A DNA stretch of 59,364 nt from Elusimicrobiaceae bacterium (GTDB lineage: Bacteria; Elusimicrobiota; Elusimicrobia; Elusimicrobiales; Elusimicrobiaceae). The notes under the pieces are model-generated. The model saw nothing but the letters and a program-made list of their open reading frames with translations, was not told where the DNA came from and ran no database searches. The position numbers and the translations under genes were made by a program. Where the stretch lies: assembly GCA_045225155.1 (NCBI GenBank), contig JBGVBB010000159.1:1-59364 (forward strand). Direction: 5' to 3'. Below, piece after piece: positions 1 through 59,364 of the stretch. Positions within the stretch are counted from its first letter, which is position 1. The number at the start of each line of letters is the position of its first letter.

Positions 1-1
1 G

Positions 2-337
2 TTTGCTAATTTTATGGATTGTATAAGATTAAATGATAACTATTCATTTGAGTACGCAAAATATTGTTTTTATGCACTATATAAGAATGGTATAACAAAT
101 CTGTATTATAACAAAACGACAGGATTACAAAATCTAAACATACAAAAATATTTTAGAGAAGTAAAACTTCCATTTCCTTCTTTAAAAGAACAGGGAGTTA
201 TAGCTGATTTCCTTGATTCTAAATGTGCAGAAATTGATAGTTCAATAGAGGATAAACAGAAACAGATTGAAGTCCTTGAAAGCTATAAGAAATCCTTAAT
301 TTACGAGTATGTAACAGGTAAGAAAGAGGTGGTATAA
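2..337 (+). CDS. hsdS: Type I restriction-modification specificity subunit HsdS, C-terminal fragment (5' end lies outside the window)
   Basis: The frame is open from the window edge. The tail 'LPFPSLKEQGVIADFLDSKCAEID..KQIEVLESYKKSLIYEYVTGKK' is the conserved HsdS C-terminal helical region. It lies directly upstream of hsdR. Confidence 0.8.
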   Translation, partial: FANFMDCIRLNDNYSFEYAKYCFYALYKNGITNLYYNKTTGLQNLNIQKYFREVKLPFPSLKEQGVIADFLDSKCAEIDSSIEDKQKQIEVLESYKKSLIYEYVTGKKEVV

Positions 338-766
338 ATGTTAGAACTTATTAAGATTTTTATAAACTCACAAATATTTGCCGTTATTGTTACAGCAGTG
401 CTTGCATTTTTATCTGCTGTGATTATTGATAGATGTAAGTATGATAGGGATGAAAAGCTTTATCTAAAACGAAAGAGAGAAGTTTTGTATCAAAAAATGT
501 ATGACTTCGCTATGAAATTTGAGAAGGATATAAGGGTAAAAGGGCGAACGGATATGTCAAGGGCTACAAAAGATTTGTGGAATGAAATTCAGATAGAAAG
601 TATATTTGGTAAACACGAAACTATGGAATATTTTTATGACCTGTTTGAGGACTTCCATAAGAACTTTGAAAAATCAGATGATATGTCGGAAATCCATATT
701 GAAAATAATAAGAGAATATTGGAATTTTATAAACACATTAAAGGTGAACTTGGGATAAAGGATTAA
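338..766 (+). CDS. Hypothetical membrane-anchored protein (142 aa) embedded between hsdS and hsdR
   Basis: The ATG directly abuts the hsdS TAA stop (335-337). There is one N-terminal hydrophobic helix (IFAVIVTAVLAFLSAVII) followed by a charged helical domain. I recognise no family. Confidence 0.55.
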   Translation: MLELIKIFINSQIFAVIVTAVLAFLSAVIIDRCKYDRDEKLYLKRKREVLYQKMYDFAMKFEKDIRVKGRTDMSRATKDLWNEIQIESIFGKHETMEYFYDLFEDFHKNFEKSDDMSEIHIENNKRILEFYKHIKGELGIKD

Positions 767-779
767 AGGGTAGATAATT

Positions 780-3740
780 ATGAACAAAATATTATCAGAG
801 AAAGAATACCAAGCATTTATATTGGAATATCTTAGTAAAAATAATGGCTATACCGTTCGAACAGATGGGAATTACGACAGATTAACCAGTATGGACAAAG
901 AGCTGTTCTTTAAGTTCTTGGAAGATACTCAGCCAAAAGAAATGGCTGAGTTAAGAAAAATTTTCAGAGACAGTTTAGAAGATACTCTTATAAACTATAT
1001 CAATAACGAAATGTCGAAGGCAAAAGGTAGTTTATTATATATCTTAAAACATGGTATTGATATATCTAACGTTCATCTGGATTTCATGTATACTAAACCT
1101 GCTACTGGGTTTAATCCGGAATTAACTAAGAAATATGAAAAAAATATATTTTCTGTTGCAGAGGAAATTTGGGCAAGTGATAAAGAAAGAGTGGATATTG
1201 TTATCTTTTTAAACGGCTTTGCAATAATGTCAATTGAGCTTAAGTGTAACTTTGCAGGACAGTCTTATGAGGATGCAATTTATCAATATAGGACACAAAG
1301 AAACCCTAGAACAAGATTATTCAAGTTTAAATGTGGTTGCCTTGTTAATTTTGCAATGGATTTAGAGCAAGTATATATGGCTACAAAGTTGTGCGGTCCT
1401 TCGACTTTGTTCTTACCATTTAACAGGGGTAATGGTGTTGGTGTTGAAGCAGGGGCAGGAAACCCAGCAGAAACGGGCGCTTCGTATATGTGGGAAGAGA
1501 TTTTAAAGAAGGATTCAATTCTTGAGCTTATTAGTAAGTTTATAATTCACGAAACTAAAGAAGAAGAGGATGTCCTTACAGGTAAGAAAAAAACCAAAGA
1601 GAATATTATATTCCCAAGATTTCATCAGAGAGATGTGTTACACAAAATTTTAGATGATGTTTATGAACACCATAGTTCTCAAAATTACTTAATTCAACAT
1701 AGTGCCGGAAGTGGTAAAACTTATTCTATTGCGTGGCTAGCATATAGGTTGTCTTCTTTACACGATGCCAACGATAAAATTATATTTGACAACATAATTA
1801 TTGTTACAGATAGGGTCGTAGTAGATAGACAATTACAGCAAGCAATATTGAACATGGAACATAAATCCGGTTTTATAAAGGTAATGGATGACAAATGTAC
1901 TTCTTCAGATTTGGCCTTTGCGCTTTCTGGTAATACTAAAATTATTGCCACTACAATCCAAAAATTTCAGTATATTGTTGATGAGGTAAATAACCTTAAG
2001 AATAAAAGGTTTGCCGTAATTATAGATGAGGCACATTCTTCTACAGCAGGTAAGAATATGGGAGCTGTTACAAAAGTTTTAGCTTCAGAAGACCAAGAAG
2101 AAAGTTCTACAGAAGATTTTATATGTAGTGAGATAAAGAGGCTTGGTAAGCAAAAAAATATTTCTGTTTTTGCTTTTACTGCTACACCTAAGAATACAAC
2201 ATTGGAATTGTTCGGGAAATTAAATTCTAAAGGACAAAAAGAAGCTTTTCATATTTACTCAATGAAACAGGCCATTGAAGAAGGATTTATTTTAGATGTG
2301 CTTCAAAACTATACAACTTATGATACTTTGTATAAGCTAAATAAAGAAATACAAGAAGACCCTGAATGTAAGACAAACAAAGCTAAGAGACAAATTGCCA
2401 GATTCATTGATTTACATGAAACAAATATAGCTCAAAGAATTGAAGTTATTATAGAGCATTTTAGAACTACTGTTATGAATGAGCTCGATGGAAAAGCTAA
2501 GGCAATGGTAATTACAGCTTCAAGGGAAGGGGCTGTCAAATATAAACAGGCATTTGAAAAGTATATTGAAAAGAAGGGGTATAGTGACATTAAGGCATTG
2601 GTAGCATTTTCCGGAAATGTTAAACTTAAAGACGATAAAAATGAATATTCTGAAGCAGGTATGAATGGTATTTCAGAAGATAAATTGCCCAAAGTGTTTG
2701 ATACGGATGAATATAATGTCCTACTAGTAGCCAATAAATATCAAACAGGTTTTGACCAGCCAAAACTATGTGCAATGTACGTTATGAAAAAGCTGCAAGG
2801 GGTTAATGCCGTACAAACATTATCAAGGTTAAATAGAATCTGCCCTCCATACAATAAAAAGACTTTTGTGTTGGATTTTGTTAATACTTATGAAGATATG
2901 GAAAAAGCGTTTAGTAAATATTATACGGTTACGTTGTTATCTAACTCTATAACCCCATCTTCAATATATGATTTAGAAGCTAAAATTGATGGATATTCTG
3001 TTATCGCCCCCAGAGATATAACCGAAGTTAATGAGTTATTATACAAAGAGAATATTACTGCCAATGATAAAAAACAATTACAATTTATTTTCTCTAGAAC
3101 CAAGAAAGAAGTGGAACAACTTGAGGAGATAACACGAAAAGAATTTATAGCTCATTTAAGGGGATTTGTACGGTTTTATGAGTTCTTACTTCAAGCTACT
3201 TGTTTTGAAGATATTGAGCTTCATAAGAAGTATAATTTCATTACTTACTTGCTAGCATATATAAACATAAGACACGGTGGAGACGGCTTTAACTTGGATG
3301 GCAAAATTAAGGCTATGAATTTTATACAGAAGAAAGTAAAAGAACATGTAAAATCTAGCATTAAATCCAACCCTATAGTTAAATTACCTGTAGCAGACCC
3401 ATTCCATTTAACAGAAGATAAGATTGCTAGATTATCAGAGATAATAGCTGAAATAAATAGTACTGTCGGTAAGAATTATGATAATGATGTCGCTGTCAAA
3501 GCTATGCTTCAAATTAAAGATATCATGATGAAGTCCGATAAACTAAGGACATCTGCAAAAAATAATACTTTAAAGAACTTTCAAATGGCATACTACACTG
3601 ACATAGATGAGGCATTGATTGCCGGATTAGAGCAAAATAGAGATTTCTTCACTCTGCTTTTGAACAATAATAAAATAAAGCAAGAGGTTTTAGGTATATT
3701 TGCAGAAGAAATCTATCATAGCTTGAGAAACGACAAGTAG
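780..3740 (+). CDS. hsdR: Type I restriction enzyme R subunit (HsdR), 986 aa
   Basis: N-terminal PD-(D/E)xK-like nuclease motif 'DIVIFLNG..SIELK'. SF2 helicase motif I 'HSAGSGKT' and DEAH box 'IIDEAHSS'. Size and position are typical of HsdR. Confidence 0.9.
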   Translation: MNKILSEKEYQAFILEYLSKNNGYTVRTDGNYDRLTSMDKELFFKFLEDTQPKEMAELRKIFRDSLEDTLINYINNEMSKAKGSLLYILKHGIDISNVHLDFMYTKPATGFNPELTKKYEKNIFSVAEEIWASDKERVDIVIFLNGFAIMSIELKCNFAGQSYEDAIYQYRTQRNPRTRLFKFKCGCLVNFAMDLEQVYMATKLCGPSTLFLPFNRGNGVGVEAGAGNPAETGASYMWEEILKKDSILELISKFIIHETKEEEDVLTGKKKTKENIIFPRFHQRDVLHKILDDVYEHHSSQNYLIQHSAGSGKTYSIAWLAYRLSSLHDANDKIIFDNIIIVTDRVVVDRQLQQAILNMEHKSGFIKVMDDKCTSSDLAFALSGNTKIIATTIQKFQYIVDEVNNLKNKRFAVIIDEAHSSTAGKNMGAVTKVLASEDQEESSTEDFICSEIKRLGKQKNISVFAFTATPKNTTLELFGKLNSKGQKEAFHIYSMKQAIEEGFILDVLQNYTTYDTLYKLNKEIQEDPECKTNKAKRQIARFIDLHETNIAQRIEVIIEHFRTTVMNELDGKAKAMVITASREGAVKYKQAFEKYIEKKGYSDIKALVAFSGNVKLKDDKNEYSEAGMNGISEDKLPKVFDTDEYNVLLVANKYQTGFDQPKLCAMYVMKKLQGVNAVQTLSRLNRICPPYNKKTFVLDFVNTYEDMEKAFSKYYTVTLLSNSITPSSIYDLEAKIDGYSVIAPRDITEVNELLYKENITANDKKQLQFIFSRTKKEVEQLEEITRKEFIAHLRGFVRFYEFLLQATCFEDIELHKKYNFITYLLAYINIRHGGDGFNLDGKIKAMNFIQKKVKEHVKSSIKSNPIVKLPVADPFHLTEDKIARLSEIIAEINSTVGKNYDNDVAVKAMLQIKDIMMKSDKLRTSAKNNTLKNFQMAYYTDIDEALIAGLEQNRDFFTLLLNNNKIKQEVLGIFAEEIYHSLRNDK

Positions 3741-3790
3741 TCCCAGAAAAAGGATATCGAAAGCATAAAATTTGTTCGCTATAAGTTCGA

Positions 3791-3825
3791 TGCCTCCTAC
3801 GGGAATCGAACCTATGGTCACTGCG
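3791..3825 (-). other. Orphan tRNA 3'-end-like fragment (T-arm plus acceptor 3' strand, no matching 5' half)
   Basis: The minus strand reads ..ATAGGTTCGATTCCCGTAGGAGGCA, a T-loop TTCGATT followed by a 7-nt acceptor strand and a discriminator. No complementary GCCTCCT 5' strand, D-arm or anticodon arm lies upstream. It differs at 6 of 22 positions from the neighbouring tRNA-Arg 3' end. Confidence 0.4.
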
Positions 3826-3837
3826 CCATTTGTATGT

Positions 3838-3911
3838 AATTTGGACACTATACAATTGCTAGTTCGATTTATAGTTAGCGCAGTTGTTTTATACATTATA
3901 GTGTCCAAATT
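3838..3911. repeat. Perfect 15-bp inverted repeat (AATTTGGACACTATA / TATAGTGTCCAAATT) with a 44-nt spacer
   Basis: Read directly from the sequence at 3838-3852 and 3897-3911. It lies between the tRNA fragment and tRNA-Arg. Confidence 0.85.
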
Positions 3912-3978
3912 CTGCCCACTACTTTCATACTTTTGACATTTTTTAATGTTGCGAAAATAGCGTTTCTCGTCGGAGAAC

Positions 3979-4013
3979 AAAAAAAGGAAGCCCCTCTGTT
4001 TAAGAGGGGCTTC
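3979..4013 (-). terminator. Rho-independent terminator downstream of tRNA-Arg
   Basis: An 11-bp stem (3987-3997 pairs with 4003-4013, gaagcccctct/agaggggcttc) is followed on the minus strand by a T7 run (plus-strand A7 at 3979-3985). Confidence 0.8.
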
Positions 4014-4023
4014 TCGTCGAAAG

Positions 4024-4095
4024 TGCGCCTAACAGGAATCGAACTTGTATCCCCAGCTCCGCAGGCTGGTGCTCTATCCATTGAGCTATAGGCGC
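4024..4095 (-). tRNA. tRNA-Arg, anticodon read as GCG
   Basis: The reverse complement folds as a cloverleaf: GCGCCTA/TAGGCGC acceptor, GCTC/GAGC D-stem, CCAGC-CTGCGGA-GCTGG anticodon arm and TTCGATT T-loop. There is one A:C mismatch in the T-stem. CCA is not encoded. Confidence 0.85.
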
Positions 4096-4204
4096 GAAAT
4101 TTTAATATTCAAAATCGCGTAGCCAAAACGGCTAACATATATATTTTATCAAATTTTTTGTATTATTGGAATCTTTGCAAGCGTTACTAAATGAAATGGC
4201 ATAA

Positions 4205-4234
4205 TAAAACCCGCAAAGCAAAAACTTTGCGGGC
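4205..4234 (-). terminator. Rho-independent terminator after the OmpA-family gene
   Basis: Stem cccgcaaag (4210-4218) pairs with ctttgcggg (4225-4233). It is followed by a T-run on the minus strand. Confidence 0.75.
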
Positions 4235-4256
4235 TTTAAAATTAACCAGTCGTTAA

Positions 4257-4901
4257 TTATTTTCTGTTTTGTTCCACTAATTTTTTGTTAGCGGTAATAT
4301 CAAGTTCTACACGGCGGTTTTTAGTGCGGCCGGCTGCTGTACCGTTGTCGGCAACAGGGTTATTCATACCAAAACCTTTGTAAGATAATGAACTTGTTTT
4401 CAAGCCATTGGCTAAGATGAAATCATAAACTGCTTTTGCTCTTTGTTCGGAAAGAGTTTGATTGTAAGCAGCTGTACCGGTTGAATCGGTATAACCTTTT
4501 ACCACGATAATATTTTCAGGATATTTTTTAAGTACGCGGTTTAAGTTGATTAAATTTTGTTTTGCGGCATCAGATAAAACTGCACTGCCTGTTTCAAATA
4601 AAATATCATTTTTCAAAGTAACTGTGATGCCGTTTTCATCTTTTTTGACATCTGCGATGGCGGCAAGTTCTTTGGCTTGCTTGTCGTAATAGTTACCGAT
4701 TAAACCACCGGTTGCAAGACCGGCACCTGCACCGATTAAAGCGCCTTTTTTGGCACTACCGCCGGTTGCTTTAGCAGTTAAAGCACCGATACCGGCACCT
4801 ACTGCGGTTCCGGCTGCTGCACCGATTGCTGTTCTTTTACCCGGGGTTGTGCAGGCAGAGATTAAAGCAATGGCACAAATAAACAAAATACTTTTTTTCA
4901 T
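4257..4901 (-). CDS. OmpA-family lipoprotein (Gly-zipper region plus OmpA C-terminal peptidoglycan-binding domain)
   Basis: Lipobox 'LISAC'. Gly/Ala-rich zipper segment. OmpA_C-like motifs 'GYTDSTG..YNQTLSEQRA' and 'NRRVEL'. Confidence 0.88.
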   Translation of the reverse strand: MKKSILFICAIALISACTTPGKRTAIGAAAGTAVGAGIGALTAKATGGSAKKGALIGAGAGLATGGLIGNYYDKQAKELAAIADVKKDENGITVTLKNDILFETGSAVLSDAAKQNLINLNRVLKKYPENIIVVKGYTDSTGTAAYNQTLSEQRAKAVYDFILANGLKTSSLSYKGFGMNNPVADNGTAAGRTKNRRVELDITANKKLVEQNRK

Positions 4902-4935
4902 TGTCCTCTCCTTTATTTAAGGTACTTTTATTTTA

Positions 4936-5718
4936 TCATTTTACAAAACATAGTGCAAAAATGAGTAACGCAAGGGCTATTCGGTATATTACAAAAACAT
5001 TAAAGTTGTGGTTTGTAAGGAAGCGCATCAAAAATTTAATAGTCAGCCAACCGACAATCAAGGCCGTCATAAAACCTAAAATTACGGGGCCGGTAATGTC
5101 ATTTAATGCCAAGTCCTTAAGTTTCAAAACCGCCGCGCCTGCAATTACAGGAATAGAAAGCAAAAACGAAATGCGCGCGCTTGCAACCCTAGTTAAACCC
5201 AAAAACAAAGCCGCACTTATCGTTATGCCCGAGCGCGAAACACCCGGAATTATCGCCAAAGCTTGCGCGCAACCGATTAACAACATTACAAGCCAAGTCG
5301 GGTTTTGGTCTTTTTGATGTGTTTTATTATAATGGTCCGCATACCAAAGGACCAAAGCAAAAATTGATAAAGTTGACGCAATTAAAAGTGGGTTTCTAAA
5401 AGTATTTTCCGCCGCATCTTCCAAAAAATAACCGGCAAGTGCCGCCGGAATCGTAGCAAGGCCGATAAACCAAAACAGGCGGCCGTCTTCACTTTTCGGG
5501 GCAGTTAAACCTTGTTTAACTAAAACAATCAAGTCTTTATAAAAATAGGAAACAACCGCAATCAAAGTTGCAAGGTGCAAAAGGACATCAAAGGTTAACC
5601 CCTGGTAAACTTGACCGGAAAAGAAAGGCCACAAGGCAAGATGTGCCGAACTTGAAATCGGCAAAAATTCACCAAGCGCTTGTATTAAGCCGAGTAAAAA
5701 TGCGGTTGTATATGTCAT
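4936..5718 (-). CDS. uppP: Undecaprenyl-diphosphate phosphatase (UppP/BacA)
   Basis: The polytopic product starts 'MTYTTAFLLGLIQALGEFLPISSSAHL', the UppP signature. I place the start at the ATG at 5716-5718. The longer ORF to 5967 would overlap addB and adds non-homologous residues. Confidence 0.88.
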   Translation of the reverse strand: MTYTTAFLLGLIQALGEFLPISSSAHLALWPFFSGQVYQGLTFDVLLHLATLIAVVSYFYKDLIVLVKQGLTAPKSEDGRLFWFIGLATIPAALAGYFLEDAAENTFRNPLLIASTLSIFALVLWYADHYNKTHQKDQNPTWLVMLLIGCAQALAIIPGVSRSGITISAALFLGLTRVASARISFLLSIPVIAGAAVLKLKDLALNDITGPVILGFMTALIVGWLTIKFLMRFLTNHNFNVFVIYRIALALLIFALCFVK

Positions 5719-5746
5719 AGTACTTAATATATTATATAATTTATCA

Positions 5747-8700
5747 ATGCATTTATTTACCGGTTCGCCTTTAGCCCTAAAAAAGCAATTTTTGGAAACT
5801 ATCAAGCAGTTGAAACAAAATCCGCTTGAGAGGGTGCTTGTCGTCATCCCATCCAAACATTTAGAGGCACGTTTAAAAGCGGAACTTTGCGAAAAATTAT
5901 TTTGCTTGGCCGGTGTAAATTTTATGCCTTTGAGCGCTTTGGCCGGGGAGATTAACCGCACCGCCAAAACCCCTCCGCCACCGCTTGCGGAAGATACGCC
6001 TTTAATTGATTTTAAAATAAAAAATCTTTTAAAAGAAAGCGGTTTTAATGCTAACAGGGGTTTGGCAATTTGTTTTAAAAATTCCTTCCGCGATTTAATT
6101 AATGCCGAAGTAACCCCTGAGGCCCTTGCTTTAATTAAGGAAGACGAAGATTTAATTTTAGATGAGCAAAAAAATTATCTAAACACATTTATTCCGCTTT
6201 ATTCAAAATTTTTGGAGATTCAAAAAGAACCCGGCAAAAGTACTTACAGAGATTATTTTATTTTTGCACGGGGAAATGCGGTAAATAACCCTTTTTTAAA
6301 TTCTTTTAAAAGCATAATTTTTTACGGGTTTTATGATTTAACTTCCTTGCATTTTGAACTGATAAAAGCCGTAATTAATAGTTACGCGGACATTACACAA
6401 GTTTATTTGCCTTATGAAAAGCAATCTGCTTATACTTTTGTTGAGCCTGTTTTTAATACATTATTTTTACCGCTTTGCAAACAACATACCAAATTGGAAA
6501 GTGAGAATAATTTAATAAAAACTGCGGCGGAAAATATTTTTACGCCGGACCAAAAACGCACTTATGATGCAAATATAGAAATAATAAAAGTTTCCGGTGA
6601 AGGCGAAGTTCAGGCAGCGGCAAAAGAAATATTAAAATTGCGTAAATCCGGTTTGGCTTATAAAGATATTGCGCTTACTTTCCGCGGTGAGGGCGGTTTT
6701 AATACAAAAATTTTGGAAGTATTTAAACAAAATGAAATACCGCTGAATTACAATTTTTCTTTCCCGCTTTTGCAAAAACCTTTTGCCGCTTTTGTTTATA
6801 ATTTATTTAATTTGGAAAGCACAAATTTTGCACGGGAAGAAGTTTTGGCCGTCATAAATTCCCCGTTTTTTGCTCTTAAACAAAATGAGTGGGCAGATAT
6901 GGTGCAACAAAGCGGTGTGGAGTGTTCCATCACGCAATTTGAGGAAATGCTTGAAGCAGATGTGCCTAATCAAAAACAAATATTTATTGATACTTTAAAA
7001 GAAATAAAGGCATATCTTACCGCTTTAAAACAACCGGGATCTTTTGCAAATCTTGCTAAAAAAGCAAAAGATTTTCTTTTAAAATATACTTCCGCGGATG
7101 CACAAACTAAGCAAGCGGAAATGCTTGCAAAAATTACAGATATTTTAGAAGTGATTTCCACTTATTCCAAAACGGGTATTGATGCAAAAAACGGGGAGTT
7201 TTTGGAGGAATTTTTCTCTTTATTAAAAGAGGCAACATTTAATAAAGTGAGTTCTGCCCCCAATGCGGTTGAGGCCGCAGATATCATGACTTTGCGCTTG
7301 CAAGATTTCAAGGCAGTTATTATTTTGGGGTTAAATGAGGGCGTTTTGCCTTTAGTTCCAAAGCAAGACCCTGCATTAAAAGAAGTTTACCGCCAAAGTT
7401 TACGCAAACCTTTGCGGCGTGCTTTGCAAAATATCGGCTATCTTATACATACCACGCAAAACAGATATTTTGAGGAAAACTTTTTGTTTTATCTTGCACT
7501 TTCCGCCGCCCAACAAAAGGCTGTTTTAACTTATAAAACGAGTGATTTGGAAGGTAAAACTTTAGTTAAATCTGTTTTTATAACTATGCTTTTAAATGTG
7601 CTCGGTAAAACTGAGGATGATTTAAAAAGTTTCAGCCGCCGTCCGCTTGAGCGTTTAAAAAATGATATTAACCAGGAATTACTTACAAAAGAAGAAGCCG
7701 CATCTTTAATTGCTTTAATTAAACCGAGTTCTAAAGAAGTTCTTGGTAATTTACTGAGTACCGAGCAAGAAAAAGATTTATTTGAAAAACTTTATTTTGA
7801 TTTAAGGGCATTGGCATCACAAAATTCTTTAACTGATTTTGACGGTCTGATTAATGAAAGTGCCGGTAAAATTTACCCTTCATACTTTTCCCCTACTGCT
7901 TTAGGAACTTTATTTGCATGCCCGGCAAAATATTTATTTTCCCGTATTGCGGGGAGGGAAAAAGATATTTTCTCCCGTTCTGAAATTGCTTCCGATAAAA
8001 AGGGTTCTTTATACCATGATATTTTAAAAGATTTTTACAGTTTAATTAAAAGTAAAAGAAATTTTTTAACTATTACTTGGCCGGAAACTGAAAATTTATT
8101 TAATGATTTTTTTGATAATAGATTTTCAAAATCTTCTGTTGAAAAGTACGGTTTATATCCGTTGCTTTGGGAAGTTATAAAAGGGAAAATCAAGGAAAAT
8201 TTACTTAACTTTATTAAAAAAGATTTGGAAAATATTCAAAAAAGAGGTTTCGTTCCAAACAACTTTGAGTATTCTGTAAAAAGCACTTTGACCGTAAACA
8301 ATACGAACCTTACTTTGCAAGCAATAGCAGACAGAATTGATAAATCCCAAGACGGCAAAGAAAGTGTTGTTATTGATTATAAAAGCAAATATAACAGCGC
8401 AAGTATGGAAAGGTTAATTTTTGTTAAAAGCAGTTTGCAACCGCCGATATATTTGGAAGTTTTAAATAAAGGTGATAATATTTGTTCTTCTGCGGAACTT
8501 GCGTTTATAGAACATGAAGTCAAAAACCCGTTTAAAGCGTTAACCATAGATCAATATAATCTGATGAAAAGTAAATTTACGGCTTTGCTTGCTTTGCTTA
8601 AAGATTTGGCTGATAAAGGCATCTTCCCGATATATCCGGAAGGTGAAGACCATTGCAGTTTTTGCGATTTTAAAGATATTTGCCGTAAAAACCATTTACC

Positions 8701-8782
8701 GACTGCAAAACGCGCCAAGAAAAGCGATTATTTTAAAGAATTGAGGAAATTTCATTATGTCCCTTCAAGATCTAAAAGATAG
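5747..8782 (+). CDS. addB: AddB-type helicase-nuclease subunit (PD-(D/E)XK nuclease with C-terminal Cys cluster)
   Basis: 1011 aa. C-terminal RecB-family nuclease motif 'ADRID....VIDYKSK', plus 'QPPIYL' and Cys cluster 'CSFCDFKDIC'. Overlaps and precedes addA. Confidence 0.8.
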   Translation: MHLFTGSPLALKKQFLETIKQLKQNPLERVLVVIPSKHLEARLKAELCEKLFCLAGVNFMPLSALAGEINRTAKTPPPPLAEDTPLIDFKIKNLLKESGFNANRGLAICFKNSFRDLINAEVTPEALALIKEDEDLILDEQKNYLNTFIPLYSKFLEIQKEPGKSTYRDYFIFARGNAVNNPFLNSFKSIIFYGFYDLTSLHFELIKAVINSYADITQVYLPYEKQSAYTFVEPVFNTLFLPLCKQHTKLESENNLIKTAAENIFTPDQKRTYDANIEIIKVSGEGEVQAAAKEILKLRKSGLAYKDIALTFRGEGGFNTKILEVFKQNEIPLNYNFSFPLLQKPFAAFVYNLFNLESTNFAREEVLAVINSPFFALKQNEWADMVQQSGVECSITQFEEMLEADVPNQKQIFIDTLKEIKAYLTALKQPGSFANLAKKAKDFLLKYTSADAQTKQAEMLAKITDILEVISTYSKTGIDAKNGEFLEEFFSLLKEATFNKVSSAPNAVEAADIMTLRLQDFKAVIILGLNEGVLPLVPKQDPALKEVYRQSLRKPLRRALQNIGYLIHTTQNRYFEENFLFYLALSAAQQKAVLTYKTSDLEGKTLVKSVFITMLLNVLGKTEDDLKSFSRRPLERLKNDINQELLTKEEAASLIALIKPSSKEVLGNLLSTEQEKDLFEKLYFDLRALASQNSLTDFDGLINESAGKIYPSYFSPTALGTLFACPAKYLFSRIAGREKDIFSRSEIASDKKGSLYHDILKDFYSLIKSKRNFLTITWPETENLFNDFFDNRFSKSSVEKYGLYPLLWEVIKGKIKENLLNFIKKDLENIQKRGFVPNNFEYSVKSTLTVNNTNLTLQAIADRIDKSQDGKESVVIDYKSKYNSASMERLIFVKSSLQPPIYLEVLNKGDNICSSAELAFIEHEVKNPFKALTIDQYNLMKSKFTALLALLKDLADKGIFPIYPEGEDHCSFCDFKDICRKNHLPTAKRAKKSDYFKELRKFHYVPSRSKR

Positions 8783-11700
8783 AGTATGCGCGGTAGAAAA
8801 TAACAGCCAAAACATTATTGTGGAGGCCGGCGCCGGTACGGGCAAAACCACTTTGCTTGTGCGGAAAATGCTTTTCCTAGTATTTGTAAAAAAGGTAAAA
8901 CTCTCAAGGGTTATTGCCCTTACATTTACAACAAAAGCGGCCGCATCTTTAAAACAAAAAATGGAAGAAAATTTGCATAAGGCATATCAAATATTATTGC
9001 ACGATTCTTTCGTTTTAACCGCTACTGACGAAGTTTATGCCGACCGTGTAAAAGATTTAAAACCGGAAGACAAAAGAAATCTTGATAATTTTAGAAGTTT
9101 GTTTTTAAAATCAAATTTAAATTTGGAAGGTTTATTTTCATTACTTAAAACCGCCCTTGAAGAATTGCCTTTATGCCAGATAGGAACTATACACAGTTTT
9201 TGTAATTTCCTGCTAAAAAAATATGCCGTTGAAGCGAATTTAAATACAAATATGCAAATTGACGAGGCCGGCATAATCAATATAATTTTTGATAAATACT
9301 GGGCTTTGTTTTTAGAAGAAGAATTAAATCTAAATTCCGCCCAAAAAGATATTTGGTTAACTATTTTGAAAGAAGTTAATTTAGCGGATTTATATAGTTT
9401 GGCACGCAATTTGTGCAGGCCGGGTTTTGACGATTATGCCCCTCAAAATAATTACAAAATTTTAAAAGAACAAGCCCAAAAATATTTGAAGCAAGCGGAA
9501 CTTTTGATAGAAGAATATCAGGAAACTAAAGGCAATATGATACCGCTTTTAAAAATATGTTGCGAAAGTTTAAAACAAACTATTGCCTTTTACAGCGGTG
9601 AACTTGATGACTGCGCGGAGCCTGTTTTCCCGACATTCCCTAACTCTCTTGTCGGTAATTGGGAACAAAATGATTTTGATTTAGCACGGGAAATAGTTAC
9701 TTTTGCGGAAAATAATACCCCGCACAAACAAAAAATATTAGCATTATCTTATAAAATATTAAAACCGTTTTCGGTTAAAGTACAAAGGGAAATGCTAAAC
9801 CAAAATTATTTAACTTTTGACGAAATTATTTATAAAACACATCACTTGCTTTTAACCAATAAAGCCGCCAGACAGGAAATAAAATTAACTTATGATAATA
9901 TTTTTATTGACGAATTCCAAGATACTGACCCTATTCAAGGAGAGATAATGTTATTTTTGGCGGAAAAAATCGATTCTTTCGCAAGCAAATGGCAAGATTT
10001 AATTTTGGAACAAGGTAAACTTTTTATTGTCGGTGATCCTAAACAATCTATTTATCGTTTCAGGGGGGCAGATATTTCCGCCTATCAGGCATTTTGTAAT
10101 CTGCTTATGAAACAAGGGGCACAAACTTGTGTTTTAAGAAATAATTTCAGGAGCGCAAGCGAGATTATCGATTATGTAAATACCTTCGGCAAAGAACAAA
10201 TAAAATTTAAACCTAATTGCCAAGCCGAGTATAATGAGATTTACCCAAGTAAACAATTTAATAATGCAAGGGTAGAACTGCATTTATATAAACCTTCCGA
10301 AGATATTAATAAAGCAAATAGCAGGATTGCCCACGCAGGTTGCATAGCAAAATGGATTGTCGATAATGTTAAAAAAGCCGTTAAAAGCGACGGTAGTATA
10401 CTAGATTATAAAGATATCGCTTTACTGTTACCTACTACAACGGAAGTTAATATCTTCCTTGATGCTTTAAAGGAAAATAATATCCCGTACAATGTAGAAG
10501 AAGATAAAAATTTTTATTCTTCACAAGAAATATTGGACCTTATAAATATCTTAAAAGTTTTAAAAGATCCGCAAGATAAAATTTCTTTGCTCGGTGTTTT
10601 AAGAAGCCCGGTGTGCTTGGCAAAAGATGAAGTTTCGGTAAATTTATCGAAGGAAAATAAACTTAGCATATTCGCCGAAGTTAATGATGATAAAATACAA
10701 AGCACATATCAAAAATTAAGGGTTTTAAGGGATAAATTATCAACTTTAAATCCGTTGGAACTTATTAATGAAATTTTGGATATTTTTAATTTTACCGCCT
10801 GCCAAGTGCTTGCGTCTTCAAACGAACAGGTTCTTGCAAATATAGCCAAATTCAAACAAGTGGTAACAAGATTGTTTGAAAACGGTTCTTATACTTTAGA
10901 ACAACTTTTAGATAACTTTGAAACATATCAAAAAGAAATTAATGAAGAATCAAACGCAATTTTGGCGGAAGAAAATTTTAATGTAGTGAAAATATTAACG
11001 GTACATAAAGCAAAAGGGTTGGAATTCCCGGTAGTAATTTTGACTGATCTTTCCAAACAATTCAGCCAGGGTGATAACCGCAGAAACGGCAACAGTAATG
11101 TTTTCTATTCAAGGAGTTTAAATTTAAAAGGCATAACATTAGGCGGTATAAAAGATGGCATCGTTCCTTTAATAGAAAAGGAAAAACAAGCCCAAGAACT
11201 TGAAGAAAAACGCCGCCTTTTATACGTAGCCATGACGCGCGCCAAAGAAACTTTAATAATAGTGGACAGTTTAAAAGTACAAGATAAAACCTTCGTAAAA
11301 TTTTTAAGTGACAGCATTTGTTGGCCGAGTGAAGATAAAATGCAAAATAATATTTCAACGGCAAAAGTGTTTTATTATGATTATGCCTTGCCGGAACTTT
11401 CTTTAAATAAACAAAATACGGAAGAAGATAAAAATTTCTTTTTTAATTATACTGCTTGGGCTCAAAATTATAAAGAAAGAAATAAAGAATTTAAAAAATA
11501 TTTAAAAGACAACGAGCTACCTCAAACAGATACTGACATACTTTTCCCATCATCTGAAGTCGAACATGCGATAAAAGTCGGTAATTTATGCCACAAAATT
11601 TTACAAAATATTTTTAATAAAACAACAATGAATTTCGATTTCGAAGAAGATAAAACCGCAATAACCGAAGCACAGAAAATAATAAATAATTTTTGCCAAA

Positions 11701-12005
11701 CATCTGTATATAAAGAACTTGAAAATATGGAGTTTTTGGCTTCCGAGTTCCCTATAACTACGATAGAAAACGGCTTAGTTAAAAACGGCATTATAGATGC
11801 TTTGTTTAAAACAAAAGAGGGAAATATACTGATTATTGATTTTAAAAGTGATAAAATAAATAGAGTAAATGCTAAAACGGTGGAACCGCAATATTTAAAG
11901 CAAATTGCTTTCTATAAAAATGCTGTAAAGAGTATATTTAAAGAAAAGATAGAAAGTGCTTTGGTATATCTCCGCCCGGCAGAAATTTATGAAGTAGAGG
12001 AATAA
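8757..12005 (+). CDS. addA: AddA/RecB-like UvrD-family helicase-nuclease subunit
   Basis: Walker A 'EAGAGTGKTT'. Helicase motifs 'FIDEFQDTD', 'VGDPKQSIYRFRGA', 'TVHKAKGLEFPVV' and 'YVAMTRAKE'. C-terminal nuclease 'IIDFKSDK' and 'QYLKQIAFY'. Confidence 0.88.
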   Translation: MSLQDLKDRVCAVENNSQNIIVEAGAGTGKTTLLVRKMLFLVFVKKVKLSRVIALTFTTKAAASLKQKMEENLHKAYQILLHDSFVLTATDEVYADRVKDLKPEDKRNLDNFRSLFLKSNLNLEGLFSLLKTALEELPLCQIGTIHSFCNFLLKKYAVEANLNTNMQIDEAGIINIIFDKYWALFLEEELNLNSAQKDIWLTILKEVNLADLYSLARNLCRPGFDDYAPQNNYKILKEQAQKYLKQAELLIEEYQETKGNMIPLLKICCESLKQTIAFYSGELDDCAEPVFPTFPNSLVGNWEQNDFDLAREIVTFAENNTPHKQKILALSYKILKPFSVKVQREMLNQNYLTFDEIIYKTHHLLLTNKAARQEIKLTYDNIFIDEFQDTDPIQGEIMLFLAEKIDSFASKWQDLILEQGKLFIVGDPKQSIYRFRGADISAYQAFCNLLMKQGAQTCVLRNNFRSASEIIDYVNTFGKEQIKFKPNCQAEYNEIYPSKQFNNARVELHLYKPSEDINKANSRIAHAGCIAKWIVDNVKKAVKSDGSILDYKDIALLLPTTTEVNIFLDALKENNIPYNVEEDKNFYSSQEILDLINILKVLKDPQDKISLLGVLRSPVCLAKDEVSVNLSKENKLSIFAEVNDDKIQSTYQKLRVLRDKLSTLNPLELINEILDIFNFTACQVLASSNEQVLANIAKFKQVVTRLFENGSYTLEQLLDNFETYQKEINEESNAILAEENFNVVKILTVHKAKGLEFPVVILTDLSKQFSQGDNRRNGNSNVFYSRSLNLKGITLGGIKDGIVPLIEKEKQAQELEEKRRLLYVAMTRAKETLIIVDSLKVQDKTFVKFLSDSICWPSEDKMQNNISTAKVFYYDYALPELSLNKQNTEEDKNFFFNYTAWAQNYKERNKEFKKYLKDNELPQTDTDILFPSSEVEHAIKVGNLCHKILQNIFNKTTMNFDFEEDKTAITEAQKIINNFCQTSVYKELENMEFLASEFPITTIENGLVKNGIIDALFKTKEGNILIIDFKSDKINRVNAKTVEPQYLKQIAFYKNAVKSIFKEKIESALVYLRPAEIYEVEE

Positions 12006-12007
12006 TT

Positions 12008-12307
12008 ATGTTTGATCTTAAAAAAATTCTTGAACTTAGAAAAACAATGAACGAAACAAAAAAACGTTTAGATGCAATGGTTATCAAAGAAACTTCACCG
12101 AAAGGTTTATTTGAACTTACCATTTCAGGTTCACAAAAAGTCAGCGAAGTTAAAATTTTAAAAGATTTAAAAGATTGTTCTAACGAAGAAATCGAAAAAG
12201 ATTTAAAAGAACTTATCAATAAAGCAACTGCTTCTTCACAAGCATCGGCAGTACAGGCAATGGGCGGCCTAGGCGCACTCGGCGGGCTTGCAGGGCTTAC
12301 TAAATAA
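12008..12307 (+). CDS. ybaB: YbaB/EbfC-family nucleoid-associated DNA-binding protein
   Basis: 99 aa. The layout is typical of the family: K-rich N-terminus, 'V.G.SG.G.V.V...G' core and a flexible Gly-rich tail. Confidence 0.8.
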   Translation: MFDLKKILELRKTMNETKKRLDAMVIKETSPKGLFELTISGSQKVSEVKILKDLKDCSNEEIEKDLKELINKATASSQASAVQAMGGLGALGGLAGLTK

Positions 12308-13213
12308 GTGAACGAACTTAGAAAAATTTTACCTAAACTCGCTTTTGGAACTTGGCCGATAAGCGGCGCAAGGGAATGGGGGGATTTTGACGAAAATGAA
12401 GCCCGGAAGGTTTTGCATGCATTACTTGAAAACCGTATAACTTGCATTGATACCGCCGCTATTTACGGCCTTGGCGGTGCGGAAACTATGCTAGGTAAAT
12501 TTTTTAAAGATGTTCCGAGAAAAAATTTTATTTTAACTTCAAAATGCGGGCTTTTGCCCGGGGAAAGGGCAGTTAAATTTGATTTAAGTGCGAAATCTTT
12601 ACAAAAGCAAATAGAAGATACTTTAAGACATTTAAATACAGATTATTTAGATATTTATTTCTTACATTGGCCGGACAAAAATACCCCGCTCGAAGAAACT
12701 CTAGCACAAATGGAAAAGTTCAAAAAAGAGGGGAAAATCCGCTTTATCGGTTTATCTAATTTTACGGAAGGCCTTATAAAGCAAGCAGTAAAAATTACAA
12801 AAATAGATTGTTTGCAAAATGAATTTTCAGTATTAAATCAAGAAAACAAAAAATTGTTTCCGCTTATTAAAGAATTTGATTTGGCTTTTATGGCCTATGG
12901 CGTTTTAAACGGCGGAATTTTAAGCGGAAAGTATAAACAGTTACCTAATTTGGCAAAAACGGATGTGCGCAATTTTTTCTATCATTCTTATAAAGGGGAA
13001 AATTTTATAAAAGCGCAAAAAGTTGTTGATAATCTTAAACAAATTTCTTCTGCATCAACAACGCAAGTGGCAATAAATTTTGTTTTAAGTTTTGAAGAAG
13101 TAACTTGTGCGATTTTCGGTGCTAAAACTTTAAAACAATTAAAAGAAAATGCGGCGGCAATAACTTGGAAATTGACTGCGGAACAAAAGGATTTTCTATG
13201 CAAGAACTGTTAA
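12308..13213 (+). CDS. Aldo/keto reductase family oxidoreductase (GTG start)
   Basis: AKR motifs 'CIDTAAIYG', 'YLDIYFLHWPD' and 'IGLSNF'. Confidence 0.85.
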   Translation: MNELRKILPKLAFGTWPISGAREWGDFDENEARKVLHALLENRITCIDTAAIYGLGGAETMLGKFFKDVPRKNFILTSKCGLLPGERAVKFDLSAKSLQKQIEDTLRHLNTDYLDIYFLHWPDKNTPLEETLAQMEKFKKEGKIRFIGLSNFTEGLIKQAVKITKIDCLQNEFSVLNQENKKLFPLIKEFDLAFMAYGVLNGGILSGKYKQLPNLAKTDVRNFFYHSYKGENFIKAQKVVDNLKQISSASTTQVAINFVLSFEEVTCAIFGAKTLKQLKENAAAITWKLTAEQKDFLCKNC

Positions 13214-14466
13214 ATAAAATTGAAAATTATATTAAAGATATTTTCCCGCAACTCGGTTTAAATAAGAGCAGGGAACTTGTGCGCCTTGTTTTTGAGATCA
13301 GCAAAAAGACAGGTAAAAACCCCAATGATATTTTGCCCAAAGAAAAAGCAAAAAATTTTGAACAGACAAAAAAATATTTATTAAACCTTCGTTATAAAAA
13401 ATTAGGTAATTTAGCAGACATTTACTTGCCTAAACTTGATCTAAACTTTACAAAACAGGCCGATTTAGAAGAAAAATCTTTTAATCCTCAAAATATTTTT
13501 ATTGAAGATTTATCTTTAAATTCCGCTATTGCCAAAAGAGTAAAAGAAAAATTTCCTAATACTGAAATTACTGTTTTTAAAGGTAAATTCCCCATATTAA
13601 AAGAAAGTTACAGCGAACGCAAAAAGAATTTAATAATATACACGGAAAAATTTGATTTTCTAAAACCTTGCCCTTGTACAAAAAATGCAAATTGTTGCGG
13701 TTACAATTTAATTAATTTGGGTTTCGGTTGTTTGTATGAATGCAATTATTGTTTTTTACAACAATATCAAAATTTACCGGCAATAGCATTGCCTTCAAAT
13801 ATTCAAGACTTTTTAGATAAAGTGCCTACGGCAGTTTTTAGACGAGGGCGTTTCAATTATGTCCGCCTAGGCAGCGGCGAATTTACAGATTCTTTACTTT
13901 TTGATGATATAACAAATTATTCAACTGATATTATCAATTTCTTTAAAAACAGATCGGAATTTTTTGAATTCAAAACAAAATCTGTAAACATTAATAATTT
14001 ACTTAAATTGCCGGCACAAAAAAATATTGTTGTGGGGTGGAGTGTTAACCCTCAAAATATAATTTCAGAAGTTGAACCCTTAACGCCGAGTTTAAAAGAA
14101 CGTTTGACTGCCGCCGCAAAAATAGCGGGGCACGGCTATAAAGTTGCCTTTCATTTTGACCCTGTAATAAGGCATAAAAATTGGAAAGAAAATTACAAAA
14201 ATGTTGTGGAACAAATTGCGGAAAATATTCCTAAAGAAAGTATTGTTTGGATCAGTATCGGTACCTTACGGTTTAATCGGGAACTTAAAAAATTTATTGA
14301 GTGCCGCTTTCCGCAAAATATAATTTTAGACGAAGACTTTTATTTATCTTTTGACGGTAAAATGCGTTATAGCGATGCAGAACGGCAAGAAGTTTACGGT
14401 TTTTTAAAACCTTTGCTTGAAAAAACTTTTCCAAATACAGTCGTTTATTTATGTATGGAAAAGTAA
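13198..14466 (+). CDS. Radical SAM protein of the spore-photoproduct-lyase (SplB-like) family
   Basis: The CxxxCxxC cluster 'CLYECNYC' sits in the context 'GFGC..C.YCFLQ', as in SplB-family proteins. The preferred start is the ATG at 13198. An alternative upstream start at 13165 overlaps the AKR gene further. Confidence 0.7.
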   Translation: MQELLNKIENYIKDIFPQLGLNKSRELVRLVFEISKKTGKNPNDILPKEKAKNFEQTKKYLLNLRYKKLGNLADIYLPKLDLNFTKQADLEEKSFNPQNIFIEDLSLNSAIAKRVKEKFPNTEITVFKGKFPILKESYSERKKNLIIYTEKFDFLKPCPCTKNANCCGYNLINLGFGCLYECNYCFLQQYQNLPAIALPSNIQDFLDKVPTAVFRRGRFNYVRLGSGEFTDSLLFDDITNYSTDIINFFKNRSEFFEFKTKSVNINNLLKLPAQKNIVVGWSVNPQNIISEVEPLTPSLKERLTAAAKIAGHGYKVAFHFDPVIRHKNWKENYKNVVEQIAENIPKESIVWISIGTLRFNRELKKFIECRFPQNIILDEDFYLSFDGKMRYSDAERQEVYGFLKPLLEKTFPNTVVYLCMEK

Positions 14467-14510
14467 AATTTATCATAAATATATAATGTCGATAATGATG
14501 ATTTTTCTTT

Positions 14511-14539
14511 TTGCTTTACATATGTTTTTTTGATAAAAT
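14511..14539 (+). promoter_or_regulatory. Sigma70-like promoter for tRNA-Gly
   Basis: TTGCTT (14511-14516), a 17-nt spacer, then TAAAAT (14534-14539) preceded by an extended-10 TG (14531-14532). The tRNA 5' end lies 9 nt downstream. Confidence 0.55.
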
Positions 14540-14547
14540 ATAGTTAC

Positions 14548-14618
14548 GCGGGCGTGGTTCAATGGTAGAACGGAAGCTTCCCAAGCTTTAGACGAGGGTT
14601 CGATTCCCTTCGCCCGCT
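14548..14618 (+). tRNA. tRNA-Gly (CCC)
   Basis: Cloverleaf: GCGGGCG/CGCCCGC acceptor, GTTC/GAAC D-stem, GAAGC-TTCCCAA-GCTTT anticodon arm, GAGGG-TTCGATT-CCCTT T-arm and U73 discriminator. Confidence 0.92.
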
Positions 14619-14634
14619 TTTAAAAGGGGTTCTT

Positions 14635-15285
14635 ATGGGAGAAAATAATTTCGAAAACAAAAAATCTTCAAAAGAATTATGGCTTATATTGATCTTCATA
14701 GATCTTATTGCCTTGTGTGTGTTTACTTATTTTATTTATGCATCTTTTGTAAACGGCGGAAAAAGAAGTATCAAAATTAATCATAATCCAAAAACGGAAG
14801 AAGTAGTTTTGGAAGAAGTTGATTTATCTGAACCTTCATCAAAACAAAAAAAAGTAGAAGTTAAAGAAGCAAAAGAAATAAAAGAAGCCCCCAAAAAACA
14901 ACTTGAAAATGAAATTAAAAAAGAAATAATTTCAGAAGTTGAAACACAAATAAAAGAAGAAGTTAAACCTTTGCCTAAAAAAGAACCTAAAGAAGTTCAA
15001 ACATCAGTTACTGACACCAACAAAGAAAGTGTTAAAATTTCAGGTTCGGGGAAATGGCGCCAGGTCACTTTCAAATATTTTGATGCCGCAAAAAGTGTAG
15101 CAATCGTCAGCGGATTTACTTCAACTAAACCTCGCGATCTTAAAAAAGTAAACGGTGTTTGGGAAATTACTTTGACAATTTCACCGGGTACTTATAGGTA
15201 TATGTTTATTGTTGATGGTAAGGAAACCAAAGACCCTTACAACAAACAAGAAAGCAACGGAAGATCAGTAATTACCATAAAATAA
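14635..15285 (+). CDS. Membrane-anchored protein with K/E-rich linker and C-terminal CBM48/AMPK-beta-like glycogen-binding (E-set) domain
   Basis: N-terminal TM helix (LWLILIFIDLIALCVFTYFIY). The C-terminus 'WRQVTFKY..A.SV.IVG.F......L.K..G.WE..L....G.Y.Y.F.VDG....DP.N' matches the CBM48 pattern. Confidence 0.7.
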   Translation: MGENNFENKKSSKELWLILIFIDLIALCVFTYFIYASFVNGGKRSIKINHNPKTEEVVLEEVDLSEPSSKQKKVEVKEAKEIKEAPKKQLENEIKKEIISEVETQIKEEVKPLPKKEPKEVQTSVTDTNKESVKISGSGKWRQVTFKYFDAAKSVAIVSGFTSTKPRDLKKVNGVWEITLTISPGTYRYMFIVDGKETKDPYNKQESNGRSVITIK

Positions 15286-15395
15286 TTTGAAATGTCAAAT
15301 TATTTTTAAAAATAATTTTAAAAATAATTTTTTTGTTTTTCCGACGGACAGAAGTAAAATTTTAGAAATTACTTGCATGAATTTATAAAAAACAT

Positions 15396-15424
15396 TTGCA
15401 TTTTTAAAAATTTTTTTATATTAT
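15396..15424 (+). promoter_or_regulatory. Sigma70-like promoter upstream of the Lys-rich protein gene
   Basis: TTGCAT (15396-15401), a 17-nt A/T spacer, then TATTAT (15419-15424). An AGGAG RBS precedes the ATG at 15465. Confidence 0.5.
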
Positions 15425-15464
15425 TATTTTGTGAAGTATATATCTTAACGCAGGAGAAACAAAA

Positions 15465-15659
15465 ATGCCCGTAAAGAAAAAAGCTGCAAAAAAAGTAGCA
15501 AAAAAAACTACTAAAAAAGTAGCAAAAAAAGCTACAAAAAAATGCTGTGCAAAAAAATGCTGCAAAAAAGCTACAAAAAAAGTAGCAAAAAAAGCTACAA
15601 AGAAAGTAGCAAAAAAAGCAGCAAAAAAGACAACAAAGAAAACTGCAAAAAGAAAATAA
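15465..15659 (+). CDS. Histone H1-like / Lys-Ala-rich basic nucleoprotein (64 aa)
   Basis: The product is almost entirely repeats of (A/T)KK(V/A)AKK, resembling bacterial H1-like proteins. It has a good RBS and a strong terminator. There is an unusual central 'KKCCAKKCCKK'. Confidence 0.65.
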   Translation: MPVKKKAAKKVAKKTTKKVAKKATKKCCAKKCCKKATKKVAKKATKKVAKKAAKKTTKKTAKRK

Positions 15660-15673
15660 GTATTTAGTTTAAG

Positions 15674-15697
15674 CCCCGGCGCAAGCCGGGGTTTTTT
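15674..15697 (+). terminator. Rho-independent terminator
   Basis: ccccggc-GCAA-gccgggg hairpin (15674-15691) followed by T6. Confidence 0.85.
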
Positions 15698-15764
15698 ATT
15701 GTCTAAAATTTATATTAGTAAAGTATGCTTTTTTATGATATAATTAAAAAGGGTTAGATTATAT

Positions 15765-16259
15765 ATGAAAAATGCATACCGAACAAAACGTTTGTTTTGG
15801 CATAATCTTAAAAATTTTGATTTTCCCGATATTCCTTTTTACGGTGCGGATGAAATTATAGTAGCAGGTTTTGAATTTGTTTTATGTGATTCTAATTGTC
15901 ATCCCAAAAATATTTTTGTTGCGGTTAATTCTCTTGGTGACAGCCAAATGTATTATGAAACTAGCACTAACAAAGTTGGTAATATACACGGTGATAAAAC
16001 AAAGATATTTACCAATCTCGCCCGCACTTTATTAAATGAAATTTCCGAACTTACTTATAATATGGATCAATGCAAACATTTGCCCGCTTGCCCTAAATTA
16101 GATTTTGTTAATTTTTATGCTTTAGGGCATAAAGGTAAATTTTGTAAAAGTCTAACTTATTGTGAAATCCGATTCTCTAAACATCCATATTATCCTTTGT
16201 ATATTTACTTTATGCAACTGATTAATGAAATGCGAAAAGTTGCATTAAAGAAATTATAA
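15765..16259 (+). CDS. Hypothetical protein (164 aa, several Cys)
   Basis: A long ORF in an otherwise empty AT-rich interval with no recognisable motifs. Coding status is inferred from length only. Confidence 0.45.
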   Translation: MKNAYRTKRLFWHNLKNFDFPDIPFYGADEIIVAGFEFVLCDSNCHPKNIFVAVNSLGDSQMYYETSTNKVGNIHGDKTKIFTNLARTLLNEISELTYNMDQCKHLPACPKLDFVNFYALGHKGKFCKSLTYCEIRFSKHPYYPLYIYFMQLINEMRKVALKKL

Positions 16260-16312
16260 TTATAAAATTAATTTTTATTTTATGTTAATAAAAAGTATAA
16301 TAAATATAGGAA

Positions 16313-16930
16313 ATGTTTATGAAAATATCTTTACCCCTTTTATTATCTATTTGCCTTTTTATGGGCTGTGCTAAAACACAGGATGCAAGCTCTGCCACAG
16401 AAAATACTAAACCGGAAGCCCAAAAAGTTTTGGTTGTTTTCTTTTCGAAAACCGGTGATAATTACGGTGTTGGCAGTATAAAAGTGGGTAACACTCATAA
16501 AGTAGCACAAGAAATCGCACTCCAAACAAACGGGACTTTATTTGAAATAAAGCCCGCAAAACCTTACCCGGATGCTTATAAAGCATGCACGGAAGTCGCA
16601 CAGGAAGAATTTAAAAACAATGCACGCCCCAAAATAAAAGGTTATGTAGAAGATATGGAAGAGTATGACACCGTATATTTGGGTTACCCGATTTGGTGGG
16701 GGGATGCCCCAATGCCGGTTTATACTTTCCTGGAGAGTTACAATTTTAGCGGTAAACATATTTATCCTTTTGCCACGCACGAAGGCAGTGCTATGGGGCA
16801 TTCGGAATCTGCTTTAAAAAAGGCCTTACCTAAATCTACCGTTCACAAAGGTTTGGCAATTTACGGCCACACAGCACAGAAAGATGCACAGTTCGTGCAA
16901 AATGCTGTTAAAAATTGGCTCAAAAATTAA
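16313..16930 (+). CDS. Flavodoxin-like fold protein with lipoprotein signal peptide
   Basis: Lipobox 'LFMGC'. Flavodoxin_4-like core 'VLVVFFSKTGDN...YLGYPIWWGD.P.PV..FL'. An alternative start is the ATG at 16319. Confidence 0.72.
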   Translation: MFMKISLPLLLSICLFMGCAKTQDASSATENTKPEAQKVLVVFFSKTGDNYGVGSIKVGNTHKVAQEIALQTNGTLFEIKPAKPYPDAYKACTEVAQEEFKNNARPKIKGYVEDMEEYDTVYLGYPIWWGDAPMPVYTFLESYNFSGKHIYPFATHEGSAMGHSESALKKALPKSTVHKGLAIYGHTAQKDAQFVQNAVKNWLKN

Positions 16931-16957
16931 AACCTCATTATTTGGTAAAATATATAT

Positions 16958-17446
16958 ATGGATTATAAGGAATTTGAAATACCTAAAAATCTTCGTTTCA
17001 AAATGGAAGATATCATTGCCTTGAAAGGCTTTGAGGGGTCTTTTTTGGCAGATGTCAAGGATTTTGCAGATATCTTCCCGGAAGAAGAAAAACTTAAGAA
17101 GATTGCCCTTAAGTTAAAGATGTCCGTACTTTCAAAAGATATCTTAATTAAAGGGGAAGTTTCCGGTATTTTGGAAGTACCTTGTTCCCGTTGCCTCAGG
17201 CGTTTTGAAAAGAGTTTTAAAGAAGAAATCAATGCCCTGACTAGCAAGAGAGATAAAATAATTGATATAATGTATATAACTAGGCAAACACTCCCCCTTG
17301 TTGTGGGGATACAGGATTTGTGCTCTAAAGATTGTAAAGGTTTGTGCCCTATATGCGGGACAAATCTAAATGAGGGCCAATGTAAATGTAAGGAGGAAAA
17401 GTTTTCCCCTTTTGCCTGTTTGAAAGATAAATTTAAAAGTAAGTAG
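16958..17446 (+). CDS. yceD: YceD/DUF177 family protein
   Basis: Cys motifs 'CSRCL' and 'CKGLCPICGTNLN...C.C'. It occupies the canonical position upstream of rpmF. Confidence 0.85.
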   Translation: MDYKEFEIPKNLRFKMEDIIALKGFEGSFLADVKDFADIFPEEEKLKKIALKLKMSVLSKDILIKGEVSGILEVPCSRCLRRFEKSFKEEINALTSKRDKIIDIMYITRQTLPLVVGIQDLCSKDCKGLCPICGTNLNEGQCKCKEEKFSPFACLKDKFKSK

Positions 17447-17463
17447 TAAAGTGAGGAAATAAA

Positions 17464-17676
17464 ATGCCTAATCCAAAGAGAAAGCACACTAGATCAAGAA
17501 GAGACCTTAGAAGGTCTGCTAATTCAAAATTGACTGCTGTGCAAACAGTTACCTGCTCAAATTGCGGTGCACCTGTTTTGCCCCATAATGTGTGCAAAGC
17601 ATGTGGTTTTTACGGCGGTAAATTAGTAGCAGAAGTCAAAGTCAAAAAAGAAAAGAAAGCGCCAGAAGCGAAATAA
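17464..17676 (+). CDS. rpmF: 50S ribosomal protein L32
   Basis: 'MPNPKRKHTRSRRD.RR' N-terminus and a C..C...C..C zinc ribbon. Confidence 0.95.
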   Translation: MPNPKRKHTRSRRDLRRSANSKLTAVQTVTCSNCGAPVLPHNVCKACGFYGGKLVAEVKVKKEKKAPEAK

Positions 17677-17682
17677 ATTCTT

Positions 17683-18702
17683 ATGAAAATAGCCCTTGAC
17701 GCCCTTGGGGGCGACTACGGTGTTAAACCAAATATCCTAGGTGCCATTAAGGCCACCCAGGATTTTGGTTGCGAAGTTATTTTGGTCGGTGATGAAGTTA
17801 AAATTAACGAAGAATTAAAACATAATTCTTATGATCCGGCCAAAATTACCGTCGTTCATGCACCGGAAATGATTGATATGGAAGCCTCCCCGGCTTTGGA
17901 ATATCGCAGAAAGAAAAATGCCAGCATTGTTGTTTGTGCCAAACTTGTTAAGGAAGGCAAAGCTGATGTTATGATTTCAGCCGGTAATTCTGGAGCGACA
18001 ATGGTTGCAGCATTGTTTGGCCTTGGCCGTCTTAAAGGTGTCAGCAGGCCTGCTATTGCAAGCCCGATGCCGACGCAAACCGGTTTTGCTTTGATAGTTG
18101 ATGCCGGTGCTAATGCAGATTGTACGGCAGTAAATCTTTTGCAATTCGGTGTACTTGGCAGCATGTATTATAAGTATATATACGGCAAACCAAATGCAAC
18201 GGTAGGGCTTTTATCTATCGGCGAAGAAGAAGGTAAAGGCAATTTACTTATTAAAGAAACCTCAAAACATATTCGCAAATTAGGTTTAAACTATTACGGT
18301 AATATTGAAGGACGCGATATACATAGCGGTATGATAGATATCGTTGTTTGCGATGGCTTTGTCGGTAATATCGTTTTAAAAACTTCCGAAGGTCTTGCTA
18401 AATCGCTTTTCAAAATGATAAAGTCAAGTTTAAAAGGTAAACCTTTGGCTATGCTTGGCATGTTACTTGCTAAACCTGCCTTAATGAAAGTTAAAGAAGT
18501 TACAGATCCCGATACTTTCGGCGGTGCACCTTTATTGGGTGTTAACGGTAATGTCATTATCAGCCACGGTAAATCAAATGAAAAGGCTATATATTGTGCT
18601 ATAAAAGCCGGTATTAAAACCGTAGAAAGTAAAGCCCTAAAGGCCATGGAGCAAGCCATTGCCGCAAATAAAGCAATTTTCGACGAAGCGGAGGGTAAAT
18701 AA
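17683..18702 (+). CDS. plsX: Phosphate acyltransferase PlsX
   Basis: 'IALDALGGDYG' N-terminus and 'CDGFVGNIVLK'. Follows rpmF. Confidence 0.93.
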   Translation: MKIALDALGGDYGVKPNILGAIKATQDFGCEVILVGDEVKINEELKHNSYDPAKITVVHAPEMIDMEASPALEYRRKKNASIVVCAKLVKEGKADVMISAGNSGATMVAALFGLGRLKGVSRPAIASPMPTQTGFALIVDAGANADCTAVNLLQFGVLGSMYYKYIYGKPNATVGLLSIGEEEGKGNLLIKETSKHIRKLGLNYYGNIEGRDIHSGMIDIVVCDGFVGNIVLKTSEGLAKSLFKMIKSSLKGKPLAMLGMLLAKPALMKVKEVTDPDTFGGAPLLGVNGNVIISHGKSNEKAIYCAIKAGIKTVESKALKAMEQAIAANKAIFDEAEGK

Positions 18703-18703
18703 T

Positions 18704-19456
18704 ATGCCGGCTTTCAGCGGTCAGACTGTTTTAATTACGGGTGGGGCCCGCGGTATAGGATTAGCCTTAACGGAAGCGTTTTTGAAAGAAGGTGCCAATG
18801 TCGCTTTTTGTGCTACAAGCGATGAAAGTATTGCCAAAGCAAAAGAATATTTATTAAAATCTTGTGAGGCGAGCAAAATCTTGGCAGTAAAAGCAGATGT
18901 TTCAAAACAAGAAGATTGTGCCGCTTTAGTAAATAAAACTTTAGAAACTTTTAAGCAAATAGATGTCTTAATAAATAACGCCGGTGTTACACGCGACAAT
19001 TTGCTTATAAGAATGAAAGACGAAGATTTTGATAAAGTGATTGATATAAATTTAAAAGGGTCATTTTTGATGCTCAAAGAAGTTGCCCGCCCCATGATGA
19101 AGGCAAGAAAAGGAGCAATAATAAATATGTCTTCTGTGGTTGGGCAAAGCGGAAATGCGGGGCAAATAAATTACAGTGCTTCAAAAGCAGGTTTGATAGG
19201 CCTTACAAAAAGTGCGGCAAAAGAACTTGCTTCAAGGAATATAAGGGTGAACGCAATAGCGCCCGGTTTTGTTAAGACCGATATGACGGCAAAACTTCCG
19301 CAGGAAGTGCAGGACGGTGCTTTAAAAATGATACCCTTAAACAGATTTGCAGAAGTTCAAGATATCGCCCAAGCGGCGTTATTTCTGGCCGACAATAACC
19401 GTGCCGGCTACATAACAGGCCAAATTTTGGCCGTTAACGGCGGACTATATATATAG
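18704..19456 (+). CDS. fabG: 3-oxoacyl-[ACP] reductase FabG
   Basis: SDR motifs 'TGGARGIG', 'NNAG' and 'YSASKAG'. I place the start at the ATG at 18704, just after the plsX stop. The ORF-track start at 18659 is inside plsX. Confidence 0.9.
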   Translation: MPAFSGQTVLITGGARGIGLALTEAFLKEGANVAFCATSDESIAKAKEYLLKSCEASKILAVKADVSKQEDCAALVNKTLETFKQIDVLINNAGVTRDNLLIRMKDEDFDKVIDINLKGSFLMLKEVARPMMKARKGAIINMSSVVGQSGNAGQINYSASKAGLIGLTKSAAKELASRNIRVNAIAPGFVKTDMTAKLPQEVQDGALKMIPLNRFAEVQDIAQAALFLADNNRAGYITGQILAVNGGLYI

Positions 19457-19474
19457 TTTTCTATGGAGGAAAAT

Positions 19475-19717
19475 ATGGACGCAAAATCAGTAGAAGAAAG
19501 AGTAAAAAATATCATCGTTGAACAACTTCGTGTTGAACCGGAACAAGTTAAACCCGAAGCCCAATTCGTTAACGATTTAGGGGCAGACTCCCTTGACACC
19601 GTTGAACTTATTATGGCTTTGGAAGAAGAATTTGATGTCGAAATTCCCGATGAACAAGCTGAAAAAATCAAAACAGTCGGCGAAGCTATTGAACACATCA
19701 AAGCAAAAGCCAAATAA
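19475..19717 (+). CDS. acpP: Acyl carrier protein
   Basis: '[19 protein letters not shown]' phosphopantetheine site. A GGAGGA RBS precedes the ATG at 19475. Confidence 0.93.
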
Positions 19718-19720
19718 GTA

Positions 19721-20380
19721 GTGCAAGAAGAGCTTGAAAAGGTCCTTTCTTACACCTTTAAAGATAAGAATATTTTAAAGGAAGCACTCACTCATCGTTC
19801 GTATCATTGCAATGGTGCTCATCATAATGAGCGGCTTGAATTTTTAGGGGATAGTGTTTTGGGGCTTGTTGTTGCAGCCTACCTATACCGTAAACTTGAT
19901 ACAAAAGAGGAGGGGGTGCTTTCTAAGATAAAAGCAAATTTAGTATCCAGACGCAACCTATATGTTTGGGCGGCCGGTTTAAATGTCGGCAAATATATGT
20001 TACTCGGTGCCGGGGAAATTGCAACAGGTGGGCGTGACAGACAAAGCATTTTATCAAATGCTATGGAAGCTATAATAGGTGCTATTTATTTAGATGGCGG
20101 ATTTGATGCAGCGGCTGTCTTTATAAAAGATTGGTTGCAAACTCAAAAGATTGAAATAGATCCGCGTGATTATAAAAGCACATTGCAGGAATATTTACAA
20201 CATCGTAAAAAACCAATACCGGAATATACGGTAGTTTCAAAAGTAGGCCCGCAACATGATCAGGTTTTTACCGTAGCGGTTATGGTTAACGGGCAAGAAA
20301 TCGGCAGGGGTAAAGGGAATAATAAAAAAACTGCCGAACAAGAAGCAGCAAAAGAAGGTTTGAAATTTTTTAATAAATAA
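19721..20380 (+). CDS. rnc: Ribonuclease III (GTG start)
   Basis: Signature 'ERLEFLGDSVL' and a C-terminal dsRBD ('GKG.NKK.AEQEAAKE'). Confidence 0.93.
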   Translation: MQEELEKVLSYTFKDKNILKEALTHRSYHCNGAHHNERLEFLGDSVLGLVVAAYLYRKLDTKEEGVLSKIKANLVSRRNLYVWAAGLNVGKYMLLGAGEIATGGRDRQSILSNAMEAIIGAIYLDGGFDAAAVFIKDWLQTQKIEIDPRDYKSTLQEYLQHRKKPIPEYTVVSKVGPQHDQVFTVAVMVNGQEIGRGKGNNKKTAEQEAAKEGLKFFNK

Positions 20381-20394
20381 AAATAGGGGTTCCG

Positions 20395-22251
20395 ATGTTT
20401 AAAAGCATAAAAACATTTTTTTTAGGGGTGTTTTTAATTTCTCCGATTGTGTTTCTTATTATGTACACAATCAATACAGCACGCAATGAAGCGCCGAAAA
20501 CTAATGTCAATTTGTCTAATCTAAAACTTGTAACCCCGGTTGCAATTATTGATGAAATAAGTAAAAAAATTGAAGAAGAAGATATCGATGATGCCTCATC
20601 TAAAATAAAAATGGAATTGCCTGATCCGAATATCCCGTCTTCTAAAGGAACACCACTTATAGTATTAGCGGCAGAAAAGGATTACACGGATATTGTCAAT
20701 GATTTAATACAAAAAGGTGCTGATCCTAATAAAGCAGATTTGAATACTTCGGAAACAGCTTTAATTAAAGCTATAAAAAATCAAAATATTGAAACAATTT
20801 CCGTTTTATTAAATGCCGGTGCAAATCCTAACATGGCAACAAATCAGGGGTTAACACCTTTGGGGCTTGCCATTAATTTAAAAAATGAAAGGCTTGCGAC
20901 ACTTTTATTATCAAGCGGTGCAACTAACGGAATAAGCAAAGAAAATTTACTTTTATATGCTTTTAGAAAGAACCCCGTAGGTGTTGCTTTAATGCTTTCG
21001 GGCGGTATTTCCCCGAATGTAACAGATGCCGATAATAATACTCCGTTAATAATTTCATCTGCGAACGGTGATTTTGACAGTGTTAAGGAACTTATTTCTT
21101 ATAGAGCAAATGTTAATACTAAAAATAAACATGGAATGAATCCGCTATTATATGCGGTGAAAGGTAAATATTGGGATATAGCGGAATATTTAATAGCTAA
21201 TGGTTCAAAAATTAACACCAGTAATATTTATGGCCAAAATGCACTTTTCTGGGCGGCTTATCATGGTAATGCCAATTTAGTTCATGATCTTTTAATGCGT
21301 GGTGCAAATTATCAGAAAAAGACCCGCCGTGGTCAAACCGCTTTGCAAATGGCTAGGGCATTAGGTCATAAAGAAGCCGCTAAAATGTTGGAAGATTTTA
21401 TCGCTTATAAGAATTTACCCAGGGACAGTAAAGGTAATATTATTTTACCTAAAGTAAATCAACAGCAAACAGCCGTTGCAACTAAAACTGTTCCTGTACA
21501 AAATACCGGCACCGGTCAGTATGTGAATAATGCTGTTGTTTCCGGTATCAAAAATCAAGTGCAACAAAATCAGCAGGTAACACAACAACAAATGCAGCAA
21601 CCTCAAACCGTTGTTCAACAACAAGCGGTTCAAGCACCGGTTCAAACACAACAGGTTCAAAGAAGAACCCAACAAAATCAATTACCGGTTTCCAATACTC
21701 AAACGAATATGCAACCTGCTAAGACACAAATAAATACTTTGCAACCCGCGTCTAATGAAGCGGAAATGCCCCAAATGCCTGGCGGGATGGATATGTCCGC
21801 AGTAATGTCAATGATGGGGGCTGCTCAAGGTCATGCCCAAGGGGGGCAAGCAGGCGGAGATATGTCGGCAATGGTTAAACAAATGCAAACTATGGGTGCC
21901 GCAACTGCACAAAACGGATCCAAGACACAGCAAATGCAAAATATACCTTCAAATGTAGAAATGCCTGCCGGTATGAATATGAATGATATTTCAAAGATGA
22001 TTCCCGCCGGTGCTTTGCCGGCAGGAACGGATTTGAATAATTTATCTTCAATGAGTCCCGAACAATTAAAGAAGATGGGTGTTCCGGAAGACCAAATTGC
22101 TAATATAACTAAAGCCCAGCAAATGGCACAAACTCAAAACCAGGCTACTTCCGGTAATGGTTTTCAACCGAAAGATTTAAATAATAATGATTCATATGCT
22201 AACGGCGTACCTAAAACCAAAATCAACAAACTCCAAACTTCCGGGGATTAA
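20395..22251 (+). CDS. Ankyrin-repeat protein with N-terminal TM/signal anchor and Q/M/G-rich low-complexity C-terminal half
   Basis: About 7 ANK units with the pattern 'TPL..A......V..LL..GA.PN'. The C-terminal ~250 aa are Gln/Met-rich (QQQMQQPQTVVQQQAVQAPVQTQQ..). Confidence 0.85.
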   Translation: MFKSIKTFFLGVFLISPIVFLIMYTINTARNEAPKTNVNLSNLKLVTPVAIIDEISKKIEEEDIDDASSKIKMELPDPNIPSSKGTPLIVLAAEKDYTDIVNDLIQKGADPNKADLNTSETALIKAIKNQNIETISVLLNAGANPNMATNQGLTPLGLAINLKNERLATLLLSSGATNGISKENLLLYAFRKNPVGVALMLSGGISPNVTDADNNTPLIISSANGDFDSVKELISYRANVNTKNKHGMNPLLYAVKGKYWDIAEYLIANGSKINTSNIYGQNALFWAAYHGNANLVHDLLMRGANYQKKTRRGQTALQMARALGHKEAAKMLEDFIAYKNLPRDSKGNIILPKVNQQQTAVATKTVPVQNTGTGQYVNNAVVSGIKNQVQQNQQVTQQQMQQPQTVVQQQAVQAPVQTQQVQRRTQQNQLPVSNTQTNMQPAKTQINTLQPASNEAEMPQMPGGMDMSAVMSMMGAAQGHAQGGQAGGDMSAMVKQMQTMGAATAQNGSKTQQMQNIPSNVEMPAGMNMNDISKMIPAGALPAGTDLNNLSSMSPEQLKKMGVPEDQIANITKAQQMAQTQNQATSGNGFQPKDLNNNDSYANGVPKTKINKLQTSGD

Positions 22252-22252
22252 A

Positions 22253-22951
22253 TTACAACATTTTAATTAACTCGGAAATTTCTTTTAGTTTAAGGAAGTT
22301 CTCAGATTTTATTTTCTCAGCGTCGCCGTCTTCATAAAACCAAGTAAATTTGCTGGGTATAAAAATGGCATTTGCACCGATTTCCAAAACAGGTAAAATG
22401 TCTGATTTTACTGAATTTCCTACCATCAAAAATTCTTGCGGTTTTATATTTAATTCTTTGATTAAGCGGGCATAAGAAGATTTATCTTTTTCACTCATTA
22501 CCTCAATATGAGATAAATATTTTGCAAGGCCTGAACGGTAAATTTTATTTTCCTGTTCAAGTAAATCACCTTTTGTTGTAACAACAATTTTATATTTTTT
22601 ATTTAAAATTTTTAAAGTTTTTTCCGCGCCTTCAAATAAAACTATCGGGCTTTTAATTAGTTTTTTACCGAGGTTAATTATTTGTTTTGTTTCTGCCGCG
22701 GTAAGTTTTCCTTTTGATAATTTTAAAGCAGCATCCAGCATATCCAAAGTAAAAGCTTTAATGCCGTAACCGTACAAAGGAATATTTTTAACTTCCATAT
22801 TCCAAAGCACTTTGATTGCATTTTCTTTTTTGGAGTAAGATGAAATTATCTTACAGAAATCACACTCAGCCTTGCGGAATAATTTTTCATTTTGCCACAA
22901 AGTATCGTCGGCATCAAAACTTATAACTTTTATATTTTTCAAATTTATCAT
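22253..22951 (-). CDS. HAD-superfamily hydrolase
   Basis: Motif I 'ISFDADDTLW' and motif IV 'VGNS..D'. The ATG at 22949-22951 lies 1 nt after the upstream gene's stop. The ORF-track start at 22969 is a TTG. Confidence 0.82.
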   Translation of the reverse strand: MINLKNIKVISFDADDTLWQNEKLFRKAECDFCKIISSYSKKENAIKVLWNMEVKNIPLYGYGIKAFTLDMLDAALKLSKGKLTAAETKQIINLGKKLIKSPIVLFEGAEKTLKILNKKYKIVVTTKGDLLEQENKIYRSGLAKYLSHIEVMSEKDKSSYARLIKELNIKPQEFLMVGNSVKSDILPVLEIGANAIFIPSKFTWFYEDGDAEKIKSENFLKLKEISELIKML

Positions 22952-22952
22952 T

Positions 22953-23693
22953 TTATTTACCTTGCCCAAGACGGTTGTATAAAAATTCGGGCAAGCCGCA
23001 ATTTTTCATACGTTTTTGTACGGCGGCTATATTATAATCAACCCGTACTAAACGGAAAGTATTTTTCTTGGTATCAATAAGTCCAAACGAAGCACGTGCA
23101 TTTAAATCTCTCGGTTGTCCGATGGACCCCGGGTTAATCATATATCTTACATTAGGTATCATCTCTATGGTTACATCTCTACCCATAAACACTTCAATTC
23201 TGGGTTTATAGCCTTCTTTGTAACTCATAATAAAAGGTATATGACTGTGGCCGACAAAGCATACAGGCCCCTTCCAATGTGATAAATTTACTAAAAATTG
23301 TTCCGCAGTTACGATATAATCTCTAAACGGATCCAAAAAAGAGCCATGCACTGCGGCAAAATGCATACCCTGGAAAGAAACAGGCAAAGTTTCAAGATAT
23401 TCCAAAGAAGATTTTGACAAATTTTTTAAAGTATAATTTAAAGAAATTTTTGCATAATCGCTGAACCAGGAATTTGTTTCTTTATGAAAGAGGGCATAAT
23501 CGTGGTTACCCATTATTCCTAAAAAATGTTTGGTGTTCATGACAAGTTGTGTGCATCTTTCCGGGTCCGGTCCATAGCCGACCAAATCACCGCAAAACAC
23601 ATAGGCCTCAGCCCCGAGTTCTTCTGCTTTTTTTAGAACAGCCGTTAGGGCTTCATAATTAGCATGAATATCCGATAATACTGCGTATATCAT
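22953..23693 (-). CDS. Metallophosphoesterase family protein
   Basis: Motifs 'SDIHAN', 'CGDLVGYG', 'GNHD' and 'GHSH'. Confidence 0.85.
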   Translation of the reverse strand: MIYAVLSDIHANYEALTAVLKKAEELGAEAYVFCGDLVGYGPDPERCTQLVMNTKHFLGIMGNHDYALFHKETNSWFSDYAKISLNYTLKNLSKSSLEYLETLPVSFQGMHFAAVHGSFLDPFRDYIVTAEQFLVNLSHWKGPVCFVGHSHIPFIMSYKEGYKPRIEVFMGRDVTIEMIPNVRYMINPGSIGQPRDLNARASFGLIDTKKNTFRLVRVDYNIAAVQKRMKNCGLPEFLYNRLGQGK

Positions 23694-23743
23694 TTAAATA
23701 TTATAGTATATTTGTCGGTATTTATGAAATGAAAATAAGTTAT

Positions 23744-23772
23744 TTGCCAAAAGTGTTTTTTAATTGTAAAAT
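23744..23772 (+). promoter_or_regulatory. Sigma70-like promoter for the nucleoside transporter gene
   Basis: TTGCCA (23744-23749), a 17-nt spacer, then TAAAAT (23767-23772). Confidence 0.5.
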
Positions 23773-23807
23773 GGAATTATGATGGAAATATATTAATAGG
23801 AGATATT

Positions 23808-25052
23808 ATGGAAAATGTAGCAGCAGTCTTGGGCCTTTTTGTGTTTACACTAATTGCTTTTCTTTTCAGTACAAACAAAAAGGCTATTAATTGGAAAACC
23901 ATTGCTTGGGCCTTTGGCTTACAAGTAATTTTTGCCGTACTGATTTTAAAAACCAGCGTCGGTATAACAGTTTTTGATTGGCTTAATGATGTTGTTTTAA
24001 AAGTGTTAGCATTCCAACAAGCCGGTGCGGAAATGGTGTTCGGTAATTTGGCTAAATCAGATAGCCTGGGTTATATTTTCGCTTTTCAGGTTTTGCCTAC
24101 AATTATTTTCTTCTCTGCTTTAATTTCTTTACTTTATTATCTCGGTATCATGCAATGGGTAGTTTATGCTTTTGCTGTAATTATCGGCAAAACTTGCAAA
24201 TTATCCGGTGCCGAAAGTTTAAGTGCTGCTGCAAACATTTTCGTAGGTCAAACAGAGGCCCCTTTACTTATCAAACCTTATGTTGAAAAGATGACCAAGT
24301 CAGAATTAATGTGCGTCATGACAGGCGGTATGGCAACAGTTGCCGGTGGCGTAATGATGGCTTATGTCACTATGCTTAAAGATACTGTCCCCGGTATTGC
24401 AGGACACTTAATTGCCGCAAGCATGATGGGCGCACCGGCCGGTGTAATGTTTTCAAAACTCCTCGTCCCGGAAACAGAAAAACCTCTTACCGGCGGTACA
24501 ATTAAAATTGCTTATAAAGATCCAAGCGCAAATGTTTTAGAAGCTATTTCAAACGGTACAACTACCGGTGTTTCTTTGGCAATCAATGTCGCAGGTATGT
24601 TGATTGCATTTACTGCTTTAATTGCTTTATGTAACGGTGCACTTGAATGGATAACAGGTTTATTCTTAACCAAAGCACTTTCCATGCAACAAGTTTTTGC
24701 TTATGTATTTTCACCATTAACATGGCTTATGGGTGTTAATGCAAGTGACGTTCTCACCGCAAGCCAATTGGTTGGTGAAAAGACTGTATTAAATGAGTTT
24801 ATTGCTTATGCGAACTTTTCCAACATTTTAAACGGGCACACCGTAGAACTTACCATGCGTACAAAAGTTATTTTGAGTTATGCTTTATGCGGTTTTGCTA
24901 ACTTCTCATCAATCGGTATACAAATCGGCGGTATCGGTTCACTTGCACCAAGCAGACGCGGCGATTTATCCCGCCTTGGTTTCAGGGCTTTGCTCGCCGG
25001 TTTATTCTCAAGCTGCACACGTGCAATACTTGCCGGATTATTAATCGGTTAG
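23808..25052 (+). CDS. nupC: NupC/NupG-family concentrative nucleoside transporter
   Basis: Polytopic, 414 aa, with the CNT signature region 'SAAANIFVGQTEAPLLIKPY'. Confidence 0.88.
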   Translation: MENVAAVLGLFVFTLIAFLFSTNKKAINWKTIAWAFGLQVIFAVLILKTSVGITVFDWLNDVVLKVLAFQQAGAEMVFGNLAKSDSLGYIFAFQVLPTIIFFSALISLLYYLGIMQWVVYAFAVIIGKTCKLSGAESLSAAANIFVGQTEAPLLIKPYVEKMTKSELMCVMTGGMATVAGGVMMAYVTMLKDTVPGIAGHLIAASMMGAPAGVMFSKLLVPETEKPLTGGTIKIAYKDPSANVLEAISNGTTTGVSLAINVAGMLIAFTALIALCNGALEWITGLFLTKALSMQQVFAYVFSPLTWLMGVNASDVLTASQLVGEKTVLNEFIAYANFSNILNGHTVELTMRTKVILSYALCGFANFSSIGIQIGGIGSLAPSRRGDLSRLGFRALLAGLFSSCTRAILAGLLIG

Positions 25053-25073
25053 ATTTTAATCGGAACTTAATAA

Positions 25074-25107
25074 ATATCCCCCGGATTTTATGGGGGATAT
25101 TTTTTTG
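25074..25107 (+). terminator. Rho-independent terminator
   Basis: atatccccc (25074-25082) pairs with gggggatat (25092-25100), followed by T7. Confidence 0.85.
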
Positions 25108-25186
25108 TGTAAAAGTGCCTCTATTTAATATATAATGTTAAATATAAGCGGACTATTTTTGTATATTTTTAGTCAAAGGAGTTTTT

Positions 25187-26227
25187 ATGAAAGCAATTTG
25201 TAAAACCAAACCTGCCGCCGGTGCAGAATATATTGATGTAGATATTCCCAATATCAAAAGTGATGAACTTTTAATTAAAATTCATTGTGCTTCTATTTGC
25301 GGAAGCGATTTGCCTATTTATAATTATTATAATTCCTGGGCTTCCAAAAAACATGATTTTCCTTTTGTTTTCGGCCATGAACTTTGCGGAGAAGTGGTGG
25401 AAATAGGTGATAAAGCAAAAGGTTTCCAGAAAGGAGATTTTGTGTCGGTAGAATCCCATATTTTCTGCGGTATGTGCTATCAATGCAGAAATGACCAAAG
25501 GCATGTTTGCAGTAATTTGAAAATTTTAGGTATTGATGTCCCGGGCGGTTTTGCGGAATATGCCGCAATTCCTGCACGTTGTGCTTGGAAGCATACCGAT
25601 AATTCTTTAAAAGATATTGCAAGTATTATGGAACCTTTAGGTAATGCGGTTTTTGCGACATTAACTGAAGATATCGTCGGTAAAACAGTTTTAATTTCCG
25701 GTTGCGGTCCGCAAGGTTTGTTCGCAACGCAAATTGCCCGTTCTTGCGGTGCGGCAAAAGTTATTTGTACGGAAACTTCAGCCTTTAGAACTGCACTTGC
25801 AAAAAAAATGGGTGCTGATGCCGTCATAAATCCTTTAGAAGATAAAGTTTTAGAAAAAATTATTGATGCCGGTGGGGAAAAGTCCGGCATAGATATTGTT
25901 ATTGAAATGTCCGGTAATCCCGCTGCGATAAATACCGCTTTAAAAGCAGTAAAACCTGCCGGGCGTTTTATCGCTTTTGGTTTGCCTAAAGAAGATGTCA
26001 CACTTGATTATGCAAATTCTATCGTCTTTAAAGCAATACGCGTGCAAGGTATAACCGGGCGTGAAGTTTTTAGAAGTTGGTATAAAATGGAAAGCCTTTT
26101 AAAGAGCCACGCTATTGATCCTCGCCCCGTAATAACCCACACATTTAAAATGAAAGATTTCCAGAAGGCTTTTGAAATTGCTTCAGATCCTAAAAAGGAA
26201 TGCGGTAAAATTATATTGGTTCCATAG
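25187..26227 (+). CDS. tdh: L-threonine 3-dehydrogenase (Zn-dependent MDR family)
   Basis: Zn-ADH motif 'GHELCGEVVEIG'. Structural Zn Cys cluster 'C..C..C......C'. Followed directly by kbl. Confidence 0.85.
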   Translation: MKAICKTKPAAGAEYIDVDIPNIKSDELLIKIHCASICGSDLPIYNYYNSWASKKHDFPFVFGHELCGEVVEIGDKAKGFQKGDFVSVESHIFCGMCYQCRNDQRHVCSNLKILGIDVPGGFAEYAAIPARCAWKHTDNSLKDIASIMEPLGNAVFATLTEDIVGKTVLISGCGPQGLFATQIARSCGAAKVICTETSAFRTALAKKMGADAVINPLEDKVLEKIIDAGGEKSGIDIVIEMSGNPAAINTALKAVKPAGRFIAFGLPKEDVTLDYANSIVFKAIRVQGITGREVFRSWYKMESLLKSHAIDPRPVITHTFKMKDFQKAFEIASDPKKECGKIILVP

Positions 26228-26236
26228 AGGTGATTT

Positions 26237-27421
26237 ATGGCAAATATGAATTTTTTAAAAGACGAAATTGCCCAACTTAAGGCGGAAAACCGTTTTATTG
26301 AACCGGCAGTTTTGGAAGATATGCAAAATGCCGTTTGCACAATTAACGGTAAAAAAGTTGTAAATTTAACGTCAAACAATTATTTGTGTATGACGGCGCA
26401 CCCCAAAGTTATTGCAGCCGCCGTGGAAGCCACAAAAAAATACGGTATCGGTACAGCAGCGGTACGCACAATTATCGGTACAACTTCTTTACATGAAGAA
26501 CTTGAAAAACGCCTTGCAGAATTTAAAGGAACAGAGGCCTCTTTGGTAATACAATCCGGTTTTACTTCAAATACCGCAGTTTGCCAAAGTTTAATGACAA
26601 GCCCACAAGATGTTTTAATTTCAGATGAACTTAACCACGCTTCAATTATTGACGGCGGCCGTTTAAGTAAAGCAAAGAAACTTATTTATCGCCACAGCGA
26701 TATGCAACATTTAAAAGAAATTTTAGATATGCCCGAAGTCAAACAAGCGCGTCGCCGCTTGCTTGTTACCGACGGTGTTTTTAGTATGGACGGCGATATT
26801 TGCAATTTGCCGGAAATAGTAAAACTTTGTGCACCGCGTGATGTTATGGTTATGGTTGATGATGCCCACGCAAGCGGTGTTATCGGCCCACAAGGGCGCG
26901 GAACTGTTGCACATTTCGGGCTTAAAGGGAAAGTTGATATTCAAATCGGTACACTTTCAAAAGCCTTTGCTGCCATCGGCGGTTATGTGGCCGGTTCACA
27001 AGATTTGAAGGCTTATATGCAGTCAGTTGCACGCCCGTTTTTATTTTCAAGTTCACATCCGCCTGCCGTGGTAGCAACATGTTTAGCCGGGCTTGATGTA
27101 ATTTACAATGAACCGGAACGCCTTAAAAAACTTTGGGATAACACTAAATTTTTTAAAGAAGAACTTAAAAAAGCCGGCTTTGATACAGGCCACAGCGAAA
27201 CACCTATTACGCCTGTAATGGTCGGCGACAGCGCAAAAGCAAAAAAATTAAGTGCCATGCTTTTTGAAGAAGGCGTTTTTGCTTTGGCAATATGTTTCCC
27301 CACAGTTCCGCGCGGTAAAGAACGTTTACGCACAATCGTAACATCAGGCCATGAATTAAAGGACCTTGAGAAAGCCGTCGCCGCTTTCAAGAAATGCGGT
27401 AAGGAACTCAGTTTAATTTAG
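26237..27421 (+). CDS. kbl: Glycine C-acetyltransferase (2-amino-3-ketobutyrate CoA ligase)
   Basis: Alpha-oxoamine synthase motifs 'DELNHASIIDG', 'SMDGD' and the PLP Lys in 'GTLSKAF'. Paired with tdh. Confidence 0.88.
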   Translation: MANMNFLKDEIAQLKAENRFIEPAVLEDMQNAVCTINGKKVVNLTSNNYLCMTAHPKVIAAAVEATKKYGIGTAAVRTIIGTTSLHEELEKRLAEFKGTEASLVIQSGFTSNTAVCQSLMTSPQDVLISDELNHASIIDGGRLSKAKKLIYRHSDMQHLKEILDMPEVKQARRRLLVTDGVFSMDGDICNLPEIVKLCAPRDVMVMVDDAHASGVIGPQGRGTVAHFGLKGKVDIQIGTLSKAFAAIGGYVAGSQDLKAYMQSVARPFLFSSSHPPAVVATCLAGLDVIYNEPERLKKLWDNTKFFKEELKKAGFDTGHSETPITPVMVGDSAKAKKLSAMLFEEGVFALAICFPTVPRGKERLRTIVTSGHELKDLEKAVAAFKKCGKELSLI

Positions 27422-27422
27422 T

Positions 27423-28304
27423 ATGAAAAACGGTTTTATAAAAACTGCTGTACTGATTTTAGGTGCGGCAGTTTTTATGTCTTGCTCCGGTAAAAACGAA
27501 CAAGACTTGCAAGACGGCAAATTAAATATTGCCGTTTCAAGTTATGTTCCGTATACTTTTGCACAATCTGTTTTGGGCGGTACGGTAAATTTAACTTTGC
27601 TTATTCCGCCCAGTGTTGAAGCCCATGCTTTTGAGCCAAGCCCAAAAACAATTAAAGAAGTAAAACAAGCGCAAATTTTCTTTTACATTTCAAATAATTT
27701 AGAGCCATGGGCTTCAAAAATTGATCCAAACGGTATAATGCTTGCACAAAATTTACCGCAAGTTTTGCCGGGGGATCCGCATGTTTGGATGAATTTTGAT
27801 AATGCCAAAATTATTGCTAAGAATTTGGCTGATAATGTTATGCAAAAGTACCCGGATTTGGAAAAAGAAATTAAGCCCAGATACACCACTTTTGCGACGG
27901 AAATGGAAAGCCTAAAATTTTTATATTCCAAAATTATGTCTACTTGTAAAAATGACACAATTTACCACGTGGGGCATTTGGCTTTTGGCTATATTGCACG
28001 TGATTACGGCTTAAAATTTAAGGCATTATTTTCTGCCGATATGGAGCAAGAACCCAGCGCAAAAGAAATAGCAAATTTAGTTAAAGAAATTAAAGAAAAT
28101 GATGTCAAATATATATTTTCGGAAGAACAATTAAACCCGGCTTTGGCAAAAACGATAGCCAAAGAAACAGGTGCAAAAATTTTAATGTTAAATACCGTTG
28201 AAGGTATTACTAAACAAGAATTCGCCGAAGGTAAAACTTACCAGGACCTTATGCTTGAAAACTTAAAAAATCTTGCAATAGGCCTTGAATGTAAAGGGGA
28301 ATAA
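27423..28304 (+). CDS. Metal (Zn/Mn-type, ZnuA/TroA family) ABC transporter substrate-binding lipoprotein
   Basis: Lipobox 'FMSC'. Cluster-9 SBP pattern 'H.FEPSPK', 'DPHVWM', 'H.AF.Y'. Metal specificity is not determinable from the sequence. Confidence 0.82.
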   Translation: MKNGFIKTAVLILGAAVFMSCSGKNEQDLQDGKLNIAVSSYVPYTFAQSVLGGTVNLTLLIPPSVEAHAFEPSPKTIKEVKQAQIFFYISNNLEPWASKIDPNGIMLAQNLPQVLPGDPHVWMNFDNAKIIAKNLADNVMQKYPDLEKEIKPRYTTFATEMESLKFLYSKIMSTCKNDTIYHVGHLAFGYIARDYGLKFKALFSADMEQEPSAKEIANLVKEIKENDVKYIFSEEQLNPALAKTIAKETGAKILMLNTVEGITKQEFAEGKTYQDLMLENLKNLAIGLECKGE

Positions 28305-29107
28305 TGAATATTTTAGAAATTAAAAATTTATCTTTTTCTTATACCGGGCAAACCGTTTTAAAAAATATAAATTTTAAAATTACGGAAGGTGATTATATTG
28401 CCTTGCTCGGCCCAAACGGTAGCGGAAAGACAACTTTAATTAAACTCTTGCTCGGTTTGTTACCGAACAAAAGAGGGAAAATAAATTTATTTGACAGTGA
28501 TTTACAAAAATTTCATGCTTGGCAAATTATCGGTTACCTTGAGCAAAAAACAAGCACACCGCGCAATATGCCTATGACGGCTTTCGCCGTCGTTCGCCTT
28601 GGGCTTTTGTCCACCAAAAAAGGTTTTAAAATTTTTAATAAAGAAGATAATGAAAAAACAATTTCTTTAATGAAAAAGTTGCGTTGTTTTAGTTATAAAG
28701 ACAAATTATTTGCCGAACTTTCCGGCGGGCAACAACAACGTGTTTTGCTTGCAAGAACTTTGATAAATGAACCTAAATTTTTAATTTTGGATGAGCCCTC
28801 AACCGCCTTAGATAGTTCTTCAAGGGATGAATTTTTTGAAATAATTTCCGCTTTAAACAAAGAAAAGAAAACAACAATTTTGTTGGTTACGCATGATATC
28901 TCACAAGTCGGTAAATATGTAAACAAATTCTTGGTTTTGGATAAGGAAATTATTTTTTACGGTTCAAAGGAAGATTTCTGTGATTCCAAAGAAGTTACGG
29001 ATTATTTCGGCCCATACACCCAGCATTTAATTGACCATTTACATACGGAGGGAACTTGCCCTTTACCGCATATGCACGAACATAATCATGAGGGGGACTT
29101 GGTATGA
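28304..29107 (+). CDS. Metal ABC transporter ATP-binding protein with His-rich C-terminal tail
   Basis: 'GPNGSGKTT', 'LSGGQQQR' and 'ILDEP'. Tail 'HLIDHLHTEGTCPLPHMHEHNHEGD'. TGA stop overlaps the next ATG. Confidence 0.88.
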   Translation: MNILEIKNLSFSYTGQTVLKNINFKITEGDYIALLGPNGSGKTTLIKLLLGLLPNKRGKINLFDSDLQKFHAWQIIGYLEQKTSTPRNMPMTAFAVVRLGLLSTKKGFKIFNKEDNEKTISLMKKLRCFSYKDKLFAELSGGQQQRVLLARTLINEPKFLILDEPSTALDSSSRDEFFEIISALNKEKKTTILLVTHDISQVGKYVNKFLVLDKEIIFYGSKEDFCDSKEVTDYFGPYTQHLIDHLHTEGTCPLPHMHEHNHEGDLV

Positions 29108-29934
29108 GTTTTGCTGAATTTATCTCTTACGGTTTTGTGCAACGTGCTTTAATTTCCGGCATTTTGGTTGCTTTAATTACGGCAATGCTCGGCGTATTTT
29201 TGGTTTTGAAACGTCTTTCTTTGATTGGCGATAGTTTAAGCCATATCGCGCTTAGCGGTGTAGCAGTCGGTTTAATTTTAAATGTAACACCTATTTTTTG
29301 TGCTTTACCGATTGTAATGCTTAGTTCACTTGGCATTTTTAAACTCAGTAAAAACAAAAAAATTTATGCCGATAGTGCTTTAGGTATTGTATCCTCTGCC
29401 GGTATTGCTCTTGGTTTAATAATTGCTGCTCTTGCCGGTGGTTTTAATACGGATTTAATGGGTTTTTTGTTCGGTAATATTTTAACTGTAAGCCCTGCCG
29501 AAACTATTTTAAGCGTTGTGATTTTCCTTATTGTCGTTGCTTGTTTATACTTTTTTTATAACGCCTTAATTGCTACGGTTTTTGACGAACATTTTGCCAA
29601 AACCGCGGGTGTGGATACGGATAAAATCAATATTCTTTTAGTACTTTTAAGCGCGGTTGTAGTGGTGCTAGCCGTTAAAACAGTTGGTATAATGCTTGTG
29701 TCCGCTTTAATAATTATTCCGCCCACAAGTGCTTTGCAAATTGCCAAAAAATTTAAAAGTGTTTTAATTTATGCTTGTGCATTTTCAGTATTTGCCACAA
29801 TAGGCGGGGTGTATTTGTCTTTCCTTTTTAATTTACCTCCAAGTGCTTTAATAATAATTTTAAACTTAGTAATTTTAGCAGTATGCGGTTTGATAAAATA
29901 TGCAAAAACAAGAAAACTTAATAAAAGAGCTTAA
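29104..29934 (+). CDS. Metal ABC transporter permease (ZnuB/TroCD family)
   Basis: Polytopic, 276 aa, ABC-3 family pattern. Translationally coupled to the ATPase gene. Confidence 0.85.
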   Translation: MSFAEFISYGFVQRALISGILVALITAMLGVFLVLKRLSLIGDSLSHIALSGVAVGLILNVTPIFCALPIVMLSSLGIFKLSKNKKIYADSALGIVSSAGIALGLIIAALAGGFNTDLMGFLFGNILTVSPAETILSVVIFLIVVACLYFFYNALIATVFDEHFAKTAGVDTDKINILLVLLSAVVVVLAVKTVGIMLVSALIIIPPTSALQIAKKFKSVLIYACAFSVFATIGGVYLSFLFNLPPSALIIILNLVILAVCGLIKYAKTRKLNKRA

Positions 29935-30532
29935 AAAATTATATCCTAAAACCGAACCGGCCCTAAAGCATAAAAATGCTTTTGAAATGCTTTGTGCCGT
30001 TATACTTTCCGCACAATGTACGGATGCCCGCGTCAATTTGGTTACCCCCGAACTTTTTAAGCGTTTCGGCACACCGCAAAAGATGGCAAAAGCCAAAAGG
30101 GAAGATATTGAGCGTATTATAAAATCTACCGGTTTTTACCACGCAAAAGCGAAAAGTTTGCATGAAAGCGCAAAAAAAATTGTGGCTGATTTCGGCGGCG
30201 AAGTCCCGCAAACTATGGATGAACTTTTAACCTTGCAAGGTGTCGCACGCAAGACGGCAAATGTAGTGCTGGGCGATTGTTTTGATGTGGTTGAAGGTGT
30301 TGTTGTCGACACGCATGTTAAACGTCTTTCTTTCCGTTTAGGACTCACAAAAAATACCGATCCAAAAAAAGTGGAACAAGATTTAATGAAACTTTTCCCC
30401 AAAAAATATTGGTATTATTTAAGTAATGCTTTAATTTATCACGGTCGCCGTGTTTGCGATGCACGTAAACCGAATTGCACTGCTTGCACACTTGCCAAAC
30501 TCTGCCCAAAAAACGGCGTAAAAAATGTATAA
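29900..30532 (+). CDS. nth: Endonuclease III
   Basis: 'LSAQCTDARVN', HhH-GPD 'LQGVARKTANVVL' and the [4Fe-4S] loop C-x6-C-x2-C-x5-C ('CDARKPNCTACTLAKLC'). Confidence 0.93.
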   Translation: MQKQENLIKELKKLYPKTEPALKHKNAFEMLCAVILSAQCTDARVNLVTPELFKRFGTPQKMAKAKREDIERIIKSTGFYHAKAKSLHESAKKIVADFGGEVPQTMDELLTLQGVARKTANVVLGDCFDVVEGVVVDTHVKRLSFRLGLTKNTDPKKVEQDLMKLFPKKYWYYLSNALIYHGRRVCDARKPNCTACTLAKLCPKNGVKNV

Positions 30533-30565
30533 TATTTTTGAAGTTAATTTTTAAGGAGGAAGTGT

Positions 30566-30886
30566 ATGAATAAGTATTTTATTGACGTCATTAAAAATCA
30601 TTATTTTGATTTTAGTGGACGTGCAACACGCATGCAGTTTTGGATGTTTGCGTTGATTAATTTCATCGTAAGCATTGTTTTAGGTATTGTTGCAGGTATA
30701 GTCTTGAAAGGAAATGCAAATATAGTAAATATTATTTATGGCCTTGCCTTATTATTACCTAGTTTGGGTATCGCCGCCAGAAGACTTAGAGATGGTGGTT
30801 TTACCCCTTGGCTCCTTTTGCTACTTTTTGTTCCGGTTATCGGTTGGATTGCTTTATTAATCCTTTATATTATGCCGAGCAAATAA
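30566..30886 (+). CDS. DUF805-family inner membrane protein
   Basis: 'F.GRATR..FW.F.L' N-terminus and the 'RRLRD.G...W' motif. Three TM helices. Confidence 0.8.
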   Translation: MNKYFIDVIKNHYFDFSGRATRMQFWMFALINFIVSIVLGIVAGIVLKGNANIVNIIYGLALLLPSLGIAARRLRDGGFTPWLLLLLFVPVIGWIALLILYIMPSK

Positions 30887-30907
30887 GCAAAAAAGTAAGT
30901 TTTACAA

Positions 30908-30936
30908 AAGCCCCTGTTTTTAAACAGGGGTTTTGT
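30908..30936 (+). terminator. Rho-independent terminator
   Basis: cccctgttt pairs with aaacagggg (30911-30930), followed by TTTT. Confidence 0.75.
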
Positions 30937-31002
30937 TATATAAGGTAAAACTTCCCTTTCGTAATTTGCTAAAATATAAATATATAATTCAAAGGAGAAC
31001 TT

Positions 31003-31920
31003 ATGAAATTCAACAATTTTGATGAACTTATTGACCTTGTTAAAGGGCAAGAGAACTGCGTCGTAGTCCCCGGCGCAAATAATAAAGAGGCCTTAACCGC
31101 TATTAAAATGGCAGATGATAAAGGCCTTATTTCACACGGTATTTTAATCGGTGATACCGAAGTTGTTAAAAAGATGGTCCGCGAAGTCGGTTTACCGGAA
31201 GAAAAATTTGAATTTATACAATGCACAGATGTCCCGGAAATGTGCAATATTGCTGCCCGTATGGTTTATGAAGGCAAAGGTGATTTTTTAGTAAAAGGTC
31301 TTGTTGATACAAAATACTACATGAAAGCCATTTTAAATAAAGAATTCGGTTTTGTTCCGCAAGGCACACTTTTAACGCATTTCGTTTTATTTAAAACAAA
31401 TAAATACCCAAAAATGTTTGCGGTAACAGATTCCGCCGTCGTAATTGCACCTACATTAGAACAAAAAGCACAAATTGTCGGTAATGCGGTAGATATTTTC
31501 CATAAATGCGGTGTTGAAGAACCGAAAGTCGCCATCGTTTGCCCTGTGGAAAAGGTTAATGAAAAAATTCCTTCCACCGTTGATGCAGCCGCTTTAGTTC
31601 AAATGAATAAAGACGGTAAAATCGGCGGTTGTGTAGTTGAAGGGCCTTACGACTTGTATATTTCCGTTTCCAAAGAACGCGCTGAAGAAAAAGGTATTAA
31701 AGGTGCCCAAGTTGCCGGTAATGCAGATCTTTTAGTATTACCTGATTTGGATGCAGCCAACCCGTTCTATAAAGCACTTGCCTTCTTTGGTGACGGTGCC
31801 GAAGCGGCAGCAGTTTTGGCCGGGCCGAAAATCCCTGTAATTTTACCATCCCGTGCCGATAGCCCGAAACTTAAAATGAACTCCATTGCACTTTGCTGCT
31901 ATTTGAAAAATTTTAGGTAA
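31003..31920 (+). CDS. ptb: Phosphate butyryl/acetyl-transferase (PTA_PTB family, Ptb-sized)
   Basis: 305 aa. PTA_PTB family pattern ('D.AV...P......I..NA', 'ADLLV.PD..A.N..YK') with a Ptb-like length. No kinase gene is adjacent. Confidence 0.72.
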   Translation: MKFNNFDELIDLVKGQENCVVVPGANNKEALTAIKMADDKGLISHGILIGDTEVVKKMVREVGLPEEKFEFIQCTDVPEMCNIAARMVYEGKGDFLVKGLVDTKYYMKAILNKEFGFVPQGTLLTHFVLFKTNKYPKMFAVTDSAVVIAPTLEQKAQIVGNAVDIFHKCGVEEPKVAIVCPVEKVNEKIPSTVDAAALVQMNKDGKIGGCVVEGPYDLYISVSKERAEEKGIKGAQVAGNADLLVLPDLDAANPFYKALAFFGDGAEAAAVLAGPKIPVILPSRADSPKLKMNSIALCCYLKNFR

Positions 31921-31927
31921 CCTTAAC

Positions 31928-31955
31928 GGGGGCAAAAAATTGCCCCCGATTTTTT
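31928..31955 (+). terminator. Rho-independent terminator
   Basis: gggggcaa (31928-31935) pairs with ttgccccc (31940-31947), followed by a T-run that runs straight into the ATG at 31956. Confidence 0.75.
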
Positions 31956-33176
31956 ATGTGGAAAGAACATTGTAAATATTTTTTTAAAGTATTTTTAACG
32001 TGGGGGCTGCCTTGCCTCGCCGTAGGTATATTTATGATATTTTTTATCGCAAGCCATCGCCAACAAGTTGAACGCGAAAATGTACCTGAAGAAATTTATT
32101 TCAAAAAAGCACAAGGTAATTTAGGCCAGCCTTTGCAAAAATCTTTGCAAGAGGACGGTTTGAGCAAGGAAGATGCCCATAAAATTGTAAACAAACTTGA
32201 TACGGTGTTAAATATGCGCCGTGTTTCAAAATACGATAAATATTTGCTTACTTTGGACGAAAACGATAATTTTAAAATGCTGGTGGTGACAAAAGATTTT
32301 TCCAGGTATTTTGTAACTTCCGTTGACGGAGATCTCGTTGCAGGTATTCTAGATATTACCGTTGAAAACAGAAAACGCCAAGCAGTCGGTGAAGTTAAAG
32401 ATTTCTTATTTACTTCAATGCAATCCCAAGGTTTAAAGCCCGGTTTTATCTTAGATTTTACAGATGTCTTTTCTTGGGCAGTTGACTTTAATACAGAAAC
32501 ACGTGTAGGCGATAAATTTGCAGTTATTTGGGAAGAAGATTATACAAAAACCGGCCAAACCTTAAATGAAAACATAATAGCCGCTTATTACGGCGGTGAA
32601 GCAACCGGTAAAAATTATGCTTTTAGGTTCGAAGATGAATATTATGATGAAACCGGTAAGTTTTCAAAAAAAATGTTTTTAAAATCACCTATCAGTGTGC
32701 GCGGTGTTCGCATAACTTCCCGTTTTTCAAAAGGGCGTATGCATCCGATTTTGCGTATAAGGCGCCCGCATTTGGGTATCGATTATGCCGCACCTGTAGG
32801 TACGCCTGTAGAAACTGTGGCAGACGGTATTGTTAAATTTAAAGGTTGGAAAGGCGGTTTTGGAAACTATATGGAAGTTGCCCATCCAAACAATTACACT
32901 ACTTGTTACGGGCATTTAAAGAGTTATGCAAAAGGTATAAATGTAGGCACAAAAGTTAGGCAGGGGCAAACTATTGCTTATATCGGCAGCACAGGTTTAT
33001 CAACCGGCCCGCATTTGGATTTCCGTATAAGGCAAGGCAATAAATATTTTGACTTTTTGAACAGTAAACAACGTTCTTCCGCCGCACGCGAAATACCTGC
33101 GCAAAAACGCGAAGAATTTAATAAAATAAAAGAAGAATATAAGGCTTTGCTTGATAAAATTTTAGAAAATAAATAA
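31956..33176 (+). CDS. M23-family peptidoglycan metalloendopeptidase (membrane anchored)
   Basis: 'HLGIDYAAPVGTPV' and 'GSTGLSTGPHLDFR' (HxxxD / HxH motifs). N-terminal TM helix. Confidence 0.9.
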   Translation: MWKEHCKYFFKVFLTWGLPCLAVGIFMIFFIASHRQQVERENVPEEIYFKKAQGNLGQPLQKSLQEDGLSKEDAHKIVNKLDTVLNMRRVSKYDKYLLTLDENDNFKMLVVTKDFSRYFVTSVDGDLVAGILDITVENRKRQAVGEVKDFLFTSMQSQGLKPGFILDFTDVFSWAVDFNTETRVGDKFAVIWEEDYTKTGQTLNENIIAAYYGGEATGKNYAFRFEDEYYDETGKFSKKMFLKSPISVRGVRITSRFSKGRMHPILRIRRPHLGIDYAAPVGTPVETVADGIVKFKGWKGGFGNYMEVAHPNNYTTCYGHLKSYAKGINVGTKVRQGQTIAYIGSTGLSTGPHLDFRIRQGNKYFDFLNSKQRSSAAREIPAQKREEFNKIKEEYKALLDKILENK

Positions 33177-33186
33177 GAGGTGGCTT

Positions 33187-33762
33187 ATGACTAAAAAAAT
33201 TGTTTTAACAGGTGGCCCTGCTTCAGGGAAAACTACCATGCTTTCAATTTTAAAAGAGGAATACGGTACTGATATTGAGGTCGCAAAAGAAGCCGCGACC
33301 TTGGTTTACAGCGGCGGTTTCCCCAGAAATGACGCAAGCAAACGCTACACTTATCACGCCCAACGTATTATTTACACATGCACTAGGGAACTTGAAGATT
33401 TAGCTACCGAAGTTAACCCTAATGCAAAATTAATTTTGTGTGACAGAGGTTCTTTGGACGGTGCAGTCTATTGGCCATATGGTGCAGAAGATTTTTTAAA
33501 GGTTATGGGTACTGATGTTCAAACCGAATTTGAACGTTATTATGCGGTTATTCATATGTCCCCGCCAAGTGACCCGAAGTACTACCAAAATACTGCAGTT
33601 CGTATTGAAACTTTAGAACGTGCTTTGGAAGTTGACCGCGAAATTTTAAAAATTTGGGAAGGGCATCCGCGTCGTATAATTATACCAGCTTATGATGACT
33701 TTGTAGAAAAGGCCCTTTTAGTACGTAAAACCGTAAAACAAATTGTTAACGGGGAGATATAA
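33187..33762 (+). CDS. P-loop NTPase (AAA_28-like ATPase/kinase family)
   Basis: Walker A 'GGPASGKTT' at the N-terminus and a Walker-B-like 'LILCDRG'. Small single-domain size. Confidence 0.65.
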
Positions 33763-33764
33763 TT

Positions 33765-34145
33765 ATGTTGTTTGATTTTCTTAAACGTAAAAAAAAGACA
33801 TCTGACTCTTCAAAACCGGAAGAAAATAAAAAACCTCTTTCCATAGAAGAACGTTTGGAAAAGGAAAAGAAAAATTTACCTTCCGCCATTAAAAATATGA
33901 TTGATAAAGACCCTTCTTTAAAAGATCGCTTTATCAAAATTGCTAAACAAATGGAAGCAGACGGCGTTGATATGACATCTGTTTCCGCTATGCGTAAATG
34001 GGCAAAAGCCAATCAAAAAAAGATTCGGGAACAAGAATACGGCCAAGTTAAAACAGTTGTTAAAGGTAAAGAACCAGGCCGTAATGATCCTTGCCCTTGC
34101 GGTAGCGGTAAAAAATACAAAAAATGTTGCGGTGCAAATAAATAA
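33765..34145 (+). CDS. SEC-C motif domain protein
   Basis: C-terminal '[19 protein letters not shown]' is the SEC-C metal-binding motif. The remainder is charged and helical. Confidence 0.75.
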
Positions 34146-34147
34146 AC

Positions 34148-35356
34148 ATGCGTTTTGAAAGTTTTGTAGCCAAGCGTTATTTAATGAGCCAAAGCAAAGG
34201 GGTGTTTTCCTTAATAACAACCCTTATCGGTGTGCTTGGTGTAGCGGTCGGTGTTGCTGCTTTAATAACAACATTAGCCGTTATGACTGGCTTTCAAAAC
34301 GATATAAAAAAACATGTAATCGGTGCGCAAGCACATATAATGGTGCTTGGCAAAATGCCGGAGGGCAGATACCAAAAAATTCAGGAACAAATTGAAACAA
34401 TTCCTCAAGTTGTTGCCACTGCCCCAACAATTTACGGGCAAGCAATTTTAAGTTATGCACAGTCTTCCCAAGGTGTTTTACTGCGTGGCCTTGATGCCGA
34501 ACAAGAGGCAAAAACAAACACTTTGGTTTCCTCTCTGGTAGAAGGTAGTTTTAAAGTGGCAGAAGGGTCAAACCTCCCGGCTTTAGTTTTAGGAACCGAA
34601 CTCGCCGATAATATGGGGCTTGATATTGATGATGAAGTCGTTTTAGTTTCACCCCAAGGGTTGGCAGGCGGTTTACCTAAAATGAAACGCTTTAAAGTTA
34701 CCGGCCTTTTAAAAACAGGTTATTATGATTTTGATAATACTATCGTTTATGCAGATTTACAAAATGCATCTGATTTTCTTGGCCTAAAAGGTGCTGTAAC
34801 AGGTGTAAATATCAAAGTCAAAAATCTTGATAAAGCCGATGAAGTTTCCGCACAAATTTCAAACACAATCGGATATCAATATACAGTCAAAACTTATGCT
34901 CAGATGAATCAAACTTTATATGCCGCTTTAAAACTTGAAAAGACTGTTATGTTCATAGTCCTATTTTTAATTATTATTGTGGCAGCTTTAAATATAACTT
35001 CAAATTTAATATTGTTTGGTACGGAAAAATTACGCGATATCGGCATACTTCGTACTTTAGGTGCAAGCCCGGCAAAAATAAGGCATATCTTTTTGCTTGA
35101 AGGCCTATTTATTGCAACTGCAGGTGTGGTTTTGGGTTTGATTTTGGCTTTCGTGCTTTGCTTTATAATTGAAAATACAAATATTGTGGAACTGCCCGCC
35201 GATATTTATTATTTAACTAAAGTACCTGTAAGCTTGCAACCCTTTGATATTTTATCTGTGGTTTTGGGCAGTTATTTAGTTTGTTTTATTTCGGCTTTAT
35301 ATCCTGCATATAAGGCCTCAAAAATAAACCCTGTGGATGCGGTGCGCTATGGCTAA
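34148..35356 (+). CDS. lolC: Lipoprotein-releasing system permease, LolC/E (FtsX/MacB-type) family
   Basis: Four-TM FtsX topology with a large periplasmic loop. 'RDIGILR.LGA' motif. Followed by lolD. Confidence 0.8.
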   Translation: MRFESFVAKRYLMSQSKGVFSLITTLIGVLGVAVGVAALITTLAVMTGFQNDIKKHVIGAQAHIMVLGKMPEGRYQKIQEQIETIPQVVATAPTIYGQAILSYAQSSQGVLLRGLDAEQEAKTNTLVSSLVEGSFKVAEGSNLPALVLGTELADNMGLDIDDEVVLVSPQGLAGGLPKMKRFKVTGLLKTGYYDFDNTIVYADLQNASDFLGLKGAVTGVNIKVKNLDKADEVSAQISNTIGYQYTVKTYAQMNQTLYAALKLEKTVMFIVLFLIIIVAALNITSNLILFGTEKLRDIGILRTLGASPAKIRHIFLLEGLFIATAGVVLGLILAFVLCFIIENTNIVELPADIYYLTKVPVSLQPFDILSVVLGSYLVCFISALYPAYKASKINPVDAVRYG

Positions 35357-36017
35357 TATTTTAGAAATTAAAAATTTAACAAAAATTTATAAAGAAGCGC
35401 AAAATGAAATATGTGTCTTGAAAGATGTTTCATTTTCTGTGGAAGAAGGCAAATTTATTGTATTTATCGGGCCGTCCGGTTCAGGTAAAACCACTTTGCT
35501 TAACTTGATTGCTTTGCTTGATAAGACCACTTCCGGCGGAATTATTTTTAAGGGTAAAGATTTAACAAAAATAGATGAAAAACTCGCCGCCAAAACACGC
35601 CTTACAGATATGGGGTTTGTGTTTCAATTTGATGCGTTATTACCTGAATTTACTGTTCTCGAAAATGTTTTAATGCCGGCTTTAATGGCAAATAAAAAAG
35701 CAAAGACATATGCTAAACATTTGCTTGAAAACTTTGGTATAGCTCACCTTGCAACTAAATTCCCGACATCTCTGAGTGGGGGGGAAAAGCAACGCGCTGC
35801 CCTTGCCCGTGCTTTAATAAATAAACCGCACTTACTTTTGGCTGATGAACCTACCGGCAATTTAGATACCCAAAGAAAAGAACAAATCTTCAAAGATTTT
35901 GCCCAAACAGCAAAAGAAGAAGGTACTACCATTTTAATGGTTACACACGATGTGCATGCTGCAAATTATGCAGATAAGTGCTACAAGATAGAAAACGGTA
36001 AAGTCCAAGAGATGTAA
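35349..36017 (+). CDS. lolD: Lipoprotein-releasing system ATP-binding protein LolD
   Basis: 'GPSGSGKTT', 'LSGGEKQR' and 'LLADEPTGNLD'. An alternative upstream ATG lies at 35337. Confidence 0.85.
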   Translation: MANILEIKNLTKIYKEAQNEICVLKDVSFSVEEGKFIVFIGPSGSGKTTLLNLIALLDKTTSGGIIFKGKDLTKIDEKLAAKTRLTDMGFVFQFDALLPEFTVLENVLMPALMANKKAKTYAKHLLENFGIAHLATKFPTSLSGGEKQRAALARALINKPHLLLADEPTGNLDTQRKEQIFKDFAQTAKEEGTTILMVTHDVHAANYADKCYKIENGKVQEM

Positions 36018-36026
36018 TAGTAAGTT

Positions 36027-37082
36027 TTAATCATTATTTGGTAAATGATACATTTCTAATTCACCTTTATTTATCTTGTTAATATTATCTACAATTTCTT
36101 GCCTAATGCGCAATCCTCTATTTAGAGGATTTCCATCTTCCGAACCCCAATTACTTATAGCAATAACGTTTTGGGGATCATTAGCTTTAAAAATAGGGCT
36201 GCCGCTATTACCACCTACTACATCGGCATTATGATAAACATAGTGTTTGTTTACCTTTCCAATACGGCCGAGCGATTTCCATAAAGATGCTTCTGGTTTA
36301 TCTGAGCCCCGGCCTATTATCACAATATTTGTCTGATATAACTGTATGGCTGACATAGCCCTTAGCCCTAACCAACCGGTTTCTTTGCCCAGGTCTTTAT
36401 CCAGAACAATAATACCGTAATCATATAGTCCCTCTTTGGCAAGATCCATGCGTTGATTAAATTCTTTTGCAAATTGTTTATATTTACTAGGTATCCATAA
36501 TTGTTTCGCTTTTGCATTAGGGAATGAAAATTTAGTATATTCAGTTGATATGTGTTTTGCAATGATTTCTTTTAATATATTAACCTGTAAGTTGATATAT
36601 GAGGTATTAGATGTTTGATTTGCGAGAGGCAGTTCCTCAAGCATGTTAATGCCCTTTTTGTAGTTGTTAAATATATTATTTAGTTTCTTTTTTGTCAATG
36701 GCATTCCTGTAGCATATATCCTTATTTTTCTTGCATATTTTTTATTGAAAAATAAACAATGTGCTACTGTTAATACAGTACGAGGCCCAACCATAGATCC
36801 TGAACAATGCATAGGTTCCCATGAGCCATTATGGTAGATTTCCATTTCAATTACAACTACCGCTCTTTCCGGGATGGAGGCTTTGCCGGTAATTTCTTCT
36901 CTATCGTCTTCTGCTACTATTATTGTTTCATCAGAATTGTGTTGTAAAGGTATATCTGAAACTGTTACCGTAGATTCCTGTAAAGATTCGGGTTCAAAAA
37001 CAGACCACATATTTTCCAGCGCTTGTAAAGGCAAAGCAAGCAATATAAAAACAGTAAACAAAGAAAGCAATAGTTTTTTCAT
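36027..37082 (-). CDS. Secreted trypsin-like (S1 family, S1B-like) serine protease, paralogue 1
   Basis: Signal peptide. Catalytic His 'TVAHC', Asp in 'YDYGIIVLD' and Ser in 'GGNSGSPIF'. The ATG at 37080-37082 has an AGGTG RBS. The ORF-track start is a GTG at 37091. Confidence 0.82.
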   Translation of the reverse strand: MKKLLLSLFTVFILLALPLQALENMWSVFEPESLQESTVTVSDIPLQHNSDETIIVAEDDREEITGKASIPERAVVVIEMEIYHNGSWEPMHCSGSMVGPRTVLTVAHCLFFNKKYARKIRIYATGMPLTKKKLNNIFNNYKKGINMLEELPLANQTSNTSYINLQVNILKEIIAKHISTEYTKFSFPNAKAKQLWIPSKYKQFAKEFNQRMDLAKEGLYDYGIIVLDKDLGKETGWLGLRAMSAIQLYQTNIVIIGRGSDKPEASLWKSLGRIGKVNKHYVYHNADVVGGNSGSPIFKANDPQNVIAISNWGSEDGNPLNRGLRIRQEIVDNINKINKGELEMYHLPNND

Positions 37083-37100
37083 AAATATCACCTGTTAACG

Positions 37101-38147
37101 TTAGTTTGAATTGTTATTATCTTTTAAACCTTTCATCTCGGGTAATGTTTCGCCTTTAGCGACAGTTTCGATAGCATCAATGATTTCTTGCCTAATGCGT
37201 AAGCCGCTATTAGGATAACCTGCTATAGCATGTTTTTGTTTTTTCCCGTGTATATGCAGAGCAATAATATTTTGTGGGTCATCGTCTTTAAAAATAGGGC
37301 CGCCGCTATTACCCTTAAAAGTATCTGCATTGTGATAAATTTCATATTCATACACTTTCCCTATTTTTCCAGGTGATTTGTATAAATTACGATATAATTT
37401 GTCGTTATTATAACCTACCACTGTAATATTTGTCTTAAATAATTCTTCATCAGGAACAATTTTTAATTTTAGCTTACCTGTTATATCACCTAAATTGCAA
37501 TTAAGAATAATAAGACCATAATCATGCTTCCATGTGTTTTCAGGATCTGTGTCATTGATATCATTAATAGATGCGACATATTCATCCGGTACCCATAATC
37601 GTTCTGATATTGCAAAAGGATAGTTCTTTTTAATTGATTTATCATACATCCATTTCGGTTGTTTTAGAGTTTTTTCCCCTATTTGCTCTTGGGCTATATT
37701 TTTTGCAGATTCATTTGACAGACCCATTTCTTTAGGGGTTTCAGATGCTATATTATCCGTTTTTAAGGATAAATTTTGATTTTTGTCAGATGGCTTTTGA
37801 TTTTGCACACCAACTGCGTATACTTTTACTCCTTCAACTATATTTCCTTCGTCATCAGTTAAACAGTGGGCTGCTGTTAATACTATATTAGATCCTACCA
37901 TCACACCTGAACAAGCAAATAATCCCCCCGATTTTCTGATTTCAATTACGACTACCGCCTGTTCCGTTTCAGATGCATTTTTGGTAATTTCTTCCCTATT
38001 ATCTTTACCTACTATTGTAGGGACATGCAGATCTTTTGATATGTCTTTTGATAAATCATTTAATACAGACATATCCATTTCAATTGCTTGCAAAGGTAAA
38101 GCAAGCAATATAAAAATACTGAATAAAGAAAACGAAATCTTTTTCAT
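37101..38147 (-). CDS. Secreted trypsin-like (S1 family) serine protease, paralogue 2
   Basis: Signal peptide nearly identical to paralogue 1 (ILLALPLQA). 'LTAAHC', 'HDYGLIIL' and 'GNSGGPIF'. Confidence 0.82.
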   Translation of the reverse strand: MKKISFSLFSIFILLALPLQAIEMDMSVLNDLSKDISKDLHVPTIVGKDNREEITKNASETEQAVVVIEIRKSGGLFACSGVMVGSNIVLTAAHCLTDDEGNIVEGVKVYAVGVQNQKPSDKNQNLSLKTDNIASETPKEMGLSNESAKNIAQEQIGEKTLKQPKWMYDKSIKKNYPFAISERLWVPDEYVASINDINDTDPENTWKHDYGLIILNCNLGDITGKLKLKIVPDEELFKTNITVVGYNNDKLYRNLYKSPGKIGKVYEYEIYHNADTFKGNSGGPIFKDDDPQNIIALHIHGKKQKHAIAGYPNSGLRIRQEIIDAIETVAKGETLPEMKGLKDNNNSN

Positions 38148-38228
38148 AATAACTCCAAATATCCGGCTATTATAATTAGTATAACCGATTAATGAATCAA
38201 AAACAAGGGTGTTTAAAAAAACTATCTT

Positions 38229-39416
38229 TTACGGTGGGCTCATAAGGCCGATATCGGTACCGGCCGTAAACGGGGTTTTAAGATACTTTTTGGCTTCATC
38301 ATAAATACCCCAATCTTCTTTATAATTTTTAATACTTTTATAGATTTCCAGGGCTTTTTCGCGTTGGCCTAAAGCGTCGTAACTTTGTGCCAAACGGAAA
38401 ATATTCCAAAGTTGCCAACGGCTCATTTCCTGGTGTTTTGTTGCTTCAATACTTTGCTCCAAAATTTTTACTGCCTCTTGATATTTACCTTCTTGCATAT
38501 CAGCACTTGCAAGGGCTGTATAAGAACGTGCGATATAAATTTCTTTATAAAACGGTTCTTTGCCGATTTTATTTAAAAAATCTTGTGCTCCGCTGCGGAC
38601 ATCTGCATAATTTTTATTTTGGTATGCCGCAATTATTGCAACGAATCTGAATAACGGGTTTTGCGGGTACTTTGCAATAATTTCTTTGATATATTGTTCC
38701 GCTAATGGCGGATTAGAATATTTTTTATTTTGAATTGCAATTTCCACAAGCAAAAGTTTTGCGGTATTTGCCGAGTATCTGCCCTTATTCTTAATTAAAT
38801 TAAGATATTCTATGCCTTTTTCCGCATTACCGCTTATCACAAGTTTTGCAAGCACTTTAACTACTGCCGGCAAAGTTCCGGCATAATATTCATAAATGGC
38901 TTTACCGAGATATGCATCATACATTTCAGGGTCAAGTTCCACGGCTTTATTCATGTATTTTAGGCCTTTTTTGCCGGTAAAATAAGCACGCACATAACTT
39001 CTGTTTGCAAGCAAAAAACGTGCCTTAACGCCATAAATTCCGCCAAGTGCAAGATATGCCTGTGCTTCATCCTTGTTTTGTTTAAGCCACGTTTCAATAC
39101 CTAATATTGAGGAATTTATAATATTTTCAAAAACTTCTGCTTGTTCAACATTACTTTTTTCGAACTCATATTCATAGCGGGCCCACTCAATCATTACTTG
39201 CCCAAAAAGGCCAAGCGGATAATTGGGATATTCTTTTAATAAGGTTGCAAGTTCTGTTCTTGCGGTAGGTAAATCAAGGTCGTAAATAGCATCAACGCCC
39301 TTATCGGCATGTGCTAAAATGGCGGGGTCTATTTTATCCCAAGCAAGTAAATTTACACTTAAAAAGCCAAAGGCCAAAAAAGCGAGGAGTCTATTTAACT
39401 TTTTCAATTTTTTCAC
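38229..39416 (-). CDS. Secreted tetratricopeptide-repeat (TPR) protein
   Basis: Signal peptide followed by multiple TPR-like A/Y/L-patterned helical pairs (e.g. 'AYLGKAIYEYYAG', 'ARSYTALASADMQEGKYQEAVKILEQ'). Confidence 0.72.
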   Translation of the reverse strand: MKKLKKLNRLLAFLAFGFLSVNLLAWDKIDPAILAHADKGVDAIYDLDLPTARTELATLLKEYPNYPLGLFGQVMIEWARYEYEFEKSNVEQAEVFENIINSSILGIETWLKQNKDEAQAYLALGGIYGVKARFLLANRSYVRAYFTGKKGLKYMNKAVELDPEMYDAYLGKAIYEYYAGTLPAVVKVLAKLVISGNAEKGIEYLNLIKNKGRYSANTAKLLLVEIAIQNKKYSNPPLAEQYIKEIIAKYPQNPLFRFVAIIAAYQNKNYADVRSGAQDFLNKIGKEPFYKEIYIARSYTALASADMQEGKYQEAVKILEQSIEATKHQEMSRWQLWNIFRLAQSYDALGQREKALEIYKSIKNYKEDWGIYDEAKKYLKTPFTAGTDIGLMSPP

Positions 39417-40683
39417 TTCCGAAATAAGGCCTTAAAGCGGTTGGGATTATAACAGAGCCGTCTTCTCGTTGATAATTTTCAAGTATTGCCGCAAATGTAC
39501 GGCCGACTGCAACACCGCTGCCGTTTAAAGTGTGAACATAAGCAGTGCCTTTTTGGCCATCTTTTTTGTAACGTAAATTCATGCGGCGTGCCTGGAAGTC
39601 CAAACAGTTTGAACAACTTGAAATTTCCCTAAAACAATTTTGGGAAGGGAACCAAACTTCCAAATCATAAGTTTTAGCGGAACTAAAACCCATATCTCCG
39701 CTTGAAAGTAATACACGGCGGTATGGTAAGCCAAGTGTTTTTAAAACAAGTTCTGCTTCCTGCGTCATCTTTTCCAAAACATCCATGCTTTCTTCGGGTT
39801 TGGAAAGCCAAACAAGTTCCACTTTGTTAAATTGGTGATTTCTAATTAAACCGCGTGTATCTTTACCGTAAGAGCCGGCCTCTTTCCTAAAACACGGTGT
39901 ATAAGCACAAAATGCTTTAGGCAAATCTGTTTCTTTTAACACTTGTCCGCGGTACATATTTGTTAAAGGAATTTCTGCGGTGGAAATTAAATATTGGTCT
40001 TCCTCGCCCTCAATGTGGTACATATCTTCTTTAAATTTCGGAAGTTGCCCTGTGCCGTATAAAACTTCGGCATTGACAATGGCCGGCGGCATAAATTCGG
40101 TATAGCCGTTTTTTGTGTGCAGGTCAATCATAAAATTAATTAAACTGCGTTCCAAACGACTGCCTTGCCCGCAAAGCAAAGCAAAGCGGCTGCCAGAAAG
40201 TTTTGATGCGGTTTCAAAATCCAAAATACCTAAATTTTCACCGATTTCATGATGGTCTTTAACTTTAAAATTAAATTGCGGTATAGGCAAAGTATTTTCT
40301 TTGACAACTACATTTGCTTTATCATCTGCCCCAACGGGTACACTGGTATCCGGTAAGTTTGGGATTGTGAGCATTATTTCTTCGATTTGTGCTTTAAGTG
40401 CTGTAGTTTTTTCTTCAAGTGCTTGCATGCTTTCTTTTAAAGCATTTGCCTCTTTTAATGCCGAAGCGGCTGCTTCCGGGCCTTCTTTGGCGCGGATCAT
40501 GCCGATTTTTTTGGAAATTTCATTTCTTTTGGATCTTTCATTTTCAAGTTCTTGCAATGCTTTTTTATATTCGCTTTGCAAATCAAAAACTTTTTGTGCG
40601 CTTTCGGCAAGTTTTGCATTCCTTGAAGTTAAACGCTTTTTTGTTTCTTCAAAATTATCTGTTATAAACTTAATATCTATCAT
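39391..40683 (-). CDS. serS: Seryl-tRNA synthetase
   Basis: N-terminal coiled-coil arm and class II core motifs ('TAEIPLTN', 'CFR.EAGS.G.DTRGL.R.HQF.KVE', 'GSG.A.GR'). Confidence 0.95.
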   Translation of the reverse strand: MIDIKFITDNFEETKKRLTSRNAKLAESAQKVFDLQSEYKKALQELENERSKRNEISKKIGMIRAKEGPEAAASALKEANALKESMQALEEKTTALKAQIEEIMLTIPNLPDTSVPVGADDKANVVVKENTLPIPQFNFKVKDHHEIGENLGILDFETASKLSGSRFALLCGQGSRLERSLINFMIDLHTKNGYTEFMPPAIVNAEVLYGTGQLPKFKEDMYHIEGEEDQYLISTAEIPLTNMYRGQVLKETDLPKAFCAYTPCFRKEAGSYGKDTRGLIRNHQFNKVELVWLSKPEESMDVLEKMTQEAELVLKTLGLPYRRVLLSSGDMGFSSAKTYDLEVWFPSQNCFREISSCSNCLDFQARRMNLRYKKDGQKGTAYVHTLNGSGVAVGRTFAAILENYQREDGSVIIPTALRPYFGSEKIEKVK

Positions 40684-40692
40684 AATACCTCT

Positions 40693-40923
40693 TTACTCTT
40701 CTGCTATATCTTTAACGGAGTAAGGCGCCGGAAAATACTTTTTTAAAGGACTGGCCTGTTGCCTTGATTCCTGTAAAACAAGTGCCTGCATGGTTTTAGC
40801 ATTAACTTGCACGCCCTGCCTTTGTTTTATTACGAAAACCAAAGCCAAAATTATGCAAACACACACAATACTCCAAATAAAAGAGTTTGAACTTTCTATT
40901 TCAATATCTGGGTGCTTTGTCAT
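40693..40923 (-). CDS. Small single-pass membrane protein (76 aa), hypothetical
   Basis: One TM helix (FIWSIVCVCIILALVFVI). ATGA overlap with the upstream lipoprotein gene. Confidence 0.5.
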   Translation of the reverse strand: MTKHPDIEIESSNSFIWSIVCVCIILALVFVIKQRQGVQVNAKTMQALVLQESRQQASPLKKYFPAPYSVKDIAEE

Positions 40924-41594
40924 AATGATTTCCCTTGTGCCTTTCTTACTTGTTTATCAAAACTTTTAATAATACCCTTTGCGCTTGAATCTAAAGCATC
41001 CAACCCGCTGATACCTTCCTGTGTATCATCACCTACCCAGATGACTTCCGCGGTATTTACATCAAGCATTTTTGCTACCACACCTACTTGGGCATAAATG
41101 GTATGTTCTGTTGCCATAATTTCTTTATTTTGCCTATAATCTTGCCCACCGTAAGTTTGTTTAAATTTTATAGCACCGTCGGGACCTTTTGTCATGTGAG
41201 TGTTATAGACAGGGGTGGAAGAAGTATTTTTCGTTACCCTGTATAACATGGTTTTTTGTTCAGGTAAATATGAAGTTATTTCCCCAATAAGCAAAACATC
41301 AACCCCCAAAATTTTACCTATTTGACGTGTCACATTAGGGGATAAATAATTTTCAGTTAAATCATGTTCTTCTAAAATTTGTTCAAGTTGTGCACGTTCT
41401 ACAACCGTATAACCGTATTTGATAAGGTATTTGGTAAATAGGTTTTCCGCACCGGAAAACGTGGGTGTTGGCGAATTAAACGGCAAAACACCTATGCGTT
41501 TCATATTGTTAAAGTTATAGGTTTTGCTTATATAAGACTTTGGCGCACAAGATATCAAGCAAAGTATCAGGGCCGACATTAAAAGTTTCTTCAT
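40920..41594 (-). CDS. Lipoprotein, CsgG/LpoB-like fold (tentative)
   Basis: Lipobox 'LISC'. The pattern 'IGVLPF......G......F...L...GY.VVER..L..IL.E' resembles CsgG/LpoB-type lipoproteins. The family assignment is tentative. Confidence 0.55.
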   Translation of the reverse strand: MKKLLMSALILCLISCAPKSYISKTYNFNNMKRIGVLPFNSPTPTFSGAENLFTKYLIKYGYTVVERAQLEQILEEHDLTENYLSPNVTRQIGKILGVDVLLIGEITSYLPEQKTMLYRVTKNTSSTPVYNTHMTKGPDGAIKFKQTYGGQDYRQNKEIMATEHTIYAQVGVVAKMLDVNTAEVIWVGDDTQEGISGLDALDSSAKGIIKSFDKQVRKAQGKSL

Positions 41595-41644
41595 ATAATA
41601 TATTATATAAATTTTGGGGCGCGCATAATTGATATAATATAATT

Positions 41645-42940
41645 ATGGAAAAATACAGTAAATATTTGTGGGCATTAGTTACCTTGGTATTTATTACATT
41701 TATAGGCGTGATGTCTTATTGGTACCCGGTTACTTTGGATGAGTATTTTAGGTGGGGCGATACATATGATTGGCAACTGATTGCAGATAGTTTCAGCAAA
41801 GTAATTCCTCGCGTGTCTGTATTTTTGTCTATTCCCGTTTTTATTTTGGGAAGATGGTTTTTTATTATTTTAAACCCTCTAATTCAGTTAGGGAATTGTT
41901 TATGTATTTTTTACATTTTATTTGTGCGTTTGCCAAATATAAAAAGTTTAAAAGATATGCCTTATTTTATAACTATTTTACTCATGAGTATATTTTTTGT
42001 TTGTGTGCCTTCACAAGTTATATTTTGGGTAAGCGGTGCAATTAATTATACATGGTCTATTTTATTCTTATTATTAATGTTATGTTTTGTCCGTAAAATC
42101 CAAACCGAAAAAATAGTTTTTAAAGATAATTTGTTTTTTAAAATATGTTTATTTGTGCTTGGTTTTATAGTAGGCATGAGTAATGAATGCATAGTACCTA
42201 TTGCCCTTGTGGCGACGGTGGGTTATGCTTTGTTTTGTGAATATAAAAAGATTAAAACACCGCGTACCTTAAGTTTTTTAATTTTTGGTTTGGCAATAGG
42301 ATGTTTGGTATTTTTCTCAGCCCCTGTACACTATAATAAAATGTCTATTGGCGGGCTTTCGAACATTTCGGCTGTTTCTTTTAGCAAAAAAATATTTTTC
42401 CATATATCGCATTTAAATGAACTTTTCAGTGCACAATTTTATTTGTTTTTCGGAGTAGTTATATTTTTAATCTTGGCATTTGTAGATAAAAATCATAAAA
42501 AAGACAAAAAAGAAGATTTGTGGACTTCTTTATTTATGTTATTTATTTCTTTTACCATGGCACTTATTCTGTTTGTAGTGCCACAACCTCCGGCACGTGC
42601 TTTTTATCCGGCATCAGTATTTTGTTTAATAGCTTTTCTGTTTTTGGTTAAGTATTATATAAAAATTTATAATTTTGATTTTTCTAAATGGCTTTGTTAT
42701 ATAATTTTGGCAATATGTTTATTTTTATCGCCACGTTTCATTTTACCTCACTATTCTTTACATATACAAGATAATATACACAAATATTTGGAAAGCCAGC
42801 CGGAGCCGATAATTATACCCTATATCGTGCTGAAAGGAACAACAGATAATTTAAGCATCGGTTTAATGGATCCGGCTAGGATGAGGGATCTTGGCAATAA
42901 TATGTATGGTACTGATGCTTCCCCTTTAATAAATTGGTAA
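41645..42940 (+). CDS. Large polytopic membrane protein (about 11-12 TM), possible GT-C-type glycosyltransferase or polymerase
   Basis: 431 aa, highly hydrophobic, very AT-rich gene lying next to kdsC. The function is inferred only from topology and context. Confidence 0.5.
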   Translation: MEKYSKYLWALVTLVFITFIGVMSYWYPVTLDEYFRWGDTYDWQLIADSFSKVIPRVSVFLSIPVFILGRWFFIILNPLIQLGNCLCIFYILFVRLPNIKSLKDMPYFITILLMSIFFVCVPSQVIFWVSGAINYTWSILFLLLMLCFVRKIQTEKIVFKDNLFFKICLFVLGFIVGMSNECIVPIALVATVGYALFCEYKKIKTPRTLSFLIFGLAIGCLVFFSAPVHYNKMSIGGLSNISAVSFSKKIFFHISHLNELFSAQFYLFFGVVIFLILAFVDKNHKKDKKEDLWTSLFMLFISFTMALILFVVPQPPARAFYPASVFCLIAFLFLVKYYIKIYNFDFSKWLCYIILAICLFLSPRFILPHYSLHIQDNIHKYLESQPEPIIIPYIVLKGTTDNLSIGLMDPARMRDLGNNMYGTDASPLINW

Positions 42941-42949
42941 AATATAATT

Positions 42950-43552
42950 ATGAACACATTAGCAGATAAAATTAAAAAAATAAAAGCAGTTATTACAGAT
43001 GTTGACGGCGTTTTAACAGATGCCACAATGAACTTTTTCAGTACGCCTGCCGGTAAAATTGCGGAAGTCAAAAAATTCTGTGCTTATGATGGAATTGGTT
43101 TTATTTTGCTCCGTGATTTCGGTTTCAAAACAGGTATTATTACCGGCGGTAATGCCCCGGCAACGGAACACAGGGCAAGTACGCTTGGTTTAGATTTTCT
43201 TTACTATAATTATCTTGATAAATTGCCTGCTTTAAAAGATTTAATGGCGCGTTGTAATTTAAAAGCGGAAGAAATTGCCTATATAGGTGATGACCTTATT
43301 GATATGCCCGCTTTAAAATATGTCGGCCTTGCTTGCGCTGTAAATAATGCTATGCCGGAAGTGAAGAGCGAAGCAGATTATATCACCCAGGTTGACGGCG
43401 GTAAAGGTGCTTTCAGGGAAGTTGCGGAACTTATTTTAAAAATGCAGGGCTTTTGGCCTGAAGCTTTAAAGAAATCGGAAGAAGGCACGATCGGCAGCAG
43501 CCAAAAACGACCTTTGGTTGTTATTGACTTTAAAAAACAAAATCAAAAATAA
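42950..43552 (+). CDS. kdsC: KDO 8-phosphate phosphatase (HAD-IIIA, KdsC)
   Basis: 'IKAVITDVDGVLTD', 'DG.G..LL...G....IITG' and 'GDDLIDMP' match KdsC. It carries a short extra C-terminal tail. Confidence 0.82.
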   Translation: MNTLADKIKKIKAVITDVDGVLTDATMNFFSTPAGKIAEVKKFCAYDGIGFILLRDFGFKTGIITGGNAPATEHRASTLGLDFLYYNYLDKLPALKDLMARCNLKAEEIAYIGDDLIDMPALKYVGLACAVNNAMPEVKSEADYITQVDGGKGAFREVAELILKMQGFWPEALKKSEEGTIGSSQKRPLVVIDFKKQNQK

Positions 43553-43566
43553 TCGGTAATTTTACA

Positions 43567-43595
43567 ACACCCCTGCTTTTGCGGGGGTGTTTTTA
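43567..43595 (+). terminator. Rho-independent terminator
   Basis: 10-bp stem acacccctgc/gcgggggtgt (43567-43590) followed by TTTT. Confidence 0.8.
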
Positions 43596-43597
43596 TA

Positions 43598-44461
43598 TTG
43601 TATAATTTAATTATGACGGTAATTATTGTTTTAATCGCTTTAATTATAGTGGCTTTTTGCATTAAACTTTATAAGGCACTTAATTGGCAGCAACCGCCCT
43701 TAAAAGTTTTTCCGAAAGACCTTGGTTTTGAAGCGGAAAATATAACTTTCCAAAATGAAGACGGAATAACACTAAAGGGGTGGTTTATATCTTGTAAAAA
43801 TTCTTCAAAAACTCTTGTTTTGATGCATGGGTTTGAGATGGATAAAAGCCAAATACTTCCGCAAACCGTAAATTTAGCTAAAAAATATAATTTATTTTAT
43901 TTTGATTTTCGCGGCATGGGGGAAAGTGCCGGCAAAAGTGCACAAGGCCTAAGGGAGTATTTAGATGCCCAAGCTGCTTTGAAATATCTTCGTAAAAATA
44001 AACCGAATCAATGTAAAGATATTGCCCTATATGGCATAAGTTTGGGTGCTTCGGTTGCTTCTTATATCGCTGCCACAGATAAAGCAATTAAAGCAGTTAT
44101 TTTAGAGGCCTGTTTCTATTCTTATAAAAGGGTAGTTCGCAAATGGGCATGGAATCATCACACTTTGCCTTATTACCCGATTGTTTACATCTTTTTACGC
44201 TTTAAAAGGCTTAAATTTCATACGGGGCTTGAAGAATTATCACCTAAAACTTCAGCGCCTTTAATTAAATGTCCTGTTTTGCAAATACATGGCAAGAACG
44301 ATCATTTAGTTTCTTATAAAAGAGCATTACGTGTTTTTGATGCCGTAAAATCCACCAAAGAACTTTGGCTTGTGGAAGGTGCCGGGCATACGCGTTGCCA
44401 CGAAATTGCCGGCCCAAAATATCTGCAAGAGATTTCCAAATTTCTTGAAAAATATTTTTAA
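43598..44461 (+). CDS. Alpha/beta hydrolase (membrane anchored)
   Basis: N-terminal TM helix. Nucleophile elbow 'GISLGAS', C-terminal 'D.LV' and 'GAGH'. The ORF-track start is a TTG. The first ATG is at 43613. Confidence 0.78.
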   Translation: MYNLIMTVIIVLIALIIVAFCIKLYKALNWQQPPLKVFPKDLGFEAENITFQNEDGITLKGWFISCKNSSKTLVLMHGFEMDKSQILPQTVNLAKKYNLFYFDFRGMGESAGKSAQGLREYLDAQAALKYLRKNKPNQCKDIALYGISLGASVASYIAATDKAIKAVILEACFYSYKRVVRKWAWNHHTLPYYPIVYIFLRFKRLKFHTGLEELSPKTSAPLIKCPVLQIHGKNDHLVSYKRALRVFDAVKSTKELWLVEGAGHTRCHEIAGPKYLQEISKFLEKYF

Positions 44462-44465
44462 CAAT

Positions 44466-44497
44466 AAAAAAGGCCTGCTAGATGCAGGCCTTTTTAA
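44466..44497. terminator. Bidirectional terminator between convergent genes
   Basis: A-run, ggcctgc (44473-44479), loop, gcaggcc (44485-44491), then T-run. A near-identical copy lies at 45209-45240. Confidence 0.8.
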
Positions 44498-44511
44498 AGT
44501 AAATTAGCAAA

Positions 44512-45159
44512 TTAGAATCTGCCGTTTACGATAACCATAACAGGTAACCAACCGTTGTTGTTTATGATGTTAACTAAACCGATTTGTAAACCTTTATCAA
44601 TGCGTTTTGTGTAGTTAACAAGAGCAAGTTGCAAACCTGTTAAATTTTCTGCATAGTTAAATAAGTAGCCTAATTGAGCACCTTTAACGTTATTAGCAAC
44701 ATTAACAAGACCTAATTGAGCACCGGTAAAATCTTTAGCGACATTTACTGCGCCCCATTCTACACCGGTAAAATTCTTTGCGATGTTTACAAAACCAAAT
44801 TGTACGCCGGTTAAGTTTCCTTTATTATGGTTAACAAAACCGCCGGTAACACCGGTAGCATCATTTGTTACATGGTATAAACCGCCCCATTGCACACCGG
44901 CCAAATGGTTTGTTCTTGTATAAATCCAAGCCCAAGATAAACCTGTAAGGTCATCAACTCTTGTGGAAAAGAGTGTCAAAGCAACACCTTTAACGGTAGG
45001 GGTATTGCTGTCAATAAGGCCTAATACGATATTAGTATTATCTGTTTTGGGCCAAGCAATATTGTCATACAAAGACAATTTGATTGGTGATTCGGCAGCT
45101 GCACTAATGCCTAATGTGGCAACTAATGCAACGAGCATTAATAACTTTTTCATGTACAT
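44512..45159 (-). CDS. Secreted repeat protein with ~14-15-aa 'xGxQxGxVNxAxxx' repeats and a C-terminal Phe, paralogue A (215 aa)
   Basis: Signal peptide. Tandem units TGVQFGFVNIAKNF/TGVEWGAVNVAKDF/TGAQLGLVNVANNV... The product ends ..VIVNGRF, an OMP beta-signal-like terminus. Confidence 0.7.
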   Translation of the reverse strand: MYMKKLLMLVALVATLGISAAAESPIKLSLYDNIAWPKTDNTNIVLGLIDSNTPTVKGVALTLFSTRVDDLTGLSWAWIYTRTNHLAGVQWGGLYHVTNDATGVTGGFVNHNKGNLTGVQFGFVNIAKNFTGVEWGAVNVAKDFTGAQLGLVNVANNVKGAQLGYLFNYAENLTGLQLALVNYTKRIDKGLQIGLVNIINNNGWLPVMVIVNGRF

Positions 45160-45208
45160 CCTCCTTTAAATATACATATATGTTACAATTTTTAGAGCTA
45201 AAAAACAT

Positions 45209-45240
45209 AAAAAAAGGCCTGCTAAATGCAGGCCTTTTTA
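45209..45240 (-). terminator. Terminator after paralogue B (duplicate of the 44466-44497 hairpin)
   Basis: ggcctgc (45216-45222) pairs with gcaggcc (45228-45234), flanked by A and T runs. Confidence 0.78.
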
Positions 45241-45255
45241 AAACAGTTCAAAAAA

Positions 45256-45813
45256 CTAGAATCTGCCGTTAACAATGACCATGATTGGTAACCAACCATT
45301 GCTTTCAATAATGTTAACTAAACCGATTTGTAAACCTCTATCAATTCTGTTGATATAGTTTACGAAACCGAGTTGCAAACCTGTTAATCTTTCTGCTTGG
45401 TTGTAAAAGCCCCATTGGAGACCTTTCATATTGTTTGCTAAGTTTACTAAACCGAGTTCTGCACCGGTGAAGGCACCTTTGTTGTGGTTAACAAGACCGA
45501 AGGTTACACCTGTTGCTCTGTTGGTGACATCATATAAAGCCCATTGTACACCGGCTAATTTGTTAGATCTGGCATAGATCCAGGCCCAAGATGCACCGGT
45601 AAGATCATCAACTCTTGAAGAACCGATTGCTAAAGAAACACCTTTAACGGTCGGTGTATTATTATCAACAAGACCTAATACGATATTAGCATTATTGGTT
45701 TCCGGCCAAGCAATATTGTCATATAAAGACAATTTGACTGGTGATTCAGCAGCTGCATAGACGCCTAAAGTAGCAACTAATACAGCAAGCATTAATAACT
45801 TTTTCATGGACAT
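45256..45813 (-). CDS. Secreted repeat protein, paralogue B (185 aa)
   Basis: Colinear with paralogue A at both the N- and C-termini (…ESPVKLSLYDNIAWP…, …LQIGLVNIIESNGWLPIMVIVNGRF). It is 30 aa shorter, which equals two repeat units. Confidence 0.7.
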   Translation of the reverse strand: MSMKKLLMLAVLVATLGVYAAAESPVKLSLYDNIAWPETNNANIVLGLVDNNTPTVKGVSLAIGSSRVDDLTGASWAWIYARSNKLAGVQWALYDVTNRATGVTFGLVNHNKGAFTGAELGLVNLANNMKGLQWGFYNQAERLTGLQLGFVNYINRIDRGLQIGLVNIIESNGWLPIMVIVNGRF

Positions 45814-45877
45814 CCTCCTTTTAGAACATCTAGATATATATTACAATTTTTTAAAGCGAAAATTACATTTTTTTTGC

Positions 45878-46387
45878 TTAATTAAATTTTTCAAAAGCAA
45901 AACGCGGAGTGTTGTCTTGTGATACGTAAATAATTCCGCATTGTTTAAAATTTAATTTACGGAGTAAGTTTATCATAACTATATTATCGGCATGGGTATC
46001 TATTCTTAAATGTTTGCATTGCTCGTAACACCAATTTAAGCAAAATGCCCCAACACCTTTAATTGACATATCACTTGCCAAGCGGTGTACGACACCGTAA
46101 GGACTATCATCAAACCATTTGCCTTGCGAAATGTTTTTGTACGTAGGTTCTATGTCTTTACCTGTTTTGAAAAAGAAAGTACCGACCGTTTGCCCCAAAT
46201 ATTCGCAAACATAACTATTGCCTTCAATAATGTCTTTCCTTATTATATTTTCCGGGGGCCAAGTGTTACCCCATTGCGTGGGATTGCCTGTCACAGACAT
46301 AAAATTGCGTGCTTTTTTATAAATTTCAAGCAGGCGGGGTAAATCTTTTATTTCAGTTTTTCTTATAGAAAACTTGCTTGTATTCAT
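45878..46387 (-). CDS. GNAT-family N-acetyltransferase
   Basis: 169 aa. Acetyl-CoA-binding region 'VHRLASD...KGVGAF' and typical GNAT length and topology. Confidence 0.75.
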   Translation of the reverse strand: MNTSKFSIRKTEIKDLPRLLEIYKKARNFMSVTGNPTQWGNTWPPENIIRKDIIEGNSYVCEYLGQTVGTFFFKTGKDIEPTYKNISQGKWFDDSPYGVVHRLASDMSIKGVGAFCLNWCYEQCKHLRIDTHADNIVMINLLRKLNFKQCGIIYVSQDNTPRFAFEKFN

Positions 46388-46440
46388 AATAAAATTTTAG
46401 CATAAATTGCCGGCATTAAAGGTTTTTTGAAATATGTTTT

Positions 46441-46469
46441 TTGACTTCCAGCACACTATGTGCTAAAAT
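46441..46469 (+). promoter_or_regulatory. Near-consensus sigma70 promoter with a palindrome in the spacer (candidate operator)
   Basis: TTGACT (46441-46446), a 17-nt spacer, then TAAAAT (46464-46469). A perfect 6-3-6 palindrome AGCACA-cta-TGTGCT lies at 46450-46464. Confidence 0.6.
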
Positions 46470-46528
46470 ATAATTATAAGCATTTCGGCCAAAATATCGG
46501 CCAAGTAATATAAATAAGGAATAACAAT

Positions 46529-47746
46529 ATGAACATACTTCAAAAAACTTTTTGTCGCACATATCAATTAGGTTTTAGGGCGGCTATGCCTATTTTGCCA
46601 TATCATAAAACAACGGTTTATCACTCAATAAATGATATTACCGAAATTTTAAATAAAGAAAACAAAAAATGTGCCTTAATAGTTAGTGATCAAGGTATAA
46701 GGCAAAGCGGGATTATTGATATTTTAACCAACATTTTAAAGCAAGCAAATATCAAATATGCTGTTTATGACCAAACCCGCGCAAACCCTACGATTCATAA
46801 TATTGAAGACGGTTTAAAACTCTATAAAAACAACAAATGTGACTGCTTAATTGCTATCGGTGGCGGTTCTTCAATGGATTGTGCAAAAGCGATTGGTGCG
46901 CGTGTTGTTTACCCTAAAAAAAGTATTCAGCAAATGAAGGGTTTAATGCATGTCCTTAAAAAAATACCTACTTTGGTAACAATTCCCACTACGGCCGGTA
47001 CCGGTAGTGAAGTTACCGTTGCCGCTGTTATAACAGACTCTGAAAAAAAGCATAAATATGCTTTAAATAATTTTACTTTTATACCTTATTATGCAATACT
47101 TGACCCTAAGTTAACCGTAACTTTACCAAAATCTTTAACTGCAACAACCGGTATGGATGCTTTGACCCATGCTGTGGAAGCATATATCGGCCGTTCTACT
47201 ACAAGCGAAACACGCAAACTCGCAACGGAAGCAACACAACTTATTTTTGCCAATATTTTAAATGCCTATAATAACGGGCTTGACATAAATGCTCGTGCAA
47301 ATATGTTAATGGCTGCTTATAAAGCGGGAATAGCATTTTCTAAATCTTATGTTGGTTATATTCATGCGATAGCGCATTCTCTTGGTGGGCAATATAATAT
47401 TCCGCACGGGCTTGCCAATGCTGTTTTAATGCCTTATGTTTTGGAAGGTTACGGCAAAAGTGTTTACAGGAAACTCCATAAACTCGCTATAGCCGTAGGT
47501 TTAAGTAATAAAGAAGAATCAAGTAAAACCGGGGCAGAAAAATTTATTAAAGCAGTTAAAAACTTGAACAAACAAATGAATATCCCAACAAATTTTGATA
47601 TGATAAAGGATGAGGATATCCCCCAAATGGCACGCTATGCCGCAAAGGAAGCCAACCCTCTATATCCCGTACCTAAACTTATGAACAGGAAGGAACTTGA
47701 AAAATTTTATTATCAGGTTAAAGGTAACAAAAATGAAATTAAATAA
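46529..47746 (+). CDS. Iron-containing (group III) alcohol dehydrogenase
   Basis: 'GGGSSMDCAK', 'PTTAGTGSE' and His-rich metal site 'HA.AH..G......PHG'. Confidence 0.9.
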   Translation: MNILQKTFCRTYQLGFRAAMPILPYHKTTVYHSINDITEILNKENKKCALIVSDQGIRQSGIIDILTNILKQANIKYAVYDQTRANPTIHNIEDGLKLYKNNKCDCLIAIGGGSSMDCAKAIGARVVYPKKSIQQMKGLMHVLKKIPTLVTIPTTAGTGSEVTVAAVITDSEKKHKYALNNFTFIPYYAILDPKLTVTLPKSLTATTGMDALTHAVEAYIGRSTTSETRKLATEATQLIFANILNAYNNGLDINARANMLMAAYKAGIAFSKSYVGYIHAIAHSLGGQYNIPHGLANAVLMPYVLEGYGKSVYRKLHKLAIAVGLSNKEESSKTGAEKFIKAVKNLNKQMNIPTNFDMIKDEDIPQMARYAAKEANPLYPVPKLMNRKELEKFYYQVKGNKNEIK

Positions 47747-49103
47747 TATACTTGAAAAGCAAAGGGCATTTTTTGCCGGCGGAAATACACTCGATGTGGA
47801 TTTGCGTCTTTCCAAGCTTAAACTTTTGAAAGATACAATTAAGCAGTATGAGGGGGAAATTTGTTCCGCATTAAAGCAAGATCTCGGCAAAAGTGAATTT
47901 GAAAGTTTCATGTGCGAAATTGGCCTTGTATATGAAGAAATCAGTTATATGTTAAAAAACACAAGGCGTTTGTCTGCAGAAAGAACGGTACATACACCGC
48001 TGGTCAATTTTGCTTCACGCAGTTACACAAAACCTACGCCTTACGGAAACACATTAATTATCAGCCCGTGGAACTATCCGTTTTTATTAACAATGGGCCC
48101 CTTAATTGATGCCATTGCCGCCGGCAATACTGCCATGATTAAACCAAGCAAAAATTCCATGGCGACAACTTTAATTATGGGCAAAATAATTCGTGCTTGC
48201 TTTAAGGAAGATTATGTTTATTTAATTGATAAAGATATTGATAATGCACGCAATTTGATTAAAGAAAAATTTGATTTTATATTTTTTACCGGCAGCACAA
48301 ATATCGGCAAAGAAGTTTTAAGATGTGCGGCGGAATATTTAACCCCCGTTGTGTTGGAACTGGGCGGCAAAAGCCCGTGCATTGTGGACCAAAGTGCGGA
48401 TTTAAAACTTGCGGCACGCCGTATAGTTTTCGGTAAATTTTTAAATTGCGGGCAAACTTGCGTTGCCCCGGATTATGTTTTGTGCCACAAAAGTATCGCA
48501 CAAAATTTGCAAAAACAACTTTGTACGCAAGCACAAAAGCAGTACGGTAAAAAACCTTTTGAAAATAAAAATTACGGAAAAATTATAAATGCAAACCATT
48601 TTGACCGTTTAAGCGGATTGATGGAACCGTCAAAAATTATTTACGGCGGACAAATAAATAAAGACACTTTACAAATTGCCCCCACCATTATGGCAAATGT
48701 AACTTGGGACGATAAAATTATGCAAGAAGAAATTTTTGGCCCTGTTTTGCCCATTTTAACTTTTGAAAATATTGAAGAAGTTATTGAGATGCTAAACCAA
48801 AAACCGAAACCTCTTGCTTTATATTTGTTTTCAAACGATAAACAAACAATTAAACAAGTTACAAGCCGCTTACGTTACGGCGGAGGTTGCGTAAATGACA
48901 CTATCGTGCATCTTGCTACTACAGAAATGGCCTTTGGCGGTGTCGGTGAAAGCGGTATGGGTTCTTATCATGGCGAGGAAGGCTTTAAAACTTTTTCACA
49001 TAATAAGAGTATCGTAAATAAAAAGAATTGGATAGATTTTCCTGTTCGCTACTTTCCGTACAAGAAAATTTACTTAAAACTATTAAAGTTTCTGCTTAAA
49101 TAA
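47733..49103 (+). CDS. Aldehyde dehydrogenase (ALDH3-like family)
   Basis: 'ELGGKSP' and catalytic Cys in 'GQTCVAPDY'. 'EEIFGPVLP'. The ATG at 47733 has an AAGG RBS. The ORF-track start at 47697 is a TTG inside the ADH gene. Confidence 0.88.
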   Translation: MKLNNILEKQRAFFAGGNTLDVDLRLSKLKLLKDTIKQYEGEICSALKQDLGKSEFESFMCEIGLVYEEISYMLKNTRRLSAERTVHTPLVNFASRSYTKPTPYGNTLIISPWNYPFLLTMGPLIDAIAAGNTAMIKPSKNSMATTLIMGKIIRACFKEDYVYLIDKDIDNARNLIKEKFDFIFFTGSTNIGKEVLRCAAEYLTPVVLELGGKSPCIVDQSADLKLAARRIVFGKFLNCGQTCVAPDYVLCHKSIAQNLQKQLCTQAQKQYGKKPFENKNYGKIINANHFDRLSGLMEPSKIIYGGQINKDTLQIAPTIMANVTWDDKIMQEEIFGPVLPILTFENIEEVIEMLNQKPKPLALYLFSNDKQTIKQVTSRLRYGGGCVNDTIVHLATTEMAFGGVGESGMGSYHGEEGFKTFSHNKSIVNKKNWIDFPVRYFPYKKIYLKLLKFLLK

Positions 49104-49117
49104 GATATAATTTAATT

Positions 49118-49633
49118 ATGAAAAAATTATTAATATTAACATTGGCAGTACTTTCTTTTGCCGCTTGTAAACAAGAGGCAAAACCTGCACCTGAAGCTCA
49201 AATTCAAAAGGTGCAAGATGTCCAGACCGGGCAAGGTTATGTTTTACCCGGTTTGAAAGGGGACGTTTATAACTTTACCGAAAAAATCAACCAAAAACCA
49301 GTCATAGTTGCTTTTATGGCAGGTTATTGCGGTTGGTGCAAAAGAATGCTACCGTACATGGATGAACTTGCCGCAAAAGTTCCTGCTACGCAAGCAGATG
49401 TAATTATTGCTTTTATGGATGAAGGTTCTTCAAGCCTTGTTGATTTAGAGCCGGTTAAAGCAGCCAAAAATATTGATATTTATTATCAAGCAAGGCCTTT
49501 AATGGAAGAATATGGTGTCAGGGGTTTCCCTACCATTATGCTCTTTAAAGACGGCAAGCAAGAGGAAACATGGCACGGTTATTCTCCGGATCATGTTGCC
49601 AGCATTTTGGAAACACTTAAAGAATTAAAATAA
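49118..49633 (+). CDS. Thioredoxin-fold lipoprotein (TlpA/thiol-disulfide oxidoreductase-like)
   Basis: Lipobox 'FAAC'. CxxC active site 'CGWC'. 'GFPT' cis-Pro loop. Confidence 0.8.
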   Translation: MKKLLILTLAVLSFAACKQEAKPAPEAQIQKVQDVQTGQGYVLPGLKGDVYNFTEKINQKPVIVAFMAGYCGWCKRMLPYMDELAAKVPATQADVIIAFMDEGSSSLVDLEPVKAAKNIDIYYQARPLMEEYGVRGFPTIMLFKDGKQEETWHGYSPDHVASILETLKELK

Positions 49634-49646
49634 TAGATTAATATTC

Positions 49647-49685
49647 ATCCCCCTGTTTTAGTTGAAACCGACAGGGGGATTTTTA
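49647..49685 (+). terminator. Rho-independent terminator
   Basis: atccccctgt (49647-49656) pairs with acagggggat (49671-49680), followed by TTTT. Confidence 0.75.
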
Positions 49686-49763
49686 TGTACTCTTATAAAT
49701 TTGCAAGGGATATATAAATTTGTTACCATTTTAATGTAAGATTTTCTACGGCAGAAAGAAATT

Positions 49764-50723
49764 ATGAATGAAATAAATATTTGTTTTGCTAGCGATAATA
49801 ATTATGCAAAATATATGGGGATTGCTCTTATGTCTATATTAAAAAGTGCAAATAAGAATGATAATTTACACTTTTTTATATTAGATAATGGAATAAAGCA
49901 AGAAGAAAAAGATAAAATTTCAACTCTCAACAAAATAAAACCTTTTGAGATTGAATATCTTTCTATTAATGAAAATATGTTTAAAAATTTACACGTAAAT
50001 CAAACGGGGTTAACTCTTACATCTTATGCCCGCTTTTTCGTACCCCAATTAATTAGTGAGGATAAAATAATATATTTGGATTGTGATGTGTTTGTCCGTA
50101 AATCCTTAGCTCCTTTATTTAATATAGATATCTCAAATTATTTTATGGCAGGATCTTTAGATTTTGGTATTAAAAAACAATATTTGCTTTCAAAATTTAA
50201 AGATGAAACTTTGCCGTTCAATTATCTTAATTCCGGCGTATTGCTTATAAATAATAAAAAATGGAAAGAAGAAAATATTGCCGACAGTTTATTAAAATAT
50301 GCCGCAGAAAACAGTAAACATTTAAAATATTCAGATCAAGATTGTTTAAACCATATACTGTATCCAAAGACATTAAAAGTAAGCCCTACTTGGAATATGC
50401 GCAATTATTCTTATGATCCTTATTTAGTTAACAAACAACCTAATAAACAAGAGATAATTGAAGCACAGAAAGATCCTGCCATAAGGCATTTTAAACCTTG
50501 GAAACCAAATAATATCAGTGAATTTAGGGGCGAATATATTGAAATGATGAAAACATCCCCTTGGGCAGAATTTACCCCTAAAGACGATTTATCTTTTATA
50601 AATTTATTAAAAATTTTATTTAAGTACTGGAAACGATACCCCGCTTGTTTCTTTACACCTAAATTTTATATTCGTATAAAACACAAAGGTTTTAAAAATA
50701 CTATTTGCGGAGTTATTGAATAA
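49764..50723 (+). CDS. Glycosyltransferase family 8 (LPS alpha-1,3-glycosyltransferase-like)
   Basis: 'NICFASDNNYAKYMG' N-terminus, 'YLDCDVFV' DxD motif and 'LNSGVLLIN'. Confidence 0.85.
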   Translation: MNEINICFASDNNYAKYMGIALMSILKSANKNDNLHFFILDNGIKQEEKDKISTLNKIKPFEIEYLSINENMFKNLHVNQTGLTLTSYARFFVPQLISEDKIIYLDCDVFVRKSLAPLFNIDISNYFMAGSLDFGIKKQYLLSKFKDETLPFNYLNSGVLLINNKKWKEENIADSLLKYAAENSKHLKYSDQDCLNHILYPKTLKVSPTWNMRNYSYDPYLVNKQPNKQEIIEAQKDPAIRHFKPWKPNNISEFRGEYIEMMKTSPWAEFTPKDDLSFINLLKILFKYWKRYPACFFTPKFYIRIKHKGFKNTICGVIE

Positions 50724-50802
50724 TAAAACGAATATATAGTTTCTTGCAAATTTGCAAGGGAACTGCAAAATTTGCTATCATATAAATAGTGATGATTCAC
50801 TT

Positions 50803-50874
50803 GCCGAGGTAGCTCAGTGGTAGAGCACTGGTCTGAAAAACCAGGTGTCGACAGTTCGATCCTGTCCCTCGGCA
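50803..50874 (+). tRNA. tRNA-Phe (GAA)
   Basis: Cloverleaf: GCCGAGG/CCTCGGC acceptor, GCTC/GAGC D-stem, CTGGT-CTGAAAA-ACCAG anticodon arm and GACAG-TTCGATC-CTGTC T-arm. Confidence 0.93.
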
Positions 50875-50919
50875 TTTTTTATTTACCAAATTACTCTCTT
50901 AAAATTATATAATGTAGGT

Positions 50920-51780
50920 ATGAATTTTCAAGATATAATACACAATCTCCAAGTATATTGGAAAAAGCAAGGTTGCATTGTTGTACAACCATATGATTTG
51001 GAAAAGGGCGCAGGTACTTTTAACCCTTTTACATTTTTCGGTTCTTTAACACCGAAACCGACAAGCGTTTGTTACGTCGAACCGTGCCGCCGCCCAGCCG
51101 ACGGTAGATATGGGGAAAACCCAAACAGGCTCGGTAAATATTATCAATTCCAAGTAATTTTAAAACCTTCACCTGCAAATGTTCAGCAACTTTATTTAAA
51201 TTCTTTAAAAGCAATCGGGCTTGACCCGGAAATTCATGATGTCCGCTGGATTGAAGACGATTGGCAATCCCCGACACTCGGTGCATCCGGTGTGGGTTGG
51301 GAAATTTGGCTTGACGGTATGGAAATTACACAGTTCACATATTTCCAAATTATGGCCGGTTATAATTTAAAACCAATTACAGTTGAAATCACTTACGGGC
51401 TTGAACGCCTTGCAATGTATTCCCAAAAGAAAGATACAATTTTCGATATCATGTGGAACGATACCACAACTTACGGCGAAATGGTAAAAGAAAGCGAAAG
51501 GCAATTTTCCCATTATAATTTTGAAGAAGCAAATGTTGCCAATCTCCGCCGTTATGTAGAAGAAAATGACGAAGAATGCCGCACGCTTTGCAAAAAAGGT
51601 TTATATCTTCCGGCTTATGATTGTGCAATGCGTGTTTCCCATTACTTTAATACGCTTGAAGCACGCGGTGCAATTTCCGTTAGTGACAGAACAAATATTA
51701 TCGCCAAAATCCGCCACTTAGCGAAACTGTGTGCAGGCGAATATATCAAACAACATGAGGAACAGGAGGCCGCCAAATGA
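50920..51780 (+). CDS. glyQ: Glycyl-tRNA synthetase alpha subunit
   Basis: 'MNFQDII..LQ.YW..QGC...QPYD.E.GAGT.NP.TF' is the canonical GlyQ N-terminus. The ORF-track start at 50845 lies inside tRNA-Phe. TGA stop overlaps the glyS ATG. Confidence 0.95.
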   Translation: MNFQDIIHNLQVYWKKQGCIVVQPYDLEKGAGTFNPFTFFGSLTPKPTSVCYVEPCRRPADGRYGENPNRLGKYYQFQVILKPSPANVQQLYLNSLKAIGLDPEIHDVRWIEDDWQSPTLGASGVGWEIWLDGMEITQFTYFQIMAGYNLKPITVEITYGLERLAMYSQKKDTIFDIMWNDTTTYGEMVKESERQFSHYNFEEANVANLRRYVEENDEECRTLCKKGLYLPAYDCAMRVSHYFNTLEARGAISVSDRTNIIAKIRHLAKLCAGEYIKQHEEQEAAK

Positions 51781-53828
51781 ACGCACTTTTACAAATAGGA
51801 ACAGAACATTTGCCTGCGCGTTTTTTAAGGCCTGCCTTAGAGCAACTTAAAGAGAACGCAACCAAAATTTTAGCGGAAAACCGTTTAAATTATAAAACTT
51901 TGGAAACTTACGGCACATATAAAAAATTAGTTCTTGAAATTAAAGATTTAGCCGAAGTCAGCGAAGATATTTCAAAAGAAGTCAAAGGTCCACCTGCCAA
52001 ATTATTCAAAGGTGCCGATGGCAAATTTACACCCCAAGCCTTAGGTTTTGCCGCAAAAAACGGAATTAAAGCCGAACAATTAGTTGTAAAAGAAACAGAC
52101 AAAGGCCCGTTTATTTATGCCGATATAAAAATTAAAGGTATTAAAACCGAAAAACTTCTCGCAACAATTTTCCCGGAACTTATCAAAAGTTTGAATTTTG
52201 CAAAAAATATGGTGTGGGAAGATTCCGGTTTCCGTTTCGCACGCCCGATTAGAAGTATTATTGCCCTTTACGGTAGCAAGATTATTAAATTTGAAATTGC
52301 CGGTGTAAAATCTTCAAACAAAGCATACGGGCTAAGTTCTTTTAAGCAAACCCCGATAATAATTAAAAACCCGGAAAGTTATAAAGATGCTTTAAAAAAT
52401 CAAATTCACCCGATACTTGTTGATATTGAAGAACGCAAAAAAGCACTCCTTCGCAGTATTGAAGGTTGCACAAAACTTTTGGGTTATCAGGCCGATTTAG
52501 ATGAAGATTTAATTTCGGAAACCGTAAATTTTACGGAACATCCGATTGCACTTGCCGGCGATATGGCTTTAAGTTTTATGAAGCTTCCTAAAAAACTTTT
52601 AACAACTGTTTTGAAAACACAAATCAAAATGTTTCCTGTTGTTAATAAAAAAGGGGAGCTCCAACCGCATTTTATTGCAGTACGGGACGGCGTTTCCGTT
52701 AACCAAGAAGAAGTTAAAACGGGTTTTAAAAATGTTATGACAGCCCGCTTAACGGACGCGGTTTTCTTCTTTGAAAACGACCTTAAACTCGGCCTTGATG
52801 AAATGCGTAAAAAATTAAAAAATATTAATTTTATCGACGGTATGGGTACGATGGAAGATAAAACAAAACGCATCACGGATTTAACAAATTCCATCGCTAA
52901 ATTATTAAACTTTAGTAATGCCGATACCGAAAATGCCAAAACCGCCGCAACTTATGCCTATGCGGATTTGGCAAGTTCTGTAGTCTATGAATTTACCGAT
53001 TTGCAAGGTTATATGGGCGGTGTTTATGCCCAAAAAGAAGGCCGCACACCTGATGTTTGTGCTGCTTTGGAAGAGTTTTATTTACCTTTATCTGCATCTT
53101 CCGATTTACCGAAAACAAAAGTCGGTTCTTTGGTAAGTTTAGCAGGCAAACTTGATACTTCGGCAGCCAATTTTAAAGCAGGCCAAGTACCGAGCGGTAG
53201 CCAGGATCCTTTTGCTTTACGTCGCCAGGCTATGGGGGCAGTAAGGATTGTTCTTGCAAATAATTGGCCTTTAAGTATTAATAAATTGGTCGAACTTTCA
53301 TCCAAAAATTTACCGGAAAATGAAAACAATCAACTCACGCAACTCCCGGAATTTTTATGGCAACGTTTGCAAAATATTTTAGAGGATAGTCTTATACCGG
53401 AAGATATTATCTCCGCAGTTAAGAACTTTGATACGCCTTTAAATACAGTACTTTTAAATGCAGGTATCTTGACCGAGCAATTAAAGAGTGCAACTTTGCA
53501 AGCGGTAGCGGAATCCGCAAAACGCGTTGCAAATATTTTAAAACAAGCACCGCAAAATTTACCGGCTTTAAACACCGCTTTGCTTAAAGAGCAAGAAGAA
53601 ATCGCTTTGAATAAAGCGGTTGATAATTTGCCTAAAGATCAGGACGATTTTGCAAAAGAACTTAAAAATCTTTCTGCGCTAAAGCAACCTTTGGAAGATT
53701 TTTTTGCTAAAATAATGGTAAATGTAAGCGAAGCTAATATTAAAAACAATCGTCTTGCTTTACTTAAAAAGGTTAAGACAGTTTTATTTGCTACAGCTGA
53801 CTTAGGAAAATTGAAAAAGAGAGGTTAA
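51777..53828 (+). CDS. glyS: Glycyl-tRNA synthetase beta subunit
   Basis: 683 aa. N-terminus 'LL.IGTE.LPA' and overall GlyS architecture. Coupled to glyQ. Confidence 0.93.
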   Translation: MNALLQIGTEHLPARFLRPALEQLKENATKILAENRLNYKTLETYGTYKKLVLEIKDLAEVSEDISKEVKGPPAKLFKGADGKFTPQALGFAAKNGIKAEQLVVKETDKGPFIYADIKIKGIKTEKLLATIFPELIKSLNFAKNMVWEDSGFRFARPIRSIIALYGSKIIKFEIAGVKSSNKAYGLSSFKQTPIIIKNPESYKDALKNQIHPILVDIEERKKALLRSIEGCTKLLGYQADLDEDLISETVNFTEHPIALAGDMALSFMKLPKKLLTTVLKTQIKMFPVVNKKGELQPHFIAVRDGVSVNQEEVKTGFKNVMTARLTDAVFFFENDLKLGLDEMRKKLKNINFIDGMGTMEDKTKRITDLTNSIAKLLNFSNADTENAKTAATYAYADLASSVVYEFTDLQGYMGGVYAQKEGRTPDVCAALEEFYLPLSASSDLPKTKVGSLVSLAGKLDTSAANFKAGQVPSGSQDPFALRRQAMGAVRIVLANNWPLSINKLVELSSKNLPENENNQLTQLPEFLWQRLQNILEDSLIPEDIISAVKNFDTPLNTVLLNAGILTEQLKSATLQAVAESAKRVANILKQAPQNLPALNTALLKEQEEIALNKAVDNLPKDQDDFAKELKNLSALKQPLEDFFAKIMVNVSEANIKNNRLALLKKVKTVLFATADLGKLKKRG

Positions 53829-53829
53829 T

Positions 53830-54318
53830 ATGAACAAAAAAGGTTTTACCTTGATGGAACTTTTGATAGTTGTTGTTATTATTGCCGGCATGGCCGCAAT
53901 AACATATCCTTCATATAGAAGCACCTTGGAACGTGCCCGTGCAAGTGAGGCCGTAAACATGATAGGTGCAATCCAGGCAGCCCAACAAAAACATTTGGTT
54001 AATTATGAAGAATACGGGGCAACTTTTCAAGATATAAATGATTTTGAACCTTCTATAAGCAATTTTGATCCTACATCAGATAATTTTGACACAGAGTATT
54101 TCAGGTACACTATTACACGTACCATGGTAGCACCCTCTGTTACTGCAGAGAGAATTGATAAACAAGGGAATGTCATAAATAAAGGGTATAAATTATTAGG
54201 AATATATAGTGCTGATCATATCAGATGTATTGTTCTTAACAATAGTGAAGAAGGGGAAAAGGTTTGCTCTTCCCTAACAGATAGGGATAAGATTGAAGAT
54301 TATTACCCCATCTACTAA
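53830..54318 (+). CDS. Prepilin-type N-terminal cleavage/methylation domain protein (type IV pilin/pseudopilin-like)
   Basis: 'KKGFTLMELLIVVVIIAGMAAITYPSY' is the class III signal with the conserved Glu at position +5. Confidence 0.88.
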   Translation: MNKKGFTLMELLIVVVIIAGMAAITYPSYRSTLERARASEAVNMIGAIQAAQQKHLVNYEEYGATFQDINDFEPSISNFDPTSDNFDTEYFRYTITRTMVAPSVTAERIDKQGNVINKGYKLLGIYSADHIRCIVLNNSEEGEKVCSSLTDRDKIEDYYPIY

Positions 54319-54328
54319 TTTAGATTGT

Positions 54329-55720
54329 TTATAAATCAAACTTTTGTTGACGCCTTGAACGACGCTTTTCAAGGCGTTCTTGTTTCGTAGCACGGCGTTT
54401 ATAGCCGCCAAGGCGTTCCGGTAAATTGGAAACTTCACCGCTGAATTCAGCACCGTTCCACTCAAATTCTTTACCGCATGCCACAATAATATCACCGTCT
54501 TGTACGCCTTGTTTTAGCAGTTCTTTTTCAAGTCCTACTTTTTTGAAAATTCCCCAAAGGCGTTGTACCGCTTGCGGTTGGGAGAAGTTAGTCATAGAAA
54601 TAAAATCTTCCGCTTTTTTACCTGATATTTGAAAGCGGTTTTCATCAAGTTTTATAACGGTAAAAAACGGCTCTACTTTTAAAGTAATAGTTTTTTCCTG
54701 TTTTGGCTTTTCAAATTTAATAGGATTTTGTACTAAGGTTTTAACAATTTCATCAAGCAATTTTGTAAGCCCTTTTCTTGCTGCTGCTGAAATTAAAAAT
54801 ACAGGATATTTTTTTGAAAACTTTTTTTCAATTTGCTTAAAAACTTTTTCAGCTCCGTCTAAATCTGCTTTGTTTACCACAATTATACGTGGTTTTTTTG
54901 CAAGGTTTTTATCAAAATTTTTAAGTTCGTCACTAATGGTTTTTACTGTTTGAAGGGGGGTAAAATTTTCAAAACCGCTAGGGTCAACAAGGTGTACCAA
55001 AACACGTGTTCTTTCGATATGTTTTAAAAATTGATGCCCAAGGCCTTTACCCTCGCTTGCACCTTCAATAATACCCGGAATATCGGCGATAATAAAACTT
55101 GTATTTTTATGCTGGCAAATGCCAAGGTTCGGGTTCAAAGTCGTAAAAGGGTAATTTGCAATTTTCGGCCTTGCTGCCGTAACGGCGGTTAAAAAGGTAC
55201 TTTTACCTGCATTAGGTAAACCAACTAAACCGACATCAGCCAAAACTTTAAGTTCCAAAATTAAAGTTAATTCTTCACCCTTTTGGCCGATTTCGGCGAT
55301 ACGCGGTGCGGTATTATTTTTTGTTTTAAAACTTTGGTTTCCGCGTCCGCCGCGTCCGCCGCGTGCAACAATAACTTTTTGATAAGGTTTAGTTAAATCT
55401 GCAACAGTTTCACCGTTAAGTTTAATTACTGTTCCAAGCGGAACTAAAACGATTTTATCTTCCCCGTTTAAACCGGTTTTATTGTAAGTACCGCCCTTTT
55501 CACCGTTTTGTGCTTCTATGTGAGGGTTACACGCAAGTTCTTGAAGTGTGGTTAAATTCGGTTCTGCTTGCAAAATAATATCACCGCCCTTTCCGCCGTT
55601 ACCGCCGTTTGGGCCGCCGTAGGCAATAAACTTTTCCCGTCTAAATGATAAACAACCGTCACCGCCCTTTCCGGCTTTGACATAAATTTTAACTCTGTCT
55701 AAAAAATTATTTGCTTGCAT
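54329..55720 (-). CDS. obg: GTPase Obg/CgtA with OCT-type C-terminal domain and basic tail
   Basis: Gly-rich Obg fold 'GGNGGKGGD'. G1 'GLPNAGKST', G3 'DIPG' and G4 'NKAD'. Arg/Lys-rich C-terminus. Confidence 0.93.
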   Translation of the reverse strand: MQANNFLDRVKIYVKAGKGGDGCLSFRREKFIAYGGPNGGNGGKGGDIILQAEPNLTTLQELACNPHIEAQNGEKGGTYNKTGLNGEDKIVLVPLGTVIKLNGETVADLTKPYQKVIVARGGRGGRGNQSFKTKNNTAPRIAEIGQKGEELTLILELKVLADVGLVGLPNAGKSTFLTAVTAARPKIANYPFTTLNPNLGICQHKNTSFIIADIPGIIEGASEGKGLGHQFLKHIERTRVLVHLVDPSGFENFTPLQTVKTISDELKNFDKNLAKKPRIIVVNKADLDGAEKVFKQIEKKFSKKYPVFLISAAARKGLTKLLDEIVKTLVQNPIKFEKPKQEKTITLKVEPFFTVIKLDENRFQISGKKAEDFISMTNFSQPQAVQRLWGIFKKVGLEKELLKQGVQDGDIIVACGKEFEWNGAEFSGEVSNLPERLGGYKRRATKQERLEKRRSRRQQKFDL

Positions 55721-55938
55721 TGAAACCTCTCAGTAATATATTATAACTTTTTGTTATTTGCTTGACAAATAATAAATAGTATCTAAAGTACCTATTTTTT
55801 GGTATCATATTTATATATATAAATGTTGAAGTGACTTTTTATATTTAACCGTATTTGCAGGTTATTAGTGGCATTTTTTGTTTAGTAGTAAAGTTTGTGT
55901 AGAGCAGTTAATTAAAAGGCTTTGAGTGGGAGATATTT

Positions 55939-56880
55939 ATGACGGATATCCGTGTAACAGAACAGAAAGTTATTAATTCCGATGGCCAAATAGTATTGGA
56001 TATGGCTTCGGCATATGAAGTCGGGAATTATGGTGATTTATTATCAAGATATATTGTGGAAAAATTATCCGGACGGAAAGTAATTAAATATTCTGGAAAT
56101 AATATTTACCATTTATGTGCCATAGGATCTGTATTAAACAGAAGACAAATATGTTCTAATGCATTGGTATGGGGATGAGGTTTTATTAATCCGCAAAATA
56201 GCAGATGTAAAATGTTGTTGACTAAGTTTCGTCAAAAATTACGCGGTAAAGCCGGTAAACCTTTATATTTAGCGGTACGAGGGCCTAAATCACGTGACAT
56301 TTTGTTACAAAACGGTTATCAATGCCCGGCTATTTATGGAGATCCTGCCCTTATAATGCCTGTTTTATATCCTAAGAACACTTCTAAAAAATATAAATTA
56401 GGGATAGTTCTCCATTTTGTACATGATAAGTTTGCAAATGTATTTTCCGGTTTAAAATCATGTAAAGTGATTGATATTAACAGAAAATATGAAGAAATAA
56501 ATAATTTTGTAGATGAATTGACTTCATGTGATATGATATTGAGTTCTTCTTTACACGGGTTAATTATTGCCAATGCATACGGAATACCGAGTGTACGACT
56601 AAAAATTACCGGTAAACCTATTGCGACGAGCGAATATAAAGATGATTTTAAATTTGAAGATTATATTGCGGGTTTAAATTCTCTTAAAGTTAGCAAAACC
56701 GATCCGGATTATGTGTTAAATACTGTTTTTATTTCGCCGGATGCTAGATTAGATCAAAATTTTATTAATGATGTTAAGGAAAAAACGACAAAACCTGAAT
56801 TTAAATTTGACTTAACACCTTTAATAGAAGTTTTCCCTTTTTTAGACACTAAATATAAAAACAAGAAATATATAATTTAA
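55939..56880 (+). pseudogene. Polysaccharide pyruvyl transferase family gene interrupted by a single in-frame TGA (56176-56178)
   Basis: ORFs 55939-56178 and 56212-56880 are in the same frame. The read-through product gives '..ALVWG*GFINP..LAVRGP.SR..L...G....IYGDPAL' and 'SSSLHGLIIANAYGIPS', which matches the PS_pyruv_trans pattern. Confidence 0.65.
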
Positions 56881-56938
56881 TTTTGGTATAAATTACAATT
56901 AAAAAACCGTATTAAACGATTTATTGTTTATAAAATTT

Positions 56939-57045
56939 GGGCGGCGGGTTCCCCTTCCGTCATTTCCTTAACGAAAAATGATCTAGGGCTTGCCCTCGCG
57001 GTTTTTGCCTTTGCCTTCGGCAAAACTCGCACAACGCTCCAAGCC
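56939..57045. repeat. Unit R1 of the tRNA-Pro-3'-end-derived GC-rich tandem repeat (most degenerate)
   Basis: Starts with gggcggcggg, the complement of the tRNA-Pro acceptor/T-stem 3' strand. Aligns with R2 through 'ctcgcggtttttgcctttgc' and 'caacgctcc'. Confidence 0.7.
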
Positions 57046-57055
57046 AATTTTTAAA

Positions 57056-57087
57056 ACAAAAAACCACCTTTCGGTGGTTTCTATTTT
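57056..57087. terminator. Bidirectional terminator-like hairpin between R1 and R2
   Basis: aaaccacc (57061-57068), loop tttc, ggtggttt (57073-57080). A and T runs flank both sides. Confidence 0.6.
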
Positions 57088-57093
57088 AAAAAA

Positions 57094-57212
57094 TCGGGGC
57101 GGCGGGATTCCCCTACGGTCTTTTTGCTGACGCAAAAAGCCTTCGGGCCCGGGCTCGCGGTTTTTGCCTTTCGCTTCGCTCAAACAAAAACAACGCTCCG
57201 CCCTTCGAATCC
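57094..57212. repeat. Unit R2 of the tRNA-Pro-derived repeat
   Basis: The first 17 nt 'tcggggcggcgggattc' are identical to 57440-57456, the 3' end of tRNA-Pro(CGG). It contains the hairpin ctttttgc-tgac-gcaaaaag (57120-57139) and 'gccttcgggc'. Confidence 0.75.
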
Positions 57213-57231
57213 AAAACCTCACTTTATTTAA

Positions 57232-57403
57232 TGGGGCGGCGGGGATTCGGCCACAAGTCGCCTTACTGACGTGCGGCGCTCGCGGCCCCGCCTCGCCATC
57301 CTCGCCTTTCGCGCTCGCCTAAACGGCTCACGCTCAAACTCGGATATGGCTGCGGCCTTCGAATCCCGACGGAAGCCAAGCAGTTGGCTTCCTCCGTCCG
57401 GGA
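57232..57403. repeat. Unit R3 of the tRNA-Pro-derived repeat (longest, about 70% G+C)
   Basis: Starts 'tggggcggcggggattcgg'. Its right end 'gctgcggccttcgaatcc' is homologous to the R2 right end. A terminal hairpin spans gacggaagccaa..ttggcttcc.tccgtc (57368-57398). Positions 57241-57300 are 43/60 G+C by hand count. Confidence 0.7.
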
Positions 57404-57408
57404 AAATT

Positions 57409-57434
57409 AAAAAGCACCCAAAAGGGTGCTTTTA
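57409..57434. terminator. Bidirectional rho-independent terminator immediately 3' of tRNA-Pro(CGG)
   Basis: aaaagcaccc (57410-57419), loop aaaa, gggtgctttt (57424-57433). Confidence 0.8.
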
Positions 57435-57439
57435 AATTT

Positions 57440-57512
57440 TCGGGGCGGCGGGATTCGAACCCACGACCTCACGGTCCCGAACCGTGCGCGCTACCAACTG
57501 CGCTACGCCCCG
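57440..57512 (-). tRNA. tRNA-Pro (CGG)
   Basis: Cloverleaf on the minus strand: CGGGGCG/CGCCCCG acceptor, GCGC/GCGC D-stem, CACGG-TTCGGGA-CCGTG anticodon arm and GTGGG-TTCGAAT-CCCGC T-arm. Confidence 0.93.
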
Positions 57513-57541
57513 TAAAAATTATTGGTAATTAAAAGTAAAAA

Positions 57542-57613
57542 TCGGGGAACCGAGAATCGAACTCGGGACCTCTCGCACCCCAAGCGAGCGCTATACCACT
57601 AAGCCATTCCCCG
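57542..57613 (-). tRNA. tRNA-Pro (GGG)
   Basis: Minus strand: CGGGGAA/TTCCCCG acceptor, CTCGC-TTGGGGT-GCGAG anticodon arm and CCGAG-TTCGATT-CTCGG T-arm. Confidence 0.9.
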
Positions 57614-57659
57614 AAACACTACTCACATTAAGTACCCCAAAGGAGTACCTATATATATT

Positions 57660-58013
57660 TTAGCATTCTTTTAGTATTTGTGAAAGGGTTTCTCTGATTT
57701 CTTTTAAAAATCTCAAATTTTTTGCACTGTAAAAATTTGGATCTTCTTTATTTCCACCGACGGCAAAAAAGCGGTTTAAATGTTTTTTGGCACCGGCAAC
57801 CGTCATTTTATGTTTGTAAATAAGTTCTTTAATTTGTAAGACTACTTCAATGTCCGCTTTAGTATATCTGCGGTGATGTGATGCCTTTTTTATAGGGTTT
57901 AAAGCAGTAAAATTTTTTTCCCAATACCTTATAGTATACTCCGGCACGCTGCAAATGCGGGCTACTTCGCCAATGGTAAAAAAATCTTTTTTAGTTAACT
58001 CTTCTAAAGTCAT
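57660..58013 (-). CDS. MerR-family transcriptional regulator
   Basis: N-terminal MerR HTH 'FTIGEVARICSVPEYTIRYWEKNF'. ATGA overlap with the upstream HU/IHF gene. Confidence 0.85.
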   Translation of the reverse strand: MTLEELTKKDFFTIGEVARICSVPEYTIRYWEKNFTALNPIKKASHHRRYTKADIEVVLQIKELIYKHKMTVAGAKKHLNRFFAVGGNKEDPNFYSAKNLRFLKEIRETLSQILKEC

Positions 58014-58267
58014 TTTAAAATATTTTCAGACGGTTTAAAACGTACACGTTTTTTTGAAGGCACTTCCACAATTTGCCCTTTTGGGTTTTTTAAAACAAGC
58101 GGTGCGCTTTGCCTAACTTTAAAACTACCGAAATTTGAAAGTACAACCTTTTCACCTTTCTGTAAATTTTCTTTAATTATTTCAAGTGTTCTGTCTACGG
58201 CAATTTTGGCTTGCTGTTTATCAAATAAATAATTGGAAAGTTCTTTAATTAACTCTTCTTTATTCAT
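58010..58267 (-). CDS. HU/IHF-family DNA-binding protein
   Basis: 'MNKEELIKELS......A...V...L..I...L..GE.V.L.NFGSF.V......L.NP..G..V.VP....V.FKPS'. I place the start at the ATG at 58265-58267. TGA stop. Confidence 0.85.
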   Translation of the reverse strand: MNKEELIKELSNYLFDKQQAKIAVDRTLEIIKENLQKGEKVVLSNFGSFKVRQSAPLVLKNPKGQIVEVPSKKRVRFKPSENILK

Positions 58268-59252
58268 CTTTAAAACCAAGTGCTTTAAGCAAAGTGTCGG
58301 CCGGTTTGCCTTGTACGACAATTTCCCAAATAGCATTTATTACCGGGCAGTTTAAATTATTTTTATTAATAATATCCTGCACGCTTTGAACTGAATTTAA
58401 ACCCTCGGCAATTGTGCCGACCTGTTTTTTTGCTTCTTCCAAATCTAAACCCTGGCCCAATTTTTCACCAAGCCTGCGGTTTCTTGAAATGGCAGACATA
58501 CCTGTCAAAATCGCATCACCCAAACCGCATAAACTGTAAACGGTATATAAAGTGCAACCCTGGCTTAACATAATTTTGCTCATTTCCTGCATGGCCTCGG
58601 TTAAAAGTGCGGCTTTTGTATTTGCCCCTTCACCTATACCGTCTAAAATACCGCAGCCTATGGCTACGACGTTTTTAATTGCACCGCCGTATTCAGCACC
58701 GCGTCTGTCTTTTGAAAGTTCAAAGCAAAGCGGTTTTTTTGTAAGTTTATTTTGTAATTCTTTTAATAAATCTTCATCATATCCGGCCAAAGTAATTTTT
58801 GTAGGTATCCCTTTTGCGACTTCTAAAGCAAAACTCGGCCCGCTGAAGGCAACAACTTTATTTTTAAGGAAAGGTAATTCTTCTTCAATGATTTCACTCA
58901 TTGTCTTAAATGTTTTATCTTCAAGCCCTTTTGCTGCATTTAAAACAGGCACTGCTTTCCCGTTTAAAATGGTTTTGAGTTGTTGGCACACACTTCTTAC
59001 CGCTTTTGAGGAAAATACAAAAACAAGCAAATCAGCCCCGTCAACTGCGGTTTTTAAATCATTGGTTAAAGTATAAGTATCATCAAATTTAAAATTTGGA
59101 ATATTCGGGTGTGCTCCGCCGTTGGATTTAATGGTATCAAGTAAGTCTTTAGAATATTCCCAAACACTTACTTTCATACCTAAGTTATGTAAATGCCTTG
59201 CAATTACACTACCCCAAACACCGGCACCCAAAACAGTAACTTTATTTAACAT
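58260..59252 (-). CDS. gpsA: NAD(P)H-dependent glycerol-3-phosphate dehydrogenase
   Basis: Rossmann motif 'VLGAGVWGS', plus 'KG.E' and 'GA.KNV.AI..G' motifs. The ATG is at 59250-59252. The ORF-track start at 59294 is a TTG. Confidence 0.92.
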   Translation of the reverse strand: MLNKVTVLGAGVWGSVIARHLHNLGMKVSVWEYSKDLLDTIKSNGGAHPNIPNFKFDDTYTLTNDLKTAVDGADLLVFVFSSKAVRSVCQQLKTILNGKAVPVLNAAKGLEDKTFKTMSEIIEEELPFLKNKVVAFSGPSFALEVAKGIPTKITLAGYDEDLLKELQNKLTKKPLCFELSKDRRGAEYGGAIKNVVAIGCGILDGIGEGANTKAALLTEAMQEMSKIMLSQGCTLYTVYSLCGLGDAILTGMSAISRNRRLGEKLGQGLDLEEAKKQVGTIAEGLNSVQSVQDIINKNNLNCPVINAIWEIVVQGKPADTLLKALGFKDE

Positions 59253-59364
59253 TTTTCTTAGATCCGTCCTCAAAATTAAGTTCTTTATGTGCAAGCATTC
59301 TTTTAATATTAGGTATATGTTTGTAGATAACTATTGCCGCTACAATCACACAGAAAATAATATA
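59242..59364 (-). CDS. plsY: Glycerol-3-phosphate acyltransferase PlsY, C-terminal fragment (5' end outside the window)
   Basis: The minus frame is open from the window edge: 'YIIFCVIVAAIVIYKHIPNIKRMLAHKELNFEDGSKKNVK*'. The 'H..NI.R...G.E' tail is typical of PlsY. Its stop overlaps the gpsA start. Confidence 0.6.
   Translation of the reverse strand, partial: YIIFCVIVAAIVIYKHIPNIKRMLAHKELNFEDGSKKNVK

Follow-up and report, generated by a model that had tools for sequence, protein, structure and literature searches.

The window analysed in this study, i.e., the whole stretch of 59,364 nucleotides of an Elusimicrobiaceae contig, contains five tRNA genes, and only one of them, tRNA-Pro(CGG), bears cassette units: a tandem array of three lies on its 3' side (positions 56936-57439, minus strand). 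The units are GC-rich, one being intact (U3) and two decayed (U2 and U1), and each terminates in a copy of the tRNA 3' end. Within the window, MerR, HU and GpsA are located on one side of the array and a pyruvyl transferase on the other. The sole consensus promoter detected near the array is that of the tRNA operon; none of consensus level was found before the units, where the upstream region holds just the terminator T-tract. The features are as follows.

57657..57684, minus strand: sigma-70-like promoter of the tRNA-Pro(GGG)/tRNA-Pro(CGG) operon (TTCACA-16-TAAAAT, 10/12 matches, with TG extension)
57541..57614, minus strand: tRNA-Pro(GGG), without cassette (ARAGORN and Rfam)
57440..57512, minus strand: tRNA-Pro(CGG), target/anchor of the array; its last 17 nt (57440-57456, GAATCCCGCCGCCCCGA) are the left direct repeat (ARAGORN and Rfam)
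57410..57433, minus strand: terminator hairpin T1, with an A-tract and a T-tract on its sides (terminator search)
57232-57403, minus strand: U3, whole and intact (nhmmer and covariance model)
57394..57399, minus strand: U3, P1-5' strand (GGACGG), antisense to CCGCC of the tRNA-like 3' end (minus-strand fold)
57371..57392, minus strand: U3, hairpin A (P2), a 9-bp stem with the family-invariant loop AACUGCUU (9/9 pairs with both-side changes)
57358..57368, minus strand: U3, P3-5' strand CGGGAUUCGAA, reverse-complementary without mismatch to the T-loop and T-stem 3' strand of the tRNA, UUCGAAUCCCG (read from the sequence)
57290..57357, minus strand: U3, P4, a long hairpin that contains internal loops of tandem G.A and the near-invariant U.G U.G pairs (fold and alignment)
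57249..57287, minus strand: U3, P5 and hairpin C (loop CGUCAG) (fold and alignment)
57232..57248, minus strand: U3, 3' direct repeat GAAUCCCCGCCGCCCCA, which copies the end of tRNA-Pro imperfectly and supplies the 3' strands of P3 and P1 (repeat search)
57094..57212, minus strand: U2, 5'-truncated unit (nhmmer, 104 bits, HMM positions 38-171)
57059..57082, minus strand: terminator hairpin T2, preceding U1 (terminator search)
56936..57045, minus strand: U1, the most decayed unit (nhmmer/covariance model, 38-45 bits)

On the tRNA-sense strand, an intact cassette such as U3 has the order terminator, P1-5', hairpin A (loop AACUGCUU), P3-5', core (P4 and P5/hairpin C) and direct repeat (DR), the DR repeating, in sense orientation, the final ~17-20 nt of the tRNA next to it. 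P1-5' and P3-5' flank hairpin A and are together antisense to the same tRNA stretch (~18 nt), and therefore can pair either with the DR of their own unit or, across the terminator, with the tRNA 3' end. T1 is part of the inserted DNA, being missing from the empty-site allele described below, and forms with the tRNA 3' end and P1-5' a single extended imperfect palindrome (37-nt arms, 73% complementary). The sequence of the left-end terminator hairpin is not conserved in the family. U2 lacks P1-5', hairpin A and 2 nt of P3-5', and keeps P4 (57151-57203), P5/hairpin C (57110-57150) and a direct repeat of 17 nt without mismatch (57094-57110). It is most closely related to units that follow tRNA-Pro(CGG) in other Elusimicrobiaceae. 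U1 is the oldest unit of the array. It begins within P4 (56995-57040), continues with P5/hairpin C (56951-56994) and a degenerate direct repeat (56936-56950, AACCCGCCGCCCAAA), and is followed by the flank that directly abuts the tRNA in the empty-site allele.

Much of what the first-pass annotation had read from the letters of this region was confirmed. Its three same-orientation units with copies of the tRNA 3' end were recovered with the 15-mer GAATCCCGCCGCCCC, which occurs four times in the window with up to three mismatches (at the tRNA end, 57096-57110, 57233-57247 and 56938-56952), as compared with a mean of 0.56 in shuffled sequences, none of 100 of which reached four. The 17-nt identity between U2 and the tRNA (57094-57110 and 57440-57456) is exact, and the homology among the units also holds, with 95 nt at 72% identity between U1 and U2 and shorter blocks (70-80% identity) shared by U2 and U3 and by all three. 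Similarly, the GC-richness it pointed out corresponds to a G+C of 0.62-0.66 over 57200-57400 versus ~0.35 for the window. The two terminator hairpins exist as well (57410-57433 and 57059-57082), but they do not bracket the array as had been thought; T1 lies between the tRNA and U3, and T2 between U2 and U1. When the 59-kb window was searched with nhmmer and with a covariance model built from the homologues, only U1, U2 and U3 were recovered, U3 scoring 137.8 bits (E = 6e-36). Tandem Repeats Finder gave no report for the window because the units are too diverged and unequal in length.

The units belong to a widespread family of non-coding, highly structured cassettes of ~170-210 nt, which in Elusimicrobiaceae and other uncultured bacteria directly follow the 3' ends of tRNA genes. 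When metagenomes were scanned with a pattern of the core alone, at least 120 loci were returned, and nhmmer and the covariance model recovered 157 matches and 116 units, respectively, among the matches listed. Most loci appear to be from Elusimicrobiota, judging from two named MAGs and from linked pilin-like genes. A "type II" subtype is fused directly to tRNA ends with a repeat of ~6-10 nt only, compared with 17-20 nt in type I, and without a terminator; because of this fusion it must be co-transcribed with the tRNA.

No description of such cassettes was found in the full-text literature, including searches with literal core-sequence strings. A confident Rfam match had been suggested beforehand as a way in which the units might be explained by a known family, and in this respect only the two genuine tRNAs scored. 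Rfam 15, searched at gathering and E-value thresholds with the window, 32 related loci and a consensus-like unit, gave only tRNAs and weak terminator-like matches, the best non-tRNA scores in the window being 12-25 bits against gathering scores of 37-116. Known Rfam families that were considered (tmRNA, YrlA, 6S, ROOL/GOLLD, HEARO and tRNA pseudogenes) gave no covariance-model match near the gathering score. The "tRNA-derived repeat family" of the first-pass annotation was correct in tying the units to tRNA 3' ends, but not in so far as the units would be tRNA-derived in the manner of pseudogenes; only the last ~17-20 nt are colinear with a tRNA, and neither ARAGORN nor the Rfam tRNA model calls any unit. 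Ahead of the core, the sequence corresponds to the T-loop and 3' strand in reverse complement (e.g., CAGGAUUUGAA for UUCAAAUCCUG) and not to the tRNA 5' half. Other candidates were rejected likewise. No motif match to the core of the hammerhead or another known self-cleaving ribozyme was obtained. A dif/Xer site in hairpin A was discarded, since just one of the stem variants is similar to the XerC arm and covariation of the stems is free. A MITE does not fit, since the terminator side and the P5/DR side of the element do not form inverted repeats and the direct repeat is variable in length.

A conserved secondary structure, of RNA or single-stranded DNA, is strongly supported by the alignment of the 116 homologues. 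In the five-helix fold, 94.3% of cells pair as against 73.7% in shuffled alignments, and compensatory changes on both sides occur in 35 of the 41 pairs. The covariation score is 0.49, compared with 0.14 after shuffling and 0.05-0.07 in slid registers, and none of 500 shuffles reached the observed values; RNAalifold agrees with the consensus fold. The consensus structure has one guide region, placed at a three-way junction, and a core of ~110 nt with G.A internal loops, GAAA/GAA (GNRA-type) hairpin tips and near-invariant U.G pairs. In the tRNA-Pro units P1 pairs in a shifted register (GGCGG/CCGCC), without a copy of the 7-bp acceptor stem. Two pairings noticed previously found their place in this fold. 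The hairpin that differs between U1 and U2 while remaining paired is hairpin C of the family, in which 10/10 pairs show both-side changes across the 116 homologues, and the long-range pairing of the U3 ends is helix P3 (GGGAUUC/GAAUCCC) of the minus-strand fold. The suggestion of structured ncRNAs thus pointed in the right direction, and what stands behind it is a large family with a covariation-supported fold.

The functional strand, which had been regarded as not assignable, is the minus (tRNA-sense) strand. The tandem U.G pairs are U.G in 110 of the 112 homologues that have letters there and U-A in the other two, and on the opposite strand these conserved pairs would be C.A mismatches. The fold z of U3 is -3.96 on the minus strand compared with -2.29 on the plus strand. 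It follows from this assignment that the C(UUCG)G loops reported for the plus strand are on the non-functional strand. The supposed resumption of tRNA homology in U2 (ccctacggtc) is not tRNA-derived either; ACCG(U/C)AGGGG is the conserved 3' strand of P5, found also in units behind tRNA-Arg and tRNA-Thr, and the argument for a breakpoint at the anticodon loop therefore fails.

The link to tRNAs is general in the family. Among 106 arrays with upstream sequence, 95 begin within 400 nt 3' of a co-oriented tRNA, and the same core is found behind tRNAs of 17 amino-acid specificities, with matching ends each time. The spacing is stereotyped, with up to 17-20 nt of the tRNA end repeated 42-55 nt (mostly 43) after the core. 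Moreover, the P3-5' strand varies in step with the T-loop of its tRNA (variants UUCGAA, UUCAAA, UUCAAG or UUCGAC). The mean duplex energy of the antisense segments is -19.0 kcal/mol with the cognate tRNA tail and -15.9 kcal/mol with the own DR, as against -10.6 +/- 3.8 kcal/mol for non-cognate tails. The segments match the tRNA better than the own DR, a difference that neutral decay of the distal DR would likewise produce.

Insertion polymorphism was observed among strains ~98% identical. In the empty allele L003 the tRNA end is directly joined to the flank (...CCGCCCCGA|TTTTACAAAC), and the filled alleles have their insert exactly after the tRNA end. L006 is a one-unit allele, in which the junction from tRNA end to T2 recurs, and the window has three units; it is 505 nt longer than L003 and 346 nt longer than L006, with junctions within the DR. 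Identity of the flanks at this site is 98-99% on the left and 96-97% on the right. Ordinary homologous recombination in the flanks, and not active transposition, could have spread the alleles with zero, one and three units between strains. Breaks of Logan contigs within tRNA-Pro(CGG) were rejected as evidence of polymorphism, because other species share the 5' two-thirds of this gene. In another pair of loci (L065 and L125), flanks are 98-100% identical and ~33 of 200 positions differ exactly between the tRNA end and the DR, i.e., a whole cassette has been replaced. The arrays themselves are heterogeneous. In 10 of 14, neighbouring units are not mutual closest relatives, and neighbours usually represent different subfamilies; U3, for example, shares 91% identity with a unit that follows tRNA-Leu(GAG). 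On their right side, arrays end in DR and flank, in DR, terminator and flank, or in a partial next unit. Cuts recur at the hairpin A loop or just behind P3-5', and chimeric hairpins A exist, both being signs of specific breakage or joining. Such variety of ends is not predicted by a transposon with fixed ends.

No gene for an integrase, transposase, reverse transcriptase or other mobile-element function was linked to the cassettes in 487 neighbouring ORFs from ~120 loci among the matches listed, nor was a Y1 HUH transposase (TnpA) found in these or in the ORFs of the window. In an all-against-all BLAST of the 487 ORFs the sole recurrent family was that of Elusimicrobia pilin-like proteins (21 loci), next to scattered housekeeping genes. 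A Pfam scan of 40 window ORFs detected type I R-M, AddAB-like, Obg, GlyQS and similar proteins and no integrase, transposase or reverse transcriptase. Pattern scans of viral contigs gave 0 matches, and BLAST against phage and plasmid collections gave none. No circular or excised form of a cassette was seen in the data.

Based on these results, the units are best regarded as cassettes that are not autonomous, are inserted exactly at tRNA 3' ends and stack into arrays. They look like a mobile cassette of a new, tRNA-homing kind, and we assign a probability of roughly 55% to this reading. We infer that mobility is the cause of the polymorphism and that targeting proceeds by base pairing. A cassette would home to the 3' end of the tRNA gene whose end it carries and complements, and would be inserted exactly after the last tRNA nucleotide or, equivalently, be exchanged within the T-loop-to-3'-end repeat. 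Such an insertion would keep the tRNA intact, bring a new terminator and regenerate the target, and repeated insertion would therefore stack the cassettes. The newest copy would adjoin the tRNA, as the intact U3 does, while older copies such as U2 and U1 would be displaced distally and decay. The intermediate is presumably single-stranded (ssDNA or RNA), with the DR and the antisense segments folding into a rebuilt target duplex, and strand exchange would be performed by a putative trans-acting enzyme. A proposed intermediate of this kind resembles the attC site of integrons or attP(+) of CTX phage. Against this reading, the very strongly conserved core, with its G.A loops, GNRA-type tips and U.G pairs, looks like functional RNA, and the cassettes may therefore have a function for the host or at the RNA level.

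That function could also be the whole explanation, which we consider rather unlikely. The cassettes would then be genes of tRNA-mimicking small RNAs, beneficial to the host or tolerated by it, whose arrays and copy numbers arise by unequal recombination between the tRNA-like ends. P1 stacked on P3 would imitate the acceptor/T-arm minihelix, and RNase P, acting 5' of P1, and the tRNA 3'-end machinery, acting after the DR, would release from a read-through operon transcript a stable RNA of ~175 nt with a conserved protein-binding or catalytic core. Stable RNAs with tRNA-like parts that are matured by tRNA-processing enzymes are known, e.g., the small stable RNAs of the phage T4 tRNA cluster and the tRNA-like domains of tmRNA and YrlA. 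Like these, the ends of the cassettes can form an acceptor-like stem on a second helix, on the same strand in a tRNA operon; however, the RNAs of that kind are not known to be matched to one neighbouring tRNA or to have polymorphic arrays or a logic of antisense and sense repeats, and the Rfam tmRNA and YrlA models do not match the cassettes. The strong purifying selection on fold and core, including the U.G pairs, G.A loops and GAAA/GAA tips, favours an RNA, as do the strand shared with the tRNA in 95/106 arrays, the cognate pairing of the 5' segments with the own 3' end (-15.9 versus -10.5 kcal/mol in the control), the second terminator after many single units, as for an RNA gene, the necessarily co-transcribed tRNA-fused subtype and the better minus-strand fold of U3 (z = -3.96 against -2.29). 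On the other hand, a terminator separates the tRNA from each type-I unit and no consensus promoter precedes the units, the own DRs are often decayed while the core is intact, just one of the five tRNAs of the window bears units, and near-identical strains have 0, 1 or 3 copies. Neighbours in arrays are of different subfamilies and truncated copies are frequent; moreover, unequal recombination can neither make the first copy nor retarget the core to 17 tRNA types. A tRNA-mimicking RNA is compatible with mobility, and the two can coexist. A retro-element, i.e., a bacterial analogue of a SINE or retrozyme, is improbable. Its read-through transcript would be trimmed at the tRNA-like ends, the terminators or loop A, copied by a reverse transcriptase from elsewhere, and the cDNA joined at the tRNA 3' end through the DR homology. 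The left boundary of the insert at the mature tRNA 3' end, including the encoded CCA where present, would agree with this, and so would the RNA-like structure, the 5'-truncated copies (U2, U1, L022 and L041) and the variable right boundaries, which fit RNA 3' ends after the tRNA-like end, after the terminator U-tract or in the A loop. However, 3'-truncated (5'-only) fragments are about as common as 5'-truncated ones, the upstream terminator should limit the read-through template, an A-rich tail or other retro-element hallmark is lacking, and no reverse transcriptase gene is linked at ~120 loci among the matches listed.

The first-pass annotation had proposed scars of serial integration and excision. 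The array did grow by serial insertion, as the 0/1/3-unit alleles indicate, but its units are not remnants of prophages or ICEs. In its classical form, in which prophages, ICEs or islands were serially integrated in tRNA-Pro by tyrosine integrases and then lost, each leaving an attR copy and a remnant, this explanation is very improbable. The identity block of T-loop-targeting integrases runs from the T-loop to the tRNA 3' end, and the DR spans the same interval. Moreover, direct repeats of the tRNA 3' segment bound the insert (exact at 57440-57456/57094-57110, degenerate at 57232-57248 and 56936-56950), the repeats are co-oriented with the tRNA, and an empty site exists. Tandem accretion at one tRNA between such repeats is what tRNA-targeting integrative elements and CIMEs have in common with the cassettes. 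However, the cassettes are smaller by a factor of 100 to 1000, lack an integrase and have a conserved structured core; their targets are tRNAs of many types, and they contain the repeat internally in antisense as well. What would be remnants are members, at full length, of a single conserved and covarying family of 175 nt. The presence of this family behind 17 tRNA types, with co-varying antisense segments, could not result from random deletions. Moreover, near-identical genomes show the exchange of whole cassettes, the ~120 loci among the matches listed have no integrase or phage/ICE gene next to them, and no match was obtained in the phage, plasmid and viral collections. That the tRNA-Pro trailer was merely duplicated in tandem at this site and then diverged, without any biology at the level of a family, is hardly credible. 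This could account for three same-orientation units with blocks of 70-80% identity, but each unit is closer to relatives in other genomes and behind other tRNAs than within the array, at least 120 homologous loci exist, and Tandem Repeats Finder reports no repeat in the window.

As tRNA-homing cassettes, the units share features with several known mobile systems. Integron cassettes are likewise small, promoterless units of the same orientation stacked at one fixed chromosomal site, with the newest unit adjoining the anchor, lineages mixed side by side and copy number varying among strains, and the attC recombination site is also mainly an imperfect hairpin with a covarying stem and only short fixed motifs. 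However, no IntI/intI or attI was found at the array, tRNA genes of at least 17 kinds serve as anchors with their 3' ends, and the cassette alignment has no R/L boxes (GTTRRRY). Unlike integron cassettes, those described here have a conserved structured core of ~110 nt instead of an ORF, and their folded region includes the target copy. CTX phage and IMEX, whose folded ssDNA attP(+) imitates dif and is used by host XerCD, similarly have no recombinase of their own; one strand could fold in the cassettes too, two complementary segments rebuilding the duplex of the chromosomal target, and tandem arrays arise from integration with old copies persisting. The target here is the tRNA 3' end and not dif, the element is gene-less and ~200 nt long, and no filamentous-phage context was found for the cassettes. 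That Xer or another host enzyme acts on them would be pure inference.

The IS200/IS605 group (IS608, and the PATEs and REP/RAYT systems) also lacks terminal inverted repeats, is strand-specific and inserts precisely 3' of a recognised sequence without the usual target duplication, leaving a precise empty site, and segments at the foot of its hairpins are complementary to the target/cleavage site. In the cassettes, in contrast, the complementarity is ~18 nt as against 4-5 nt, the right end repeats the target, the left terminator hairpin is not conserved in sequence, the array ends are heterogeneous, and no TnpA/TnpB is linked. The bridge (seek) RNAs of IS110/IS1111 are structured non-coding RNAs of ~175 nt with split guide segments around a stem that match the insertion target, and they recognise donor and target by base pairing, as the cassettes would in the homing reading. 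Unlike them, the cassettes have no adjacent DEDD/serine recombinase gene and only one guide region, not separate target and donor loops; no sequence or model similarity was found (no Rfam/BLAST match), and the units form arrays of RNA-only cassettes.

A more far-reaching proposal, which we regard as tentative and on balance doubtful, is that the cassettes represent a new class of nucleic-acid-programmed mobile element. A gene-less cassette of ~200 nt would carry on its own folded strand an ~18-nt split guide, placed around the hairpin with the invariant loop, and use it to recognise both the tRNA target and its own target-mimicking end. A single trans-acting enzyme could then serve any tRNA by a change of guide, with the P4-P5 core as enzyme-binding or catalytic scaffold, and nature would have in it a minimal counterpart of bridge-RNA or attC-type recombination. 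If they are guide-directed mobile elements, they would represent a new, very small and gene-less mechanism of programmable site-specific insertion, whose ~18-nt guide and sense target copy could be of interest for genome engineering, and they would help to understand the universal use of tRNA 3' ends as landing sites. If the cassettes are tRNA-mimicking RNAs instead, a phylum that is poorly studied would have a large, hitherto unknown family of RNPs or ribozymes. With both readings they account for the GC-rich, assembly-breaking and strain-variable DNA behind tRNA genes of rumen and gut Elusimicrobiota, and provide a new RNA or ssDNA fold supported by covariation, with 116 aligned members and at least 120 loci.

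Two more families of cassettes, X and a second core type, are unrelated and likewise lie behind a tRNA end and terminate in its copy. Since at least three unrelated families share this rule, the insertion machinery is directly testable. Minimal landing pads, i.e., a tRNA with terminator, P1-5' and half of hairpin A without a unit, numbered 0 among 80 unit-less tRNAs; the search among these tRNAs yielded a different cassette family instead.

The window is AT-rich, with a G+C content of about 35%, and directly 3' of tRNA-Pro(CGG) this value rises to 0.62-0.66, in line with the GC-richness recorded in the first-pass annotation. The terminal 15-mer of this tRNA is repeated, with at most three mismatches, at 57096-57110, 57233-57247 and 56938-56952; the four matches in the window compare with 0.56 expected, and 0 of 100 shuffles reached four. 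The three units located here are homologous to one another (a 95-nt block at 72% and shorter common blocks), and the homology-based models, i.e., the covariance model and nhmmer, recovered exactly these three from the 59-kb window and no further unit elsewhere in it. The 15-mer recurrence, the mutual homology and the model matches bear out the previously annotated unit coordinates and most of the accompanying details.

57541-57614, minus strand: tRNA-Pro(GGG) (ARAGORN, Rfam)
57440-57512, minus strand: tRNA-Pro(CGG) (ARAGORN, Rfam)
57232-57403, minus strand: unit U3, matched end to end by the covariance model (137.8 bits)
57094-57212, minus strand: unit U2 (nhmmer, 104 bits)
56936-57045, minus strand: unit U1 (nhmmer, 45 bits)

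Parts of a full-length unit such as U3, in order on the tRNA-sense strand
Part 1: intrinsic terminator, with A-tract, GC hairpin and T-tract
Part 2: P1-5' (the 5' strand of helix P1), about 5-7 nt
Part 3: hairpin A, a covarying 9-bp stem with the invariant loop AACUGCUU
Part 4: 'GU', P3-5' (the 5' strand of helix P3; 8-11 nt) and GAAG
Part 5: P4, a long hairpin with two G.A-rich internal loops and a variable tip often ending in GAA or GAAA
Part 6: P5 around hairpin C (loop CGUCAG)
Part 7: the 3' strands of P3 and P1

U2 lacks P1-5' and hairpin A together with the beginning of P3-5', while U1 begins within P4 and has a degenerate repeat. In an alignment of 116 sequences, standard pairs occupied 94.3% of the cells (73.7% when shuffled), and both positions had changed in 35 of the 41 pairs. 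The covariation score was 0.49, against 0.14 for shuffled alignments (0 of 500 reached it) and 0.05-0.07 for slid registers, and RNAalifold on an independent MAFFT alignment concurred, with 25 of 33 pairs compensatory. P4 contains the nearly invariant helix GUUUUUGUUU/AGGCAAAAAC, and because the two U.G pairs within it are near-invariant, the functional strand is the tRNA-sense one (minus in the window), although the first-pass annotation had considered the strand not assignable. U3 folds with z = -3.96 on this strand versus -2.29 on the other. The plus-strand 'UUCG loops' described earlier are on the wrong strand, and the tRNA homology previously seen as reaching the anticodon loop is instead a conserved helix strand of the cassette family. 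The folded molecule is either RNA or single-stranded DNA, as both can form stable G.A tandems, GAA/GAAA loops and G.T/U wobbles. One unit (L048:3657-3832 and L124:2618-2732 on related contigs) has an insertion of about 45 nt (CCGTCACCCGCCAGCAACGCTGTGGCGTAGCTACTGCGGGCTGGG...) in place of the hairpin C tip, so this hairpin is expandable.

A pattern derived from the units matched two Elusimicrobiaceae MAGs among the GTDB representatives. One (L010) has the MerR/tRNA-Pro/tRNA-Pro synteny of the window and a full-length unit; the other (L011) has, at 227-400, a full-length unit whose 3' end is of the tRNA-Pro type. This unit is preceded by its own terminator, the 225 nt that the contig offers upstream contain no tRNA, and it may be a displaced copy or reflect an assembly break. 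A core-only pattern, independent of the tRNA-like end, detected at least 120 loci in JGI metagenomes, mostly from rumen and gut, and among the loci listed nhmmer gave 157 family matches and the covariance model 116 units. No Rfam 15 family matched the window units, 32 related loci or a consensus-like member (the last at the E-value threshold); the confident Rfam hit that the first-pass annotation named as a refuting result did not appear. Full-text literature searches, literal core-sequence strings included, found no description of the units. The units almost certainly constitute a real, structured, tRNA-linked family, which is widespread, without an Rfam 15 match or a description found in the literature, and its relation to tRNA 3' ends is unprecedented.

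Among the matches listed, 106 arrays had 200 nt or more of sequence upstream, and in 95 of these a co-oriented tRNA lay within 400 nt 5' of the array start; the tRNAs preceding arrays covered 17 amino-acid specificities. The spacing from tRNA end to core is stereotyped, being about 95-105 nt in the common type and 63-65 nt in a second subtype, which is fused to the tRNA and lacks the terminator. At its 3' end each unit repeats as many as 17-20 nt of its own tRNA's 3' terminus, a stretch that runs from the T-loop to the discriminator. In cassettes behind genes with an encoded CCA (L106, L070, L039, L080), the terminal repeat has CCA as well, and therefore it follows the 3' end as encoded in the gene and not the acceptor stem alone. 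P1-5' and P3-5' together are the reverse complement of the repeated stretch. Since P3-5' follows the T-loop variants of the unit's own tRNA (...GGAUUCGAA for UUCGAAUCC, ...GGAUUUGAA for UUCAAAUCC and ...GGACUUGAA for UUCAAGUCC), it is antisense to the tRNA 3' half rather than a copied 5' half. The mean duplex energy of these antisense segments was -19.0 kcal/mol with the cognate tRNA tail, -15.9 kcal/mol with the unit's own 3' repeat and -10.6 +/- 3.8 kcal/mol with non-cognate tails; the tRNA tail was the better partner in 40 units and the repeat in 7, with a tie in 23. The tRNA 3' end, terminator and P1-5' form one extended imperfect palindrome.

In the fused subtype, units start 0-2 nt after the tRNA (L024, L025, L044, L064, L089, L104, L107, L119, L123). 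They have neither terminator nor P1. Hairpin A is extended, with the last 2-4 tRNA nucleotides and an A-run paired in its lower stem, and the terminal repeat is short, about 6-10 nt (e.g., CCACAAAA). No pilin-like neighbours occur at these loci, which may derive from other phyla.

Strains were compared through contigs encoding the neighbouring MerR protein, about 98% identical to the window. The synteny comparison proposed in the first-pass annotation did reveal an empty site, in L003, where the tRNA 3' end is directly followed by the DNA that in the window lies beyond U1 (...CCGCCCCGA|TTTTACAAACAATAAATCG). As this empty allele has no terminator hairpins, these are part of the inserted DNA. 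Another strain, L006, carries a single 158-nt insert consisting of terminator T2 (57059-57082 in the window) and a U1-like unit. The window is longer than L003 by 505 nt and than L006 by 346 nt, with junctions within the 17-nt repeat, and near-identical strains thus have alleles of 0, 1 and 3 units. Among the matches listed, the core of U3 shares 91% identity with a unit on another contig behind tRNA-Leu(GAG), and the nearest relatives of U2 are units behind tRNA-Pro(CGG); U3 and U2 being related to different outside units, the array is not a local duplication, an explanation that is essentially excluded. In 10 of 14 arrays among the matches listed, adjacent units were likewise more closely related to other units than to each other. 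At one tRNA-Arg locus (L065 and L125), the flanks are 98-100% identical while about 33 of 200 positions differ, exactly between the tRNA end and the cassette repeat and with many changes compensatory, which, judged from the sequences, amounts to replacement of a whole cassette.

Truncated (5' or 3') and chimeric copies were common among the matches listed, and the right ends of arrays were heterogeneous. Break points recur at the invariant loop of hairpin A (AACTGC|), in at least 9 loci (arrays of L126, L047, L084, L042, L092, L094, L023, L060 and L070), and at the P3-5'/P4 boundary, right after P3-5', in at least 6 (L045, L072, L074, L083, L097 and L102). In two cases, L069 and the third unit of L051, hairpin A itself is chimeric, joining different units. 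Fixed transposon ends do not account for these recurrent break points, whose positions suggest site-specific nicking or strand exchange.

The best-supported reading, to which we assign a probability of roughly 0.55, is that 56936-57439 is an array of site-specific, non-autonomous mobile cassettes homing to tRNA 3' ends. Insertion would leave the tRNA intact, supply a terminator and regenerate the target, and for this reason cassettes could stack: the intact U3, adjoining the tRNA, would be the newest copy, and U2 and U1 older copies displaced distally. Given how antisense and sense segments are arranged, one strand by itself might fold and so rebuild the target duplex. In one fold the repeat would pair with P1-5'/P3-5' across the terminator, and in the other this pairing would enclose P4-P5, the two being circular permutations of one another. 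That the antisense segments program the targeting is a tentative and rather doubtful proposal. In folding as a single strand the cassettes resemble integron attC sites and CTX-phage attP(+); their antisense segments recall the guides at IS608 hairpin feet and, at the RNA level, bridge RNAs. By the tests of family membership, the units fall into none of these groups.

The chief competing reading takes the units for small RNAs that mimic tRNAs and are matured by the enzymes of tRNA processing. The strong conservation of the core is compatible with this reading, and such a function may also coexist with mobility. By itself, however, the reading does not account for why terminators stand upstream of units, why 3' repeats are decayed, why arrays are heterogeneous or how units were retargeted to 17 tRNA types. 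The interpretation in the first-pass annotation, which offered att scars, tRNA-derived repeats or structured ncRNAs, is partly supported: tRNA-linked, structured units stand, whereas classical integrase att scars are essentially excluded.

No consistently linked protein was found among the neighbours of the at least 120 loci listed; the sole recurrent family was a pilin-like protein typical of Elusimicrobia, and the genes of the window are housekeeping ones. Phage, plasmid and viral-contig collections gave no match to the units. Two other, unrelated cassette families likewise follow a tRNA end and terminate in a copy of it. Family 'X', with no Rfam match and no copy in the window, consists of a long hairpin of about 120 nt with inverted ends (AAAACNCNCTATTTC...GAAATAGNGNGTTTT), about 60 nt, and a repeat of the same tRNA 3' end. 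Among the matches listed, it interleaves with units in 14 loci or stands between tRNA and unit (copies at L127:8549-8739 and 8747-8869 and L133:464-566 and 767-887; further loci L125, L112, L080, L109, L114, L023, L038, L040 and L065). The third type, behind tRNA-Val and tRNA-Lys (L055:1263-1420; L019 and L021, directly after tRNA-Lys), shares the scaffold of hairpin-A-like stem, P3-5' antisense to the T-loop and terminal tRNA-end copy; its core is distinct (a long hairpin and GAYCCUGUAAGGRUC) and was not detected by the main-family nhmmer model.

The other tRNAs of the window (Arg, Gly, Phe, Pro-GGG) carry no cassette. Type I restriction-modification genes (S-subunit fragment and R subunit) occupy the window start, 14-3740 (+), with tRNA-Arg(GCG) beyond them at 4023-4095. 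The polysaccharide pyruvyl transferase gene adjoining the array looks split (55939-56178 and 56212-56880, +): the match of a 222-aa ORF to the Pfam profile is confined to positions 112-275, immediately upstream there is a separate ORF of 79 aa, and the protein collection has no entry for the exact product. It may be a frameshift or a pseudogene. A 618-aa, largely ankyrin-repeat protein, unusual in a free-living bacterium, is encoded next to the RNase III gene at 20395-22251 (+).
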